From a virus (lineage: Duplodnaviria > Heunggongvirae > Uroviricota > Caudoviricetes > Crassvirales), in the IMG/VR virus record IMGVR_UViG_2974729448_000001, positions 3,318 through 67,317 of that record: a stretch of 64,000 bases of DNA. One strand, written 5' to 3'. Positions 1 to 64,000 of the stretch are shown here, piece after piece (positions within the stretch are counted from its first letter, which is position 1; each line of letters starts with the position of its first letter). Below the pieces are notes generated by a model, which was given only the letters and a program-made list of their open reading frames with translations, was not told where the DNA came from and did no database searches. Made by a program: the position numbers and the translations under genes.

Positions 1-9703: not shown

Positions 9704-10156
9704 TTAATTCAATTTGAATTGACTCTTAAGGTCTTCTATAATTTGATTGACCTCTTCCTTAGTGTAATAGTTAGATAAATCCCCTGCAATCTGCATATTG
9801 GATTTAATCTCAATACTATTAACCATTATATTACTGTTGGTCAGTGTATTATCACACTGACTGGCATCATCTACAATAGTAAATACAGAAGATTCAGTTA
9901 TTCTTGCATCATACTCTTTTGACCATGATGCTTCAAAACTATAATTACCAACTCTTGTGTTTCTTCCTTTTATTGTAAATTGAACTTGATTAGTATTCAG
10001 AATAATATAGTCTGTTACTTCAAGCCTTCTGCCATTATTATTCACATAAATAATAAGGTTACTTACTGTATCTAAATCTTCCTTAATGGGCACTCCATCA
10101 GCTATTTTAGTTATACTCCAAGTAACCTTAATATCATTTCCTCTTAAAATGTTCAT
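9704..10156 (-). CDS. stand-alone paralog of the giant fibre N-terminal domain
   Basis: 150-aa ORF. MNILRGNDIKVTWSITK...FTIKGRNTRVGNYSFEASWSKEYDAR aligns with MEIVKGNDIKVVWAITK...FTIKGSVQRTGEYSFEVSYSKSYDAR at the N-terminus of ORF 4357..9702. Also shares the DLSNYYTK motif. Confidence 0.5.
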   Translation of the reverse strand: MNILRGNDIKVTWSITKIADGVPIKEDLDTVSNLIIYVNNNGRRLEVTDYIILNTNQVQFTIKGRNTRVGNYSFEASWSKEYDARITESSVFTIVDDASQCDNTLTNSNIMVNSIEIKSNMQIAGDLSNYYTKEEVNQIIEDLKSQFKLN

Positions 10157-10620
10157 GCTGTTGGGTCATCTACAATACTACCATCTGACTTAATAACTAC
10201 TGGTATACTGGTATCATCTATTAAGAAAAGAGTTCCTCCTGTTATAACTCCTGAAGGATTCTTAACAAGCTCTAAGCTTTTTACACTCTTAGAAAATGTT
10301 GCCCATACATTATAAAATTCTACTCCACCAGATACAGGTTTAGTAAGATTAGTTCTCATCTCACCTACATCTTGCATATCTTCATCTGTATAGTCATTAG
10401 TAGATAATCCCTTACCTTCTACAGCCTTTACAGCATCAGTAATTCCATAACCTTCTAAGGTTGTAGGCTTGTCAGTTACATCATTAAAAGATATAGAACT
10501 GTCCTCACCTAAGACAGTCCATTTTCCATTATTAAAATACCTTGCAGTACCTTTATGTAACCACAGCATATTGGTTGGTACTGGATAAGGTGATATTGCT
10601 ATTCCATTTAAACTTTTCAT
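10153..10620 (-). CDS. tail fibre protein carrying phage tail-fibre repeat motif
   Basis: 155-aa ORF containing DKPTTLEGYGITDA, the conserved phage tail-fibre repeat (xPTTLxGYGITD). Confidence 0.55.
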   Translation of the reverse strand: MKSLNGIAISPYPVPTNMLWLHKGTARYFNNGKWTVLGEDSSISFNDVTDKPTTLEGYGITDAVKAVEGKGLSTNDYTDEDMQDVGEMRTNLTKPVSGGVEFYNVWATFSKSVKSLELVKNPSGVITGGTLFLIDDTSIPVVIKSDGSIVDDPTA

Positions 10621-10624
10621 ATTA

Positions 10625-13048
10625 TTATTTATTAGTAGTACTTGGTTTTTTCTTTAAAGCCTGTCTTTTAATACTTGCATCAGTTCTTGCCTTTTCTTTA
10701 TCAAGTTCTAATTTTTGCTTATCAAGCTTTAGTTTCTCATCAAATTCTCTTATTTTCTCTTCAAGAGAAGCCTTAGCTTCTTCAGAAAATTCATCTGGGC
10801 TAATACCATCTCCTTCTATGTCATTCTTTGACAGTTGAGCTACAATAATTTTAGTTTGATTATCTCTTATATTAGCCTGCTCTTTTTGTTCTAATTCAGC
10901 CTGTTTCTGTTGCAGTTGAGCTTGAGCTACCTGTTGTTGAGCTTCAAGTTGTTGCTGTTGTTGCTGAGACTGTCTTTCTCTAATATCTCTCTCATCTTTT
11001 TCAATAAGTCTCTGTTTTTCTGCAAGAGATGAAGAGGTATAAAGCTTAGTAATAGTAGAGAAGGATAATGTCTGAGTTTGAAGAGCTGCTTGAGCTAATG
11101 TATCAAGCTTAGCTTGAAGTTCCTGTGTTCCATTACTATTATCCACAACCAAACCATAATCTGCTTCAGAGAATTCATCACCATCAATCTCCATTATTCT
11201 GGTTGATGTATCAGATAATATATACTGAAACTTCTTACTTCTTCCTTTCATTGCTACTTTAGCTGTTTCAAGAAATGCTTCAAGTACTCTCTTTTTAACA
11301 TCATCATGAATTACAAATAACCATTCAGTAATATGACTTGATTGCAAAGTAGCTCTTTCTACTCCTCCAACAGTTTCTCTATTAGATATCTGACCCTCTC
11401 TTTGCTTTGTAATACCTACAACTTCAGACATTTCCATCTTAATAAATTCAAGCAGATTTATCTGTTGCTGTATATAGTTTCCTATGTTAGTTTCTAACAT
11501 ACCTCTACTTGCATTATTAAGACCTCCTGCAAGTTTTCCAGTGGCAGCACCTATATTACCTTCCTTGAAACTATCAACTACTGCAATATGATTGGTTCTT
11601 GCAAAATATATCCATTTCTCAACTTCCCAACCTCTTGGAATCTTAGCTAAATCAAGTTCAAGAATTGAACCCCAATTTGAAGCAATAGCCTTATTTAATC
11701 TATCATGAATTGCATCATATAAATAGTTATAAGGTTTCATCATATCTACAAGAGAGAAAGGTTTAGTATCATTTAGATTATATACTGAACCAATAATACC
11801 AAAGTGGCATCTTGATGGGTTACTTAGCCTATTATATTGAATAACTCTTGGACCCATATCAATAAATATACCATCCTTTGCATCTCCAATTAGTGTACCT
11901 TGCCAAGCTTCATTTATCCAGAATGATTGTGACTCCTCTCCTTTATCCTTATCTATAACATAATTTTCAGGATAGAAATCATAAGTTTCTTCTCCTGTTT
12001 GAGGGTCATAAGACTTAACCTTTAATATTTTCTTTTTAGATTTCCAGTATAACCTAAGTACTCTCAAGTTTCCTGCAAGGTCATAAGGGAGCAAAGAGCC
12101 AGCTATTCCCTCAGAGAATAATCCAGCAGGGTCAAAAAAGTAAGAACCCCCAGATACAGTTACTTCATCTCCCATCATACTTGGATTAACAAACTCAAAT
12201 CTTTCATCCATATTATCCATGCTATCAGCAGCAGCTTGACCTACATGGTCTGGAAGATTCTCTATATACTCTATATCCTTTTTAGTAAGAGAATCATAAT
12301 ATGTATCAATTACCCTTCCTGGACTCCAGTAATCTTCAAGTATAATAATATCTGCATCCTCAATCTTGTTACTGTATCCACTCTTGAATACTCTAATCTT
12401 TAGAGGATTAATTCTTTCAATGGTAGGCTCACCTCCTACAATATCACATTGATAAATCTCTTCACCAACTGTCATTGCATCCATAAAGCCTTGATTGAAT
12501 ATTAATGGAATATTATATTCCTTAATATAGTGATTAAGTAGGGCATTAGCTCTTATTTCCCTTAAATCCTGCCATTCATAGGTATAATAATCATTAAGCT
12601 TTTCAAGCTTATTGTTAAAGTCATCCTCTGAAATAGAGTCATCTCTCATAAGCTCCTGAAGGTCCTGTAATAGAGCATTCTTCTTGTTAGTCTCTATCTC
12701 AGATATTGCAGTTGGGTTTGTAACTACTACTCTAAAATCAAAAACTCTTTTTGATTCTTCACCCTTAAGCACATTAAGCTTACTATTAATTATAGGATAA
12801 TGTTGTAGTCTCTCAGGTATATAACCTGCCTTAATATCATCAGGATTAATGATAATCTCAAGGTCTTGCATATGCAATTTTCCATTCAATAAATCATAGT
12901 TTATTTTCTTATGAATTACTGACTTTCTTACCAGATTATAATTAAAGAATGTCTTTTGGTTTGCCCATAACAGACAGTCCTTTCTCCATTGCTTAGTTTT
13001 CTTAGAGAAAGGAAGCATCTGTCTGGGAAAGTTTATATTATCTGCCAT
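10625..13048 (-). CDS. portal protein (candidate)
   Basis: 807-aa ORF immediately downstream of terminase large subunit. Size typical of portals of large podo/crAss-like phages. Q-rich C-terminal coiled coil. Assignment mainly positional. Confidence 0.5.
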   Translation of the reverse strand: MADNINFPRQMLPFSKKTKQWRKDCLLWANQKTFFNYNLVRKSVIHKKINYDLLNGKLHMQDLEIIINPDDIKAGYIPERLQHYPIINSKLNVLKGEESKRVFDFRVVVTNPTAISEIETNKKNALLQDLQELMRDDSISEDDFNNKLEKLNDYYTYEWQDLREIRANALLNHYIKEYNIPLIFNQGFMDAMTVGEEIYQCDIVGGEPTIERINPLKIRVFKSGYSNKIEDADIIILEDYWSPGRVIDTYYDSLTKKDIEYIENLPDHVGQAAADSMDNMDERFEFVNPSMMGDEVTVSGGSYFFDPAGLFSEGIAGSLLPYDLAGNLRVLRLYWKSKKKILKVKSYDPQTGEETYDFYPENYVIDKDKGEESQSFWINEAWQGTLIGDAKDGIFIDMGPRVIQYNRLSNPSRCHFGIIGSVYNLNDTKPFSLVDMMKPYNYLYDAIHDRLNKAIASNWGSILELDLAKIPRGWEVEKWIYFARTNHIAVVDSFKEGNIGAATGKLAGGLNNASRGMLETNIGNYIQQQINLLEFIKMEMSEVVGITKQREGQISNRETVGGVERATLQSSHITEWLFVIHDDVKKRVLEAFLETAKVAMKGRSKKFQYILSDTSTRIMEIDGDEFSEADYGLVVDNSNGTQELQAKLDTLAQAALQTQTLSFSTITKLYTSSSLAEKQRLIEKDERDIRERQSQQQQQQLEAQQQVAQAQLQQKQAELEQKEQANIRDNQTKIIVAQLSKNDIEGDGISPDEFSEEAKASLEEKIREFDEKLKLDKQKLELDKEKARTDASIKRQALKKKPSTTNK

Positions 13049-13120
13049 AGTCTTCCATATTTAATTTTATCACAAAAGTAAGTAAAAATCTTCACTTAAC
13101 CAAGCATATAAGTGATTTCT

Positions 13121-15376
13121 TTATTTAAATGCTCCATTCAAACTAAATTTACTGAATTTATTGGGATTCTTATAATTGACAGTAAAGAATCTATCATTCC
13201 CTAAATAATCCTTTGGTACTTCTTCTGAATCCTTTGAAGGGTTTCCATTATACAATATCATCTTCTCCTCTCTATACAACATAACCATACCTAATGCCCT
13301 AATTCTATCCACATTTATCTCTGGATTAAATGCAATTAACTCTTCAATTAATGCCCTGTTCCTTAGGTTAAATAGATTATATGTAGTAACTTCCTGAACT
13401 TCTGCTTCACCTTGAATAGTAAATGTAACAGGCTTCATTAACCAATCTCTAATAAGACTATTAGCATACATATTAATGGCTGCTGTAGCATTAACACCTT
13501 TCTGGTTACTACCAAAGTTGCTGTATTTAATAAGCTGTTTGTCTCTTAAATATTCAGGAGTATCAGCAAGTAAATGAGTACAATTCATTTTCTTAAAATA
13601 AGCAAAGATACCCTTCTTATTTGATTCATATAGACAGTTTGCATTATAAAATAAACATAATAGTCTTACTATTTCAAAGTTATCATCTGCAAATGCTTGT
13701 CTACCAGTATATTCAGCCACAATCTTATCAGTCCATAAGTCAAGGACAAAAGTAGATGATAAAGAAGAAGACTCTGCTTGGTCATTATCTACAGGGTCAT
13801 GTCCAATAATATATCTTGTATGGGGAACCTTACCACTTCTATCCTTCTGAGGCATTTCAAAGATTTCTATAGCACCTGGAGTGTCATTCTCAACTCCATA
13901 TTTTCTAATTGGAATATCATCAGTTGGAATGAACTCTACCTCTTCCTTTCCTTGAACTAACTTACCTACATACACATCATCAAAAGCATGTACATCTTGG
14001 TCTAATTGACTCAATCTTTCTGTAAGAGAAGTAATAGGATAATAAGCTGCTTTAACCTTAATAATAGCTTCTGCTGGTGTAATAGGGTCCTCAGCAATTA
14101 CTCTAAGTACTGATTGGGGGTCTGCACTATACTTAGCTTTATGTCTTGCAAGAAGTATTTCTATTAAAGCTTTAACTACGTCAGATACTCCATCTTCATT
14201 ATAACACCCTGCCCTATTAATATAAGCAGGAAAAAAGTACCCAAAAGTAGATTTACCCTGTTTTGGTTTATCATATACATTCTCAAGAGCATATATATTA
14301 TACCCTTCTGGATAATATAATAGTGTTTTAGCAGAAGTAAAATCTGATTCTTTTTCACTTGCAGTACCTACAAGATACTGACATGCAAAAGTATAGTCTC
14401 CATCCTCTACTGACTTTCTTGTTACATCATATAAAGAAAGAAGGTCTTTAAAATTACCCATTTCTTCATATAATATCCAACCTCTCTTACCTCTTAACTT
14501 ACCAGAATCATCCTTAGCTGATACAGCCATTACTTGATTTAATGAACCCTTCTCAATGCCATATTCATCTTTATAACCCATCTGCCAAGACATCTCATTA
14601 GGAGAGTTCTTTAACATAAGATGAGGAAAAGGAGTATTAGCAAATACAAAGTTAATTGCAGGTTTAAACTTGGATAAGGTACCATCCTTATCATCCTTCA
14701 AGTATTCCTTTTGATAAGCTGTAAGTACAGTAATAACCCTTCTTTTAGATTCCTCACTTTCTCCAAGTATAAGGTTATGTCCCATAATTGCAGAAAGGGA
14801 ATATGATTTACCACAACCTCTCTTTGCAAGTTCAATACCATGGTGACCTTTCTCTCTTGCTTGATATAAGTAATGGAATCTCCAATCTATACCTTCAAAA
14901 AAGAATGGAAAGGACTCCTTTCTAATGGCTTTCTTCCTTCCTTTCTCTACTACATTGACAAGCATTGGCTGATAATTAAGAAGCCAATAATGATAACCTG
15001 AAACCCAAGCACCATCAGATTCTCTAACATAACCCTCCCAACATCTTCTTCTTTCTTCATCCCAAAACTTTCTGTACTCAGAGTTGGGATTACTATTAGG
15101 CTTTAGAAAGGTATAACATCCATGATTCATATAATGAATGGCTGCCTGTCTAAAGTAATTGGCATCTGTCATTATAGGAGGATTGGTCACATCTACAATA
15201 GCTCTTCCCTTTTCATCTCTTGGCAAATCTTTATAATAAGGTCTATCAGGAGCTATAAGTCTCTTAATAAATTCTACACTTCCAAGAATTTCAAGTAATT
15301 GCTCCTGAACCTCCTGAGGAAGAGAGTTCATCAGTTCCTCAGTAAGTTCAGTTTGATATTTATTCATCTGAATCAT
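13121..15376 (-). CDS. terL: terminase large subunit
   Basis: ORF track 13121..15505. First 43 codons look non-coding (hydrophobic nonsense) so the start is placed at the internal Met (MIQMNKYQ). Walker A AKRGCGKSYS, Walker B-like WILYEEMG, nuclease motif IIGHDPVDND. Confidence 0.75.
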   Translation of the reverse strand: MIQMNKYQTELTEELMNSLPQEVQEQLLEILGSVEFIKRLIAPDRPYYKDLPRDEKGRAIVDVTNPPIMTDANYFRQAAIHYMNHGCYTFLKPNSNPNSEYRKFWDEERRRCWEGYVRESDGAWVSGYHYWLLNYQPMLVNVVEKGRKKAIRKESFPFFFEGIDWRFHYLYQAREKGHHGIELAKRGCGKSYSLSAIMGHNLILGESEESKRRVITVLTAYQKEYLKDDKDGTLSKFKPAINFVFANTPFPHLMLKNSPNEMSWQMGYKDEYGIEKGSLNQVMAVSAKDDSGKLRGKRGWILYEEMGNFKDLLSLYDVTRKSVEDGDYTFACQYLVGTASEKESDFTSAKTLLYYPEGYNIYALENVYDKPKQGKSTFGYFFPAYINRAGCYNEDGVSDVVKALIEILLARHKAKYSADPQSVLRVIAEDPITPAEAIIKVKAAYYPITSLTERLSQLDQDVHAFDDVYVGKLVQGKEEVEFIPTDDIPIRKYGVENDTPGAIEIFEMPQKDRSGKVPHTRYIIGHDPVDNDQAESSSLSSTFVLDLWTDKIVAEYTGRQAFADDNFEIVRLLCLFYNANCLYESNKKGIFAYFKKMNCTHLLADTPEYLRDKQLIKYSNFGSNQKGVNATAAINMYANSLIRDWLMKPVTFTIQGEAEVQEVTTYNLFNLRNRALIEELIAFNPEINVDRIRALGMVMLYREEKMILYNGNPSKDSEEVPKDYLGNDRFFTVNYKNPNKFSKFSLNGAFK

Positions 15377-15680
15377 AGCACAACTCCTTAAATTTTTCTT
15401 TATTAATATACTCCAGAAGAGATTTGGTAATAGCAGTGGTAAGGAGAGACATAACTTTACTCTCTTCTGTATCAACAATAATTCTACCAGAATACTCAGC
15501 ACCAAATGCAGGAATTCTCTCCTTCTTATTTACAAACCAAACCTGTATTCTATAAGTCTTTTGTGACTTAACTACAGGATTAGTATCTATTATCTTATGT
15601 AATACAAAGTACCCTTTCTTTCTATTAGAAAAGGATTCATAATAAATATTAAGTCCTTCTATTATATCATTTATTTCCAT
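15360..15680 (-). CDS. hypothetical protein (possible small terminase subunit by position only)
   Basis: 106-aa ORF directly upstream of terL with slight overlap. Confidence 0.25.
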   Translation of the reverse strand: MEINDIIEGLNIYYESFSNRKKGYFVLHKIIDTNPVVKSQKTYRIQVWFVNKKERIPAFGAEYSGRIIVDTEESKVMSLLTTAITKSLLEYINKEKFKELCYDSDE

Positions 15681-15682
15681 AA

Positions 15683-16225
15683 TTACAAGTCCTCATAAAT
15701 TGCTTTTTCCTGTGCTCCTCTTACCTTATCATTTTGTGCAAGTTCCTTAACAAGTGCCCTTTCAGCCTCATCAAGGTCTTTAATTAAAGAAGGAATTTGT
15801 TTAATAGTAGCTGTCACTGTATTTAAGGTATATACAGGCTTGCCTTTATCATCTTCTTTGGTAAGGTCAATATCTCTTAGTAACTGCCTCAATTTATCTA
15901 CTGCAAGTCTTGTATCTTCAAGAAGTAAGGCTGAAGTTGTCTTAAAACTTGCATATAACTTCATAGCCTCCTTAACAGTACTATCAGGCTCCCAACTTGG
16001 TTTTAAACCTTCTCCTTCTTTAATAGCTTTAGACCTTTCCTCTCTGTCAACTATGTATTGATAATCACTTCTGGGGTCCTCCATGAAATAGCAATACCCA
16101 AGTTCCATTATAGCTCTTTCTTTTGATGCTGACTTATCTCTGTTCCACACTTGTCTAAATGCCTTAAGTGCAAAAGCCTCTTCTGAGATTGTCATGTTAT
16201 AACCTTCATATCTAAATAACTTCAT
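15683..16225 (-). CDS. hypothetical protein
   Basis: 180-aa ORF, first gene after the terminator. Confidence 0.4.
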   Translation of the reverse strand: MKLFRYEGYNMTISEEAFALKAFRQVWNRDKSASKERAIMELGYCYFMEDPRSDYQYIVDREERSKAIKEGEGLKPSWEPDSTVKEAMKLYASFKTTSALLLEDTRLAVDKLRQLLRDIDLTKEDDKGKPVYTLNTVTATIKQIPSLIKDLDEAERALVKELAQNDKVRGAQEKAIYEDL

Positions 16226-16230
16226 ATACT

Positions 16231-16266
16231 AAAATAAAAAAAAAAGCCCGCCTTAATAGGCAGGCT
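16231..16266 (-). terminator. intrinsic terminator (GC-rich hairpin + T-run on minus strand; A-run on plus strand, possibly bidirectional)
   Basis: AGCCCGCC-TTAATA-GGCAGGCT hairpin (16245..16266) abutting an A15 tract (16231..16245) in a ~30% GC genome. Sits between gene 16272..16688 and 15683..16225. Confidence 0.55.
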
Positions 16267-16271
16267 TAAAA

Positions 16272-16688
16272 TTAGTTTAATTCAAGCTTAGGAGTATCAA
16301 CCACAATGGTTGGATTTTCATTAAACTCCTCAATCTCTGCAACAAATTTAACATCACCATCTTGAATCATCATATGTTCTACTCCATCAATATCCATGAT
16401 GTCAAACTTGTATCCTATTACAGGGTTATCCTTAATAACCCCATCTTGCAGTGAACCAGGTTTATGTTGCATTACTGCATATCTTTTAGGATTGATATAT
16501 ACAATATCACCTACTTCAATACCTCTTACCATTGGTCCAACAGCTACTACTGTCTGATACTCTTTTACTGAACCAGCTCTGGTACTATCTATAATACCTC
16601 CTGTAGTCTTTAGGTCAGTAGGATACTTATTTAATGTGACTACCATGTTATTAAACATGGGTTTAACTTTCTTGATTGTTGTAATCAT
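16272..16688 (-). CDS. hypothetical protein
   Basis: 138-aa ORF. Confidence 0.4.
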   Translation of the reverse strand: MITTIKKVKPMFNNMVVTLNKYPTDLKTTGGIIDSTRAGSVKEYQTVVAVGPMVRGIEVGDIVYINPKRYAVMQHKPGSLQDGVIKDNPVIGYKFDIMDIDGVEHMMIQDGDVKFVAEIEEFNENPTIVVDTPKLELN

Positions 16689-16891
16689 AGCTTTATTTTT
16701 AAATCTTTCAATCTATATTCAAGAGCCTCTTTATATACTCTCATTCCTGTAAGTTGCTGTATCATACTAATATACTGTACTTTACCTACTTTTTCTTGAA
16801 AGTTATCAGTAGATAAGGCAGTTTCTAATTTAGAAACTCTTTCATCTAACTGTTTATATTCTTCTACTAATCTAACTTTGAAATCTTCCAT
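16685..16891 (-). CDS. hypothetical small coiled-coil protein
   Basis: 68-aa ORF, overlapping start/stop with neighbours. Confidence 0.35.
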   Translation of the reverse strand: MEDFKVRLVEEYKQLDERVSKLETALSTDNFQEKVGKVQYISMIQQLTGMRVYKEALEYRLKDLKIKL

Positions 16892-17150
16892 CTCTTAACT
16901 TCTTTATATGTTTAAACTTCTTCTTTACTCCTATCATTCTATCATAAGTACATGATAGTTTACCTATTGAAGGTATATTAAAGTTAGTTCTTAACTTATC
17001 AAACTCTTCTTTAGTTAGGTCTTCCTTTAGTGGCAAGGATTTTATGGACTCTCTTATGAACTTCCAGTAAGATTCATAGGCTTCTTTTACCACTTCTACT
17101 GGTATTTCAAGTTCATTAGACACTTGTTTTAATGCTTCTGAATATATCAT
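16872..17150 (-). CDS. hypothetical protein
   Basis: 92-aa ORF. Confidence 0.35.
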   Translation of the reverse strand: MIYSEALKQVSNELEIPVEVVKEAYESYWKFIRESIKSLPLKEDLTKEEFDKLRTNFNIPSIGKLSCTYDRMIGVKKKFKHIKKLRDGRFQS

Positions 17151-17530
17151 TGAAACTCAAAGAATAACATTAATTTAAATGAACCTGTACTTTCATCCAT
17201 ATTAGGAATAAACTTTGGATTAATCTTTCCATCAATAATAACCCTATTCTTTCTAAACTTACCCATGATTACTTGAAAATGAGCTGGAGAAATATTACAT
17301 TCTTCTCTGACTTTTCTCTTAGTATCTTCATTCATTGTAATCTGGTCAAGTACCTCTGGGTCAGTTATAACCTTACTTAACTTATGTCTTATTCTTACAA
17401 AAGCTGTTATAACTTCCATTTCTCTTTCTGTAAGATTATGAAATGGTTGTAGAAACTCAAACCAATATTTAAAGAAATTCCCATCAGCCTTGCAAGGAAT
17501 CCTAATTACTCCATCTGCTCCCTTGCCCAT
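17147..17530 (-). CDS. hypothetical protein
   Basis: 127-aa ORF. Confidence 0.4.
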   Translation of the reverse strand: MGKGADGVIRIPCKADGNFFKYWFEFLQPFHNLTEREMEVITAFVRIRHKLSKVITDPEVLDQITMNEDTKRKVREECNISPAHFQVIMGKFRKNRVIIDGKINPKFIPNMDESTGSFKLMLFFEFQ

Positions 17531-17539
17531 ACTACCTCC

Positions 17540-17848
17540 TTATTCTTTATTCTCTTCAGGAGAATCTACTTGTTCTGTTGGTTCTGCCATAAGAGACTGA
17601 AATTCAGCAGCACATTTTTTGATAAAATCTCTATCCAAAGGTACCTCAGGAGTAGAGGTAATAATTCTCCATAGCCATTCAAGTCTCTTGAAGAAGTTAG
17701 ATAGATTGGCTTCCTCTAAACTCTTAGCAAGTTGCTGATTCTGTAAATATAACTGTCTTGATTGCTCTGAAACCTGATGTAGAGCATTCTTTAATTCCTC
17801 TTCATTAAGAGGTTGTCTCATCTTTAATGCTGATGTATCTTTATCCAT
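17540..17848 (-). CDS. hypothetical protein
   Basis: 102-aa ORF. Confidence 0.35.
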   Translation of the reverse strand: MDKDTSALKMRQPLNEEELKNALHQVSEQSRQLYLQNQQLAKSLEEANLSNFFKRLEWLWRIITSTPEVPLDRDFIKKCAAEFQSLMAEPTEQVDSPEENKE

Positions 17849-18059
17849 TTTTATTATTTGTTAAATAACTTCCACCATATCTTTGTCCATATAACTTCTC
17901 CCAAGCAAATATACTGGAAGAATCCATCTCTGTACCTCCACACTTAGTACAGTAGTCAGTTCCATCTGCACTTCTTATTGCTAAAGATAGGCAATGATGG
18001 CAATAGACAACTGGTTCAGCATTATAATCAACCTTATTTTTGTCTTCTCCCTTATCCAT
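17841..18059 (-). CDS. small zinc-ribbon protein
   Basis: 72-aa ORF with CHHC...C(x2)C spacing (CHHCLS...CTKCGG). Confidence 0.35.
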   Translation of the reverse strand: MDKGEDKNKVDYNAEPVVYCHHCLSLAIRSADGTDYCTKCGGTEMDSSSIFAWEKLYGQRYGGSYLTNNKNG

Positions 18060-18233
18060 AATATTGCTTAGTTATAATATACTAAATATATCTGTCCTCC
18101 TAAAGGAAACATACTAACAATGTCCTCCTTCTTAATATCAAGCTCTATAGCTTGTTTTATAACATCTCTGACTGTTGCACCTACAACAGCAGTAATTACT
18201 TTTCTACTCATTCTTATTATACTTAATTAATTG

Positions 18234-18304
18234 GGGGCAAGCAAGGAGTCGAACCTTATCTTTAGCCTATGAAACTAATATGCTACCATTACACCAACTT
18301 GCAA
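18234..18304 (-). tRNA. tRNA-Met/Ile2-like (anticodon CAU)
   Basis: Hand fold on minus strand: D-arm GTGT/AATGGTA/GCAT, anticodon stem TTAGT/GCTAA, loop TTCATAG, T-arm TAAGG-TTCGACT-CCTTG. Acceptor pairs imperfectly at positions 1-2, so ends are +/-2 nt. Confidence 0.5.
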
Positions 18305-18305
18305 G

Positions 18306-18377
18306 AGCAGGTAGAGAGAATTGAACTCTCATCAAAAGATTGGAAATCTTCTACACTAACCATTGTGCTACACCTGC
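18306..18377 (-). tRNA. tRNA-Gly (anticodon UCC)
   Basis: Acceptor GCAGGTG/TACCTGC, D-arm GCAC..GTGT, anticodon stem GAAGA/TCTTT with loop TTTCCAA, T-arm GAGAG-TTCAATT-CTCTC. Confidence 0.6.
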
Positions 18378-18382
18378 ATAAA

Positions 18383-18826
18383 TCATCCTTTACATAGTCT
18401 AAATAAGTACTTATACTTATTAATATTATGAATAAAGGTCTCAGTCTCACTTCTTAATCCAGCATTTACCTTATCAGAGGGTAAACTTTCATAAAAGTCT
18501 TCTACTTTAGGTAGCAATGAATGCAACATCATTGAACCATCTGTATCTTCAATAGCTATACCTTTTATATCATTTGGACCAAACTGACCATATATTCCTT
18601 GGCATTCCTCAGCTATGCTATCTTGATAATCACTTAATATCTCAAGAAATTCATCAAGTCTTTCATGTATATTCATTGCTGGGGCAGCCCAATGTAGATT
18701 CTTTGCTTTAGTTTTATAACCTTCAAGTATAGAAATATACTGTGTAAACTTCTTTAGTTTTGAAGTCTCTTCAATATGTTCTTCTTTAGAAATTAAAGGA
18801 GTATAATCTCCAAATATATTATCCAT
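18383..18826 (-). CDS. hypothetical protein
   Basis: 147-aa ORF lying inside the tRNA array. Confidence 0.4.
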   Translation of the reverse strand: MDNIFGDYTPLISKEEHIEETSKLKKFTQYISILEGYKTKAKNLHWAAPAMNIHERLDEFLEILSDYQDSIAEECQGIYGQFGPNDIKGIAIEDTDGSMMLHSLLPKVEDFYESLPSDKVNAGLRSETETFIHNINKYKYLFRLCKG

Positions 18827-18891
18827 AGTATTATTATTTAATAATGCAAATGTAAGTATTATAATCTACATATGCAAGTAATTTACAATAT

Positions 18892-19104
18892 TTATTTAGC
18901 CTCTTTTAAATCTTTAAATATATCTTCCAAGAAAGTAAGAGAGACTATAGTTCCAGCTATATCAGCTAAGAAGTTACTTAAGAACTCACTACTTCTACTC
19001 CTAAAGAGTCTTGACTCTACCTTTAATAATTCTTTGAAGATAGTAATCTGATTCCTGTTTAGTATCTCCTGATTTCTTATTATTAAGTCTAACTTGTCTT
19101 CCAT
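18892..19104 (-). CDS. hypothetical small protein
   Basis: 70-aa ORF inside tRNA array. Confidence 0.3.
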   Translation of the reverse strand: MEDKLDLIIRNQEILNRNQITIFKELLKVESRLFRSRSSEFLSNFLADIAGTIVSLTFLEDIFKDLKEAK

Positions 19105-19117
19105 AAATAGTTATTAG

Positions 19118-19191
19118 TACTGAGGGTAGGATTTGAACCTACTGTCTTGAGTGTATAAGACTCCTGCATTTACCACTTGTGCTACCTCAGC
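19118..19191 (-). tRNA. tRNA-Ile (anticodon UAU)
   Basis: Acceptor GCTGAGG/CCTCAGT, anticodon stem GGAGT/ACTCA (one mismatch) with loop CTTATAC, T-arm GTAGG-TTCAAAT-CCTAC. Confidence 0.5.
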
Positions 19192-19202
19192 TTGTATTAT
19201 AC

Positions 19203-19523
19203 TTAACCAGTATAACTTCTCCTACTTGCATCAGTAGGATTAATAATAGTTCCATTTATTTCAGTCCTGTCGACTTGTTCTACTTCCTTATTTTCAAACT
19301 CTATTTCAAACATATTAGATAAGGACTGAAACTCTGCCTTTCTACATTTTAAAGTACTCTCAAGAGTTCTTACTTCCTGTCTGGCTTTATCAAGACTTTC
19401 TTCTAAGTTTATTATATCATAATACTCTTTTATGATATATTCCTTAGCTTTAGTACTCATTAAATCTGGATGCTTAAAATGAACATCCTTTATTTTACTT
19501 TTATCTTCTACTTGTACCTTCAT
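19203..19523 (-). CDS. hypothetical coiled-coil protein
   Basis: 106-aa ORF inside tRNA array. Confidence 0.35.
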   Translation of the reverse strand: MKVQVEDKSKIKDVHFKHPDLMSTKAKEYIIKEYYDIINLEESLDKARQEVRTLESTLKCRKAEFQSLSNMFEIEFENKEVEQVDRTEINGTIINPTDASRRSYTG

Positions 19524-19537
19524 ATATTACTATTTTG

Positions 19538-19612
19538 CTGGGATGATAGGACTTGAACCTACTATCACCTGATTAACAGTCAGGGGCTGTATACCACTTA
19601 AGCTTCATCCCA
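19538..19612 (-). tRNA. tRNA-Asn (anticodon GUU)
   Basis: Acceptor TGGGATG/CATCCCA, anticodon stem CCTGA/TCAGG with loop CTGTTAA, T-arm GTAGG-TTCAAGT-CCTAT. Confidence 0.6.
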
Positions 19613-19682
19613 ATGTGGGGCTTATAAGGTAGCCCCAAACCTATCACCTAAAAAACACACATCATGAAAACATAGTGTGGAT

Positions 19683-19751
19683 ACATGTGGGACTTGAACC
19701 CCAACTTCACTTTGCAAAAGTGATGTGTTAGCCATTTACACTACATGACCC
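19683..19751 (-). tRNA. tRNA-like, probably degenerate (anticodon arm reads UGC/Ala but T-stem and acceptor pair poorly)
   Basis: D-arm GTGT/AAATGGCTA/ACAC and anticodon arm TCACT-TTTGCAA-AGTGA are clean. The T-stem has only 3 GC pairs (GGG/CCC) and no 7-bp acceptor could be paired by hand. Coordinates approximate. Confidence 0.3.
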
Positions 19752-19856
19752 ATATTGAGTTTTACTTTTATCCCAAATGCCAAGGTAAAAGAAAACCATT
19801 CATTAACTTGTAGTACTCCAAATTAGCAAATGTTTTATCCAAAGAAAAACCTTTTG

Positions 19857-19930
19857 TAGAGTAGAGAAGACTCGAACTTCCAATGTCTGCATCCCAAATG
19901 CAGGGGGTTAACCAATTACCCAACTACTCT
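19857..19930 (-). tRNA. tRNA-Pro (anticodon UGG)
   Basis: Acceptor AGAGTAG/CTACTCT, D-stem GGGT/ACCC, anticodon stem CTGCA/TGCAG with loop TTTGGGA, T-arm GGAAG-TTCGAGT-CTTCT. Confidence 0.65.
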
Positions 19931-19936
19931 ATGTTG

Positions 19937-20023
19937 CGGAGAATACAGGACTTGAACCTGTACATCCTTTAAGACTACTGACAGTTTAGCAAACTGCTCC
20001 CTTACCATTAGGGTTAATTCTCC
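19937..20023 (-). tRNA. tRNA-Ser (anticodon GCU), type II with long variable arm
   Basis: Acceptor GGAGAAT/ATTCTCC, anticodon stem GCAGT/ACTGT with loop TTGCTAA, ~19-nt variable region, T-arm ACAGG-TTCAAGT-CCTGT. 87 nt. Confidence 0.55.
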
Positions 20024-20211
20024 ATTTTTAGATATAATCCACAGTGACATTTATCATTTTCTCTGTAATCACTACATGGACATTTCTTATCTTCTCCTGT
20101 ATTATGACAGGGGCATTCCCCATCATTTATCTCACATCTCTTCAGGATAGAGTTTACTACTTTATCATTAGGGTTTAAAACCCAACCTTCCTTTCTTAGT
20201 ATGTTTACCAT
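20014..20211 (-). CDS. ferredoxin-thioredoxin-reductase catalytic-subunit-like (FtrC-like) CPC/CPC/CHC protein
   Basis: 65 aa from internal Met (MVNILRKEGWVLNPND...ECPCHNTGEDKKCPCSDYRENDKCHCGLYL). The GW(V/Y)LNPD...CPC(H/R)...CPC...(K/E)CHC(G/M)L(Y/F)L pattern matches plant/cyanobacterial FtrC. The track start at 20280 would overlap tRNA-Asp, so the internal start is preferred. Last 3 codons overlap the 5' end of tRNA-Ser. Confidence 0.5.
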   Translation of the reverse strand: MVNILRKEGWVLNPNDKVVNSILKRCEINDGECPCHNTGEDKKCPCSDYRENDKCHCGLYLKMEN

Positions 20212-20230
20212 AATTATTATCTTAAATTTG

Positions 20231-20304
20231 CAGTCTATGAGGGAATTGAACCCTCCATCTCCACATTGACAGTGTGGCATGTTAAACCTCTACACCAATA
20301 GACT
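20231..20304 (-). tRNA. tRNA-Asp (anticodon GUC)
   Basis: Acceptor AGTCTAT/ATAGACT, D-stem GTGT/ACAT, anticodon stem CCACA/TGTGG with loop CTGTCAA, T-arm GAGGG-TTCAATT-CCCTC. Confidence 0.65.
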
Positions 20305-20309
20305 ATAAG

Positions 20310-20383
20310 TTGCAGGGAGTGGATTTGAACCACTGTTCTCCTGTGAATGTGCACAGGTGAGATAACCACTTCTCCACCCTACG
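20310..20383 (-). tRNA. unusual tRNA with CAU-containing non-canonical anticodon loop (initiator-like features; possible pseudogene)
   Basis: Acceptor CGTAGGG/CCCTGCA with a C1.A72 mismatch. D-stem GAGA/TCTC (A11:U24). Anticodon region CCTGTG-CACATT-CACAGG folds as a 6-bp stem with 6-nt loop, or a 5-bp stem with 8-nt loop GCACATTC, never 5+7. T-arm AGTGG-TTCAAAT-CCACT. Confidence 0.45.
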
Positions 20384-20495
20384 AGACTTTGATTAACATT
20401 GATTACACTCTCTATTGCAACTTAAGAGTTTTTCAGAACCAAAGTTGTCAAATACTGCAAGATACTTGACAGTAACTTCTTGCACAGTTACTTTG

Positions 20496-20569
20496 TAATG
20501 GGTAGGGGATTTGAACCCCTAATGACTACCTTGAAAGAGTAGTGACTTAACCAATTTGTCCAACCCATC
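20496..20569 (-). tRNA. tRNA-Glu (anticodon UUC)
   Basis: Acceptor GATGGGT/ACCCATT, anticodon stem CTACT/GGTAG with loop CTTTCAA, T-arm AGGGG-TTCAAAT-CCCCT. Confidence 0.6.
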
Positions 20570-20682
20570 ATTTAGATATTCTATCTTCACAGACCAAATA
20601 TCTTAAAACAGAAAGGAGGTGTCCTTAAATTATCACTCCTGATAAATGAACCCTCTTATAATTTCAAACCAACATATTTTAG

Positions 20683-20753
20683 TACCCCCTCAAGGAGTCG
20701 AACCTTGTCACTAACTTTAGAAGAGTCATGTGCTTCCAATACACCAAGGAGGC
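20683..20753 (-). tRNA. tRNA-Arg (anticodon UCU)
   Basis: Acceptor GCCTCCT/AGGGGGT, D-stem GTGT/GCAC, anticodon stem TGACT/AGTTA with loop CTTCTAA, T-arm CAAGG-TTCGACT-CCTTG. Confidence 0.6.
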
Positions 20754-20766
20754 ATCCTTATTATTG

Positions 20767-20837
20767 TTACCCCAACCAGATTTGAACTGATAATCTAACA
20801 TCCAAAATGTTGTGTGTTACCATTACACCATGGGGCA
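20767..20837 (-). tRNA. tRNA-Gln (anticodon UUG)
   Basis: Acceptor TGCCCCA/TGGGGTA, D-stem GTGT/ACAC, anticodon stem CAACA/TGTTA (one mismatch) with loop TTTTGGA, T-arm ATCAG-TTCAAAT-CTGGT. Confidence 0.55.
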
Positions 20838-20852
20838 ATATTCCTTATCTGA

Positions 20853-20884
20853 ATTGACTTTGCAAAGGTAAGTAAAATAAGTAA
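20853..20884 (-). promoter_or_regulatory. Bacteroidetes-type promoter (-33 TTTG, 20-nt spacer, -7 TACCTTTG) for the minus-strand tRNA array
   Basis: Minus strand reads TTTG-catatattacttattttact-TACCTTTG ending ~16 nt upstream of the tRNA-Gln 5' end. Matches the Bacteroides consensus TTTG...TAnnTTTG with 19-21 nt spacing. Confidence 0.45.
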
Positions 20885-20954
20885 TATATGCAAATTATTC
20901 TGCAAATATTTTATTCAACCTATAAAAGAAATCTCCAGAAGTGAAGAATAAAGA

Positions 20955-21353
20955 CTAATCTTGATATACTCCACCTAATTTATTAGCATTTCTTTCAGTA
21001 AAGAAAGAATAATAGTTCCATTCAAAGTTGAATAGTCTTGCTATTCTTATAGCTATATTATGTAATACTGAAGGTATACCTATTAATATAAGATAAAACC
21101 ATCCAAGATACATAGATTGAACAGAGTGTCCATATTCATGTTTAATAGAAAATTCACCAGCATTTGTATTTAGGAATATATAATCCCCAAGAGAAAATGA
21201 TGAAGGAATAATCTTACTATATATTAAATACTTCTCATTATATTTACCAGCATAGTATGACCAATATCCAAGTAGATTACATAGCATAAATGCTAAGAAG
21301 TTCTGTGGAAATTGCCATATCCAAAGCAAAGTTCTAATTAAAAATTTCTTCAT
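20955..21353 (-). CDS. hypothetical membrane protein
   Basis: 132-aa ORF with several hydrophobic segments. Confidence 0.4.
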   Translation of the reverse strand: MKKFLIRTLLWIWQFPQNFLAFMLCNLLGYWSYYAGKYNEKYLIYSKIIPSSFSLGDYIFLNTNAGEFSIKHEYGHSVQSMYLGWFYLILIGIPSVLHNIAIRIARLFNFEWNYYSFFTERNANKLGGVYQD

Positions 21354-21793
21354 GTTAATTCCTTTGTTTTCTTATATCCTTCAATTAGCCCTTCTATATA
21401 TGAAGGGTCTGAAGTCCTCTCATTATCTATTCTTAAGATATTTATATTGGGATAAGCTCTTTTTATAGCTATCTCTCTGTTTAAATCAGCTTCAGTTTGA
21501 GAAGCTTCTTTGTGATATTCTCCATCCACTTCTATTATAAGTTTTATATCAGGAAGATAGAAATCTGCAATGTAGAACTTTTGTATATTACCTACCAAAT
21601 CTCTAATATAAATTATTTTTTGAAATTCATACTTTATAAAGTTTCTATCCAGAAAACTTCTAAAGTTCTTTTCAGCACTTGTACATTTAGATATTAAATC
21701 TTTTCTAAATGCTTTTGCTCTATTCATTATAATAGAATTAAGTTCTTTGCTATAACCACCTCTTTCAAGAGAGTTCATTGTTTTATGTTTCAT
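21350..21793 (-). CDS. DUF559/Vsr-like endonuclease-fold protein
   Basis: 147-aa ORF with YIADFYLPDIKLIIEVDGEYH, matching the DUF559 / very-short-patch-repair-type PD-(D/E)xK signature (vDf.lp..kl.IEvDG..H). Confidence 0.45.
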   Translation of the reverse strand: MKHKTMNSLERGGYSKELNSIIMNRAKAFRKDLISKCTSAEKNFRSFLDRNFIKYEFQKIIYIRDLVGNIQKFYIADFYLPDIKLIIEVDGEYHKEASQTEADLNREIAIKRAYPNINILRIDNERTSDPSYIEGLIEGYKKTKELT

Positions 21794-22528
21794 TAATGTA
21801 TAATATTAGCTTTAGGAATTTTATTTCCTCGCGAAATGTTAATCAATTAGATTAATATTCTTACTTGTTAAGTATCTTATAGATATAGAAGAGACCAGCC
21901 CCCTACTTTACATGGCTGGGACTCTAAGAACAAATATTCTTAGAGTTCTATAGTAGCTGTTAATGGCGGTTATATATTATTAGTTTTACTCTTGTTATCT
22001 CTGGACTGCCTTCTATTATGAAGGAAAGCCTCTGCTTCAATTACCTCTGCCCTATTATGATACCCTTTATTCTCTCATATTGGCTTGAAGACACTAACAA
22101 CATACTATATACTCCTTGTCTATAAGACTATCTCTCTGAGATTTATCTCAGTGGGGGCAAAGATATGTAAAATAAATAACATATGCAAATATTTTATGAA
22201 AGTTTAACTATTGAGTATAATATTGAAGATTAAATTAATTTTTTTTTTATTTTTTTTTTAATTTGATTTATTGCCATGAGGGAGATATAATGTATAATTA
22301 CTCCCCCCTTGTTCTTGAGTTTTGGGTTGTACCCCCTGGGTTTTGTGAAGAGGAACCAGCTCATTACTTCTCCTTTACACTTGAATTTAAAATTAAATAT
22401 TATGATCACAGTTACATTATCTCATGCTATAATTATAGCAGTATCATCTATTCTATTAATAGGTTTTACAATCTATCTATTGTTAAAGAGCAGTAAGTAA
22501 TTTACTGCTCATTACTCTTCCTATATCC

Positions 22529-22840
22529 TTGAATATTAACAATTTAAATATATACATTATGAATATCTTTAGTTCTTTGAAAGTTTATGCAGGTAAATGG
22601 AGTGTTAAATCTACAAGAGAGTTCACTTCTGAAGAGATAAATGCTGTCACTTCTGCTGAGGTTGTTCCTTCCAAGTATGGTAACTCAGTATTATTCTATA
22701 TGGTTAATGGAGGCAATGTTTATATTCCTCTGTCCAATACATCTACTGCAAGTGTAGGTGATACAGTTGATTTAACTAAGGCTACTATCATCACATTAGA
22801 AAAGCAAGGTGAGTCAGACATTATTAAGATAGAAGTATAA
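22529..22840 (+). CDS. early small protein, paralog 1
   Basis: 103-aa ORF. ~45% identical to ORF 23053..23340 (SLK.YAGKWS.KS.R.F..EEINAV.SA.VV.S..GNSV.F...G.N.YIP.SN....AVG..VDLTKA.I.TLEKQGESDI..I). Followed by its own terminator. Confidence 0.55.
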   Translation: MNINNLNIYIMNIFSSLKVYAGKWSVKSTREFTSEEINAVTSAEVVPSKYGNSVLFYMVNGGNVYIPLSNTSTASVGDTVDLTKATIITLEKQGESDIIKIEV

Positions 22841-22873
22841 GTGAGGGTAATCCCTCACTTTCTTTTTTCTTTT
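22841..22873 (+). terminator. intrinsic terminator
   Basis: Perfect hairpin GTGAGGG-TAAT-CCCTCAC followed by TTTCTTTTTTCTTTT. Confidence 0.6.
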
Positions 22874-23052
22874 ATATGATAGGAGCAAGCAATAAAAAGC
22901 AAGGCTCATTACTCCTCCTTGGAACTTGCAGTTTACACTAAGTTATTTGTTTAGAGCAAAGCTCATTACTCCCCCTTTGCCCTTGACAATACACACAATT
23001 TATGTGTAATTGTTATAATTAACATATTTCATTAACATTAAATTTTATCATT

Positions 23053-23340
23053 ATGAATGTATTTGCAAGTTTAAAGAGTTATGCAGGTAAGTGGTCACTC
23101 AAATCATCAAGAAAGTTTGACCTTGAAGAGATTAATGCAGTTGACAGTGCTAAGGTTGTTGCATCTCAGAGTGGTTATGGTAATTCTGTCATGTTTATTA
23201 TGAAGACAGGTACTAACCATTATATTCCTTGTAGCAATGACTGTACTCTGGCTGTAGGTGAATCTGTTGATTTAACTAAGGCAGAAATACTTACACTTGA
23301 GAAACAAGGTGAGTCAGATATTCTTCGGATTAAAGCTTAA
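23053..23340 (+). CDS. early small protein, paralog 2
   Basis: 95-aa ORF, paralog of 22529..22840, own terminator downstream. Confidence 0.55.
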   Translation: MNVFASLKSYAGKWSLKSSRKFDLEEINAVDSAKVVASQSGYGNSVMFIMKTGTNHYIPCSNDCTLAVGESVDLTKAEILTLEKQGESDILRIKA

Positions 23341-23394
23341 AGTAAAGCTTTAATATAACTGTGTAAATGTCTGAGTTATAAGTGGTTAACTGAG

Positions 23395-23440
23395 TGAGGG
23401 GTCTAACAAAAACCCCTCATTCCCTTACCTTTTTTATTTC
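23395..23440 (+). terminator. intrinsic terminator
   Basis: Hairpin TGAGGGG-(11 nt loop)-CCCCTCA followed by a T-rich run (CCTTTTTTATTT). Confidence 0.45.
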
Positions 23441-23922
23441 AGCATCATACAACAACAGGTTTAATACATAAACTTATTTACTGTGGAATCAACATTTACC
23501 AATGACCTGATATGGACAATAATAGCAGCTTTAGCTATAACAATAGCAGGTATAATTGCATCAAGAGATACTAAAAAGAGTTAAAATAAACCATAATTAG
23601 ATTACAGCAGAAGAACTTTAGAAGTTTTAAACTCACACAGACATCCACATGAAAGATTAGTTCTAAAGTAAATAGAGGTCAGCAAGTTACATTCAGACTA
23701 TACAATCTAATATTACATTAGCATATAATAGTAGTAATTGTACAAGACTTGGTCCATCCTACTAAAGAATATACAAGTAATAGGAACAGAAATAAGATAG
23801 AGTTGAATTAAAACAGAAAAAGTATATCTCTTATATCTAATTATATAATAACAGGAGTAGATAGGTAAAACTGTCTACTCCTTTTTACACTTTATTTTGT
23901 TCAATTTAAATCATATATAATC

Positions 23923-24126
23923 ATGGTAGTATCAATAGCAACATCACCAGTTACTTACATTCCTATGATGACAGTTCCTAACTTTCAAATAGGAGAAAAA
24001 GTAATATCTGAATTAAAAGAAATTTGTCCAGACAATGTATATACATTGGTATCTGGCAGTAATGATGATAAAGATGAAGTCAACATCCAACCTTATACTG
24101 ATTGGGATTGGAAGTTCCTACATTAA
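23923..24126 (+). CDS. hypothetical small protein
   Basis: 67-aa ORF. Confidence 0.3.
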   Translation: MVVSIATSPVTYIPMMTVPNFQIGEKVISELKEICPDNVYTLVSGSNDDKDEVNIQPYTDWDWKFLH

Positions 24127-24169
24127 ATATCAATTAAGACAAAAGCCTATAATTTAATATTATCAAAAT

Positions 24170-24427
24170 ATGAAAAGAGTAACAAGTTACGCATTGAACT
24201 GTCTTGTAGAACAAGGTATTTCAAATGAAAACATTAAGAAACTGGTTAAAGCAATTGAGAATCAAACAAGGGATAATATCTTGACGCCTGAACAGGCTAT
24301 AGAGATATTGTTAGATGGTGAAATACATGTAGAAAAGATACATCAACAAGCCACAATTGACCCTGATTCTCAACTTCCGAAGCCAATGTCTAACAAGCAC
24401 ATGAAAGCAGTTGAGGTGTATATTTAA
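24170..24427 (+). CDS. hypothetical small protein
   Basis: 85-aa ORF. Confidence 0.35.
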   Translation: MKRVTSYALNCLVEQGISNENIKKLVKAIENQTRDNILTPEQAIEILLDGEIHVEKIHQQATIDPDSQLPKPMSNKHMKAVEVYI

Positions 24428-24618
24428 TAAGCCATATGAAATATAAAATAGAATTTAAAAGTCGTTTATGGTAGAGACTATGTATATTGTGATGAATACT
24501 TTGTGGATGATTACTTTGTACAACCACTCAAACCAAATGGCACAAAATTATGCACTATTGCAAGAACTAATATAATATCCATTAAGTCTATTTAAGTAAC
24601 TAACAAATAACATTTACC

Positions 24619-24837
24619 ATGCGAAAAAGAATTAACAGAGCATGTGTTGCTTCATCAAGTAACTATACTCAATCAAAGAAAGCCCATAAAGCTATGCTTC
24701 AGGAGAACCATGATAACAATAGTGCTTTATTTCTTATAATTAACACTACTGTTTCTACTAAACCTCTTACTGATTTAGAGAGATTTGAGATAGGACTAAA
24801 GAATCATATTGAACAATATAAACTTAGAAGAGTATGA
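24619..24837 (+). CDS. hypothetical small protein
   Basis: 72-aa ORF. Confidence 0.3.
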   Translation: MRKRINRACVASSSNYTQSKKAHKAMLQENHDNNSALFLIINTTVSTKPLTDLERFEIGLKNHIEQYKLRRV

Positions 24838-25170
24838 AAAAATTAGAATACACATTAATACATATAGCAGAGTTATTACTCTCTATCTTGATAGTATTAG
24901 GATTAAATATCTTCATTGACTTGGATGGTATTAGTTTACCCCTTATCATTATCATCTATTTTTTATTACCTTCAGGAGAAAGTTTCAAATACATAAAGAG
25001 ATTATTTTAAATTATTTCTTACAAAAATGAAAACAATGCAGGATTTTAAGAATGAAGAGAGTGCTAAACAGTACTCTCTTCTCAAGTCTCAAATAGGTAA
25101 GCCATTAGGTCAGATACTGAGAGACTGTAAGAAACTAAATAAAGCAAATATAAACTAAATATTAATAAGC

Positions 25171-25383
25171 TTGGGTATGGGTCAATTAACACTAAAAGAT
25201 GTTAGAAACATTATGCTTTCCAGACTTCAAGAAATGGAAGAGAAAGAGGCATCAATGACAAAGGAAGAGAAACTTCTTAGAGATAAAAAGAGACAAGAAT
25301 CTATAAAAGGCTGTGAGTCTAATCATGACTCTGATAGATATGTATATATCAATGGACGTGAATATATAGACCACGGCTGGTAA
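25171..25383 (+). CDS. hypothetical small protein
   Basis: 70-aa ORF. Confidence 0.3.
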   Translation: MGMGQLTLKDVRNIMLSRLQEMEEKEASMTKEEKLLRDKKRQESIKGCESNHDSDRYVYINGREYIDHGW

Positions 25384-25401
25384 AAAAAAAAACAATAAAC
25401 T

Positions 25402-26106
25402 ATGGTACGGACAATTTATGTAGTATTTGTAAAAAGCAAATTATCAAATACTTTTGGCTTGAAAAGATATATGTTTCTGTGTTCATTTGATATTATAAAG
25501 GAGGGAGATATTATCAAAGACCCAAGATATTCATCACTTATGCAGGTAGTAGCAATTGATAATTGTAGTTCAAGAACACAAAAAGGATTCACCTTAGTTG
25601 ATATCCAGATTGAAACTCTAAACGGTAAACCTCTTTTATATAATGACTTTTATATTAATCAACAGAGGAATGAACTGAAAGAGAAAAGAAACATCACTAT
25701 ATCTCTTAAAGAAGCAAGGGAATGGTATAAAGGAGATAATTCTACTCTTAGAGAGATTGCATTAAAAGCTTACTCTGAAGAAGAATTAATAGGCTATTAT
25801 AATATTGCAAGAATAGTTGCTACAGGTTATTTTGGTGCTCCTACTCCTAAAAATTATATAGACAAATTAGGAGTACTGAATAAATTAGCAACATTAGCAG
25901 AATATTACAATAATGGATGGAAAATGGAAGCTGGTAAGACTGGTTATTTCCTTAGTCAAGCTCTACTGAGTACTTCAGGGGAAAAAGTAATATATATAGA
26001 TTATGAAGTCAGTATAGTACATGCAGGTGTTGTGTATTTCAAGAATGTAGAAGATATCAGAAAAGCAGTTGATATACTTAAAGATGAATTAGACAATTTA
26101 TTTTGA
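25402..26106 (+). CDS. hypothetical protein
   Basis: 234-aa ORF preceded by an A11 tract. Confidence 0.45.
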   Translation: MVRTIYVVFVKSKLSNTFGLKRYMFLCSFDIIKEGDIIKDPRYSSLMQVVAIDNCSSRTQKGFTLVDIQIETLNGKPLLYNDFYINQQRNELKEKRNITISLKEAREWYKGDNSTLREIALKAYSEEELIGYYNIARIVATGYFGAPTPKNYIDKLGVLNKLATLAEYYNNGWKMEAGKTGYFLSQALLSTSGEKVIYIDYEVSIVHAGVVYFKNVEDIRKAVDILKDELDNLF

Positions 26107-26163
26107 TATTGATATAAAGTGATTATTTAGAAGTAGCTATGTTGTGAAACATGGCTACATTCT

Positions 26164-26235
26164 GCCCTCATAGTTCAGTGGATAGAACAAGAGTTTCCTA
26201 AACTTTAGACAGAGGTTCGAGTCCTCTTGGGGGTA
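26164..26235 (+). tRNA. tRNA-Arg (anticodon CCU)
   Basis: Acceptor GCCCTCA/TGGGGGT (two G.U pairs), D-stem GTTC/GAAC, anticodon stem AGAGT/ACTTT with loop TTCCTAA, T-arm AGAGG-TTCGAGT-CCTCT. Confidence 0.6.
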
Positions 26236-26243
26236 CTAAATAA

Positions 26244-26330
26244 GAATACATAGCTTAATGGTAAAGCTTGGTGTGATAAACTGTAACTCATGTCTAACAG
26301 TGATATAGGTTCAAATCCTGTTGTATTCTT
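26244..26330 (+). ncRNA. tRNA-like element without a canonical anticodon arm
   Basis: Perfect acceptor GAATACA/TGTATTC, D-arm GCTT-AATGGTA-AAGC, T-arm ATAGG-TTCAAAT-CCTGT. The 36 nt between D- and T-arms contain no 5-bp stem + 7-nt loop; an exhaustive hand search was done. The only helix is ACTGT-(12 nt)-ACAGT. Confidence 0.4.
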
Positions 26331-26339
26331 ATTTATTTT

Positions 26340-26643
26340 GGGGCATGATTTGGTTTTGATTGCTGATTATTTGGTAAGAGAACATGCAGAGACTGATGGA
26401 GAGACATCAAAACAATAACTGACAACACTTATAGAGTTGCTGCCTAAATTAGGCTAAGCAGCACTTGCTTTGAAACAGAAAGGTGCAAACAAAGGATTTC
26501 TTGCATAGATTAATGCAAGTGGTGGATTGTGTTGATTTCTGGTCAACCCCAGTGGATAACTAACCACATCAAAAATAGTAAGCATGTGTAATTCTTTTAT
26601 TAAAGATTGGTAAGACAAGGGTTCGAGTCCCTTATGCTCCACC
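26340..26643 (+). ncRNA. ssrA: tmRNA (SsrA)
   Basis: 5' end GGGGCATGATTTGG resembles E. coli GGGGCUGAUUCUGG. 3' end GGTTCGAGTCCCTTATGCTCCACC has a T-arm plus acceptor pairing with the 5' end, including the G3.U70 wobble. Internal tag-like frame ...D-N-T-Y-R-V-A-A-TAA (26421..26447). The 64-aa minus-strand ORF 26454..26648 overlaps and is discounted. Confidence 0.75.
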
Positions 26644-26794
26644 TGCATAGATTTCTTTGTTGAGGGTCTTTAGGATGGGTAAATAATAAGAACCTGAGTG
26701 CTGGTAGGTAAGTTACTTTTCTTGTTTTAGGTTGTACTTTGTTCTTAGTAAAGAATCAAAGCAATTAGAAGATAACTCTTAATAAACATAATAT

Positions 26795-27214
26795 ATGGAA
26801 GAAGTTTTAGTATCTCTGGAGACAGCTAAGCTGTTAAAAGAAAAAGGTTTCAATGTTCCTTGCAGATATTGTCATTGTAAGGAAGTGCAGGGTGGTGACT
26901 GGAAAATCAAGGACTATATAGAAGAAAAGAAAGGAACCATTTATGAAAGTGAAAGTGACACTGAAGTAAATTGGAACTCAAACATATATACTTTTGTACC
27001 TTTCTATTCAGCTCCTACTCAGTCATTAGCTCAAAAGTGGTTAAGAGATGTTCATAAGTTAATCATTAATGTTATTGCTAAAGACGACAATATTTGGACA
27101 TATACCACTGGTTCTATGGAAGGCTTTATAAATATTGATGGGGACTATGAAGATTACCCCACTTATGAAGAAGCTCTTGAAACAGCATTACAAGAAACAT
27201 TAAAATATATCTAA
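26795..27214 (+). CDS. hypothetical protein
   Basis: 139-aa ORF. Confidence 0.4.
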   Translation: MEEVLVSLETAKLLKEKGFNVPCRYCHCKEVQGGDWKIKDYIEEKKGTIYESESDTEVNWNSNIYTFVPFYSAPTQSLAQKWLRDVHKLIINVIAKDDNIWTYTTGSMEGFINIDGDYEDYPTYEEALETALQETLKYI

Positions 27215-27216
27215 TT

Positions 27217-27441
27217 ATGAACTACAAAGAAATGCTTGAGGCAGCTAAGTCTCATAGAGTTACACACCCATCAATGGAGAGTGATGATGATGAACCATTT
27301 TGGATAACATTCTGTGAGGGTTGTGGATTCTGGCATAGCAAAGATGGCATAGCTTTGTCAGATGAAGAGTTTCAGAATGACTTACAGGCAGGTATTACAG
27401 ATAATCCTGCTCTTGAGGAAGGTTGGGAAATAGTAAAATGA
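27217..27441 (+). CDS. hypothetical small acidic protein
   Basis: 74-aa ORF. Confidence 0.35.
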   Translation: MNYKEMLEAAKSHRVTHPSMESDDDEPFWITFCEGCGFWHSKDGIALSDEEFQNDLQAGITDNPALEEGWEIVK

Positions 27442-27532
27442 ATAAAGATATGAAAGTAGCTTATAGAAAAAGAGGAGTAGTATTCATGTTAATTGCAACA
27501 TGTAGTGGTAAACAACTAAAAATATATAAGTA

Positions 27533-27991
27533 ATGGATTTAACAAAGATATTAGAAGGTCAGGAGAATACATTATTGTACTCTCCTTTATTTGGGAAGGT
27601 AATATTTAAACTTATTGATAAAAGTGGAAAGTATTTTCCTATTGTCTGTTTTTCACCTGAAACACGTCAAAATGTATTCTTCACAAGAGAAGGGTACTAT
27701 TTCACAGAGTATAAGGATGCTGAATGTGTGTTATTTCCATCAAAATCTAACAGAGATTGGAGTAACTTCAAACAAGACTTACCAAAAGGTACTCCTGTTA
27801 TGGTCAGTGAGAGTTTCAAAAGTTCATGGCTGTTTAGATATTATGCTGGGGATAGTTATGCCTATCATGACCAAGAATCATCCTCTAATACATGTAAGAG
27901 TCTGTGGAAGTACATTATTCCTACAGATAAATTCAACTTTAAAGATAAAACTTTTAATATAGAAGATAACTATGGTACAGCTAATAGGTGA
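27533..27991 (+). CDS. hypothetical protein
   Basis: 152-aa ORF. Alternative-frame ORF 27615..27962 discounted. Confidence 0.4.
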   Translation: MDLTKILEGQENTLLYSPLFGKVIFKLIDKSGKYFPIVCFSPETRQNVFFTREGYYFTEYKDAECVLFPSKSNRDWSNFKQDLPKGTPVMVSESFKSSWLFRYYAGDSYAYHDQESSSNTCKSLWKYIIPTDKFNFKDKTFNIEDNYGTANR

Positions 27992-28385
27992 GTTTATCCT
28001 AATTGGAGTAATAGGAGGATTGTTGGGCATATTCTACATGAATTGTCTTAAGGCTGAAGGAATGATATTCAATGGGTTTTATTATAGAATACTCAAACCT
28101 TGGGCTGAACTTGAGAATGATTTAGAAGAGGAATGTATCTATTATCAATTATCCTTTGCAGATAAATTAAGAAAGTGGATATCCTATCCTCTTGGTTATT
28201 GTGTATACTGTAGTTCTACTTGGATTACATTCTTCTTATGTGCATTATGGCTCATTAACTGGCAATCATTGCCTGATTGGAACATGATAGTAATAGGAGT
28301 ATTAGCTGCAACAGGTGTACAACATTTAATAGTAGCTTGTGCTTGTAGATTCCTAATTTATAAACACCCAGACTTAGATTTCTGA
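27972..28385 (+). CDS. hypothetical integral membrane protein
   Basis: 137-aa ORF with ~4 hydrophobic helices. Confidence 0.4.
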   Translation: MVQLIGEFILIGVIGGLLGIFYMNCLKAEGMIFNGFYYRILKPWAELENDLEEECIYYQLSFADKLRKWISYPLGYCVYCSSTWITFFLCALWLINWQSLPDWNMIVIGVLAATGVQHLIVACACRFLIYKHPDLDF

Positions 28386-28395
28386 TAAAAAAAAA

Positions 28396-28764
28396 ATGAA
28401 ACTGATTAAATCAACAATCAAAAGAGACAAGCCTATTGGTGAATTACCTCATGGCAGAGTAAAAATTACAATGCTGGATGAACAACCAGAGAGTATTTGG
28501 GTAGCCAAAGATGAAGAGAACAAAGTAATGTATCTCTTAAATCATGCTCTTATGTTTTATCCTGTACCTTCTTGGGGAATGGAATTGCCTCTTACATTAG
28601 GTTCAATAGACCTATATAAATACAGAGGAGATTCCATTGATGAAACTCAATTCACAGTATGTGAGGAAGCATACAATAGCTTGAGTGACTTCTTAGATGA
28701 AGAAGGAAACTTTGATATTGAAGGTTATATAACTTTTTGTAATTCAGAAGAAGATAAACAATGA
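28396..28764 (+). CDS. hypothetical protein
   Basis: 122-aa ORF preceded directly by an A10 tract. Confidence 0.4.
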   Translation: MKLIKSTIKRDKPIGELPHGRVKITMLDEQPESIWVAKDEENKVMYLLNHALMFYPVPSWGMELPLTLGSIDLYKYRGDSIDETQFTVCEEAYNSLSDFLDEEGNFDIEGYITFCNSEEDKQ

Positions 28765-28903
28765 CAACATTTGAGTATGGAAATGGCTATTTGCCAGAGA
28801 TATGGTATTAAATAACTAAAGATATGTTAAAGTGAATAATATATTTGCATATATGAAAACTTTAGCATATCTTTGCAATGTCTAACAAATAAAACATAGT
28901 AAT

Positions 28904-30325
28904 ATGTGTTCTAAATTAAATCCGTCATTAAAACCATCATTAAAATTAGATGATGTTAGATTGGCTGGTGGTTCTGGTGCTAAAGCAGCTAAACAATCAG
29001 AAATAGAATTGCTAAGAAGAGTAGTTTTAGCCAATCTACTTTGGGAAGATGTTGCCTATATAGATGGCAAGAGTGTAGCTGATGAAATCAAAAGACTAAT
29101 TCCTCTATGTAAAGGTAAGGATGTAGCTAATCTTGCTCTTGAAGCAAGAATCAATCAGAAGCTCAGACATACTCCACTATTTATAGCAGTAGAGATGTGC
29201 AGATATCCAGAGCATAAGACATATGTAAAGGAATTACTTCCTATGATTATTACAAGAGCTGACATGTTGACAGACTTCTTGGCATTATATTGGAAGGATG
29301 GAAAGAAGCCTATCTGTAATCAAGCTAAGAAAGGATTGGCAGCAGCTTTTCATAATTTCAATGAATACAAGTTTGCTAAATATGACAGGGATGCAGCCAT
29401 TAAGTTAAGAGATGTCATGTTCTTATGTAGACCTAAGCCAAATAATGAACAGGAAGCTGAACTATTCAAAAAGATAGCTGACAGGACTCTTACCCCACCT
29501 GAAACTTGGGAAGTATTACTTTCTGCTGGTAAAGATAAGAAAGAGACTTGGCAATACCTTATTAATAATGGAAAGATTGGAGGTCTTGCAATGCTGAGGA
29601 ATATTAGTAATATGATGAAAGCTAATGTAGACAAGGAAATCATAAGATATGGTCTTAGAAGTTTAAAGTCCTCAATGCTTTTACCTCTTGATTTCTTTAA
29701 ATCTGCAAGAATGGCTACTGAATTTAAGAGAGATATTGAAGATGCAATGATTGAATCATATAAATCTCTTCCTAAATTGAAAGGAAATACCTTATTCATT
29801 GTAGATGTATCAGGTTCCATGCTTTCTAATTTATCAGGTAAATCATCATTTTCAAGACTGGATGCTGCCTGTGCAATGGCTATGTTGGCTATTAACCAGT
29901 GTGAGAGATATGAACTTGTAACTACAGCAGGAGATGATTATAGAAGAATTCAATCATCTGAACATATTAAATATCCTGAGAGAGGATTTGGAGTGTTCAA
30001 TCAAATAAAACAGTCAATGGGTAAGATTGGTAGTGGAGGTATCTTTACTAAACAATGTCTTGACTGGTGTAGGAAGAAGTTTGGAGGAGTCAAGTTTGAT
30101 AGAATAATCATATTCTCAGATTCACAAGATATTGATTATCACTATGATAAGACTATACTTCCTGAGCCTTTTGGTAAATGTAATTACATCTGTGATGTTT
30201 CAGCAGAACTTAGAGGTGTGAATTATAAAGGCAGATGGACAGCAGAAATTGGTGGTTTTTCAGAGCATTTCCTTACTTATATTGCAGCTTTAGAAGGATT
30301 GCAGAATAAGTTTGAGGAACAATAA
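28904..30325 (+). CDS. rsr: Ro60/Rsr orthologue (TROVE domain + vWA domain)
   Basis: 473-aa ORF. PLFIAVEMCRYPEHK, MLRNISNMMKANV and the MIDAS region LFIVDVSGSM...AACAMAMLAI align by eye with Ro60 (as I recall it: PMLFALAI..., LLRNLGKMTANSV, LLAVDVSASM...AAAMCMVV). N-terminal ~300 aa are helical-repeat-like, C-terminal ~170 aa vWA. Confidence 0.75.
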   Translation: MCSKLNPSLKPSLKLDDVRLAGGSGAKAAKQSEIELLRRVVLANLLWEDVAYIDGKSVADEIKRLIPLCKGKDVANLALEARINQKLRHTPLFIAVEMCRYPEHKTYVKELLPMIITRADMLTDFLALYWKDGKKPICNQAKKGLAAAFHNFNEYKFAKYDRDAAIKLRDVMFLCRPKPNNEQEAELFKKIADRTLTPPETWEVLLSAGKDKKETWQYLINNGKIGGLAMLRNISNMMKANVDKEIIRYGLRSLKSSMLLPLDFFKSARMATEFKRDIEDAMIESYKSLPKLKGNTLFIVDVSGSMLSNLSGKSSFSRLDAACAMAMLAINQCERYELVTTAGDDYRRIQSSEHIKYPERGFGVFNQIKQSMGKIGSGGIFTKQCLDWCRKKFGGVKFDRIIIFSDSQDIDYHYDKTILPEPFGKCNYICDVSAELRGVNYKGRWTAEIGGFSEHFLTYIAALEGLQNKFEEQ

Positions 30326-30512
30326 TATAATGTCATTAGTGTATTACAGATTTACATCAATAATCTTTTAAATTATCCAGATAACTATAATCTGTTAAAT
30401 GTTCTATGGCATTTTTCTTATAAAGACATCATTAGTGTAGCACAGAGTTACTTCATAAATAGTCATAAGCAAAACTCACTCTTTGCACTATTCTATGATG
30501 TCTTTTTTCTTT

Positions 30513-30654
30513 GGAGGGATAGCTCAGTTGGTAGAGCAGCAGTATAAATGAAAATTACACTTTAGTCATGGTTCCACAGCAGTGTTGGTGTAGATTAGAG
30601 TTACTTCAAAGCCTTGTAAGCTGCGGGTCATTGGTTCAAGTCCAATTCCCTCCA
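30513..30654 (+). ncRNA. tRNA-like RNA with ~76-nt insertion replacing the anticodon loop; candidate Y RNA (YrlA-like) partner of Ro60
   Basis: GGAGGGA-TA-GCTC-AGTTGGTA-GAGC-A-GCAGT[76-nt insert]GCTGC-GGGTC-ATTGG-TTCAAGT-CCAAT-TCCCTCC-A. Canonical acceptor, D-arm, T-arm and anticodon-stem-like pairing, with no anticodon loop. Lies 188 nt downstream of the Ro60 gene. Confidence 0.5.
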
Positions 30655-30847
30655 CAAAAGATTAGTGATTATAACACTTACTTCAACAATAATTTAACAG
30701 AAAAAAAAAATTGGTATTTTTTCAATATATAATTTAAAAATTAGTGTTATAGCATGTCCTATCTTAAGGCTGTCAGTGTTTCTGGCAGCCTTTTTTATTG
30801 TAAGTTTTTCTTATAAATATATTATTAACATCTAAAAAAAAAAAATC

Positions 30848-31204
30848 ATGAAAGAAAATGAAGCAAAAGAGTTAGTTAAATTGTTAGGTCTTGATAAACC
30901 TATGGACCCAGATGTAATTAAGCTTCTATTTGAAGCTGTTAAAGAGATTGGAGATAAAGTGGGAGATGAAAATGCAGAGGAGGCAAGAGACACAATAGAT
31001 AAGGCTATGGACAGTCTTAAAGATAACCAAACAAAGGCTATGATTATCTCTTATCTACTTAGCAAGCTCCCCTTGGAGCTGACTAATTTCCTAATGGAAA
31101 ATATGAAGGAATTAGTTATGGCAAGTACTCTAAGTAATATTACTGGAGGTTCTGAAGATGACTCTATTCAGTCTAAACTATTAGAATTGATGAAGAGTAA
31201 CTAA
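30848..31204 (+). CDS. hypothetical acidic helical protein
   Basis: 118-aa ORF preceded by an A12 tract. Confidence 0.4.
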   Translation: MKENEAKELVKLLGLDKPMDPDVIKLLFEAVKEIGDKVGDENAEEARDTIDKAMDSLKDNQTKAMIISYLLSKLPLELTNFLMENMKELVMASTLSNITGGSEDDSIQSKLLELMKSN

Positions 31205-31430
31205 GAAATTTAAACAAAGTAAGTACAACATTTATATCTTAAGAAATATGCAATTTATACAGTTGATAGGAGGGTTATTAGCTATAGCAATAATCATAAC
31301 ACTGTTTATCAGATATAACCCAAAATTAGATTTGATAACCACTAATAACAAATATACCCTTCTATTGTGGTATAACAAATATAATATGTTAGGAAGTAAA
31401 AGTAGGACTTATACTGTAATCTTTTAAGGC

Positions 31431-31616
31431 ATGAAGGTTTTATTAGTGGCTGCATGGATTGTGATTGCCATGTGGAGTGTATCTATTGCATTCCACATGA
31501 TGTCAGCTTCCAATACAGTGGAGAATGTTATAGGATTCTTCTTATTAGTAATTATTGGCTTGGTGTCCTATAACACTAAGTGTTTTTCAAGTTTTAAATT
31601 TAAAAGAAGGAAATGA
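31431..31616 (+). CDS. small membrane protein
   Basis: 61-aa ORF, two hydrophobic helices. Confidence 0.3.
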   Translation: MKVLLVAAWIVIAMWSVSIAFHMMSASNTVENVIGFFLLVIIGLVSYNTKCFSSFKFKRRK

Positions 31617-32401
31617 AAAGTAGATTTGTTTTAGGAATGCTCACTGCCCTTATTATGGTGAGTGTAATGTTTACATCATGTGAAAGAATTGATGCAGGAT
31701 GTGAAGGTATCAAAGTGAATCTCTATGGAGATGATAAGGGAGTTGGAGATGTTGCTTTGGTTACTGGTAGAGTATGGTATAATCCATTTACTACTGAAAT
31801 CTTTGAATATGAAACATATGTCAAGACTGTAGATTATCCTCCTTTCAAGATTAATGCACAAGATGGTTCAGAGTTTACAGTTGACCCAACAGTTTCATTG
31901 AAGATTATTGATGGAAAGTCTCCTGAAGTGTTCAAGAAGTATAGAAAGGGATTAAATGAAGTAATTACTGGAACCTTATTTAATTATGTAAGAGATGCTT
32001 TTAGGATTCAGCTTAATAACTTTACTACTGATTATATAGTTAGTCACAGAGACAGTATTGAGAAAGCTATAGAAGCTCATCTTGGTTCATCATTGGCAAA
32101 AGAGAACTTTCAGTTGGAGCAATTAACTTCAGGACTCAGTTATCCCCAGACTATTGTAGATGCTGTAGATGCAAAGAATAAAGCTGTTCAGCAAGCAATG
32201 CAAGTTGAGAATGAAGTGAAGGTAGCTGAGGCTCAGGCTAAGAAGCTTATTGTAGCTGCTGAGGCTGAATATAGAGCTAATGAATTGAAAACTAAAGCTT
32301 TGACTCCTGCCATTCTTGAACAAATGTGGATTGAGAAATGGGATGGTAAATTACCTGTATATGGTCAGGTTCCTACCCTATTTAAGAATATAGGACAGTA
32401 G
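31613..32401 (+). CDS. SPFH/band-7-like lipoprotein
   Basis: 262-aa ORF. Signal peptide ending in lipobox-like FTSC. Alpha-helical AEAEAEYRANE segment typical of SPFH (HflK/C, stomatin-like) proteins. Confidence 0.45.
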   Translation: MKSRFVLGMLTALIMVSVMFTSCERIDAGCEGIKVNLYGDDKGVGDVALVTGRVWYNPFTTEIFEYETYVKTVDYPPFKINAQDGSEFTVDPTVSLKIIDGKSPEVFKKYRKGLNEVITGTLFNYVRDAFRIQLNNFTTDYIVSHRDSIEKAIEAHLGSSLAKENFQLEQLTSGLSYPQTIVDAVDAKNKAVQQAMQVENEVKVAEAQAKKLIVAAEAEYRANELKTKALTPAILEQMWIEKWDGKLPVYGQVPTLFKNIGQ

Positions 32402-32403
32402 CT

Positions 32404-32757
32404 ATGTTTTGGTTTATCATAGCCTTGATTAGTGTACTGATATCAGGTACACTACTCTTTTGTTCTCATGAACAGAAAATTGACAGGAAGAAGAACTGTA
32501 ACTTTTGGGAAGACTATGAATGGGAGGATGTTAGTTCTGAAAGGTTTAAATTTCCTCTATGGGCTGTGCTTGTATTACTTATAATATCACTTACACCTGT
32601 GCTCAACTTAATTTTAATCCCTATAATAATAACTGTGTATATTATACAACTTCTTAGGGAAGATGATGCATATGGTATAAAGACAACTGCTCGAAGGATT
32701 GTAGTAAGATGCAAGTGGGTAGACTGGCTTCTTAAATTTCTAAACAAGAAGATATGA
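32404..32757 (+). CDS. two-TM membrane protein, holin candidate
   Basis: 117-aa ORF with two transmembrane segments, immediately upstream of the peptidoglycan hydrolase gene. Confidence 0.35.
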   Translation: MFWFIIALISVLISGTLLFCSHEQKIDRKKNCNFWEDYEWEDVSSERFKFPLWAVLVLLIISLTPVLNLILIPIIITVYIIQLLREDDAYGIKTTARRIVVRCKWVDWLLKFLNKKI

Positions 32758-33236
32758 AAGAAAGAAAGATTGATGTTTGCTGTTTATTAGCCTTTGTCTG
32801 CCTTTTGATAGGTCAGACATGGTTATGTTATAGGATAGATAAGCTTGAGAAGAAAGATGAACCAAAGGTACATGTTAAACTTGAACAACCTGACTTTCTT
32901 ATGTCTGATAATCCTAAAGATGACCTCATGAAAGTGTTAGAATATTATGGAGTATTACATCCTGAAATAGTCTATGCACAAGCAGTACTTGAAACTGGTC
33001 ATTTTAGGTCTAAGGTGTGTAAGGAATATAATAACTTGTTTGGATTGTACAATAGTACAACAAAAGACTATTATAAGTTTAATCATTGGACAGAGTCAGT
33101 AATTGCTTATATTAACTACATACAGTATAGATATACCCCTCCAAACAACTATTATAAGTTTTTGGAGAGGATAGGCTATGCTCAAGATAGTTTATATGTG
33201 AGTAAATTAAAAAATATAGTGAAGAGAAATGAATAG
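32754..33236 (+). CDS. peptidoglycan hydrolase, glucosaminidase (GH73/FlgJ-like) family endolysin
   Basis: 160-aa ORF, N-terminal hydrophobic anchor. AQAVLETGHFRS...NNLFGLYN matches the glucosaminidase-domain signature (AQa.lESGwg.S...NNlFGik). Confidence 0.6.
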   Translation: MKERKIDVCCLLAFVCLLIGQTWLCYRIDKLEKKDEPKVHVKLEQPDFLMSDNPKDDLMKVLEYYGVLHPEIVYAQAVLETGHFRSKVCKEYNNLFGLYNSTTKDYYKFNHWTESVIAYINYIQYRYTPPNNYYKFLERIGYAQDSLYVSKLKNIVKRNE

Positions 33237-34404
33237 AAAGCAGGCTCAAGAAGAGATAATGAAGATAAAGAGTAGTGCTATACTCTGTGAGTTACCAACT
33301 TCTTTTGGTAAATCTAAGATAGGAATTGATTTAGCTTTAAGAGATAATCCTAATGGAATACTTATAGTAGTACCCAGATTAGTGCTTATAAACAACTGGA
33401 AAGAGGAGTTTATCAAGTGGGGATTAAAGTCTTGGTTAGATAGAGTGTACTTCAGTACTTATGTTGGATTAAATAAGCATGTAGAGTCAGATTGGGATTG
33501 TGTTATATTTGATGAAGTACAACACATGTCAGAAAGATGCAGGGAATTTGTATCTACTATGACTATATATCATTCCATTATGCTTTCAGCAACAGTTACC
33601 AAAGATATGAAGTGGGAACTTAGTCAGTTGTTTCCTGATTTTCAGTGTTATACAGTGAAGATGAAGGATGCCATAGACAATGAAATCCTTCCTGACCCAA
33701 GAGTATTTCTTATACCTCTTGAGCTTGATAATAAACATGCTGTACATACAATGATAGAGCATCCCAAAGCCAAGATTGTGAAAGAATGTCTATATAAAGA
33801 CAGGTGGTCATATCTTAGGGATAAATCAGTTCAGGTACATATTAAATGTACTGCATATCAATATGTTACAGAGTTGGGAGCTAAAATTGACTATTGGAAG
33901 AAGCAATATATGAGAACAAGAAATGAAGGAGTAAAGACAAAGTGGTTATTCCTTGCAGGTCAAAGACTCAAGTTTCTTTCACAATTAAAGAACCCTATTA
34001 TCTTATCTCTTCTGGAGAGGCTGAAATCTGAAAGAGTACTTACATTTTGTAGTTCCATTGAACAAACAGAAGTTTTAGGAGAAAACTGTATCAACAGTAA
34101 GAGTGAGAAATCTTCTGAGGTGCTTAGTATGTTCAATCATAAGAAGATTAATCATATTACAGCCTGTAACATGCTTAATGAAGGTATGAATCTTGTAGAT
34201 TGTAGAATTGGGTTATATGCCAATCTTAACAGTAGTGATATTATCATAAAACAGAGATTAGGCAGAATCTTAAGACATAAGGAACCTATTATTATTATTC
34301 CTTACTTTGTCAATACAAGAGAGGAAGAACTCATTGAGAAGATGGCTGGAGATTATAATCCTGACTTAATAGTAAAAACAAATTTAAATAAAATAACATT
34401 ATGA
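33229..34404 (+). CDS. SF2 (DExH-box) helicase
   Basis: 391-aa ORF. Motif I TSFGKSKI, motif II DEVQH, motif III SAT, motif VI QRLGRILR. Confidence 0.6.
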   Translation: MNRKQAQEEIMKIKSSAILCELPTSFGKSKIGIDLALRDNPNGILIVVPRLVLINNWKEEFIKWGLKSWLDRVYFSTYVGLNKHVESDWDCVIFDEVQHMSERCREFVSTMTIYHSIMLSATVTKDMKWELSQLFPDFQCYTVKMKDAIDNEILPDPRVFLIPLELDNKHAVHTMIEHPKAKIVKECLYKDRWSYLRDKSVQVHIKCTAYQYVTELGAKIDYWKKQYMRTRNEGVKTKWLFLAGQRLKFLSQLKNPIILSLLERLKSERVLTFCSSIEQTEVLGENCINSKSEKSSEVLSMFNHKKINHITACNMLNEGMNLVDCRIGLYANLNSSDIIIKQRLGRILRHKEPIIIIPYFVNTREEELIEKMAGDYNPDLIVKTNLNKITL

Positions 34405-34805
34405 AAAATAGAGTTCATATTTCTAAGACCAAGTTTCATGTAGATGAAAAGAGTAAAGTTGTTGTTTGTGTTATTAATGCAGACATGCAACTCAGTAAAC
34501 ATAAAGCTTGGGATGTCATCTCTGAAAACATGTGGAAAAAAGAATATCCTCATGTTGATTTTTGGGGAGGCTTTACAACAAAAGCTGTATCAAGGTGTAA
34601 CCCTGATGATACATTTGACATTGAGAAGGGCAAGAGAATTGCAGAATCAAGAGCTAAAGCAAAGGCATTTATTATAGCTACAAATGTCTACTACTGTATT
34701 CATAAGAGTCTTGAGAGGTATCTTGACTCTGTAGCAGATTCAAATCAAGCTTGTAGCTTAGCTGCTGCTGTAGAAGAGGAGCATGTTGAAGAGCTAATTA
34801 AGTAG
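34401..34805 (+). CDS. hypothetical protein
   Basis: 134-aa ORF. Nested alternate-frame ORF 34444..34677 discounted. Confidence 0.4.
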   Translation: MKNRVHISKTKFHVDEKSKVVVCVINADMQLSKHKAWDVISENMWKKEYPHVDFWGGFTTKAVSRCNPDDTFDIEKGKRIAESRAKAKAFIIATNVYYCIHKSLERYLDSVADSNQACSLAAAVEEEHVEELIK

Positions 34806-34806
34806 T

Positions 34807-35403
34807 ATGACAATAACAATAGATGAAGAAGTATGCAAGAAGTATGGCTTGACCTTGCAAGAGGTCTTGCTATTGCTTCTTGTAAAGACAGAAGGAGATA
34901 CTCCTGCTGTCTTACAAAGCTTGGAGGAAAAAGAAGCTGTAGTTAAGGAGGGGCTATTCAACAGATATCTTATCACTTCTCCTTGGGATGATAGACTTTC
35001 TGGAGTATTGTTAGATTCAGATAAAAACAGGCAGCCCCAAGATAGGATTGAAAACCTTGCATTAAGTATGATGGAAATATTTCCTAAGCAGAAAAAGAGT
35101 GGAACATGCCATTATTTCAGAGGCAACAAGAAAGATATTACCTTAAGACTTAAGAAATTCTTCAAGTTATATGGTGACAAATACTCTGATGAACAAATAC
35201 TGGATGCAACAAGGAGATATGTAGAATCTTTCAATGGTAACTATGCTTATATGAGAGTATTGAAGTATTTTATCTGGAAAGATGAAGTAAAGAGAAACTC
35301 AGAAGGTGAAGGTTATGTTGCAGAAACTTCAGATTTAGCAACTTTCATTGAAAATTCTGGAGTTGATGAAGGTAGATTTGACTGGACAAGTAGTTTAAAT
35401 TAA
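34807..35403 (+). CDS. hypothetical protein
   Basis: 198-aa ORF. Confidence 0.4.
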   Translation: MTITIDEEVCKKYGLTLQEVLLLLLVKTEGDTPAVLQSLEEKEAVVKEGLFNRYLITSPWDDRLSGVLLDSDKNRQPQDRIENLALSMMEIFPKQKKSGTCHYFRGNKKDITLRLKKFFKLYGDKYSDEQILDATRRYVESFNGNYAYMRVLKYFIWKDEVKRNSEGEGYVAETSDLATFIENSGVDEGRFDWTSSLN

Positions 35404-35404
35404 T

Positions 35405-36610
35405 ATGGAGAAAGATGTATTTGACAGGGCACTTGATAAGCTTAAATTAAGAAGAGATAGAATAGAAAGTGGTTTAGTTAATTGTATTCCATTATCTTTT
35501 CCAAGATTAAGGAACTGGCTTCCTGGAATTGAAAAGAAGAGGTATGTAATTGTTACTGCAAATCAAAAGGTAGGAAAGTCAAAACTTGCTGACTACATGT
35601 TTGTGTATGAACCATTCTTTTATTCTATTGAGAATCCTGATAAAGTTAGGGTGAAAATGTTGTACTTTACTCTTGAAATGGGTAAAGAAGAGAAGTTCTA
35701 TGAATTCTTGTGTCACTTGCTATTTAAACTTGATAATATAAGAATATCCCCTACTGAATTGAAGAGTACTTCTAAGGCTGTTGATACACATATATTAGAG
35801 TTGTTGGAGAGTGAAAGGTATAAGATGTATATAGACAAGTTCAAGGAAACTGTTACTTACAATGATACAGACAGAAATCCAACTGGTATTAACAAGACCT
35901 GTAGAGCCTTTGCCTTGAATAGAGGTAAACTGCATCTTAAGAAAGTTCCTGCAAAGGATGAACAAGGTATGCCTTATGATAAGGAGATAGTTGATTATTA
36001 TGAACCTAATGACCCTGAGGAAACTGTAATAGTTATTATAGATAATTACTCAAATCTTCTGTCAGAAAGTGGAATGAATAAGATGCAAACCATAGAGAAG
36101 ATGAGTAAATATGCTATTACTTTAAGAGACCAATTAGAGTTTAATATAGTAGCAATTCAACATCAAGCCCAGTCTCAGGAGGGCATTGAAAATCAAAAGT
36201 TGAATAAACTGTATCCTACTTCAGATGGCTTGGCAGACTGTAAGACTACTACCAGAGATGCAAATCTTGTGCTTGGTTTATATAGTCCATTTAAATATGG
36301 ATTGGAGAATCATGAAAGATATAATATCAGAGACTTCAGGAACTATATCAGGTTTCTTCAAGTAATTGAAGACAGAGATAATGGAGCTGGAGGTCAAATC
36401 TGTCCATTATTCTTTGATGGAGCAGTTAGCTTCTTTTCTGAATTACCACTTCCAGACCAACATGATAAAATTCAAGAATATGTGAGTTATATAAGAAACT
36501 TAGAGAGAAGCAGAAATCAAGTTATTAATATACTTGTTTCAGGTAAAGTTAAAAACAAGAAGAATAAATTGCGGAGGTTAATTAAATTACTTACCTTTGC
36601 AAAAGTTTAA
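35405..36610 (+). CDS. DnaB-like replicative helicase (C-terminal RecA-fold domain)
   Basis: 401-aa ORF. GLVNCIPLSFPRLRNWLPGIEKKRYVIVTANQKVGKSKLA fits the DnaB pattern (tG...LD....G...g.L.iiaarP.mGKT). Walker B-like IVIIDNYS. Confidence 0.6.
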   Translation: MEKDVFDRALDKLKLRRDRIESGLVNCIPLSFPRLRNWLPGIEKKRYVIVTANQKVGKSKLADYMFVYEPFFYSIENPDKVRVKMLYFTLEMGKEEKFYEFLCHLLFKLDNIRISPTELKSTSKAVDTHILELLESERYKMYIDKFKETVTYNDTDRNPTGINKTCRAFALNRGKLHLKKVPAKDEQGMPYDKEIVDYYEPNDPEETVIVIIDNYSNLLSESGMNKMQTIEKMSKYAITLRDQLEFNIVAIQHQAQSQEGIENQKLNKLYPTSDGLADCKTTTRDANLVLGLYSPFKYGLENHERYNIRDFRNYIRFLQVIEDRDNGAGGQICPLFFDGAVSFFSELPLPDQHDKIQEYVSYIRNLERSRNQVINILVSGKVKNKKNKLRRLIKLLTFAKV

Positions 36611-36625
36611 ATCAATTAGTAGAAC

Positions 36626-37333
36626 ATGAAAGGATTAATTTTAGCTAAGTCAGGTTTTGGAAAGTCAACTTCTATTGGGGAGATACCAGAACTTGGGCTG
36701 AAGGGTTTAGACCCCAAAGTGACTTATTTAATAAGTTGTGTGAATAAACCTTTGCCTTTTAGAGGTGGAGGCAGTAAGTACAAAGTTACCACTCTGAAAG
36801 ATATTAGTAAAGGTAACAGGATTATAACCAATGATGCAAAAGAGGTGGCTCAAATTATTGAGATATTAGCCAGTCCTCAGTCTCCTTTTACTAATATAGT
36901 ACTTGATGATATGAATTATATCAGTCAGGACTTCTATATGAAGAATGCAATGAAAGGTGGTTGGGACACTCCTAAGCAAATTGGTTATGGAATGGGATTA
37001 ATCTTTGATGCAATCAACCTTGTGCCAGAAAATAAGAACATAATCTGTCTTGCTCATTATGAAGAGTATAAAGATAAGAATGGTGATAGTATCTCTTATA
37101 AATATAAGAGTACTGGAAACATGGTTGATTCATATATTACTCCTGAAGGTAAATTTGAAGTAGTTCTCTATGGTAAATCTTCTTTTGATTCAAAAGAGAA
37201 GAAATCTATTAGAGAATTTGTTACCAATGATGATGGAGTTTATCCTGCAAAATCTCCTGTTGGAATGTTCCCTTTATATATTCCTAATGATTTGGGTCTT
37301 GTGGTAGAAAAGGCACAAGAATACTATGGATAG
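36626..37333 (+). CDS. P-loop ATPase (AAA_24/Sak4-like recombination ATPase candidate)
   Basis: 235-aa ORF starting MKGLILAKSGFGKST (N-terminal Walker A as in phage AAA_24 ATPases). Confidence 0.45.
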   Translation: MKGLILAKSGFGKSTSIGEIPELGLKGLDPKVTYLISCVNKPLPFRGGGSKYKVTTLKDISKGNRIITNDAKEVAQIIEILASPQSPFTNIVLDDMNYISQDFYMKNAMKGGWDTPKQIGYGMGLIFDAINLVPENKNIICLAHYEEYKDKNGDSISYKYKSTGNMVDSYITPEGKFEVVLYGKSSFDSKEKKSIREFVTNDDGVYPAKSPVGMFPLYIPNDLGLVVEKAQEYYG

Positions 37334-37616
37334 GGAAGAGGTACTTAGGATAAATAAACTTGTTTATTCTATAGGAGCTTATGGGGCTAATGCAGTGTAT
37401 GCTTCTGATATAAGTAACTTATTAACAAGTTATTGTCAGGAACATGGAAAACCTGTAGAAGAAACAGTGATGTTTGTCTCTTTTCTAATTAACAATAGGA
37501 TAGCACATCCTTACTTCATAGAAGCTTTAGATTACTATGAAAAGAAATATTCTATTGTTAAATTATGGAGTAAACCTGACTATGATGGTCGAAGAAGTAT
37601 AATTTCAGTATATTAA
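37326..37616 (+). CDS. hypothetical protein
   Basis: 96-aa ORF. Confidence 0.35.
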   Translation: MDREEVLRINKLVYSIGAYGANAVYASDISNLLTSYCQEHGKPVEETVMFVSFLINNRIAHPYFIEALDYYEKKYSIVKLWSKPDYDGRRSIISVY

Positions 37617-37631
37617 AAAACAAAAAGAAAA

Positions 37632-38027
37632 ATGAAAATTTTAAGTAGAAATGAGTTGGCAACTATTAAAAGAACTGCCAAAAATGTGAGTGGTATGAGA
37701 GCTAAAAAAGCTAAACTTGAGGACAAAATTAGTACTCTCCAAGCTGAGCTTGATACAGTTAATGAAGTAATTGATAGCTTTGAATTACCCATTGTGAAGA
37801 TGACTGGAGGTTTCACTTCTGAGCAAGTTCTTGCTGGTGAAATGGAAATTGCTGCAAGTCTTGAAGCTACACAAGCAGAAGGAGAAGTAAGTGAGGAAGT
37901 AGTAGAGGTAGTTGAAACTCCAGCAGAAGGAGCAGTATATATTAACCCTGAAGTAAAATCCCCTCTTGAAGCAGCTAATCCCTTTGCAGGAACTACTTCA
38001 ACTTCAGATATGCCTTTTGCTGAGTAA
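37632..38027 (+). CDS. hypothetical acidic coiled-coil protein
   Basis: 131-aa ORF. Antisense 158-aa ORF 37613..38089 is hydrophobic low-complexity and discounted. Confidence 0.45.
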   Translation: MKILSRNELATIKRTAKNVSGMRAKKAKLEDKISTLQAELDTVNEVIDSFELPIVKMTGGFTSEQVLAGEMEIAASLEATQAEGEVSEEVVEVVETPAEGAVYINPEVKSPLEAANPFAGTTSTSDMPFAE

Positions 38028-38058
38028 ATAAATAAAAAAAAAAAACTATAGAATAAAT

Positions 38059-38979
38059 ATGAATATGGACAATAATGTTTTAATGGCAATTGTAGTAGGT
38101 AAGAAATCTGAAGAAGGCTCTTTTAAAATGTATAAAGGCATTGGAGCCTTCAATATCATTGCAGTTAATCCTAACAAGTCTGAACTTGAAGCTATTACAG
38201 GAAGGGAAATTGAGAATGAACCTGAGTATTTAGGTACTACTGATGATGGTAATAAATCTATGAGAATAGTGTTCTATGCCAAGACTGATACAAGTGCATC
38301 TGTTAATAATGGCATTGAATTGTTGTTGCCTATCAGCTTCACATTAGTTAAAGCTCAGAGAATTGGTCAAACTTCTGGAAAGATTCAGATTATTGACAAA
38401 TATGGTAGAACTGCTTGGGCTACTCCTGAAGAGTATTCTTCAAAGAATATCCCTCAGTATGCAAAAGGTCCTGCAAACATCAGTGCAGACTATAGAGCAG
38501 CATGTCAAGGTGAGGAAGCCCTTGTTAACTTCCTGATTCAATGGTTGAATATTCCTGGACCTGCCACTTATAAGAATGGTGTATGGACTACTAAGCCTAA
38601 TCCCTCTGACAGTGAGGTATCAGTAGATATGAATGCCTTGTTCTCAGGAAATGTAGAAGAACTCAAGAGCTTGGTAAGTATTGCTGCTCCCTATATTGTT
38701 AAAGGAGCTGTTGGTATTAAGACTGTTGAAGGAGAACAAGGTACAAAGCAGTATCAGACAGTCTTTAATAGACAGTTTGCAAAGAATGCCACAACTGATT
38801 ATAGTAAGCTTGATGCAGCAATTGCTGAGTTTCAGAGTGCAGGTGGTGCACCTAACACTGAATTCTCGACTCAACCTCTACATGAAAATGTAGTTGAAGC
38901 TACTTCATTTACTGCACCTACTGCTGATAATGACCCATTAGGAGCAGCAACAGCTCCAGCATCAACTCCTTGGGGATAA
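38059..38979 (+). CDS. hypothetical protein (possible ssDNA-binding protein by position in replication module)
   Basis: 306-aa ORF between ATPase and primase. No motif recognised. Confidence 0.35.
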   Translation: MNMDNNVLMAIVVGKKSEEGSFKMYKGIGAFNIIAVNPNKSELEAITGREIENEPEYLGTTDDGNKSMRIVFYAKTDTSASVNNGIELLLPISFTLVKAQRIGQTSGKIQIIDKYGRTAWATPEEYSSKNIPQYAKGPANISADYRAACQGEEALVNFLIQWLNIPGPATYKNGVWTTKPNPSDSEVSVDMNALFSGNVEELKSLVSIAAPYIVKGAVGIKTVEGEQGTKQYQTVFNRQFAKNATTDYSKLDAAIAEFQSAGGAPNTEFSTQPLHENVVEATSFTAPTADNDPLGAATAPASTPWG

Positions 38980-39006
38980 GTAGAACTTAAAACTTAAAAA
39001 AGAAAC

Positions 39007-39999
39007 ATGGCTATTAGTATTGGTAAACCTAATATAAAACTTGAAAATATAATGTCGAGAGTATCAGACCTTGATATTATAAACTATTATTTTGGGGTTA
39101 ATAATGTCCCCTGCATTGTATCAAGTCCATTAAGACCTGATAATCATCCATCATTTGGCTTTTATAGTATTGATGGAAAGAAGATACATTGGAAAGATTT
39201 ATCTACAAAAGATAGTGGAGGAGTTATTGATTTGTTAGGATTATATTGGGGAAAAGGTTACAATGATGTTTTAATACAGCTTTGGGAGGACCTACCCAAA
39301 TTTACTAATACTGATGGTTATGGCACATTAGGCAATAGAGGTGTAATAAGAAATACTGCTTATAGCAGCTCTATTGAGCTTAAGTGTAAAGTAAGGGAAT
39401 GGAAGAATTATGACTTAGAGTACTGGGGTTCATATGGAATCACACTTAAATGGTTGGAGTATGCAGATATATACCCTATATCATATAAGATAATTATCAA
39501 GGATGGAAGGAGAATGACCTTTCCAGCAGATAAATATGCTTATGCTTATGTGGAATATAAAGAAGGAAAAGTCACTTTAAAGATTTACCAACCATTTAAT
39601 AAACATGGTTACAAATGGAGTAACAGGCATGATAGGTCAGTAATAAGTCTATGGACTAAAGTACCTGAATTTGGAGATAAGATATGTATCTGTTCCTCAA
39701 TGAAAGATGCTTTATGTTTATGGGCAAATACTGGAATACCAGCCATTGCCATTCAAGGAGAAGGATATGGTATCAGTGATACTGCTGTTAGTGAACTCAA
39801 AAGAAGATATAAAGAGATTTATATACTACTGGATAATGATGAAGCAGGTATCATTGATGGTAGAAAGCTGTCTGAATCCACTGGGTTCACTAATAAAGTG
39901 TTACCAGAAATAGAGGGAAATAAAGATATCTCTGACCTCTATAAGTGTTTAGGAGATAAAGAAAAGTTCAATAGCATTATGTTTGAACTTTTAAGATAA
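39007..39999 (+). CDS. DNA primase (Toprim domain)
   Basis: 330-aa ORF. ICICSSMKDALCLWANTGIPAIAIQGEG...IYILLDNDEAG matches the Toprim E...DxD architecture of DnaG-type primases. Confidence 0.55.
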   Translation: MAISIGKPNIKLENIMSRVSDLDIINYYFGVNNVPCIVSSPLRPDNHPSFGFYSIDGKKIHWKDLSTKDSGGVIDLLGLYWGKGYNDVLIQLWEDLPKFTNTDGYGTLGNRGVIRNTAYSSSIELKCKVREWKNYDLEYWGSYGITLKWLEYADIYPISYKIIIKDGRRMTFPADKYAYAYVEYKEGKVTLKIYQPFNKHGYKWSNRHDRSVISLWTKVPEFGDKICICSSMKDALCLWANTGIPAIAIQGEGYGISDTAVSELKRRYKEIYILLDNDEAGIIDGRKLSESTGFTNKVLPEIEGNKDISDLYKCLGDKEKFNSIMFELLR

Positions 40000-40058
40000 A
40001 AAGATTTATTTTAGGAAACAAAAAAAAAAACAAATTATTCATTCTAAAAAAAAAAATC

Positions 40059-40337
40059 ATGGAAACAAGAAAAATTACAGTTATTAACAGTAAAACTCAG
40101 TCACAGAAAGTAATTGAAAATTCTACAGCAACAACTCTTGGAGAGCTTAAGGCTGAGATGAGACAGTTAGGAATTGACTATAATGGAATGGCATTTATGG
40201 AAGGTCATATCAGAGCAGAGTTGAAAGATGATGCCTCCATCCTTCCTACCAATATTCCTTACAAAGGACAGATAGTAAATGATTTGACTTTCTTGCTGAC
40301 TGCACCTGAAAAGAAAATTAAAAGCGGAAAATTCTAA
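40059..40337 (+). CDS. hypothetical protein
   Basis: 92-aa ORF preceded by an A11 tract. Confidence 0.35.
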   Translation: METRKITVINSKTQSQKVIENSTATTLGELKAEMRQLGIDYNGMAFMEGHIRAELKDDASILPTNIPYKGQIVNDLTFLLTAPEKKIKSGKF

Positions 40338-40338
40338 C

Positions 40339-40854
40339 ATGGAAATATGGAAAGATATCGTAGGATATGAAGGACTCTATAAAGTATCCAACTTAGGAAG
40401 AATTAAAAATAAGAAAGATAGATTATTAAGTCCATACCATAATACTAATGGATATATTAGTGTTGATTTATATAAAAATGGTAAGGTAAATAAATTAAGA
40501 GTACATAGAATAGTTGCAGAAGCATTTATTCTTAACCCTAACAATTTGCCTATTATAAATCACAAGAATGAAGATAAAACTGATAATAGTGTGTCTAATC
40601 TTGAGTGGTGTAATTATTCTTATAATCTTTCCTATGGAAATAGAGTAGAAAAAATGTTCAAAACAAGATTAGATAAAAACACTAAAACAGCTCAGAAAGA
40701 AGTTATACAGTATGATTTAGAAGGTAATATATTGAATATATTTACATCTATATCAGAAGCAAGTAAGTTAACTGGAATAAGCTGTGGAGCTATTTGGCAA
40801 TCTTGTAAAAAGGGACATATTACTAATAAAAAGTTTAAATGGAATTATAAATAA
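40339..40854 (+). CDS. HNH homing endonuclease (NUMOD4 + HNH_3)
   Basis: 171-aa ORF. N-terminal WKDIVGYEGLYKVSNLGRIKN (NUMOD4-like). VHRIVAEAF...NHKNEDKTDNSVSNLEW (HNH_3 motif). Confidence 0.7.
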   Translation: MEIWKDIVGYEGLYKVSNLGRIKNKKDRLLSPYHNTNGYISVDLYKNGKVNKLRVHRIVAEAFILNPNNLPIINHKNEDKTDNSVSNLEWCNYSYNLSYGNRVEKMFKTRLDKNTKTAQKEVIQYDLEGNILNIFTSISEASKLTGISCGAIWQSCKKGHITNKKFKWNYK

Positions 40855-40869
40855 AAAAAAAATTAAATT

Positions 40870-41262
40870 ATGGAAACAAAAATTATGACCAGAAATGAAC
40901 TGATTGCAGAAGCAAAAAGATTGGGATTTCCCTCAAATCCTACTCAGGCTAAGAGTTCAGTACTTCAGGATTTCATTGAAGGAAAGGCTATGAAAGCTAC
41001 TCCTGTAAAAGAAGAGAAGAAAGTAAAGAAGGTAGAAAAGTCAGAAGAAGTTGGTGTAGATGTTCCTGACTATACTGGAACCCATTGTAGTTGTGACTCT
41101 GCAAATGTTCTTAAAATCATTGTAGAAGCTTTGTATTCAAAAGATATTCTTTCAGAAGCAGACTATATAACCTGTATGAAGGCTGTTGGAGCAAAACCCA
41201 AGAAGAAAGAAAAACTTTCAGAAGGTGAAATTAGTGATATGTTCAACTTTGTCGAAAGATAA
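40870..41262 (+). CDS. hypothetical protein
   Basis: 130-aa ORF. Confidence 0.4.
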   Translation: METKIMTRNELIAEAKRLGFPSNPTQAKSSVLQDFIEGKAMKATPVKEEKKVKKVEKSEEVGVDVPDYTGTHCSCDSANVLKIIVEALYSKDILSEADYITCMKAVGAKPKKKEKLSEGEISDMFNFVER

Positions 41263-41351
41263 ATATTAGAAAAAAAAAAAATAGTAATAATAAGGATAGT
41301 AAGTTAGTAGTAGGGTAGGGATGTATAATCTCTACCCTATTTTTTTTATTT

Positions 41352-42656
41352 ATGACAAGAGAAGAGATAATAGAAGAAGTCCATAAAGCATATGATGAAT
41401 TTATGGATAAACCACGGAAAATACTTCAAATATTTGAAGATTTCTTTGGAGAAGATAAGGTGGACATGCAGGGATATCCACCATTTGAAGAGATATTGAA
41501 TGGCTTTGATAGGATAGATGTTAGGAGTATGCTGAGTGAACTTTATCCCAATAGTACTATTGACAGTATTCTTGAAGAAAATCACATTATAGAAAGAGAG
41601 ATTCTTGAGTTACCTGTTACCTCAGAGAGTGTTCTTATGAAGTGTATATTTCCTCATTTAAAGAAATTTATTGAAAGGACATTTAATGATTTGTATATTC
41701 TTGTTCATTTTCCAAGTGTTAGAGTTACTAATGAATATGGTAGATATATAGATATTCAACATCTTTATGCTAAAGTTCCTTTTTATAGTGATGGAAAAGG
41801 TAAAGGATACTTCAGCTTAAATAGGTCTGAATACCCTCTTGACCAGTTTATATGCGGTTATATGCACAGTCACATAAATATTATACCTGTTAATAATTTT
41901 ACAGCATTCCAAGCTCCTTGTACAGGAACAGGACCAATTAATTCTACATTATCTACTCTTTGTTGCAGCTTTGATGAATCAATATGGCAACTACTCTGTG
42001 TAGAACTTGACAAGTATGTAAGAGTTGAGTCTATTGCAGGAGTTCCATATAATAGATTAGAGAATGTATCATTAAATTTTAGAGGCAGTACTTATCATAG
42101 ATTTACCTTAAATTCCTTAAATGGTACTTCTACTAACTTAAGGTTCTTTGCTACTGAAGATGGCAAGAATAGGAAGTCTTTTATTAAATACTTATTAGAA
42201 AGTAATAAGCTAAAGTTCAACTTTAAAAATGGAAGTTATAGCATAGCTATGTCTCCTGTAGAATACATCATTACTGTAAGTGATGCCTTCATTGATTGGG
42301 CTAATAAAGAGTATGTTGAGGGTAGATTTGGTTATTCATTTAACTACTTCTTGGAAGCAGAGATTCTCAAGAAGGGAAAGGTAAAGAATGATATTATCTT
42401 TATATCAGGAAGCAGAAATGTCAGATTGTCAGATTATGAAAGTCATATTGGAAAGAAAGTTTGCACTTTCAAGGGAAAGGATGTTAATTTGGTCATAAAA
42501 GCACCATCACAAGAAGATTCTAATGAGGTATTATTCCTCAACACAGATGTTGCTGAGAGGATATTAAACAGTGTTTTATTAATATTAAATAGTAAATATG
42601 GAAGAGAAACAGGAGAAACCAACCTTGGAGCTGGTTCACAAAAATACTGCATTTAA
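41352..42656 (+). CDS. hypothetical protein
   Basis: 434-aa ORF immediately upstream of the JAB gene, slightly overlapping it. Confidence 0.45.
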   Translation: MTREEIIEEVHKAYDEFMDKPRKILQIFEDFFGEDKVDMQGYPPFEEILNGFDRIDVRSMLSELYPNSTIDSILEENHIIEREILELPVTSESVLMKCIFPHLKKFIERTFNDLYILVHFPSVRVTNEYGRYIDIQHLYAKVPFYSDGKGKGYFSLNRSEYPLDQFICGYMHSHINIIPVNNFTAFQAPCTGTGPINSTLSTLCCSFDESIWQLLCVELDKYVRVESIAGVPYNRLENVSLNFRGSTYHRFTLNSLNGTSTNLRFFATEDGKNRKSFIKYLLESNKLKFNFKNGSYSIAMSPVEYIITVSDAFIDWANKEYVEGRFGYSFNYFLEAEILKKGKVKNDIIFISGSRNVRLSDYESHIGKKVCTFKGKDVNLVIKAPSQEDSNEVLFLNTDVAERILNSVLLILNSKYGRETGETNLGAGSQKYCI

Positions 42657-43815
42657 GTTGGTTATACCATCAGATGTAGAAAAGAAAATAAGATTATTAT
42701 GTCAGAACATTTGGAGTGTAGAATGGTCTGGAATATTGTTTTATAAGGTAGAAGGCAACTTTGAAGACAAATCTTTAACTGTAAGATGTGTTGATATATT
42801 CCAGATGGATGAAGGAAGTGCAGCCTATACTGAATTTGATATGTCAGCAGATGTAGCCAGCTATATGATTGACCACCCTGAATTAATGGATGGAAGTACT
42901 TATCAAGGCTTGATTCATTCACATAATAACATGTCTACCTTCTTTAGTGGAACTGACACTGCAACCTTAAGCTCAGAAGGAAGTGACATGGCTCATTTTG
43001 TATCACTGATTGTGAACAATGAAGGTAAATATACTGCTGCCATTACAAGGAAATATAAGTGTGTTCAAAAGGTAGTAAAGGAATTTAGTTATCCTTCATG
43101 GAATGATGAAACTGTAACTGGTGAAGATAAGTTTGACATAGAAGAAGAGGTTCTTGAATGGTTCAATCTTAACATTGTATTTGAGAATGCAACTGACAGT
43201 TTTGAAGCTGAAATGCTTGAAAGGATTAAAGAGATTAGGAAAGCTAAAGAGGCTGCAAAGCCAGTACATACTAATTACTATCAAGCAAATGAAAATTCAA
43301 GAGGTATATATCAAGGACAGAAAAGGACAGGCACATATGTTCCATTTGGTCAGTATAACATAAAGAAAGAAGATTTTTCTTTTGAGACTACTGTGCCAAC
43401 AGCTAATCTCTCAACTAAACCAAAGCAAACTAATCTTCCTTTTGAGGATTATGAACAAAATATTCCTTATGGAAAAGTTCATGTTAATGAAGAAATTGTT
43501 GATACCATAGTTAAACAGATAATTACTGGAAGTGTGATTATTCCTGCTCCGGCTAAAATTGATTTAAGTAAATGGGTATCCTCTATGGACACTTTGTACA
43601 GAAACAGGTTTGGCTCAATTAAAGAGTTTGAAAGTTTTGCTGCAAGTTATATTGACTTTCTCATTAACTTTACAAATGACCCTGATATTGTTCATCTTGA
43701 TGCAACTGAAATGGCTGCAATCTTGGCTTTTGAAGTTACATTGAAACTTAAAGATTTGCCTAAGAATCCTTGGTTAAACTGTTATTTAGATATGTTAGAT
43801 GATTATATATTGTAA
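42598..43815 (+). CDS. JAB/MPN (JAMM) metalloprotease-domain protein
   Basis: 405-aa ORF. N-terminal domain with EWSG...HSHNNMSTFFSGTD = JAMM motif E-x(n)-H-x-H-x(7)-S-x(2)-D. Confidence 0.7.
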   Translation: MEEKQEKPTLELVHKNTAFKLVIPSDVEKKIRLLCQNIWSVEWSGILFYKVEGNFEDKSLTVRCVDIFQMDEGSAAYTEFDMSADVASYMIDHPELMDGSTYQGLIHSHNNMSTFFSGTDTATLSSEGSDMAHFVSLIVNNEGKYTAAITRKYKCVQKVVKEFSYPSWNDETVTGEDKFDIEEEVLEWFNLNIVFENATDSFEAEMLERIKEIRKAKEAAKPVHTNYYQANENSRGIYQGQKRTGTYVPFGQYNIKKEDFSFETTVPTANLSTKPKQTNLPFEDYEQNIPYGKVHVNEEIVDTIVKQIITGSVIIPAPAKIDLSKWVSSMDTLYRNRFGSIKEFESFAASYIDFLINFTNDPDIVHLDATEMAAILAFEVTLKLKDLPKNPWLNCYLDMLDDYIL

Positions 43816-43818
43816 GAT

Positions 43819-45030
43819 ATGGAAGCAATAGATTTTAATTTTGGAAGAATAGAACATTTACTACCTCCTAATACATTTGAAAGTGATTATGGTGCTCTGG
43901 GTAGTCCCATGGAACTATTAATGGAATATATTAATATTAATAGTGGATATTGTACTATTGAAAGTAATGAACGCATGGAGAATGATGTATATAGGATATG
44001 TACAAATAGAAGAAATATAGATGAATATCATACATATTATGTGAATAGAAAGTGGATGATGGCTTTAGTTTCTTCCACAGAACCTGGTTATTCCCCTATA
44101 CCAAGAATTCTTGATGTATTAGATGGGTTAATCTCTAATTCCATAAAGATAGAAGGAATTACAGAAACAGGTTATCAAAACATGGTCAAGGTACACTTTA
44201 AAGCACCTGATGGTGATGTTATTGATAATATTACTGTATGTGACTTATGGAAAGATATATTAGGGGCTTATACAAGAGTGAGAGGCCCTATTATTCCTGT
44301 AAACTCTGGAAGTTTACATGTAGATGAGACTACAAGTAGATTCAGTGGTGCAATTTGGTACAAAAACATACAAAATAAAACTATTATCCTTGCTGGTGTA
44401 GGGGGTATTGGAAGTTATGTTGCCTTCTTACTTGGAAGAATTAAGCCTCTAAACATTGTACTTTATGACCCTGATATAGTTGAACCTGCCAATATGTCAG
44501 GTCAGTTATATAGTAAAGATGATGTAGGCTCAAAGAAAGTAGACAGTATATCTAATATGATTAATAAATATGCTAATTATCACAGTATGATATGTCTATC
44601 AGAAAGGTTTACTGCTGAAAGTGAAGCTACAGATATTATGATTTGTGGTTTTGACAACATGGAAGCAAGGAGATTGTTTTTTAATAAATGGCTTAATCAT
44701 GTAGGTAATAAACCTGAGAGTGAGAGGTCTAAATGTTTATTCATTGATGGTAGATTGGCAGCAGAAGAATTTCAAGTCTTTGCTCTTCAAGGCAATGATG
44801 ATAGAGCTATAGCAGAATACAAAGATAAATGGTTGTTCAGTGATGCAGAAGCAGATGAAACTATTTGTAGCTATAAACAGACAACATTCATGGCAAATAT
44901 GATTGCATCAGTTATGGTCAATATATTTGTTAACTTTGCAGCTAATGAATGTGAGCCTCTATTTCCAAGGGATGTTCCATTTATAACCTCTTATTCTGCT
45001 GATACAATGTATTTTAAAGTAGAAATGTAG
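43819..45030 (+). CDS. E1-like (ThiF/MoeB-family) adenylyltransferase
   Basis: 403-aa ORF. ILAGVGGIGSYVAFLLGRIKPLNIVLYDPDIVEPANMSGQLY = Rossmann GxGxxG plus the D-x-D-x-V-E-x-x-N-x-x-x-Q signature of E1/ThiF enzymes. ~190-aa N-terminal extension of unknown type. Confidence 0.65.
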   Translation: MEAIDFNFGRIEHLLPPNTFESDYGALGSPMELLMEYININSGYCTIESNERMENDVYRICTNRRNIDEYHTYYVNRKWMMALVSSTEPGYSPIPRILDVLDGLISNSIKIEGITETGYQNMVKVHFKAPDGDVIDNITVCDLWKDILGAYTRVRGPIIPVNSGSLHVDETTSRFSGAIWYKNIQNKTIILAGVGGIGSYVAFLLGRIKPLNIVLYDPDIVEPANMSGQLYSKDDVGSKKVDSISNMINKYANYHSMICLSERFTAESEATDIMICGFDNMEARRLFFNKWLNHVGNKPESERSKCLFIDGRLAAEEFQVFALQGNDDRAIAEYKDKWLFSDAEADETICSYKQTTFMANMIASVMVNIFVNFAANECEPLFPRDVPFITSYSADTMYFKVEM

Positions 45031-45031
45031 T

Positions 45032-45781
45032 ATGAGAGCAGAGAGAATAGGAAGTATTATTAGATGTAACTTTTCAGACCTTCATTATATTGTTCCTTTT
45101 CAGGGAAGAAGTTTATCTAATTATTCTGAGAATAATATATTTGAGAGGTTTATTGAGGTTGATTTATCAGGAAATTCCATAGAATGTCCTGTCATGTGTA
45201 GAGTGCCTATAGAACAATATCTACGTAATTATACAAGGGAGACAGTTGAAAAGGTAACAGTTCCTTTATATACTAATAATGTACCTGTACCAAAGAGAAC
45301 AGCTTCTTCTATATTTAAATTCTTTGATACACAAGCTATAGACAGGCTTAGTAAAGTCACCACTAATAAAGGTGAAATTTATTACGGAGGAAAAGGAATT
45401 ATACTTAATTCAGAATTTAAGGTATTAGTATTGTGTGTTTGTGAATATGAACAGGGAGAGAATAGTGGTATGACAATTCCCTATATTTGTGGATACAGAG
45501 CATATATTCATCCTTCTGTATTTTTATCAAGTGGATTAGTAGAGAAAGGTATTATAAAGACTTATATTCCATCAATTGTAGATGGAAGAATTTATTGTTA
45601 TGATACAAGTAATGCCCTTGCATTATCTAATAGTCTTGAAGTTGAAGTCATTATTTCTGATGTAACTGATAAATTTATCAAGACTCCTGTTAAACCCAAG
45701 ATTGAATCCTTCACAGTAGAGAATGTAAATAAGTTCTTATTAGACAATCTTGATGAAATATGTAATATTACAAAATTATGA
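45032..45781 (+). CDS. hypothetical protein downstream of E1 (possible third component of the conjugation-like module)
   Basis: 249-aa ORF, tightly coupled to the E1 gene (stop/start 1 nt apart). Confidence 0.35.
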   Translation: MRAERIGSIIRCNFSDLHYIVPFQGRSLSNYSENNIFERFIEVDLSGNSIECPVMCRVPIEQYLRNYTRETVEKVTVPLYTNNVPVPKRTASSIFKFFDTQAIDRLSKVTTNKGEIYYGGKGIILNSEFKVLVLCVCEYEQGENSGMTIPYICGYRAYIHPSVFLSSGLVEKGIIKTYIPSIVDGRIYCYDTSNALALSNSLEVEVIISDVTDKFIKTPVKPKIESFTVENVNKFLLDNLDEICNITKL

Positions 45782-46443
45782 GTTTTGAGGAATATTTTGG
45801 TGGATGGGTAAAGGTTATAGATAAGAAAGAGTTAAATAATGTAGTTGGGCAAGTAAGTCTTATTAGAAGAGATTTACTCTGCCCAGCATACACTGATATA
45901 TTTAAGGCTTTTAATCTATGCTCTTATGATTCCCTTAAAGTTGTGATGATAGGACAAGACCCCTACCCTCAGGAGGGGGTAGCCACTGGTATCCTATTTG
46001 GAAATAAGGAGGGAACTGAGTTGTCTCCTTCACTTAAAATAGTTAAAGAAGCTTGCATAAACTTTGAGATTCCACATAATAGTGTTATCTTTGACCCGAC
46101 TTTAGAAAGTTGGGCTAAACAAGGAGTATTGATGATTAATTCTGCATTGACCTGTGAAGTCAATAAGGTAGGTAGCCATACAATGATGTGGAGACCCTTT
46201 ATGACTAAATTACTTAGGAATTTATCAGAGATTAACACTGGAATTATCTATGTACTATTTGGGGAAAATGCTAAAACTCTAAAGCCATATATTAACTCAA
46301 AGTCAAATATTATTCTTGAGGAGAAGCATCCTGCATATTATGCAAGAATAGAGAACAGAATGCCTTCAACAGTGTTTGAAGAAGTAAGTAAATTAACTAA
46401 AGAGAAATATAATGAACCTATCATATGGTTCAAGGAATATTAA
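45778..46443 (+). CDS. ung: uracil-DNA glycosylase (family 1-like)
   Basis: 221-aa ORF. VVMIGQDPYPQEGVATGILFGN...SPSL matches Ung [22 protein letters not shown]...PPSL. C-terminal HPAY corresponds to the HPSPLS His motif. Confidence 0.7.
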   Translation: MSFEEYFGGWVKVIDKKELNNVVGQVSLIRRDLLCPAYTDIFKAFNLCSYDSLKVVMIGQDPYPQEGVATGILFGNKEGTELSPSLKIVKEACINFEIPHNSVIFDPTLESWAKQGVLMINSALTCEVNKVGSHTMMWRPFMTKLLRNLSEINTGIIYVLFGENAKTLKPYINSKSNIILEEKHPAYYARIENRMPSTVFEEVSKLTKEKYNEPIIWFKEY

Positions 46444-46462
46444 CTGTAAAAAAAAAAAAAGT

Positions 46463-46936
46463 ATGAAAAAATTTATTATTAGTTCAACAGGAGAAGAAGT
46501 TAATGTTGGAGATGTTATTGAAATCAGAGTAACAGATGATACTATTCCTATGTTACTTGAAGCAGGTATTATCCAAGAATCTGGAACACATCTTGACATT
46601 GATTATTACATTGAACATCTTGCAAAAAGGATTAAATGGAATAAGGGAAATGTCATAAAATACCTTTCTAACCTTTCTACTATTCAGCCTGATGCAGTAT
46701 ATAGAATTCTCCTTAAAGAGATAGCTATAACATTTGACGAAAAGTATGACAATAATATAAGGAAAGAAAATACTTTATATTATATTAGTACTCTTAACCA
46801 TGAAATATGTTCTATGAAGGTGAATGAAAATGTCAAGAAACATCTAAAACTTTTTGCTGCTTTCAGAACTATTGATGATGCTCAGGCTGCTCTTCATATT
46901 ATGAAGCCTTTTACAGATGTTTTGTATGGTGAATAA
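46463..46936 (+). CDS. hypothetical protein
   Basis: ORF track 46412..46936. Start moved to the Met at 46463 (MKKFIISSTGEE), which follows an A13 tract and avoids overlap with ung. Confidence 0.4.
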   Translation: MKKFIISSTGEEVNVGDVIEIRVTDDTIPMLLEAGIIQESGTHLDIDYYIEHLAKRIKWNKGNVIKYLSNLSTIQPDAVYRILLKEIAITFDEKYDNNIRKENTLYYISTLNHEICSMKVNENVKKHLKLFAAFRTIDDAQAALHIMKPFTDVLYGE

Positions 46937-47408
46937 AAAAGTAATAAATGCTACTCCTGAAGAGTATAGTGATATAAGGTTTAAGTCCAAGATTGAGGTA
47001 ATGGTCTATAAGACCTTGCTTCAATATGGGTTTAAGCCTGAATATGAAACTCATACTTATACAATTTGGGAAGGATTTAAACCTACTGTACCTTTTTACA
47101 CCCGTAATAAAGCTAAGGTTACAATACTTAACCTTAAGAAACTTATTAATATAACTTATACTCCAGATTTCTATATTGAGTATGAAGGATTAAAGATAAT
47201 AATTGAAGTAAAGGGGTCTACCAATGATGTATTTCCCTATAAATTCAAGATGTTCAGATGGCATATTGAGAATATGCCTGATAAGGATAATTATCTTATA
47301 TTTGAAATATTTACTAAGAGACAATTATTGGAGTCCATAGAAATAATCAAAAGTTATGCAACCAGTAGAAAAGATAAGGAAACTTCTAAAGGAATTACCA
47401 AAGAGTGA
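46917..47408 (+). CDS. PD-(D/E)xK nuclease-fold protein (candidate)
   Basis: 163-aa ORF with PDFYIEYEGLKIIIEVKG (D...E-V-K arrangement). Confidence 0.3.
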   Translation: MFCMVNKKVINATPEEYSDIRFKSKIEVMVYKTLLQYGFKPEYETHTYTIWEGFKPTVPFYTRNKAKVTILNLKKLINITYTPDFYIEYEGLKIIIEVKGSTNDVFPYKFKMFRWHIENMPDKDNYLIFEIFTKRQLLESIEIIKSYATSRKDKETSKGITKE

Positions 47409-47634
47409 CCAACAATTAGGAGAGCAGTTTCTTCAAACAAGAGATTTTGAATCATTGAAGGACCTTGTAGATTCAGCTATTCTAAGAGTGAAAAGGAGTG
47501 TAAAAAGTGATAATCCTAAACAGGAATATGTTGATGTAGATTTATTCAGTCTCATGGGATTAAAAGCAGAGATTGATGTATATATTGAATTAATTGAGGG
47601 TCCTACAATTGAAGAAGATTCAGAATATGATTAG
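47356..47634 (+). CDS. hypothetical protein
   Basis: 92-aa ORF. Confidence 0.3.
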   Translation: MQPVEKIRKLLKELPKSDQQLGEQFLQTRDFESLKDLVDSAILRVKRSVKSDNPKQEYVDVDLFSLMGLKAEIDVYIELIEGPTIEEDSEYD

Positions 47635-48667
47635 TATAAAAGAATTAGCATGGAATGTTACTGAAGAAGAATATAGAGCAGACCCAGCATTAAGTTATTC
47701 TACTTTAAGTAGATTTGAAAGAGAAGGATGGAGAAATCTGTCCTCTCTCTTTGATAAGCAAGATACTCCTGCTTTACTATTTGGAAGTGCAGTGGATTGT
47801 ATGCTTACTGATGGTGAACAGGCTTTCAATGACAGGTTTATTGTCTGTGAGTTTCCTAACTTATCTGATAATCTGATTATTATTACAAGGTCATTGTATT
47901 CTAAGTATGGAGATACTCACAGAAGGGTTGATACTATTGATGATGAGGTGATTAGTGAGATAGCTGTGGCTAATGGTTATTATGCAGGAGCATCCTATAA
48001 AGCTACAAGGATAAAGAAGATAAAAGAAAACTGTAATGAGTACTACTCTCTACTTGCATTAGCAGGAAATAAGACTATTATATCGCAGAGTGATTATAAT
48101 GATGTCAGTATATGTGTAGGTGAGTTGGAGACTAATCCAGTGACTAAAGAGTTCTTCTTTATTAATCCTTGGGAACCACATATTGAGAAGCTATTCCAGT
48201 TAAAATTCAAGGCTGAATGGAATGGAATACCTGTCAGATGTATGTTTGATGAGTTGATAGTAGACCATGTGAACAAGGTTATATATCCAATTGACTTAAA
48301 GACTACTGGATATCCTGAGGAGGAATTTCAACATTCATTTATGAAATGGAGGTATGATATCCAAGCCATGCTCTATACATATATCCTTCAGGAGTGTATT
48401 AAAAGAGACCCTTATTTCAGTCAGTTCAAGATTCAGCATTATCAATTTATTGTAATTAACAGAAGAACAGTTGCTCCAATTATATGGAAATTCCATGGTA
48501 ACTTTGGCACAGTAGATTTAAAAGATGAAGAGGGTAATATCTATAGGAATTGGAGGAAGATTCTTACAGACCTAAATTATTACCTTAATAGTTCTAATCT
48601 AAAATATAGTAAGGAAGTGATAGAAAATAATTGTATTATGCAAATAAAAAGTTTAGTACCAGCATGA
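47594..48667 (+). CDS. hypothetical protein, possible YqaJ/lambda-exonuclease-like PD-(D/E)xK exonuclease
   Basis: 357-aa ORF containing IYPIDLKTT (D-x-K) after acidic residues. Weak. Confidence 0.3.
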   Translation: MRVLQLKKIQNMISIKELAWNVTEEEYRADPALSYSTLSRFEREGWRNLSSLFDKQDTPALLFGSAVDCMLTDGEQAFNDRFIVCEFPNLSDNLIIITRSLYSKYGDTHRRVDTIDDEVISEIAVANGYYAGASYKATRIKKIKENCNEYYSLLALAGNKTIISQSDYNDVSICVGELETNPVTKEFFFINPWEPHIEKLFQLKFKAEWNGIPVRCMFDELIVDHVNKVIYPIDLKTTGYPEEEFQHSFMKWRYDIQAMLYTYILQECIKRDPYFSQFKIQHYQFIVINRRTVAPIIWKFHGNFGTVDLKDEEGNIYRNWRKILTDLNYYLNSSNLKYSKEVIENNCIMQIKSLVPA

Positions 48668-51213
48668 CAGAGTTAGAATATTTTAAAGGAGATGAATTGG
48701 CAGCTTCTACTTGGAGAAACAAGTATGCAGCAGAAGGAGAACAAACTCCTGATGATACACATAAAAGGATAGCAAAGGAATTTGCAAGAATAGAAGATAA
48801 TTATAGGTGGGAAGGTAATATAGATAAAGTCTTTAGTAGCTTATCAAATTATGGTTACCAAAGAACACATCTTGATGAAGAAGCTATCTATCAATTATTC
48901 AAAGACTTTAAGTATATTGTACCTGGAGGTTCAGTTATGTCTGGTGCAGGTACAAATCAGTTAGTTTCACTATCTAATTGCTTTGTAATAGATAGTCCAA
49001 AAGACAGTTATGCAGAGATAATGAAGACAAGAAGCCAGCAAGCTCAACTTATGAAGAGGAGAGGTGGAGTAGGATATGACCTATCTGAACTCAGACCAAG
49101 AGGAGCTAAGGTAAATAATGCAGCCAAGTCTTCAACAGGTGCAGCATCTTTCATGGATGTATGTTCTGATATTACTAATGAAGTTGCTCAGAATGGAAGA
49201 AGAGGTGCTCTTATGCTAAGTATGAGTATCAATCATCCTGATATTGAAGAGTTTATTACTAAGAAACAGGACTTAACCAAGGTAACTGGAGCTAATATAT
49301 CAGTTAAAGTTACTGATGAATTCATGCAAGCTGTAATGGAAGATAAGGATTATATCCTTAGATACCCAGTTACTATCTCTAATGAAGATTTATTTGGAAT
49401 GGATTTAATTGTAGAAGAAGTATTAAACTCTTCTAAGTATAATGAATTAGAGAGAGGATTTAGTTGTAATAGTTATTACAAGAAAGTAAGAGCAAGAGAA
49501 TTATGGAATACTCTTATGCACTGTGCTTGGAATACTGCTGAACCGGGGATTATGTTTGAAGGAGCAATGCACAACTATTCTCCTGATGGTGTATATCCTG
49601 ACTTCAAGATGGTGAGTACAAATCCATGCGGAGAGATACCAATGGGTCCATTTGATAGCTGTAGATTGATTCATATTAATCTTAGCAGTTATATCATAGA
49701 CCCATTTACAGATAAGGCTCACATTGATGAAGAACTACTCTATATGCACTCTTATGAAGCTATGAGATTAGCTGATGATTTAGTTGATTTAGAGATTGAA
49801 GCAGTAGACAGGATTATTGAGGCTGTAAAAGATGATACCACTAATACTGAATTAGAGCTATGGGAGAATATTAAGGAGACTACTCAAATGGGTAGAAGAG
49901 CTGGTCTTGGATTCACTGGGCTTGCTGATGCAATAGCTATGTTAGGTTTAAAGTATGACTCTGATGAAGGTATTCAGAAAGTTGAACAACTGATGAAGAT
50001 TATGTTTAAAGGTCAGCTTGATAGTAATATTGATATGGCTGTTGAGAGAGGTAAATTCCCTGTTTGTAATACACCAGTTGAGTTTGAAAATGTAGGATAT
50101 GAGGGAGGTAATCTGTGGTATAAGAAATTAGCTAAGGATTTTCCATCTGAATGCACAAGAATGCTCAAATATGGTAGAAGAAACATTAGTTGGTCAACTG
50201 TAGCTCCTACTGGAACTGTAAGTATTATGGCTGGCACAAGCAGTGGTATTGAGCCTGTATTCATGCCTTTTTATCAAAGAAAGAGGAAATGTATGGATAC
50301 TAAGGATAGAGTGGATTATGTAGATAAGGTAGGTGAGAAATATACCTTGTTTACTGTAGTTCATCCTAACTTGAAGAGATGGGCTGTAACTACCTTGAAT
50401 TACAGTGAAGAGGAAGTCAATGATTGGTCTGTTGGAGTATGGCATGAAGTGTGGAAAGAAAGTCCTTACTATGGTTCTACTGCACCAGAGATTGATTGGA
50501 GACAGAGAGTCAAGCTGCAAGGAGTGGTTCAAAAATATATCACTCACAGTATCAGTAGTACAGTTAATCTGGCTAAGGAAACTACAGAAGAAGAGATTGC
50601 TGACATCTATATTGAATCTTGGAAACAAGGACTGAAAGGCATTACTATTTACAGGGATGGTTGTAGGGAAGGTGTATTAACTAAGGTTGATAAGCCTAAG
50701 ACTATTGAAGGAAGACAAGCTCCTAAGAGACCAAAAGAGTTGGAAGCTGATTATTATCAGGTTAAATCTAAAGGTGAACAGTTTATAGTTCTTGTAGGTC
50801 TATTAAATGGAAAACCTTATGAAATATTTGCATTCAGACCTCTTAGTGCTGTTAATGTTCCACAACATAAAGGAGTAATAACTAAGATAGGTAAGATGCA
50901 CTATAGTTTCACCTCTGAGTATATGCAATTATCAAACTTGCAGGAGGCTAATATTAACATTGAAGAACAAGCAGCTACTCTATATTCATCTATGTTATTA
51001 AGGCATGGTGTGGATATTAAGTATATTATCAAGACTGCAAAGAAGGTAAATAGTAATATTACTTCATTTAGTTCAGCAATGTGCAGAGTTCTATCAAAGT
51101 ATGTTTCAAAAGAGGAGATAAAAGGTGAAGTGTGCCCTGATTGTGGCTCAGTTTTAATCAGAGAAAATGGTTGTGTACATTGCAGTTCCTGCGGGTGGAG
51201 CAGATGCAGTTAG
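48631..51213 (+). CDS. nrdJ: ribonucleotide reductase, class II (adenosylcobalamin-type, NrdJ-like) with C-terminal zinc ribbon
   Basis: 860-aa ORF. Active-site NPCGEIPMGPFDSCRLIHINL (NPCGE is class II-type; class I has NxCxE). C-terminus CPDCGSVLIRENGCVHCSSCGW zinc ribbon. No ATP cone. No NrdB/NrdG partner in window. Confidence 0.7.
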   Translation: MYYANKKFSTSMTELEYFKGDELAASTWRNKYAAEGEQTPDDTHKRIAKEFARIEDNYRWEGNIDKVFSSLSNYGYQRTHLDEEAIYQLFKDFKYIVPGGSVMSGAGTNQLVSLSNCFVIDSPKDSYAEIMKTRSQQAQLMKRRGGVGYDLSELRPRGAKVNNAAKSSTGAASFMDVCSDITNEVAQNGRRGALMLSMSINHPDIEEFITKKQDLTKVTGANISVKVTDEFMQAVMEDKDYILRYPVTISNEDLFGMDLIVEEVLNSSKYNELERGFSCNSYYKKVRARELWNTLMHCAWNTAEPGIMFEGAMHNYSPDGVYPDFKMVSTNPCGEIPMGPFDSCRLIHINLSSYIIDPFTDKAHIDEELLYMHSYEAMRLADDLVDLEIEAVDRIIEAVKDDTTNTELELWENIKETTQMGRRAGLGFTGLADAIAMLGLKYDSDEGIQKVEQLMKIMFKGQLDSNIDMAVERGKFPVCNTPVEFENVGYEGGNLWYKKLAKDFPSECTRMLKYGRRNISWSTVAPTGTVSIMAGTSSGIEPVFMPFYQRKRKCMDTKDRVDYVDKVGEKYTLFTVVHPNLKRWAVTTLNYSEEEVNDWSVGVWHEVWKESPYYGSTAPEIDWRQRVKLQGVVQKYITHSISSTVNLAKETTEEEIADIYIESWKQGLKGITIYRDGCREGVLTKVDKPKTIEGRQAPKRPKELEADYYQVKSKGEQFIVLVGLLNGKPYEIFAFRPLSAVNVPQHKGVITKIGKMHYSFTSEYMQLSNLQEANINIEEQAATLYSSMLLRHGVDIKYIIKTAKKVNSNITSFSSAMCRVLSKYVSKEEIKGEVCPDCGSVLIRENGCVHCSSCGWSRCS

Positions 51214-51216
51214 AAT

Positions 51217-51711
51217 GTGAAAATTTTAAATGGAAATATAAAGATGAAAATTAAAGTAAAAGAAATCACCTCTGGTTGTTTTCCTGTGAGAACAGGAGAG
51301 GATAAATCAGATTGTTTTGACTTATGTCTGGCAGAAGATGTGACTTTAAAGAAAGGTGAAGTCTATGTTGCAAAGTTAGGTATTGCAACTGAACTTCCTA
51401 AAGGAATTGTAGCTAAAGTTTATAGCAGAAGCAGTGCTCCAAGTAAATTAGGAGTAACTATTGCTAATGGTATTGGATTCATTGATACCATTTATAATGG
51501 TGATACTGATGAATGGAGAGCACCATTATATGCTTTCAAGGCTGTAACAATTCCTAAAGGCACAAGAGTATGTCAGTTTGAGGTTAAATTATCTCAATTT
51601 GCTACTGTATGGCAGAAGATAAAATGGCTCTTCTCTTCAAAACCACTTCTGGAGCCTGTGGAGTTTCTTGGAAATAAAGGAAGAGGCGGCATTGGAAGTA
51701 CAGGAAAGTAA
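51217..51711 (+). CDS. dut: dUTPase (trimeric)
   Basis: 164-aa ORF. Motifs RSSAPSK, GIGFIDTIYNGD, RVCQFEV and GNKGRGGIGSTGK match dUTPase motifs 2-5. Confidence 0.85.
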   Translation: MKILNGNIKMKIKVKEITSGCFPVRTGEDKSDCFDLCLAEDVTLKKGEVYVAKLGIATELPKGIVAKVYSRSSAPSKLGVTIANGIGFIDTIYNGDTDEWRAPLYAFKAVTIPKGTRVCQFEVKLSQFATVWQKIKWLFSSKPLLEPVEFLGNKGRGGIGSTGK

Positions 51712-51735
51712 TAACTAAAAAAAAAAGATGAAAAC

Positions 51736-52245
51736 ATGGTAATTAACATAACAAGTATATTGTTTGTAGTATGTATTGTACTAATCTTCGCATTATTTGC
51801 AGAGATAGTAACTTCGTGGAGAAAGTATAATAAAAATGTAGCTAAAAATATGTCACTCAGGGAGAGTTTGGATTTAGCCAATCTCCCTATATTGACATTT
51901 ACCATTGGAGAGAAGAAGTATAACTTCTTACTTGATACTGGTGCAAGTAATTCTGCAATTAACAAAAGTGTACTTGGGGAGATAGTACATCAATCCAGTA
52001 AAAGAAAAGATTATGTCTATGGTATGGAAGGGAATAAAGTAGCTTCAGATTATGTTACTATGGATATAGTATATAAAGACACTCCTTTTGCAGAAGAATT
52101 TCTTGTAATAGACCTAAGCCTGACATTTGATAATATTAAGAAGGACTTTGGAGTGAATCTTCATGGTGTTCTTGGTAACTCTTTCTTCAAAAAATACAGA
52201 TATGTAATTGATTTTGAAAAATTAGTGGCTTACCCAAATGAATGA
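51736..52245 (+). CDS. retropepsin-like aspartic protease with N-terminal membrane anchor
   Basis: 169-aa ORF. N-terminal TM helix then FLLDTGASNSAIN, the D-T/S-G-A active-site motif of retroviral-type/bacterial single-domain aspartic proteases. Hydrophobic-Ile-Asp near the C-terminus (EFLVIDL). Confidence 0.5.
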   Translation: MVINITSILFVVCIVLIFALFAEIVTSWRKYNKNVAKNMSLRESLDLANLPILTFTIGEKKYNFLLDTGASNSAINKSVLGEIVHQSSKRKDYVYGMEGNKVASDYVTMDIVYKDTPFAEEFLVIDLSLTFDNIKKDFGVNLHGVLGNSFFKKYRYVIDFEKLVAYPNE

Positions 52246-52507
52246 TATAATTGAATTAAATGCAAGAGGAGAAGAGCATAACTTCTTGAAGAAACTTTCT
52301 AAACCAGACAGTAAAGAGTCCAAAACTTATGTACTAAAGGTAAGTAATCCTTGTATAAGAGCTGGCTATATTACTGATAAAAGGCAATTTATAGACCCAG
52401 CAGGTGGTCCTATGATTGTAGAAGGTGAGAGAATTGAAGAAGCTGATGCAATAGTAAGTTCAATAAACTACATTGTAGGATATGGATATACTGTAACTTT
52501 CCAATAA
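52238..52507 (+). CDS. hypothetical protein
   Basis: 89-aa ORF. Confidence 0.35.
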   Translation: MNDIIELNARGEEHNFLKKLSKPDSKESKTYVLKVSNPCIRAGYITDKRQFIDPAGGPMIVEGERIEEADAIVSSINYIVGYGYTVTFQ

Positions 52508-52521
52508 AAGAAAAAAAAAAA

Positions 52522-54843
52522 ATGGTTTATGTAGTAACACAACAGATACTACCTGAATCTGACAAGTATCAAATTGTATCTCCACAAGCTGCATTACATA
52601 TGCTTGAACCTCTTAGAAAGGTTGGCTTAGATACTGAGACCAGAGGATTTGACCCATATACAAAAGAACTCATAATGCTCCAGTTGGGGTGTTATGAGTT
52701 TCAAGTAGTAATTGATATAACTACTGTAAGTATAGATTTCTTTAAGGAGTTCTTAGAATCTGATAGATTATTCATAGGCTGGAATATCAAATTTGATATG
52801 AAATTCCTCTTTCATCAGAGAATAGTCCTGAAGAATGTATATGATGGGTTCTTAGCAGAGAAACTGCTTTGGATGGGCTTTCCTGCTGGTTTTCATTCTA
52901 TGGCACTTAAGGCAGCAGGTCAGAACTATCTTGGTATAGAACTTGATAAAACAGTTCGAGGTAAAGTGATGTGGGCTGGTCTTTCTGAAGATGTTATTGA
53001 GTATGGTGCAAATGATGTAAAGTATCTGGAGAAAATTATGGATGCTCAAGCTCTTGAATTAAAAAAGAAAGGTCTTGAAGTTGCACTGATATATGAAAAT
53101 AAGTCTGTACCATGGATAGCCTATACAGAATACTGTGGAGTACTTCTTAGTAGGGAAAAATGGGAAAGAAAGATGGTTCTTGATAACTTTACTGCAAAAG
53201 TCTTCAAAGATGCTCTTGATGATTGGGTTATTAACTCAGCCAAAGGAGGAAGTTACTCCTATCACTATCTACAAATAGAAGGATGGGATGACCAAGATGA
53301 GCTTGAAAAAGCAAGAAAGAAGATGAAAGGTGAAAGATGTCCAGAAGCAGATATTAAAGGCAGTGACAGGGGGTATTGTGAAGCTTGGAAAGTCCCAATA
53401 GATGCAAGACTTAGCCCTAAATATATAAGAGAAGATATTCAAGGTGATTTATTTTATGGTTTTCAAGATAAAGCTCAATGCTTGATTAATTGGGATAGCC
53501 CTAAACAGGTTATCCCTTTATTCAAGTCACTTGGGTTTGATTTGTTAGCTAAAGATAAGGATACTGGAGAATTTAAAGATAGTATAGAAGCAAAAGTAAT
53601 AGAGCCTCAACAGGATAAATCAACTATTGCCTATCTATATCTTCAATATAAGGCAGCTAAGAAGGTAACATCTACTTATGGTCAGAATGTAATAGACCAG
53701 ATAAATGAAAAGAGTGGAAGGTTACATACTAACTTTAATCAATTGGGGGCAGATACAGGAAGATTAAGTTCAGGAGGTAAAGATAAAGCAAATAGTATTG
53801 AATACCTCAACTTTCAGAATTTTCCAGCAGGAAAAGAGACAAGAGCTTGTTTTGTTGCTGGTAAAGGAATGAAGTGGATAAGCTGTGATTATAGTGGTCA
53901 AGAGAGTAGAATCATTGCAGATGTAACAAATGACCCAGCTATGATTGACTTGTTCAATAATGGTTGTGGGGATATTCATTCTCTTGTAGCTAAGATGGCA
54001 TATCCTGATATTATAGGAGACTGTCCTATTGAAGAAATAAAACATAAATTCAAGCACTTAAGAGGAGAAGCAAAAGGTGTTGAGTTTGCCATCAACTATG
54101 GTGGTGATGCCAATACTATTACTGGAAATAAGGGAATTCCTATACAAGAAGCTAATAAGATTTATAATAACTATATGAAGGGTTTCAAAGGTATGAAAAA
54201 ATATCAGGACTATCAAAGGTTATTTGTAATGAAATATGGCTATATTATAGTTGATAAGATAAGTCAGAGAAAAGCTTATATTTATGATTATGATATATTG
54301 ATGGGGATTAAAGAAAGGTTCACCCAAGACTTTTGGGCTACCTATAAACCCTATAAAGGTAAGGAGAATAAACTTCTTCCAAAGCAGGTCAAGAATGAAC
54401 TTTATCAGAGATTTGCAAGAGGAGATAATTTCAATTCAATGGTAGGAGTATATAATTATACAACTAAGAAAGCTGGTAAGGAGGTTACAAGAGAAGTCTA
54501 TGTTAGTATAGCTGATGTATATGTACATCCAGTGAAGCATTTCTTCAAGAGAAAGTCTGCATCTGAAAAACAAGCCATTAATTATCCCTGTCAAGGATGT
54601 GGTGCAACAATGTTCAAAACTGCATCTATCTTCTTATGGGAATATTTGCTTGAGCATAATTTATTGTTTAAAGTGAAACTTTGTATTCCAGCACATGATG
54701 AGTGGAATATAGAGGTTCCTGAAGAGATGGCTGATGAAATGACAGAAGTTTTAAAAGATTGTATGAAAAGAGCAGGAGCATTCTTCTGTAGGAGTGTTGA
54801 ACTTCCTGCTGAGGGAGAGCCAGCAGATTATTGGATACATTAA
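52522..54843 (+). CDS. polA: DNA polymerase I (family A) with 3'-5' proofreading exonuclease
   Basis: 773-aa ORF. Exo I LGLDTETRG. Motif A ISCDYSGQESRI, motif B RGEAKGVEFAINYGG, motif C IPAHDEWNIEV. A12 tract abuts the start codon. Confidence 0.9.
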   Translation: MVYVVTQQILPESDKYQIVSPQAALHMLEPLRKVGLDTETRGFDPYTKELIMLQLGCYEFQVVIDITTVSIDFFKEFLESDRLFIGWNIKFDMKFLFHQRIVLKNVYDGFLAEKLLWMGFPAGFHSMALKAAGQNYLGIELDKTVRGKVMWAGLSEDVIEYGANDVKYLEKIMDAQALELKKKGLEVALIYENKSVPWIAYTEYCGVLLSREKWERKMVLDNFTAKVFKDALDDWVINSAKGGSYSYHYLQIEGWDDQDELEKARKKMKGERCPEADIKGSDRGYCEAWKVPIDARLSPKYIREDIQGDLFYGFQDKAQCLINWDSPKQVIPLFKSLGFDLLAKDKDTGEFKDSIEAKVIEPQQDKSTIAYLYLQYKAAKKVTSTYGQNVIDQINEKSGRLHTNFNQLGADTGRLSSGGKDKANSIEYLNFQNFPAGKETRACFVAGKGMKWISCDYSGQESRIIADVTNDPAMIDLFNNGCGDIHSLVAKMAYPDIIGDCPIEEIKHKFKHLRGEAKGVEFAINYGGDANTITGNKGIPIQEANKIYNNYMKGFKGMKKYQDYQRLFVMKYGYIIVDKISQRKAYIYDYDILMGIKERFTQDFWATYKPYKGKENKLLPKQVKNELYQRFARGDNFNSMVGVYNYTTKKAGKEVTREVYVSIADVYVHPVKHFFKRKSASEKQAINYPCQGCGATMFKTASIFLWEYLLEHNLLFKVKLCIPAHDEWNIEVPEEMADEMTEVLKDCMKRAGAFFCRSVELPAEGEPADYWIH

Positions 54844-54915
54844 AAGATGGGAATTATTGAAGGAGTTATATTATGAAGTCTAATTGTTATTGGACTCCTA
54901 TCTCTATTATGCTAT

Positions 54916-55173
54916 GTGCATAATTCAGAGAAAAAGAAGATATATGTTTTACCTCAGTCAGGTGTTCAATGTAAGATACTTCATATAGTACCAATGAAAC
55001 ACCCAGATAAGTGTAACTGGCTATATGGAGTTGTATACATTAACTTAAATGATGGAAGAATTTATATTAGAGAAGAGGAAGATTTCTTTAACACATTAAT
55101 ACCACTTAAAGAATATAAGGAGAATTTAAAAAAGGAGGATTTAAAAAATGACAATGTTAAAAGTAGGAAGTAA
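54916..55173 (+). CDS. hypothetical protein
   Basis: 85-aa ORF. Confidence 0.3.
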   Translation: MHNSEKKKIYVLPQSGVQCKILHIVPMKHPDKCNWLYGVVYINLNDGRIYIREEEDFFNTLIPLKEYKENLKKEDLKNDNVKSRK

Positions 55174-55654
55174 AGTTAGGTATGAAGGGAAAAGTGGTGA
55201 CTATTTTACTAAAGGAGAAGAGTATACTATAAGTGATATAAAGGACTATGAGATTATTTTAGAGGATAATGGCACTAAAAACCCTATTCATAGTTGGAGT
55301 TATCCAGTGTTTTTTGACAATTTCTGTTTATTAAATTCTCTTGAAGAAGAGCAGGTAAAAGAGAACTCAAGTACTATACCTGCTAAAAGGTTTAAGAGAA
55401 TTACTGGAGAAATGCTTAGGACTTTCATCAAAAAGAATCAGGACTATGGTGACTCCTTCTTCATATCATGTAATGAAGAAGGATTGGCTGCATCAAGGAT
55501 TAGAATTGGTGATAAGTGGCTAAGATTCAAGAAACTATCCAAAGGAGGTGAAGCTATGGTTAAAGATGAGTCTATCAGAGACACACTCTTAGATATGGCT
55601 AATTATGCCATTATGACAGTAATGTGGATGGATAATCAAAAGAAGGGAGTATGA
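55148..55654 (+). CDS. hypothetical protein
   Basis: 168-aa ORF. Confidence 0.4.
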   Translation: MTMLKVGSKVRYEGKSGDYFTKGEEYTISDIKDYEIILEDNGTKNPIHSWSYPVFFDNFCLLNSLEEEQVKENSSTIPAKRFKRITGEMLRTFIKKNQDYGDSFFISCNEEGLAASRIRIGDKWLRFKKLSKGGEAMVKDESIRDTLLDMANYAIMTVMWMDNQKKGV

Positions 55655-56058
55655 TTATAGCAGTGGATTTTGATGGAACTTGTGTTACACATGAGTTTCC
55701 ATATGTAGGAAAAGAAATAGGAGCAGCAGAAGTCTTAAAAGAGTTAACTGATAAAGGTCATAAGATTATACTGTTTACTATGAGGAGCCATCCTGAGGAG
55801 ATAAATCAAAAAGGTATTGCCTATTCTGATGCTCTACAGGATGCAATAGACTGGTTTAAGAAATATGATATCCCTTTATTTGGTGTAAATGAAAATCCAA
55901 CTCAAAAAGGCTGGACTTCATCACCTAAACCTTATGCCCATATCTATATTGATGATGCAGCTTTAGGAGTTCCCTTGAAGAAGGATTCTCTTTCTGAGAG
56001 ACCTTATGTTGATTGGGGTATAGTTAAATATTATCTTCATGTAAAGAATATATTATGA
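55651..56058 (+). CDS. HAD-superfamily phosphatase-like protein (possible nucleotidase)
   Basis: 135-aa ORF beginning MIIAVDFDGTCV (HAD motif I DxDGT). Confidence 0.4.
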   Translation: MIIAVDFDGTCVTHEFPYVGKEIGAAEVLKELTDKGHKIILFTMRSHPEEINQKGIAYSDALQDAIDWFKKYDIPLFGVNENPTQKGWTSSPKPYAHIYIDDAALGVPLKKDSLSERPYVDWGIVKYYLHVKNIL

Positions 56059-56330
56059 CAGAAAAACAAAGAAGATGGCAGGAAAGGAATAAAATACTCT
56101 GGAGATTGAAGGGTATGTATATTGTTACAGCAAGCTCTAATAATATATTAACTGCTACTGAAACAGAAAAGATTTCACAGGCTATGACTTTAATTAGAGA
56201 TGTAGTAGATAATTCAACTCAGTCCAGTAGAGAATTAGGCTTTAATGCTGTAGAGAGATGTAGAATTTGTGGTAAGCCTGTTTATAAGAATGGCTTATGC
56301 AAGAAATGTAATGAATCAATGGGTTATTAA
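56055..56330 (+). CDS. small protein with C-terminal zinc ribbon
   Basis: 91-aa ORF ending CRICGKPVYKNGLCKKCN. Confidence 0.35.
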   Translation: MTEKQRRWQERNKILWRLKGMYIVTASSNNILTATETEKISQAMTLIRDVVDNSTQSSRELGFNAVERCRICGKPVYKNGLCKKCNESMGY

Positions 56331-56643
56331 TATGGCAGTACAACAAGGAATTTATTGTGCCCCAGACAGTGTAGTCCCTAATAGAGATAGGGCAGATGTA
56401 GGGTGTGCTCCTAATGGAGTTATGAAACTTTGGGTTGTTGAATTTAATCTATATGGTATGCTTGATAAAGGTTGTGCAGTAATTAAAGCTGCCAATCCAA
56501 AAGCTGCTATTGATATATTAAAATCTTCAGGCATGTATAATGGAAGTCCAGAGAAATATTTGGTTACCAGAGTGGAAGAAATTATTGTACCACCTTGTTC
56601 TGGTTTAATGGCTGAACAGATTGTATCATTTGATGAAAAGTAA
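56269..56643 (+). CDS. hypothetical protein
   Basis: 124-aa ORF. Confidence 0.35.
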   Translation: MVSLFIRMAYARNVMNQWVINMAVQQGIYCAPDSVVPNRDRADVGCAPNGVMKLWVVEFNLYGMLDKGCAVIKAANPKAAIDILKSSGMYNGSPEKYLVTRVEEIIVPPCSGLMAEQIVSFDEK

Positions 56644-57187
56644 AATGAATAAGAAACTTAGGTTATTAGTAACAACTAAATGTCCTAATAAATGTCCCAT
56701 GTGTTGCAATAACTCATGGGATTTTTCATCTTTACCAGTAGTGGATAGATGGGACTATGAAGAGATAATGATAACTGGAGGAGAGCCTTTAATTCATACT
56801 AATAAAGTAACTGAATTAATAAGGTCTATTCGAGTTATCAGTGAAGTTTATACAGATATTCCAAAGGTATATGTGTACACTTCAATAGCTGCTTGGGATA
56901 GAGTAAGAACTATATTAGCTTATGCAGATGGTATAGTTTTGACTCCACATAGTCAGAATGATATTGATAGGTTTGTGGAACTGAACAATATGATGCAAGA
57001 GCTTAAAGGAACTAAACTTGATTTTGCTAAAGGTAAATCACTTAGACTTAATCTCTTTGCTGATATGAAACTTCTCCTTCCTGAGCACATTGATTTGTCA
57101 CTATGGAATATCAAAGAAATGGAGTGGGTAAAAGATTGTCCAGTACCACAGGGTGAAGATTTCAGAAGGATTAAGGAACTTTGGTAA
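56621..57187 (+). CDS. radical SAM protein (small, QueE/NrdG-like size)
   Basis: 188-aa ORF. LLVTTKCPNKCPMCCNN = CxxxCxxC cluster motif. IMITGGEPL glycine-rich SAM motif. Confidence 0.55.
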   Translation: MYHLMKSKMNKKLRLLVTTKCPNKCPMCCNNSWDFSSLPVVDRWDYEEIMITGGEPLIHTNKVTELIRSIRVISEVYTDIPKVYVYTSIAAWDRVRTILAYADGIVLTPHSQNDIDRFVELNNMMQELKGTKLDFAKGKSLRLNLFADMKLLLPEHIDLSLWNIKEMEWVKDCPVPQGEDFRRIKELW

Positions 57188-57629
57188 CATGAGGCAATTT
57201 ACACACAAGGAATTTGTTAAGATAGTTATAGCTAATGGTTTCTGTTATGACAGACATAATGGAGACCATGCTATCTATCTTAATAATAAAGGAAGGCATA
57301 TCAGTATTCCAGATAAACTTGCATGTGTTATTGCAGCTCGGCTAATAAAGGAAAATAATTTAGAGACAAATATTAAAAAACTTAAAAAAGAAAAGAGAAT
57401 GAGTAATTTACCAGCAGGAGCAAAGTATGATAGTAGAGCTCCTTTCAATGAACCTCTTAATGTAGAGTATAAAAGATTTGTCAGTGCAAGTATCTCATAC
57501 TATGATACAGTGGAATTGCCTACTGGAGCCAATGAAGAGCAGATTAATGAAGCCTTTAAAGAGAAAGTAAGTAATGGGCAGTTTCCCAAGGAATTTGATA
57601 TTGATGAAGTAATAATATTGGAGGAATAA
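57153..57629 (+). CDS. hypothetical protein
   Basis: 158-aa ORF. Confidence 0.35.
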   Translation: MKISEGLRNFGNMRQFTHKEFVKIVIANGFCYDRHNGDHAIYLNNKGRHISIPDKLACVIAARLIKENNLETNIKKLKKEKRMSNLPAGAKYDSRAPFNEPLNVEYKRFVSASISYYDTVELPTGANEEQINEAFKEKVSNGQFPKEFDIDEVIILEE

Positions 57630-57630
57630 T

Positions 57631-57936
57631 ATGAAAGTAATAGGGACTAATTCCAAAGATGAGACTTGTTTAGTAAAAGTTGGCATGAGAGAACTTGCAA
57701 ATATAATGGGTTTTTATAGTGAGCATGATGCTGAATTTAAGAAACAATTAAATTCTGCATTGTTGGGAAACTCTATAAATGTATCAAAAGTTTATGCTAA
57801 CTATTATAGGGTTAAGAATATAATTGAAGGCACTCCTTACTGTACAGCCTTAGTTAAGTTGAATGAAATGATAAATGCTATAAAACCTATTAATGATTTA
57901 ATTAAAGAAGTAAAAGATACATATGAAGCTGATTAA
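57631..57936 (+). CDS. hypothetical protein
   Basis: 101-aa ORF. Confidence 0.35.
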   Translation: MKVIGTNSKDETCLVKVGMRELANIMGFYSEHDAEFKKQLNSALLGNSINVSKVYANYYRVKNIIEGTPYCTALVKLNEMINAIKPINDLIKEVKDTYEAD

Positions 57937-58825
57937 ACCATCATTTGAAATTTGGGAACAGGGAGCTGGTCCTGAAGGTATATATAAACAGATAGAGAGA
58001 GCAGGTAGAGTATGTTATAAATCAGAAGATAAGATAACAGAGACTTCTGCTAAGGAGTTTGTGGAGAGAATGATAAAATCTGGTCATGGTGCTATGTTAG
58101 AACATGGCACTGTATATTTGTTTTGTGATAGAGGAATCCTTGAGGTAGGGGATACAGGCAGATGTAGAAGCATAACAGAATTAAGCCATAATAAGTACTC
58201 TAAGTCTAAATGGTTAGAAGATGGACTGTATATTACAACTAATTATAGGGTTTTAGTAGAAAATGATTGGCTTGACACCTTAAAATACATCTGTGAACCA
58301 ACAAACTATCATGCTAAGAGATATACTGTTAAGTTCACCTGTGATAGAGGTATAAGTCATGAGTTTGTAAGGCATAGAGTGATGTCCTTTGCTCAGGAAA
58401 GTACAAGGTATTGTAACTATAGTAAAGATAAGTTTGGTAATGAAATTACTTTTATCTATCCTAATTGGTTCAGTAAGTATTTTGATGATGATTATTCAAG
58501 TTTTAATACTGTGGATTGGCAGATTGGGTTAGATATAGCTTGTGCAGAAACTAATTGGTTATATGCTATGTTATATGCTGAAAAAGCATATTTTAGTAGC
58601 CTTGATAATGGAATGAAACCTCAAGAAGCCAGAGCTGTATTACCTAATAGTCTCAAGACTGAACTGGTAGTAACTGGTTTTGTAAATGATTGGAAACATT
58701 TCTTTGAGTTAAGGGATGCTGGTAGTGCACATCCTCAAGCAAGAGAACTGGCACACCCATTACACATGGAATTTTTTAGAAGAAAGTATTTGGTGAATCT
58801 TTATGATGAAGCTAATCCTGATTAA
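57923..58825 (+). CDS. thyX: flavin-dependent thymidylate synthase ThyX
   Basis: 300-aa ORF with the ThyX signature RHRVMSFAQES (RHR-x7-S). Confidence 0.85.
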   Translation: MKLIKPSFEIWEQGAGPEGIYKQIERAGRVCYKSEDKITETSAKEFVERMIKSGHGAMLEHGTVYLFCDRGILEVGDTGRCRSITELSHNKYSKSKWLEDGLYITTNYRVLVENDWLDTLKYICEPTNYHAKRYTVKFTCDRGISHEFVRHRVMSFAQESTRYCNYSKDKFGNEITFIYPNWFSKYFDDDYSSFNTVDWQIGLDIACAETNWLYAMLYAEKAYFSSLDNGMKPQEARAVLPNSLKTELVVTGFVNDWKHFFELRDAGSAHPQARELAHPLHMEFFRRKYLVNLYDEANPD

Positions 58826-58841
58826 TAATTAAAAAAAAAAC

Positions 58842-60248
58842 ATGAGAACAAACTTAATTAAAGTAAAAGAGCTACCTAAAGTAGCAGAGAGTTCTGCTAC
58901 TGATGGTATGCTTGACATGGTTATTGCATTTGATACAACTGGCTCTATGTCAGCTTATATCAATGCAGTTAAGAACCATGTAAAAGAGTTAGTGCCAAAG
59001 TTATTCAGTTCCAATCCTGATTTAAGGATTAGCATTGTAGCTTTTGGTGACTATTGTGATATGAAGAGTAAGGATGATTTTGGTAGGGCTTACCAAGTAT
59101 TAGACTTAACTGATGATGAAAACAAAGTTATTGATTTTGTCAAGAAGGCTGAGAATACATATGGAGGTGATGGTGATGAGTTCTATGAATTGGTCATTAA
59201 GAAAATCACTGAGGAAACTTCATGGAGAGAAGGTTCAACTAAAGCTGTACTACTTATTGCTGATGCACAACCTCACAGGGTGGGTTACAGTTACAAGGAT
59301 ATTGTAAGTAAAGCTCAGATTGATTGGAAGAAAGAGGCTAAGAAGGCTGCTGAGAAAGGTATTAAATTTGATACTATGACCATTGAACCTATGTATGTTA
59401 AATGGTATCAGGAACTTTCTGCTATTACTAATGGCATCAGTGTTCCTTTCAAGAATAGTAGTAAAACTTCTCAGGTAGTTGAAGCTGCTGCATTGAGTAG
59501 GGGTGGAGAAAGAACAAGAGGCTTATATAAAGCTACTATGGATTCCTTTAAAGGGGATGCAGAAATGACAGCAGTATATAATGCTTATTCAAAAGAAGTA
59601 ACAGATCAAAAATCAAGAACAATGAAAATCAATATTAAAGAGATAGCAGTAGGTGATGTATTCTCAGAAGAATCACATTACATTGTTGAAGAGATTGGTA
59701 AAGATACAATCAAATTCAAACATACAGAGAGTGGAAAATCAGTTACATTAGGTTATGGTTATGTTCAAGACCTGCTTAATACTTCTGACCAGTATGACAA
59801 AGAAGTAAAAGTGACTAAGGAAGATAAGAAAGATGGTACTCCGGGTATAAGGACAATCTTTGAGGGTATCAAATCTTCTGAGGTATTCACTGTTGTGTTC
59901 CAAAAGCAGGATAAGAATAAGACCAAGAAGCAGTATGAAGCTAAAAGGGAAGCCCAAAGAGAAGAAGCTGTAGCTATTATTGACAAGGCTAAGAAGCAGA
60001 AGAAGTCAATGGCTGAGGCTTATAAACTTGCATTGGAACATATTCAGAATAATCCTATTAAGGACTTCATTGAAGGAGAAGATAGGGTACTGAGAGGCTA
60101 CAAGATGCAGTTTGTTTCCAGAGATGGTAAATACAAATGTATGGATATGGATGTTGAAAGAGGTCCAAAAGAAACTGGTGAAAGACTGGTTAATATCAAT
60201 ACAATTAAGCAACTTATCTTCAATGGAGTTAAGTATGTAGTTGAATAG
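58842..60248 (+). CDS. von Willebrand factor A (vWA) domain protein
   Basis: 468-aa ORF. N-terminal MIDAS VIAFDTTGSMS (DxSxS). Lys/Glu-rich C-terminal half. Confidence 0.55.
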   Translation: MRTNLIKVKELPKVAESSATDGMLDMVIAFDTTGSMSAYINAVKNHVKELVPKLFSSNPDLRISIVAFGDYCDMKSKDDFGRAYQVLDLTDDENKVIDFVKKAENTYGGDGDEFYELVIKKITEETSWREGSTKAVLLIADAQPHRVGYSYKDIVSKAQIDWKKEAKKAAEKGIKFDTMTIEPMYVKWYQELSAITNGISVPFKNSSKTSQVVEAAALSRGGERTRGLYKATMDSFKGDAEMTAVYNAYSKEVTDQKSRTMKINIKEIAVGDVFSEESHYIVEEIGKDTIKFKHTESGKSVTLGYGYVQDLLNTSDQYDKEVKVTKEDKKDGTPGIRTIFEGIKSSEVFTVVFQKQDKNKTKKQYEAKREAQREEAVAIIDKAKKQKKSMAEAYKLALEHIQNNPIKDFIEGEDRVLRGYKMQFVSRDGKYKCMDMDVERGPKETGERLVNINTIKQLIFNGVKYVVE

Positions 60249-60254
60249 TAAAAC

Positions 60255-60290
60255 AGGGGAGCTTTGACTCCCCTATTCTCTTCTTTCAGG
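60255..60290 (+). terminator. intrinsic terminator
   Basis: Hairpin GGGGAG-CTTTGA-CTCCCC followed by T-rich TATTCTCTTCTTTC. Confidence 0.45.
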
Positions 60291-60397
60291 TTCATAAATA
60301 ATATGCTATATCCCTGAAACTATTATGCTTATCTTATTGCCAGTTTAAAAAATATATTCTACTTTTGCAAAGTAAATAACTAATTAATAAAATATTT

Positions 60398-63300
60398 ATG
60401 AGTAAAATTTGTTATACTCCAGTCAAAGGATTGGATGATGTAATAGCCAATGAAGTGACAGGATGGAATAAATATTTGGTTGCTAATCTTAGAGGTCTTT
60501 ATCAGGAAAGAAATCCTAATGCTGAGACTCCTTCTGCTCAGACACTTGTTGAGTTTAGAAGAGGTCTTAATAAAGAAGATGCTAAGAGAATTCTTGATGC
60601 TATAAATAATCCTGCTGTGTCCTATGCACAGTTGAGAGATGATTTTAGTGCAGAAGAAAGATTCAATAGAATCAGTATGATTTCCACTATGTTCTCTGAT
60701 ATAGTAGATGCTACTCAGGAAGAGTATCCAGATAAAAGTAGAGCTGAGATATGTAATGGTTTCAACCTTGAAGGAAGAAAGGTAGGAGGAGCATCTGGAA
60801 TCTTTAATGAAATATATGACACTTTACAAGAAAGATATAGTGAATATGTTGCTGAAGGTGACTCAGAAATGGCTAATAAATATCAAAAGATATTTGATAA
60901 TTGGGGTGCTTTATTATCCTTTGCAAAGATTAGAATTAGAGAAGCAGAAGACCTTAAATTAGGTCAGAGTATCAACTTTGCTGATAGTGCTAATCCTAAT
61001 AACTTCAATGATAATGACATGACAGAGAAATTTGTTATGGAAGAATCAAAGAAAGAAGGTTGGATGGAACAATCCGACTTTGAATCATCATTTGGTTCTA
61101 TAGGAAAGCAGGTCAGGAAGGTAATTGGTAGGACTCCTAAGTATAAAAACTCTGAACCAGTTCTTGATGACTTGGGATTCCCTGTTATGCAAGACCCTGT
61201 AAGAGTGCATCAGGAACTGTTAGATGCTTTAAGAGGAATAAGCAGTGAAACAGAGATGATGAATGCCCTAAGAGAGTATAGTTCTGTAGCCAATTGGGTA
61301 GGACCATTTATGGAAGAATTAGAGGACCCTCAGGTGAGAACTCAGTTTTATACTGACTTCAAGAAGAATTTTCAACCTTATGCAATGCAGACAGAGAAGG
61401 CAGAAGGTGGACTTAGAAAGTACAAGACTGTATTACTTAATAGAGTAAAAGGTGATAAACTCTATAGTTCATTCCTGACTTCTGTGAAGCTTGGTAAAGT
61501 TGTAAATCCAAAAAATAGTATATTTGAGAAATCTGACCTTTCTACAAGAGTTATGCCTATTAGAGTTGAAAGAATCAAGAGTAAAATCATTGATACTTTA
61601 GCAGAGAATCCTAATAACATTACTGAGAAATCTAAGTTCTGGAGAATGTCTAAAGTTGAGAGAAAACAATTTCTTATTGATGCAACTGAATCTCTTGGTA
61701 TAGATATAGATGGAGATACTCTTGATAGAATAATGAGTAGAAACTCAGACCTTAAAGAGCTACTTAAGAATCTTAAAAGTACCGCAGAGTTTGGACTTAA
61801 TCTTACAAAAGAAGAACAGGAAGGCAAAAAGCAAGTAAGTTATGAGGAACTTGTTAAAAGAGCCTCAAGTACTGAAAAGAAGGGAGTTCTTAGAGAGAAA
61901 ATCACCAAAATGCTTGCTATTGTAGCTAAAAATAGAGAAGGTCTTAAATTAGAGAGTAGGGTCAGATATGGTGATAATACCTTTTATAGTAATGTTATTC
62001 CATCCTTTATGGGGGATAAGATGGATAAAATAACAAGCTTTGCAAAATCTGGTGATATATCAGGTCTTAGAGCTACTCTTGAATCCACTTATCTTAATTC
62101 TTCATATTTCAGATATGATGGAAAGATTCTCAATAAATGGATTGAAGAACTATATAATAGTGATTTGTCTAAGGATGATAACTTTGCATCTAACTTTACA
62201 TATAAAAGATTCCTCGGTACTGATAAGCTGAAGTTTGAAGATTTTACAAGTAAACAGCATACTATTCAACTTCTAAATGAATATTTCTCTGAGAAACAGT
62301 TAAGTTCTAAAAGCCAATATGCTTGGTATCCTGTATTTATTTTAGGTGATAGTGGAGTATCCAAGTTCATTAAAGCTAAAAGATATGGAAGTCAAGAGAT
62401 TCTTGATGGACTTTACAATGTCTATGTTCAAGAAAAAAGAAGGATGGAACTTAGTAAAGCTGCAAACAGTAAGCTTTCTGAGGAAGGATTCAAGACAATA
62501 GATAATATTAGCAGAAGTGATAATAAATTTTCTCTTCTTCCTTTCTTAAATGAACCCAAGTACTCAGAGATGATTAAGGAGGGAAATCTGGAACAATCAG
62601 TCAAAAGAGCTATTCTAACTTATATGAATGAACAGACTGAAGAGTTTAAGAATAAACTTAATAATCTTGGAGTTCTTGAACAACAGAATGGTAAATATAT
62701 ACATCTTAGTCAAGAAGTGAAGGAAGATAATGACTTGAATAAAGTACTTGCTGACTATTACTGGAATACTAAATTTGCTACTATCCAACAGTTACAGATG
62801 ATGACTATTGACCCTTCATTCTATAAAGGAACTAAAGACTTGCAGAAGAGATATAAGGAGATTCATGCTCCTGGAACTCCTCTTAGTCTTGAAGCTATTG
62901 ACCCATTTACAGGTGAGAGATATAGTAATGATGGTATTGAAAGAGCAGTCTACTTTGATGATATTAGTGTAAATGCAGAGGAGACAGACCCAGAATTTAT
63001 GAAAGCAATTGCAAATCACTTTGGTGAGAATTCTGATGTATATAAAGCCTATAAGGACAATACTCTTACAGATGGTCAAGGTTACAGAACTCTTGAAAGT
63101 TACAAGAAAGTAATGGGAATGGCAGGCAAATGGGACCCAAGAATGGAAGCTGCATATAATCAGATACAGTCTTTAAGAACTAAAATAGGTAGAGAATCAA
63201 ATCCATCTATGGAAGATATTAAAGAGTTGACTGATTTAGCTGTAACATTCCAACCCCTTAAACCTTACTTATTTAGTTTTGAGAATTATCCTGTGAATGA

Positions 63301-64000
63301 TACTGATATGCTAAAGATACCAGTCCAGCATAAGTATGCTGAAGCTGTATTAATCCCTGAGTTACTTCCATCTGGAAGTAAGCTGAGAGATATTGCATAT
63401 TGGATGGAAGACCATGTTAATCCTGAAACTGGCAAAAGTGAGCCTATAGACTTACTTGGTTCTACTAAGATGGTCAAGGTAGGTGGATTTGGTTCTACTA
63501 ATATTAGTAACACAGATTCAGGAACTATTAATGATGCACTTAACAAAGGTTATGTTCATCAGTTAAGTTATGCTGATTATAGGATTCAAACCAATGTTCC
63601 TGAGCATATTAATAGCTCACAGTTGTTTGGTACTCAGGTTAGAAAACTTATCATGGCTAAAGTATCTAAGTTTAAAGACTATAGTAACTATGTAAATGGT
63701 AAGACTATTAATTTAGGAGGTACTTATGGTAGTGTTAAGCTTAATGGAAGTAATCTTGTAAGATTCTACAATTCACTTATAACTGCTAATATCCTTGATT
63801 CTTATGATACATTTGAAGAAGCACTTTCAGATGTTAATTCAGTAAGTAAAAGGTTAATTCAGACTGCTGCAAATAATAGTAGAGAGTCCAAGGATAATAT
63901 TGCTGCCTATTCTCTAAATGAAAATGGAAAGTTTACTATGCCATTATTTGAAGGAGGTTTGGAACATGATTCATCTGCTTTGTTCTTTAGTTTATTCAAG
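60398..64000 (+). CDS. 5' part (>1200 codons) of a giant ORF running off the window; candidate virion-packaged RNA polymerase or other giant virion protein
   Basis: Continuous reading frame from ATG 60398 to the window end (frame checked at several points). Other five frames here are stop-riddled. Contains LGIDIDGDTLD (DxDGD) at ~61700. Confidence 0.55.
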   Translation, partial: MSKICYTPVKGLDDVIANEVTGWNKYLVANLRGLYQERNPNAETPSAQTLVEFRRGLNKEDAKRILDAINNPAVSYAQLRDDFSAEERFNRISMISTMFSDIVDATQEEYPDKSRAEICNGFNLEGRKVGGASGIFNEIYDTLQERYSEYVAEGDSEMANKYQKIFDNWGALLSFAKIRIREAEDLKLGQSINFADSANPNNFNDNDMTEKFVMEESKKEGWMEQSDFESSFGSIGKQVRKVIGRTPKYKNSEPVLDDLGFPVMQDPVRVHQELLDALRGISSETEMMNALREYSSVANWVGPFMEELEDPQVRTQFYTDFKKNFQPYAMQTEKAEGGLRKYKTVLLNRVKGDKLYSSFLTSVKLGKVVNPKNSIFEKSDLSTRVMPIRVERIKSKIIDTLAENPNNITEKSKFWRMSKVERKQFLIDATESLGIDIDGDTLDRIMSRNSDLKELLKNLKSTAEFGLNLTKEEQEGKKQVSYEELVKRASSTEKKGVLREKITKMLAIVAKNREGLKLESRVRYGDNTFYSNVIPSFMGDKMDKITSFAKSGDISGLRATLESTYLNSSYFRYDGKILNKWIEELYNSDLSKDDNFASNFTYKRFLGTDKLKFEDFTSKQHTIQLLNEYFSEKQLSSKSQYAWYPVFILGDSGVSKFIKAKRYGSQEILDGLYNVYVQEKRRMELSKAANSKLSEEGFKTIDNISRSDNKFSLLPFLNEPKYSEMIKEGNLEQSVKRAILTYMNEQTEEFKNKLNNLGVLEQQNGKYIHLSQEVKEDNDLNKVLADYYWNTKFATIQQLQMMTIDPSFYKGTKDLQKRYKEIHAPGTPLSLEAIDPFTGERYSNDGIERAVYFDDISVNAEETDPEFMKAIANHFGENSDVYKAYKDNTLTDGQGYRTLESYKKVMGMAGKWDPRMEAAYNQIQSLRTKIGRESNPSMEDIKELTDLAVTFQPLKPYLFSFENYPVNDTDMLKIPVQHKYAEAVLIPELLPSGSKLRDIAYWMEDHVNPETGKSEPIDLLGSTKMVKVGGFGSTNISNTDSGTINDALNKGYVHQLSYADYRIQTNVPEHINSSQLFGTQVRKLIMAKVSKFKDYSNYVNGKTINLGGTYGSVKLNGSNLVRFYNSLITANILDSYDTFEEALSDVNSVSKRLIQTAANNSRESKDNIAAYSLNENGKFTMPLFEGGLEHDSSALFFSLFK

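Follow-up and report, generated by a model that had tools for sequence, protein, structure and literature searches.

A phage-restricted gene module in crAss-like phages with the predicted components of a ubiquitin-like conjugation system

Introduction

To our knowledge, ubiquitin-type tagging kits have so far been known in bacteria as anti-phage defences and not in phages, and the only pair of a ubiquitin-like protein (Ubl) and a JAB peptidase previously described in a phage is that of lambda-type TAPI (Ubl) and TAPK (JAB + NlpC/P60). Among eukaryotic pathways, UFMylation is served by a minimal E1, UBA5, which has a single adenylation domain, passes its Ubl to a separate E2 and serves a protein-conjugating Ubl; that Ubl, UFM1, terminates in a single Gly, exposed when a short extension is removed. 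In the bacterial Bil system, BilC cleaves BilA past a conserved Gly, with up to 9 residues lying beyond it (bioRxiv 10.1101/2023.09.26.559546), and the JAB domain of BubCD likewise cleaves the Ubl-E2 fusion BubAB past a conserved Gly (PMC11601596). TAPI carries a C-terminal domain beyond its Ubl, with a linker between the two (PMC1779556), an arrangement that resembles the phage Ubl precursor described below. Here we describe a crAss-like phage with an apparently full tagging kit, consisting of a tag, an activating enzyme, a probable carrier enzyme and a trimming protease, beside its replication genes.

Gene order, genomic position and distribution

The window, a 64,000-nucleotide stretch of DNA, comes from phage cr106_1 (Crassvirales, Steigviridae), a crAss-like gut phage. 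The initial annotation had singled out a JAB gene and an adjacent E1/ThiF gene, together with a 434-aa ORF that slightly overlaps the former and a tightly coupled 249-aa ORF that follows the latter. All four ORFs are present on the + strand (434, 405, 403 and 249 aa; Table 1); the overlap, which amounts to 59 nt, and the coupling of the 249-aa ORF to the E1 gene are real and retained in relatives. The accompanying statement that no Ubl or beta-grasp gene could be recognised does not hold, as a Ubl is encoded upstream of these four ORFs. The functional unit begins at 40059 and the region spans 40059-45781.

Table 1. Coordinates of the features described, with the evidence for each
Feature	Coordinates	Strand	Evidence
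Ubiquitin-like protein, 92 aa	40059..40337	+	beta-grasp AF2 model, Foldseek matches, homology to crAss001 Gp79
HNH (NUMOD4/HNH_3-type) homing endonuclease gene	40339..40854	+	annotated HNH endonuclease; at Ubl/tail junction
Tail ORF, 130 aa	40870..41262	+	C-terminal part of ancestral Ubl precursor (crAss001 Gp79 residues ~91-225)
Intrinsic-terminator-like hairpin, 14-bp stem + U-run	41309..41341	+	terminator scan; separates Ubl/tail genes from enzyme genes
Putative E2, 434 aa	41352..42656	+	UBC/RWD/UEV-like predicted fold, invariant Cys
JAB/JAMM (MPN+) zinc metalloprotease, 405 aa	42598..43815	+	Pfam Prok-JAB, PADLOC JAB, invariant catalytic residues
E1-like adenylyltransferase, 403 aa	43819..45030	+	Pfam ThiF; PDB profile search led by UBA5
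249-aa protein, function unassigned	45032..45781	+	always next gene 3' of E1; in all loci examined

We examined 80 IMG/VR loci, drawn from ~280 matching phage contigs, and the order Ubl, E2-like, JAB, E1, 249-aa ORF was identical in every locus that was complete. The same order is maintained in all annotated Steigviridae relatives and in crAss001, cr111_1 and Dulem virus 41, and the five genes are also preserved in this order in Flavobacterium phage FpV4, where primase and UDG both lie upstream of the module. This constancy argues that the JAB and E1 genes are not neighbours by chance. Absence of the module from all relatives, which would have counted against the initial proposal, is not what is seen. 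Among 185,579 species genomes only 4 matches were found, all on MAG contigs, and one of the four, a 94,451-bp contig, is present in IMG/VR too, as a viral genome. The module is phage-restricted and essentially absent from bacterial genomes; it is not a stray host operon. Its position is likewise fixed, within a replication block among primase, UDG, recombination nuclease and RNR genes, and the neighbouring nucleotide-metabolism genes comprise UDG, RNR and dUTPase. Co-transcription of the Ubl and tail genes with the enzyme genes is not assured, given the terminator-like hairpin between them; crAss001-like loci carry a hairpin and U-run of different sequence at the equivalent intergenic site (dG -24 to -28 kcal/mol).

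The ubiquitin-like protein and its interrupted precursor

The AF2 model of the Ubl, built from an 18-sequence alignment (pLDDT 85.8, pTM 0.74), has the topology bb-a-bb..b, with residues 82-92 forming a disordered tail. The top 50 Foldseek matches of this model in the PDB are nearly all beta-grasp proteins, mainly ubiquitin, SUMO1, DIX and UBX (E ~3e-3, prob 0.97-1.0, TMq 0.43-0.61), and neither ThiS nor MoaD is found among them. The C-terminus is a flexible tail, ...APEKKIKSG, followed in cr106_1 by two additional residues (KF). Alignment of 22 diverse homologues shows S89 and G90 to be invariant, and the Ser-Gly is retained also in cr111_1, Dulem virus 41 and FpV4; across homologues the basic tail reads KKI[KR]SG, and a variable linker and then a different domain follow the SG. 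A C-terminal Gly-Gly was raised in the initial annotation as a feature to be sought in neighbouring genes; the Ubl has an invariant Ser-Gly instead.

The Ubl is 82% identical to residues 1-90 of crAss001 Gp79. In most relatives it forms the N-terminal domain of a ~225-aa precursor encoded by an unsplit gene of 208-252 aa, whereas in cr106_1 a homing HNH endonuclease gene interrupts the precursor gene just past the Ser-Gly codons, leaving a 92-aa Ubl with two extra residues. Homologous HNH genes occupy the identical Ubl/tail junction in other lineages (loci L082, L171/L172 and L173). In the split-gene lineages, the Ubl is 54-100% identical to that of cr106_1 and both halves are kept as ORFs, indicating that separate polypeptides are tolerated at this junction. 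The HNH gene is a mobile insertion and no working part of the module, yet it marks the domain boundary. Downstream of it, the tail ORF matches the Gp79 C-terminus (38% identity, E 6e-8, BLASTP), a correspondence supported by the alignment of homologues, and begins with a helical motif, continues with a linker rich in K, E, A and P and closes with a conserved helical part ending in ..S..EI..MF.F; its assignment as a SAP/HeH domain finds no support in a Pfam search.

The protease, the E1-like enzyme and their partners

Both enzyme assignments of the initial annotation were confirmed by profile searches. The JAB ORF, described there as carrying a JAMM motif and an upstream conserved Glu, matches Pfam Prok-JAB (PF14464) over aa 31-141 (E 1.1e-6, 28.9 bits vs a cutoff of 25) and the PADLOC JAB model (E 6.3e-5), and its catalytic set, E42 and H107-S-H109-x7-S117-x2-D120, is invariant across 74 distinct homologues. 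The protease occupies the N-terminal ~145 aa; beyond it come a linker that varies and a C-terminal domain that is conserved and has no assigned function. We regard the protein as a putative Ubl-processing and deconjugating peptidase, its activity being inferred.

The next ORF matches Pfam ThiF (PF00899) over aa 181-372 (E 5.3e-17, 62.2 bits vs a cutoff of 28.1), and its motifs GVGGIGS, DPDIVEPANMSGQ, DNMEARR, IDGRLAAEE and CSYKQT vary little or not at all. It contains a single ThiF/MoeB/UBA5-type adenylation domain (aa ~158-403, ~245 aa) with an invariant Cys350, and its ATP-binding motif NLxRQ lacks the conserved Arg, reading NMSGQ. The region preceding this domain (aa 1-157) is lineage-specific and hypervariable, not being conserved even among 78%-identical relatives, and is missing in cr111_1, Dulem virus 41 and FpV4. 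When searched as a profile against the PDB, the E1 retrieves UBA5 first (6.6e-12), then MccB, PaaA, TcdA, MoeB and ThiF, with MoeB and ThiF far behind at ~2e-7; as a single sequence, its best families are MccB/PaaA. The best NCBIfam models are ThiF (1.5e-17), far below cutoff.

The 434-aa and 249-aa ORFs had been put forward as candidates for E2-like or Ubl components. The first part of this suggestion is met by the 434-aa protein, for which the predicted fold places a central E2/UBC-like domain (RWD/UEV superfold) at ~aa 93-225, with an invariant H172-S173-H174 and an invariant C190-x-G-x-G-P in the loop following the beta-meander; the Ubl is neither of the two. On the N-terminal side of the E2/UBC-like domain lies a helical domain that varies, and on its C-terminal side an alpha/beta domain (aa ~245-412) that is conserved. 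On the strength of the model we treat the protein as the putative E2 of the module, its E2 function being inferred and the overlay of Cys190 on the E2 catalytic Cys unconfirmed. The 249-aa protein is fast-evolving, with a conserved motif TNKGE[IV]YYGGKGII and, in the alignment, no conserved Cys or His. It has no match in Pfam, PHROG, NCBIfam, PADLOC or the PDB, and remains a candidate adaptor or substrate.

A conjugation system and its alternatives

The beta-grasp Ubl with its Ser-Gly, the E2-like fold with an invariant Cys, the E1 nearest to UBA5 and the synteny lead us to read the region as a phage-borne Ubl conjugation system composed of a Ubl, an E2-like protein, a JAB protease, a minimal E1 and one accessory protein. 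We consider this reading probable, though well short of secure; it upholds the initial view of the JAB-E1 pair as the core of a Ubl conjugation/deconjugation module. It builds on computed domain identities, catalytic-residue conservation, Ubl fold, synteny and phage-restricted distribution. In the proposed scheme, the Ubl would be synthesised as a precursor, either as the N-terminal domain of the ~225-aa protein of most relatives or, in cr106_1, as 92 aa including two extra residues. The JAB protease would cleave past the invariant Ser-Gly to expose Gly90, a cut for which those made by BilC and BubCD are precedents, freeing the tail protein in fused forms; the UBA5/MoeB-like E1 would adenylate Gly90, probably loading the Ubl onto Cys350, from which it could be handed to Cys190 in the E2-like domain. 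The target lysine would be chosen by the C-terminal domain of the 434-aa protein, perhaps also by the 249-aa protein, and the JAB protease may also undo the modification. Cleavage at Ser-Gly, the thioester relay, the E2 function and the nature of the target are all inferred. The constant placement of the module amid primase, UDG, recombination nuclease and RNR genes suggests that the target, whether from phage or host, is a protein that works on DNA in the course of replication; the actual target is unidentified.

Some observations sit against the conjugation reading. The Ubl ends in Ser-Gly rather than Gly-Gly, and the E1 is without the NLxRQ Arg; no E3 and no target have been identified, and experimental support is lacking altogether. 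The reading also leaves three things unexplained: the 249-aa protein, the C-terminal part of the JAB protein and the tail protein.

The conjugation might dispense with an E2, as in the archaeal SAMP/UbaA/HvJAMM1 and Thermus TtuB/TtuC systems: the E1 would transfer the Ubl directly, and the 434-aa protein would be a scaffold, a metal-binding enzyme, a replication factor of RWD fold by chance, or a substrate. We hold this to be unlikely, if still worth keeping in mind. These systems share with the phage module a small beta-grasp modifier, a MoeB-like single-domain E1, a JAMM protease and the lack of a classical E3; unlike it, they have no E2, double as sulfur carriers and end in Gly-Gly, and the phage E1 scores only 23.6 bits against the NCBIfam SAMP-E1 UbaA model (cutoff 450). 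Alternatively, the chemistry could be as we propose and its purpose the antagonism of immunity rather than the regulation of replication, with the JAB protease stripping, or the E1, E2-like protein and Ubl saturating or mis-targeting, a host Ubl defence (Bil, Bub, type II CBASS Cap2), or with host defence proteins being tagged for inactivation. Every characterised bacterial relative (Bil, Bub, Cap2/Cap3) works in phage-host conflict, the hypervariable E1 N-terminal region has the pattern typical of an arms-race interface, and the module gives weak matches to the PADLOC E1-E2 (Cap2), BilD and JAB models. We nevertheless find counter-defence quite unlikely: the module is fixed and vertically inherited in the replication block of all Steigviridae examined and of FpV4-like phages, whereas accessory genes against defence tend to vary; to reverse host conjugation, a DUB by itself would be enough; and several lineages do without the hypervariable extension.

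The sulfur-carrier pathway (ThiS/MoaD/CysO type) that the initial annotation had left possible is disfavoured, not excluded, and we rate it as improbable. A ThiS/MoaD/CysO/TtuB-like Ubl would here be trimmed by the JAB protease and adenylated by the E1, its thiocarboxylate serving nucleotide, DNA-base or tRNA thiomodification and Cys190 of the 434-aa protein acting as a persulfide relay or in a sulfur-insertion enzyme. JAB-trimmed sulfur carriers are established (CysO/Mec+), ThiF models lead the NCBIfam matches of the E1, and the neighbours are genes of nucleotide metabolism. Set against this, it is ubiquitin, SUMO and DIX that the Ubl model resembles, not ThiS or MoaD, the terminus of the Ubl is Ser-Gly and not Gly-Gly, UBA5 stands far above MoeB/ThiF in the E1 profile (6.6e-12 vs ~2e-7), and the 434-aa protein has a UBC/RWD-like predicted fold; moreover, no rhodanese, cysteine desulfurase, PP-loop ATPase (TtuA/NcsA type), ThiG, MoaE or CysM is annotated in 16-20-kb stretches of the window, crAss001, cr111_1 and Dulem virus 41. 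Least credible, to the point that we would be surprised by it, is C-terminal adenylation of the MccB/PaaA kind to an end other than conjugation, for instance to turn the Ubl tail or some other peptide into a peptidyl-nucleotide or a cyclised product. Among PDB families, MccB and PaaA rank second and third with the E1 profile and come first with the single sequence, but the similarity is confined to the common Rossmann/ATP-binding core. There is no conserved RRE or peptide-clamp domain, the E1 N-terminus being variable or absent; precursor peptide, transporter and immunity gene are all absent, and a folded beta-grasp with an SG tail beside a JAB protease suits Ubl logic much better.

Comparison with known systems

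Membership in CBASS Cap2/Cap3 or Bil, to which the initial annotation had related the gene pair, is rejected by sequence. Unlike Type II CBASS, the phage module has no CD-NTase or effector, its E1 and E2 are unfused, and a dedicated beta-grasp Ubl takes the place of the CD-NTase C-terminus. The PRTRC (ParB-related, ThiF-related cassette) of plasmids and ICEs resembles it in pairing ThiF and JAB-like genes on a mobile element beside DNA-maintenance genes. The matches are weak and far below cutoffs (PRTRC_ThiF 1.8e-10, 40.6 vs 144.75; PRTRC_A 9e-4, 18.8 vs 101.8), no ParB is annotated near the module, and the 434-aa and 249-aa ORFs match no NCBIfam model, including PRTRC B, C, E and F. Lambda TAPI/TAPK differ in lying in the tail-assembly module without an E1 or E2-like protein, presumably with no adenylation chemistry. 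Type I Bub (6E/DUF6527) fuses Ubl to E2 and JAB to E1, whereas the phage proteins are separate; it uses oxyester (Ser) intermediates, whereas the phage E1 and E2-like protein retain an invariant Cys; and it has a DUF6527 serine protease, which the phage module lacks. The fusion partner of the phage Ubl is an unrelated tail protein.

The module resembles UFMylation in its E1, UBA5 being the best solved relative of the phage profile, and UFM1 likewise ends in a single Gly. It is unlike that pathway in having no UFC1, UFL1 or UFSP homologue and a JAB metalloprotease instead of a Cys-type one, and no UBA5-type UIS/UFC1-binding tail was detected in the phage E1. BilABCD, the bacterial ISG15-like anti-phage system (Types I and II), resides in bacterial defence islands, whereas the phage module lies in the replication block of a lytic phage. 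The Bil E1 has an IAD-AAD-CYS architecture in place of the single ~245-aa UBA5/MoeB-like domain of the phage E1. In sequence the phage E2-like protein bears no detectable resemblance to BilB, and it has additional domains at both its N- and C-terminal ends; the phage Ubl usually has a ~135-aa protein fused to its C-terminus, and a fifth gene (249 aa) is conserved. The two systems are nevertheless alike in having no E3, the Bil E2 being thought to pick the target, in a Ubl whose conserved C-terminal Gly is followed by non-conserved residues, which in Bil the operon's own JAB peptidase removes, and in encoding Ubl, E2, JAB peptidase and E1 in equal content and order.

Gene order and phyletic distribution of the module

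The region under study is 100% identical to the uncultured phage cr106_1 (MT774378.1; Crassvirales, Steigviridae, Asinivirinae, Mahstovirus faecalis), with window coordinates equal to those of that record minus 3317. The four ORFs reported in the initial annotation are all present as described, namely a 434-aa ORF (ORF A), a JAB gene (ORF B), an E1/ThiF gene (ORF C) and a 249-aa ORF (ORF D), and GenBank labels each of the four a hypothetical protein in cr106_1. Their crAss001 counterparts, Gp78 to Gp75, are annotated respectively as 'hypothetical', 'metalloprotease domain containing protein', 'thiamine biosynthesis protein ThiF' and 'hypothetical', with UDG next. Further neighbors in the window comprise genes for a primase, an HNH endonuclease, UDG and nucleases.

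Among 80 related IMG/VR loci, every complete one retains the order primase, Ubl precursor, ORF A, JAB, E1, ORF D and UDG, and the identical order recurs in crAss001, cr111_1 and Dulem virus 41. In tblastn searches, ORF A matched 45 of 50,697 phage records, and those inspected were all Steigviridae or unclassified crAss-like phages. Across 185,579 bacterial and archaeal species, each represented by one genome, only four MAG contigs carried ORF A, one of which (94,451 bp) was also returned as a viral genome by the IMG/VR scan. Given this synteny and phage-restricted distribution (Steigviridae, the FpV4 group and only those four MAG contigs), the module is a core feature passed on vertically within a group of Bacteroidota phages, rather than a host defense operon captured recently.

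A search with the conserved E1 core also picked up 29 records of phages of Flavobacterium psychrophilum, the FpV4 group (genus Fipvunavirus), which taxonomy does not place in Crassvirales. Their gene order runs primase, UDG, Ubl precursor (gp53), ORF A homolog (gp52), a weak JAB (gp51), ThiF (gp50) and gp49, offering a second cultivable test system. Here gp52 is a clear ORF A homolog (hhalign 98.7%, E 1.6e-16) that keeps the GYMHSH motif and the Cys; homology of gp49 to ORF D could not be established (hhalign 9% probability), the similarity being confined to a YxGKG motif. Jumbo phages of Xanthomonas and Erwinia likewise yielded a ThiF, 28% identical to this E1 core, with no recognizable partners. 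That gene has DNA ligase and topoisomerase genes on either side and is next to 892-aa, 70-aa and 243-aa ORFs for which we found no link to the JAB, Ubl or ORF A families; the 892-aa neighbor was specifically compared as a candidate ORF A homolog, with a negative result.

Coordinates of the module, its neighbors and related features in other phages
Feature	Sequence	Coordinates	Strand	Remarks
Ubl, 92 aa	window	40059-40337		directly after primase gene; 82% identity to residues 1-90 of crAss001 Gp79 (225 aa)
HNH endonuclease gene (NUMOD4/HNH_3)	window	40339-40854		between Ubl and tail ORF
Tail ORF, 130 aa	window	40870-41262		corresponds to remainder of Gp79
Terminator-like hairpin and U-run	window	41309-41341	+	separates tail ORF from ORF A
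ORF A, 434 aa	window	41352-42656		putative E2; crAss001 Gp78
ORF A/JAB overlap, 59 nt	window	42598-42656		JAB in +1 frame
ORF B, JAB	window	42598-43815		crAss001 Gp77
ORF C, E1/ThiF	window	43819-45030		crAss001 Gp76
E1 N-terminal extension, residues 1-157	window	43819-44289		hypervariable
ORF D, 249 aa	window	45032-45781		crAss001 Gp75
Hairpin and U-run	crAss001-like locus L002	about 7580-7625		position as in window, different sequence
NUMOD4/HNH_3 gene	related locus L082	4356-4868		same junction
NUMOD4/HNH_3 gene	related locus L171	4826-5377		same junction
NUMOD4/HNH_3 gene	related locus L173	3332-3850		same junction
JAB region, fragmented in appearance	related locus L171	7137-9588		called genes of 119, 149 and 287 aa
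FpV4 module	Flavobacterium phage FpV4 (L089), NC_041872.1	3652-8754		adjoins primase and UDG
Region with ThiF-type E1 (227 aa) and neighboring ORFs	Xanthomonas phage PhiXhv-12 (L090), PV764601.1	3265-7515		jumbo phage

The strong, intrinsic-terminator-like hairpin preceding ORF A, found at the same position in crAss001-like loci, may mark a transcription-unit boundary or attenuator within the module; by inference only, it could allow more of the modifier to be made than of the enzymes. The overlap of ORF A with JAB is kept, at ~60-70 nt, in most relatives examined (exceptions are locus L023 and FpV4), suggesting translational coupling; the C-terminal tail of ORF A encoded there is poorly conserved and modeled with low pLDDT. 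In L171, a metagenomic relative, the JAB region appears fragmented and there is a gap between ORF A and ThiF, which may reflect a further insertion or an assembly problem. Over the whole window (1-64000), GC skew changes sign near 22-24 kb, from negative to positive, consistent with the two divergently oriented gene blocks of a crAss-like genome.

A predicted beta-grasp modifier and its proposed precursor

No Ubl or beta-grasp gene had been recognized initially; we identified one outside the flanking ORFs then proposed as candidates. In nearly all of the 80 loci, the corresponding precursor gene is unsplit and encodes 208-252 aa. The N-terminal 90 residues of the precursor end in KKI[K/R]SG, with Ser89 and Gly90 invariant in the alignment. 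Where a C-terminal Gly-Gly was to be looked for in processed neighbors, the conserved pair here is Ser-Gly. It is kept even in the most distant relatives, namely cr111_1 (..KKIRSG/AMSR), Dulem virus 41 (..KKVSSG/TLSR) and FpV4 gp53 (..QVKSG/GRGD). The residues immediately following differ in both sequence and length among relatives (AM, AVAM, ATSM, AIVM and others), as a linker would.

AlphaFold2 modeling from an 18-sequence alignment yielded a confident beta-grasp fold (pLDDT 85.8, pTM 0.74) of topology bb-a-bb..b, with residues 82-92 disordered. The model thus has the form expected of modifiers in Ubl systems generally, a beta-grasp whose C-terminal tail is flexible and ends in Gly. Its top 50 Foldseek matches in the PDB (E about 3e-3, prob 0.97-1.0, TMq 0.43-0.61) are nearly all beta-grasp proteins, including ubiquitin, SUMO1, DIX, UBX, FERM-F1 and other Ubl domains; neither ThiS nor MoaD appears among these 50. 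A single one of the 18 Ubl homologs matched PADLOC BilA, without significance (E 0.034). The tail protein could not be assigned to any family; a SAP/HeH identity suspected by eye gained no Pfam support in five homologs.

In the window, the precursor gene is split just after the Ser-Gly codons into the Ubl plus 2 aa and a separate tail ORF (130-142 aa across split genes). Free-standing Ubls occur in several lineages at 54-100% identity to that of the window, ending in SG followed by KF, KC, KI, IL or IC. In all four contexts inspected (L082, L171, L172 and L173), an HNH gene directly follows; the tail ORF comes after it in L082, L171 and L172, and the L173 contig stops 107 nt past its HNH gene. 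Our reading is that a single homing-endonuclease lineage targets the conserved KKIKSG-coding sequence. The split forms show that division of the protein right behind Ser-Gly can be tolerated; were the fused form cut there post-translationally, such tolerance would be expected. The insertion gives a 'gene in pieces' where a protease putatively cleaves. A direct precedent for such a cut is BilC, which cleaves BilA after a conserved Gly trailed by up to nine residues (bioRxiv 10.1101/2023.09.26.559546).

The JAB peptidase and a minimal E1

The assignment of ORF B as a JAMM metalloprotease was confirmed by a Pfam Prok-JAB match above the gathering score (E 1.1e-6) and a full JAMM signature. The JAMM/MPN+ pattern of Ubl systems, E...HxH-x7-S-xx-D, is met, and its five residues (E42, H107-x-H109, S117 and D120) are invariant in 74 distinct homologs. 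No domain could be assigned to the C-terminal ~250 residues.

Likewise, ORF C passed the Pfam ThiF model (E 5.3e-17), in agreement with its initial designation as an E1/ThiF protein. Ten divergent homologs share an N-terminal RFS..W, GxGGIGS, D-x-D-x-V...N..GQ, DNM..R and IDGRL.AE, together with an invariant Cys within CSYKQT, which is Cys350 in the protein of the window. These satisfy the definition of a ThiF/MoeB-type adenylation domain (GxGxxG, DxD, DNMxxR and an invariant Cys) with one deviation, the Arg of the usual NLxRQ motif being replaced by Gly (NMSGQ). When the family profile was searched against PDB sequences, UBA5 led (6.6e-12), followed by MccB, PaaA, TcdA, MoeB, ThiF, UBA7, Cap2, UBA1 and BubCD. 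As all NCBIfam equivalog matches (ThiF, MoeB, PRTRC_ThiF, cap2_3 and UbaA) also fall far below their cutoffs, we regard this E1 as a distinct subfamily of minimal single-domain E1s. The conserved core is a single domain of ~245 aa, and relatives of 228-251 aa in total are known. The N-terminal extension is hypervariable in length and sequence, even between relatives sharing 78% identity in the core, with ORFs of 292-442 aa, and is absent from cr111_1, Dulem virus 41 and FpV4; on these same grounds, we rejected it as a Cap2-like fused E2. It may instead be a specificity or arms-race interface.

A candidate E2-like family and ORF D

ORF A had no Pfam, PHROG, NCBIfam or PDB-sequence match, and none of 88 family members matched any E2 model in Pfam or PADLOC. 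A PADLOC hit of ORF A to Csx1 (E 1.6e-5) was dismissed as chance since just one of the 88 members produced it. The family is nevertheless large, with 2275 representatives at 50% clustering (E <= 1e-3), 844 of them at E <= 1e-30. Fifteen residues are invariant in the 88 sequences, including S173, H174, C190, G192, G194, P195, E218 and E226, and H172 is nearly so. The AlphaFold2 model built from this alignment is confident (pLDDT 89.4, pTM 0.78) and comprises an N-terminal helical region, a central unit of one helix (93-110), three long antiparallel strands (114-162) and further helices (196-224), and a C-terminal alpha/beta domain (about 245-412). Its fold likenesses include RWD domains (GCN2, RWDD1/3, CTF19, Knl1, Spc25 and Mediator Med14/17), UEV domains (Tsg101, BRE/BRCC45, Vps37A and AKTIP), FANCL and many catalytic E2s (UBE2N, UBE2D, UBE2F, UBE2T, UBE2K and others). 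A well-modeled loop (168-195) bears the HSH motif and Cys190, and its predicted position, past the beta-meander and ahead of the helices, resembles that of the HPN...Cys active site in E2s. Foldseek of the model against the PDB returned nothing significant and comparing the family profile with E. aridi BilB by hhalign gave 0.3% probability, so the E2 assignment, which rests on this model, is probable and not established; superposition of Cys190 was not inspected.

Of the two flanking ORFs put forward initially as E2 or Ubl components, ORF A thus probably qualifies through its predicted E2-like fold, but the 249-aa ORF D gained no support from any library. It lacks matches in Pfam, PHROGs, NCBIfam, PADLOC and PDB profile searches, with no relatives detected outside these phages. 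The alignment indicates fast evolution, retention of a TNKGE[IV]YYGGKGII motif and no conserved Cys or His.

A proposed ubiquitin-like cascade and its alternatives

From these parts we propose that Steigviridae crAss-like phages and Flavobacterium FpV4-like phages encode a complete, self-contained Ubl cascade, which would be the first known in a virus of bacteria and would serve in replication to tag phage or host proteins covalently. Its modifier would come from a polyprotein-type precursor, its E1 would be minimal and UBA5-like, its E2 would represent a new family, and a JAB would carry out both processing and deconjugation. We hold this reading with as much doubt as conviction, and all functional statements, including formation of an isopeptide conjugate, are computational inferences. 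In such a cascade, the JAB would mature the precursor at Ser-Gly; the UBA5/MoeB-like E1 would adenylate the Ubl and probably form a thioester on Cys350; the Ubl would pass to Cys190 of the E2-like protein; conjugation would follow on a target picked by the C-terminal domain of ORF A, by ORF D or by both; and the JAB might reverse the modification.

A Ubl cascade is the most economical model to give every conserved part a role. The weightiest rival is an E2-independent, SAMP-like system with another role for ORF A. Next in weight stands the same chemistry aimed at host defenses. A sulfur-carrier pathway, ranked third, is disfavored: the Ubl ends in Ser-Gly and not in the Gly-Gly that defines such pathways, its model is ubiquitin-like and not ThiS-like, the E1 shows affinity to UBA5, and no adjacent sulfur-handling partner (ThiG, MoaE, CysM, TtuA, rhodanese or desulfurase) is annotated in the 16-20-kb stretches examined in four genomes. 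Ranked last, MccB-like peptide chemistry finds some echo in the place of MccB behind UBA5 in the E1 profile search.

In the literature searched, we found no paper that connects Ubl conjugation, JAB or ThiF with crAss-like phages. Records of crAss001 already carried annotations of its JAB and ThiF domains. What appears to be new is the Ubl precursor and the E2-like family, that a complete cascade is recognized in a phage, and that FpV4-like phages carry it too. Steigviridae crAss-like phages are among the most abundant human gut viruses, and prokaryotic Ubl-conjugation operons (Bil, Bub and Cap2/Cap3) are currently understood as bacterial anti-phage weapons. If our proposal is true, then phages, too, use ubiquitin-type tagging, by means of a conserved, vertically inherited Ubl/E2-like/JAB/E1 set that forms part of the replication module in a major gut phage family, and the cascade would be a possible source or sink for bacterial Bil/Bub defense systems. 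It would also add a new E2-like family of about 2,300 clusters at 50% identity without a Pfam model, a naturally occurring polyprotein precursor of a Ubl, comparable to the ubiquitin fusions of eukaryotes, and a testable function for four to five hypothetical or mis-named crAss001-like core genes (Gp75-Gp79, among them the 'thiamine biosynthesis protein'). As crAss001, DAC15 and FpV4 are cultivable, the prediction is directly testable.

Comparison with known Ubl systems

The only phage Ubl and JAB pair described in the literature searched is lambda tail-assembly TAPI/TAPK, which has no E1 (PMC1779556). A PRTRC cassette was rejected: PRTRC_ThiF scored 40.6 against a cutoff of 144.75 and PRTRC_A 18.8 against 101.8, ORFs A and D had no matches, and the other components are absent. 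Type II CBASS requires a CD-NTase and the E2-E1 fusion Cap2, neither of which is present (NCBIfam cap2_3 35.7 against 320); unlike in Cap2, the stretch preceding the E1 core is hypervariable, where it exists at all, and contains no conserved E2. Bub systems are defined by the DUF6527 protease BubE, and no ORF matched DUF6527; moreover, Ser replaces the catalytic Cys in the Bub E1/E2, whereas here Cys is invariant in both the E1 and the E2-like protein.

The closest parallel is Bil, as the gene content and order of the module equal BilA-B-C-D. A Ubl with a conserved Gly and a short non-conserved extension, accompanied by an operonic JAB, is present as in Bil. Three of the five Bil-defining features fail: a BilB-type E2 (Prok-E2/CEHH family) is not recognizable by sequence; the E1 is not a tandem-domain BilD, the PADLOC BilD match being partial (6.3e-7, aa 190-286); and the bacterial genome or defense-island setting of BilABCD is replaced by lytic crAss-like and FpV4-like phages. 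By sequence, the module belongs to neither Bil nor Cap2/Cap3, the systems named initially. By inference the module works like Bil and Bub; it is a member of neither.
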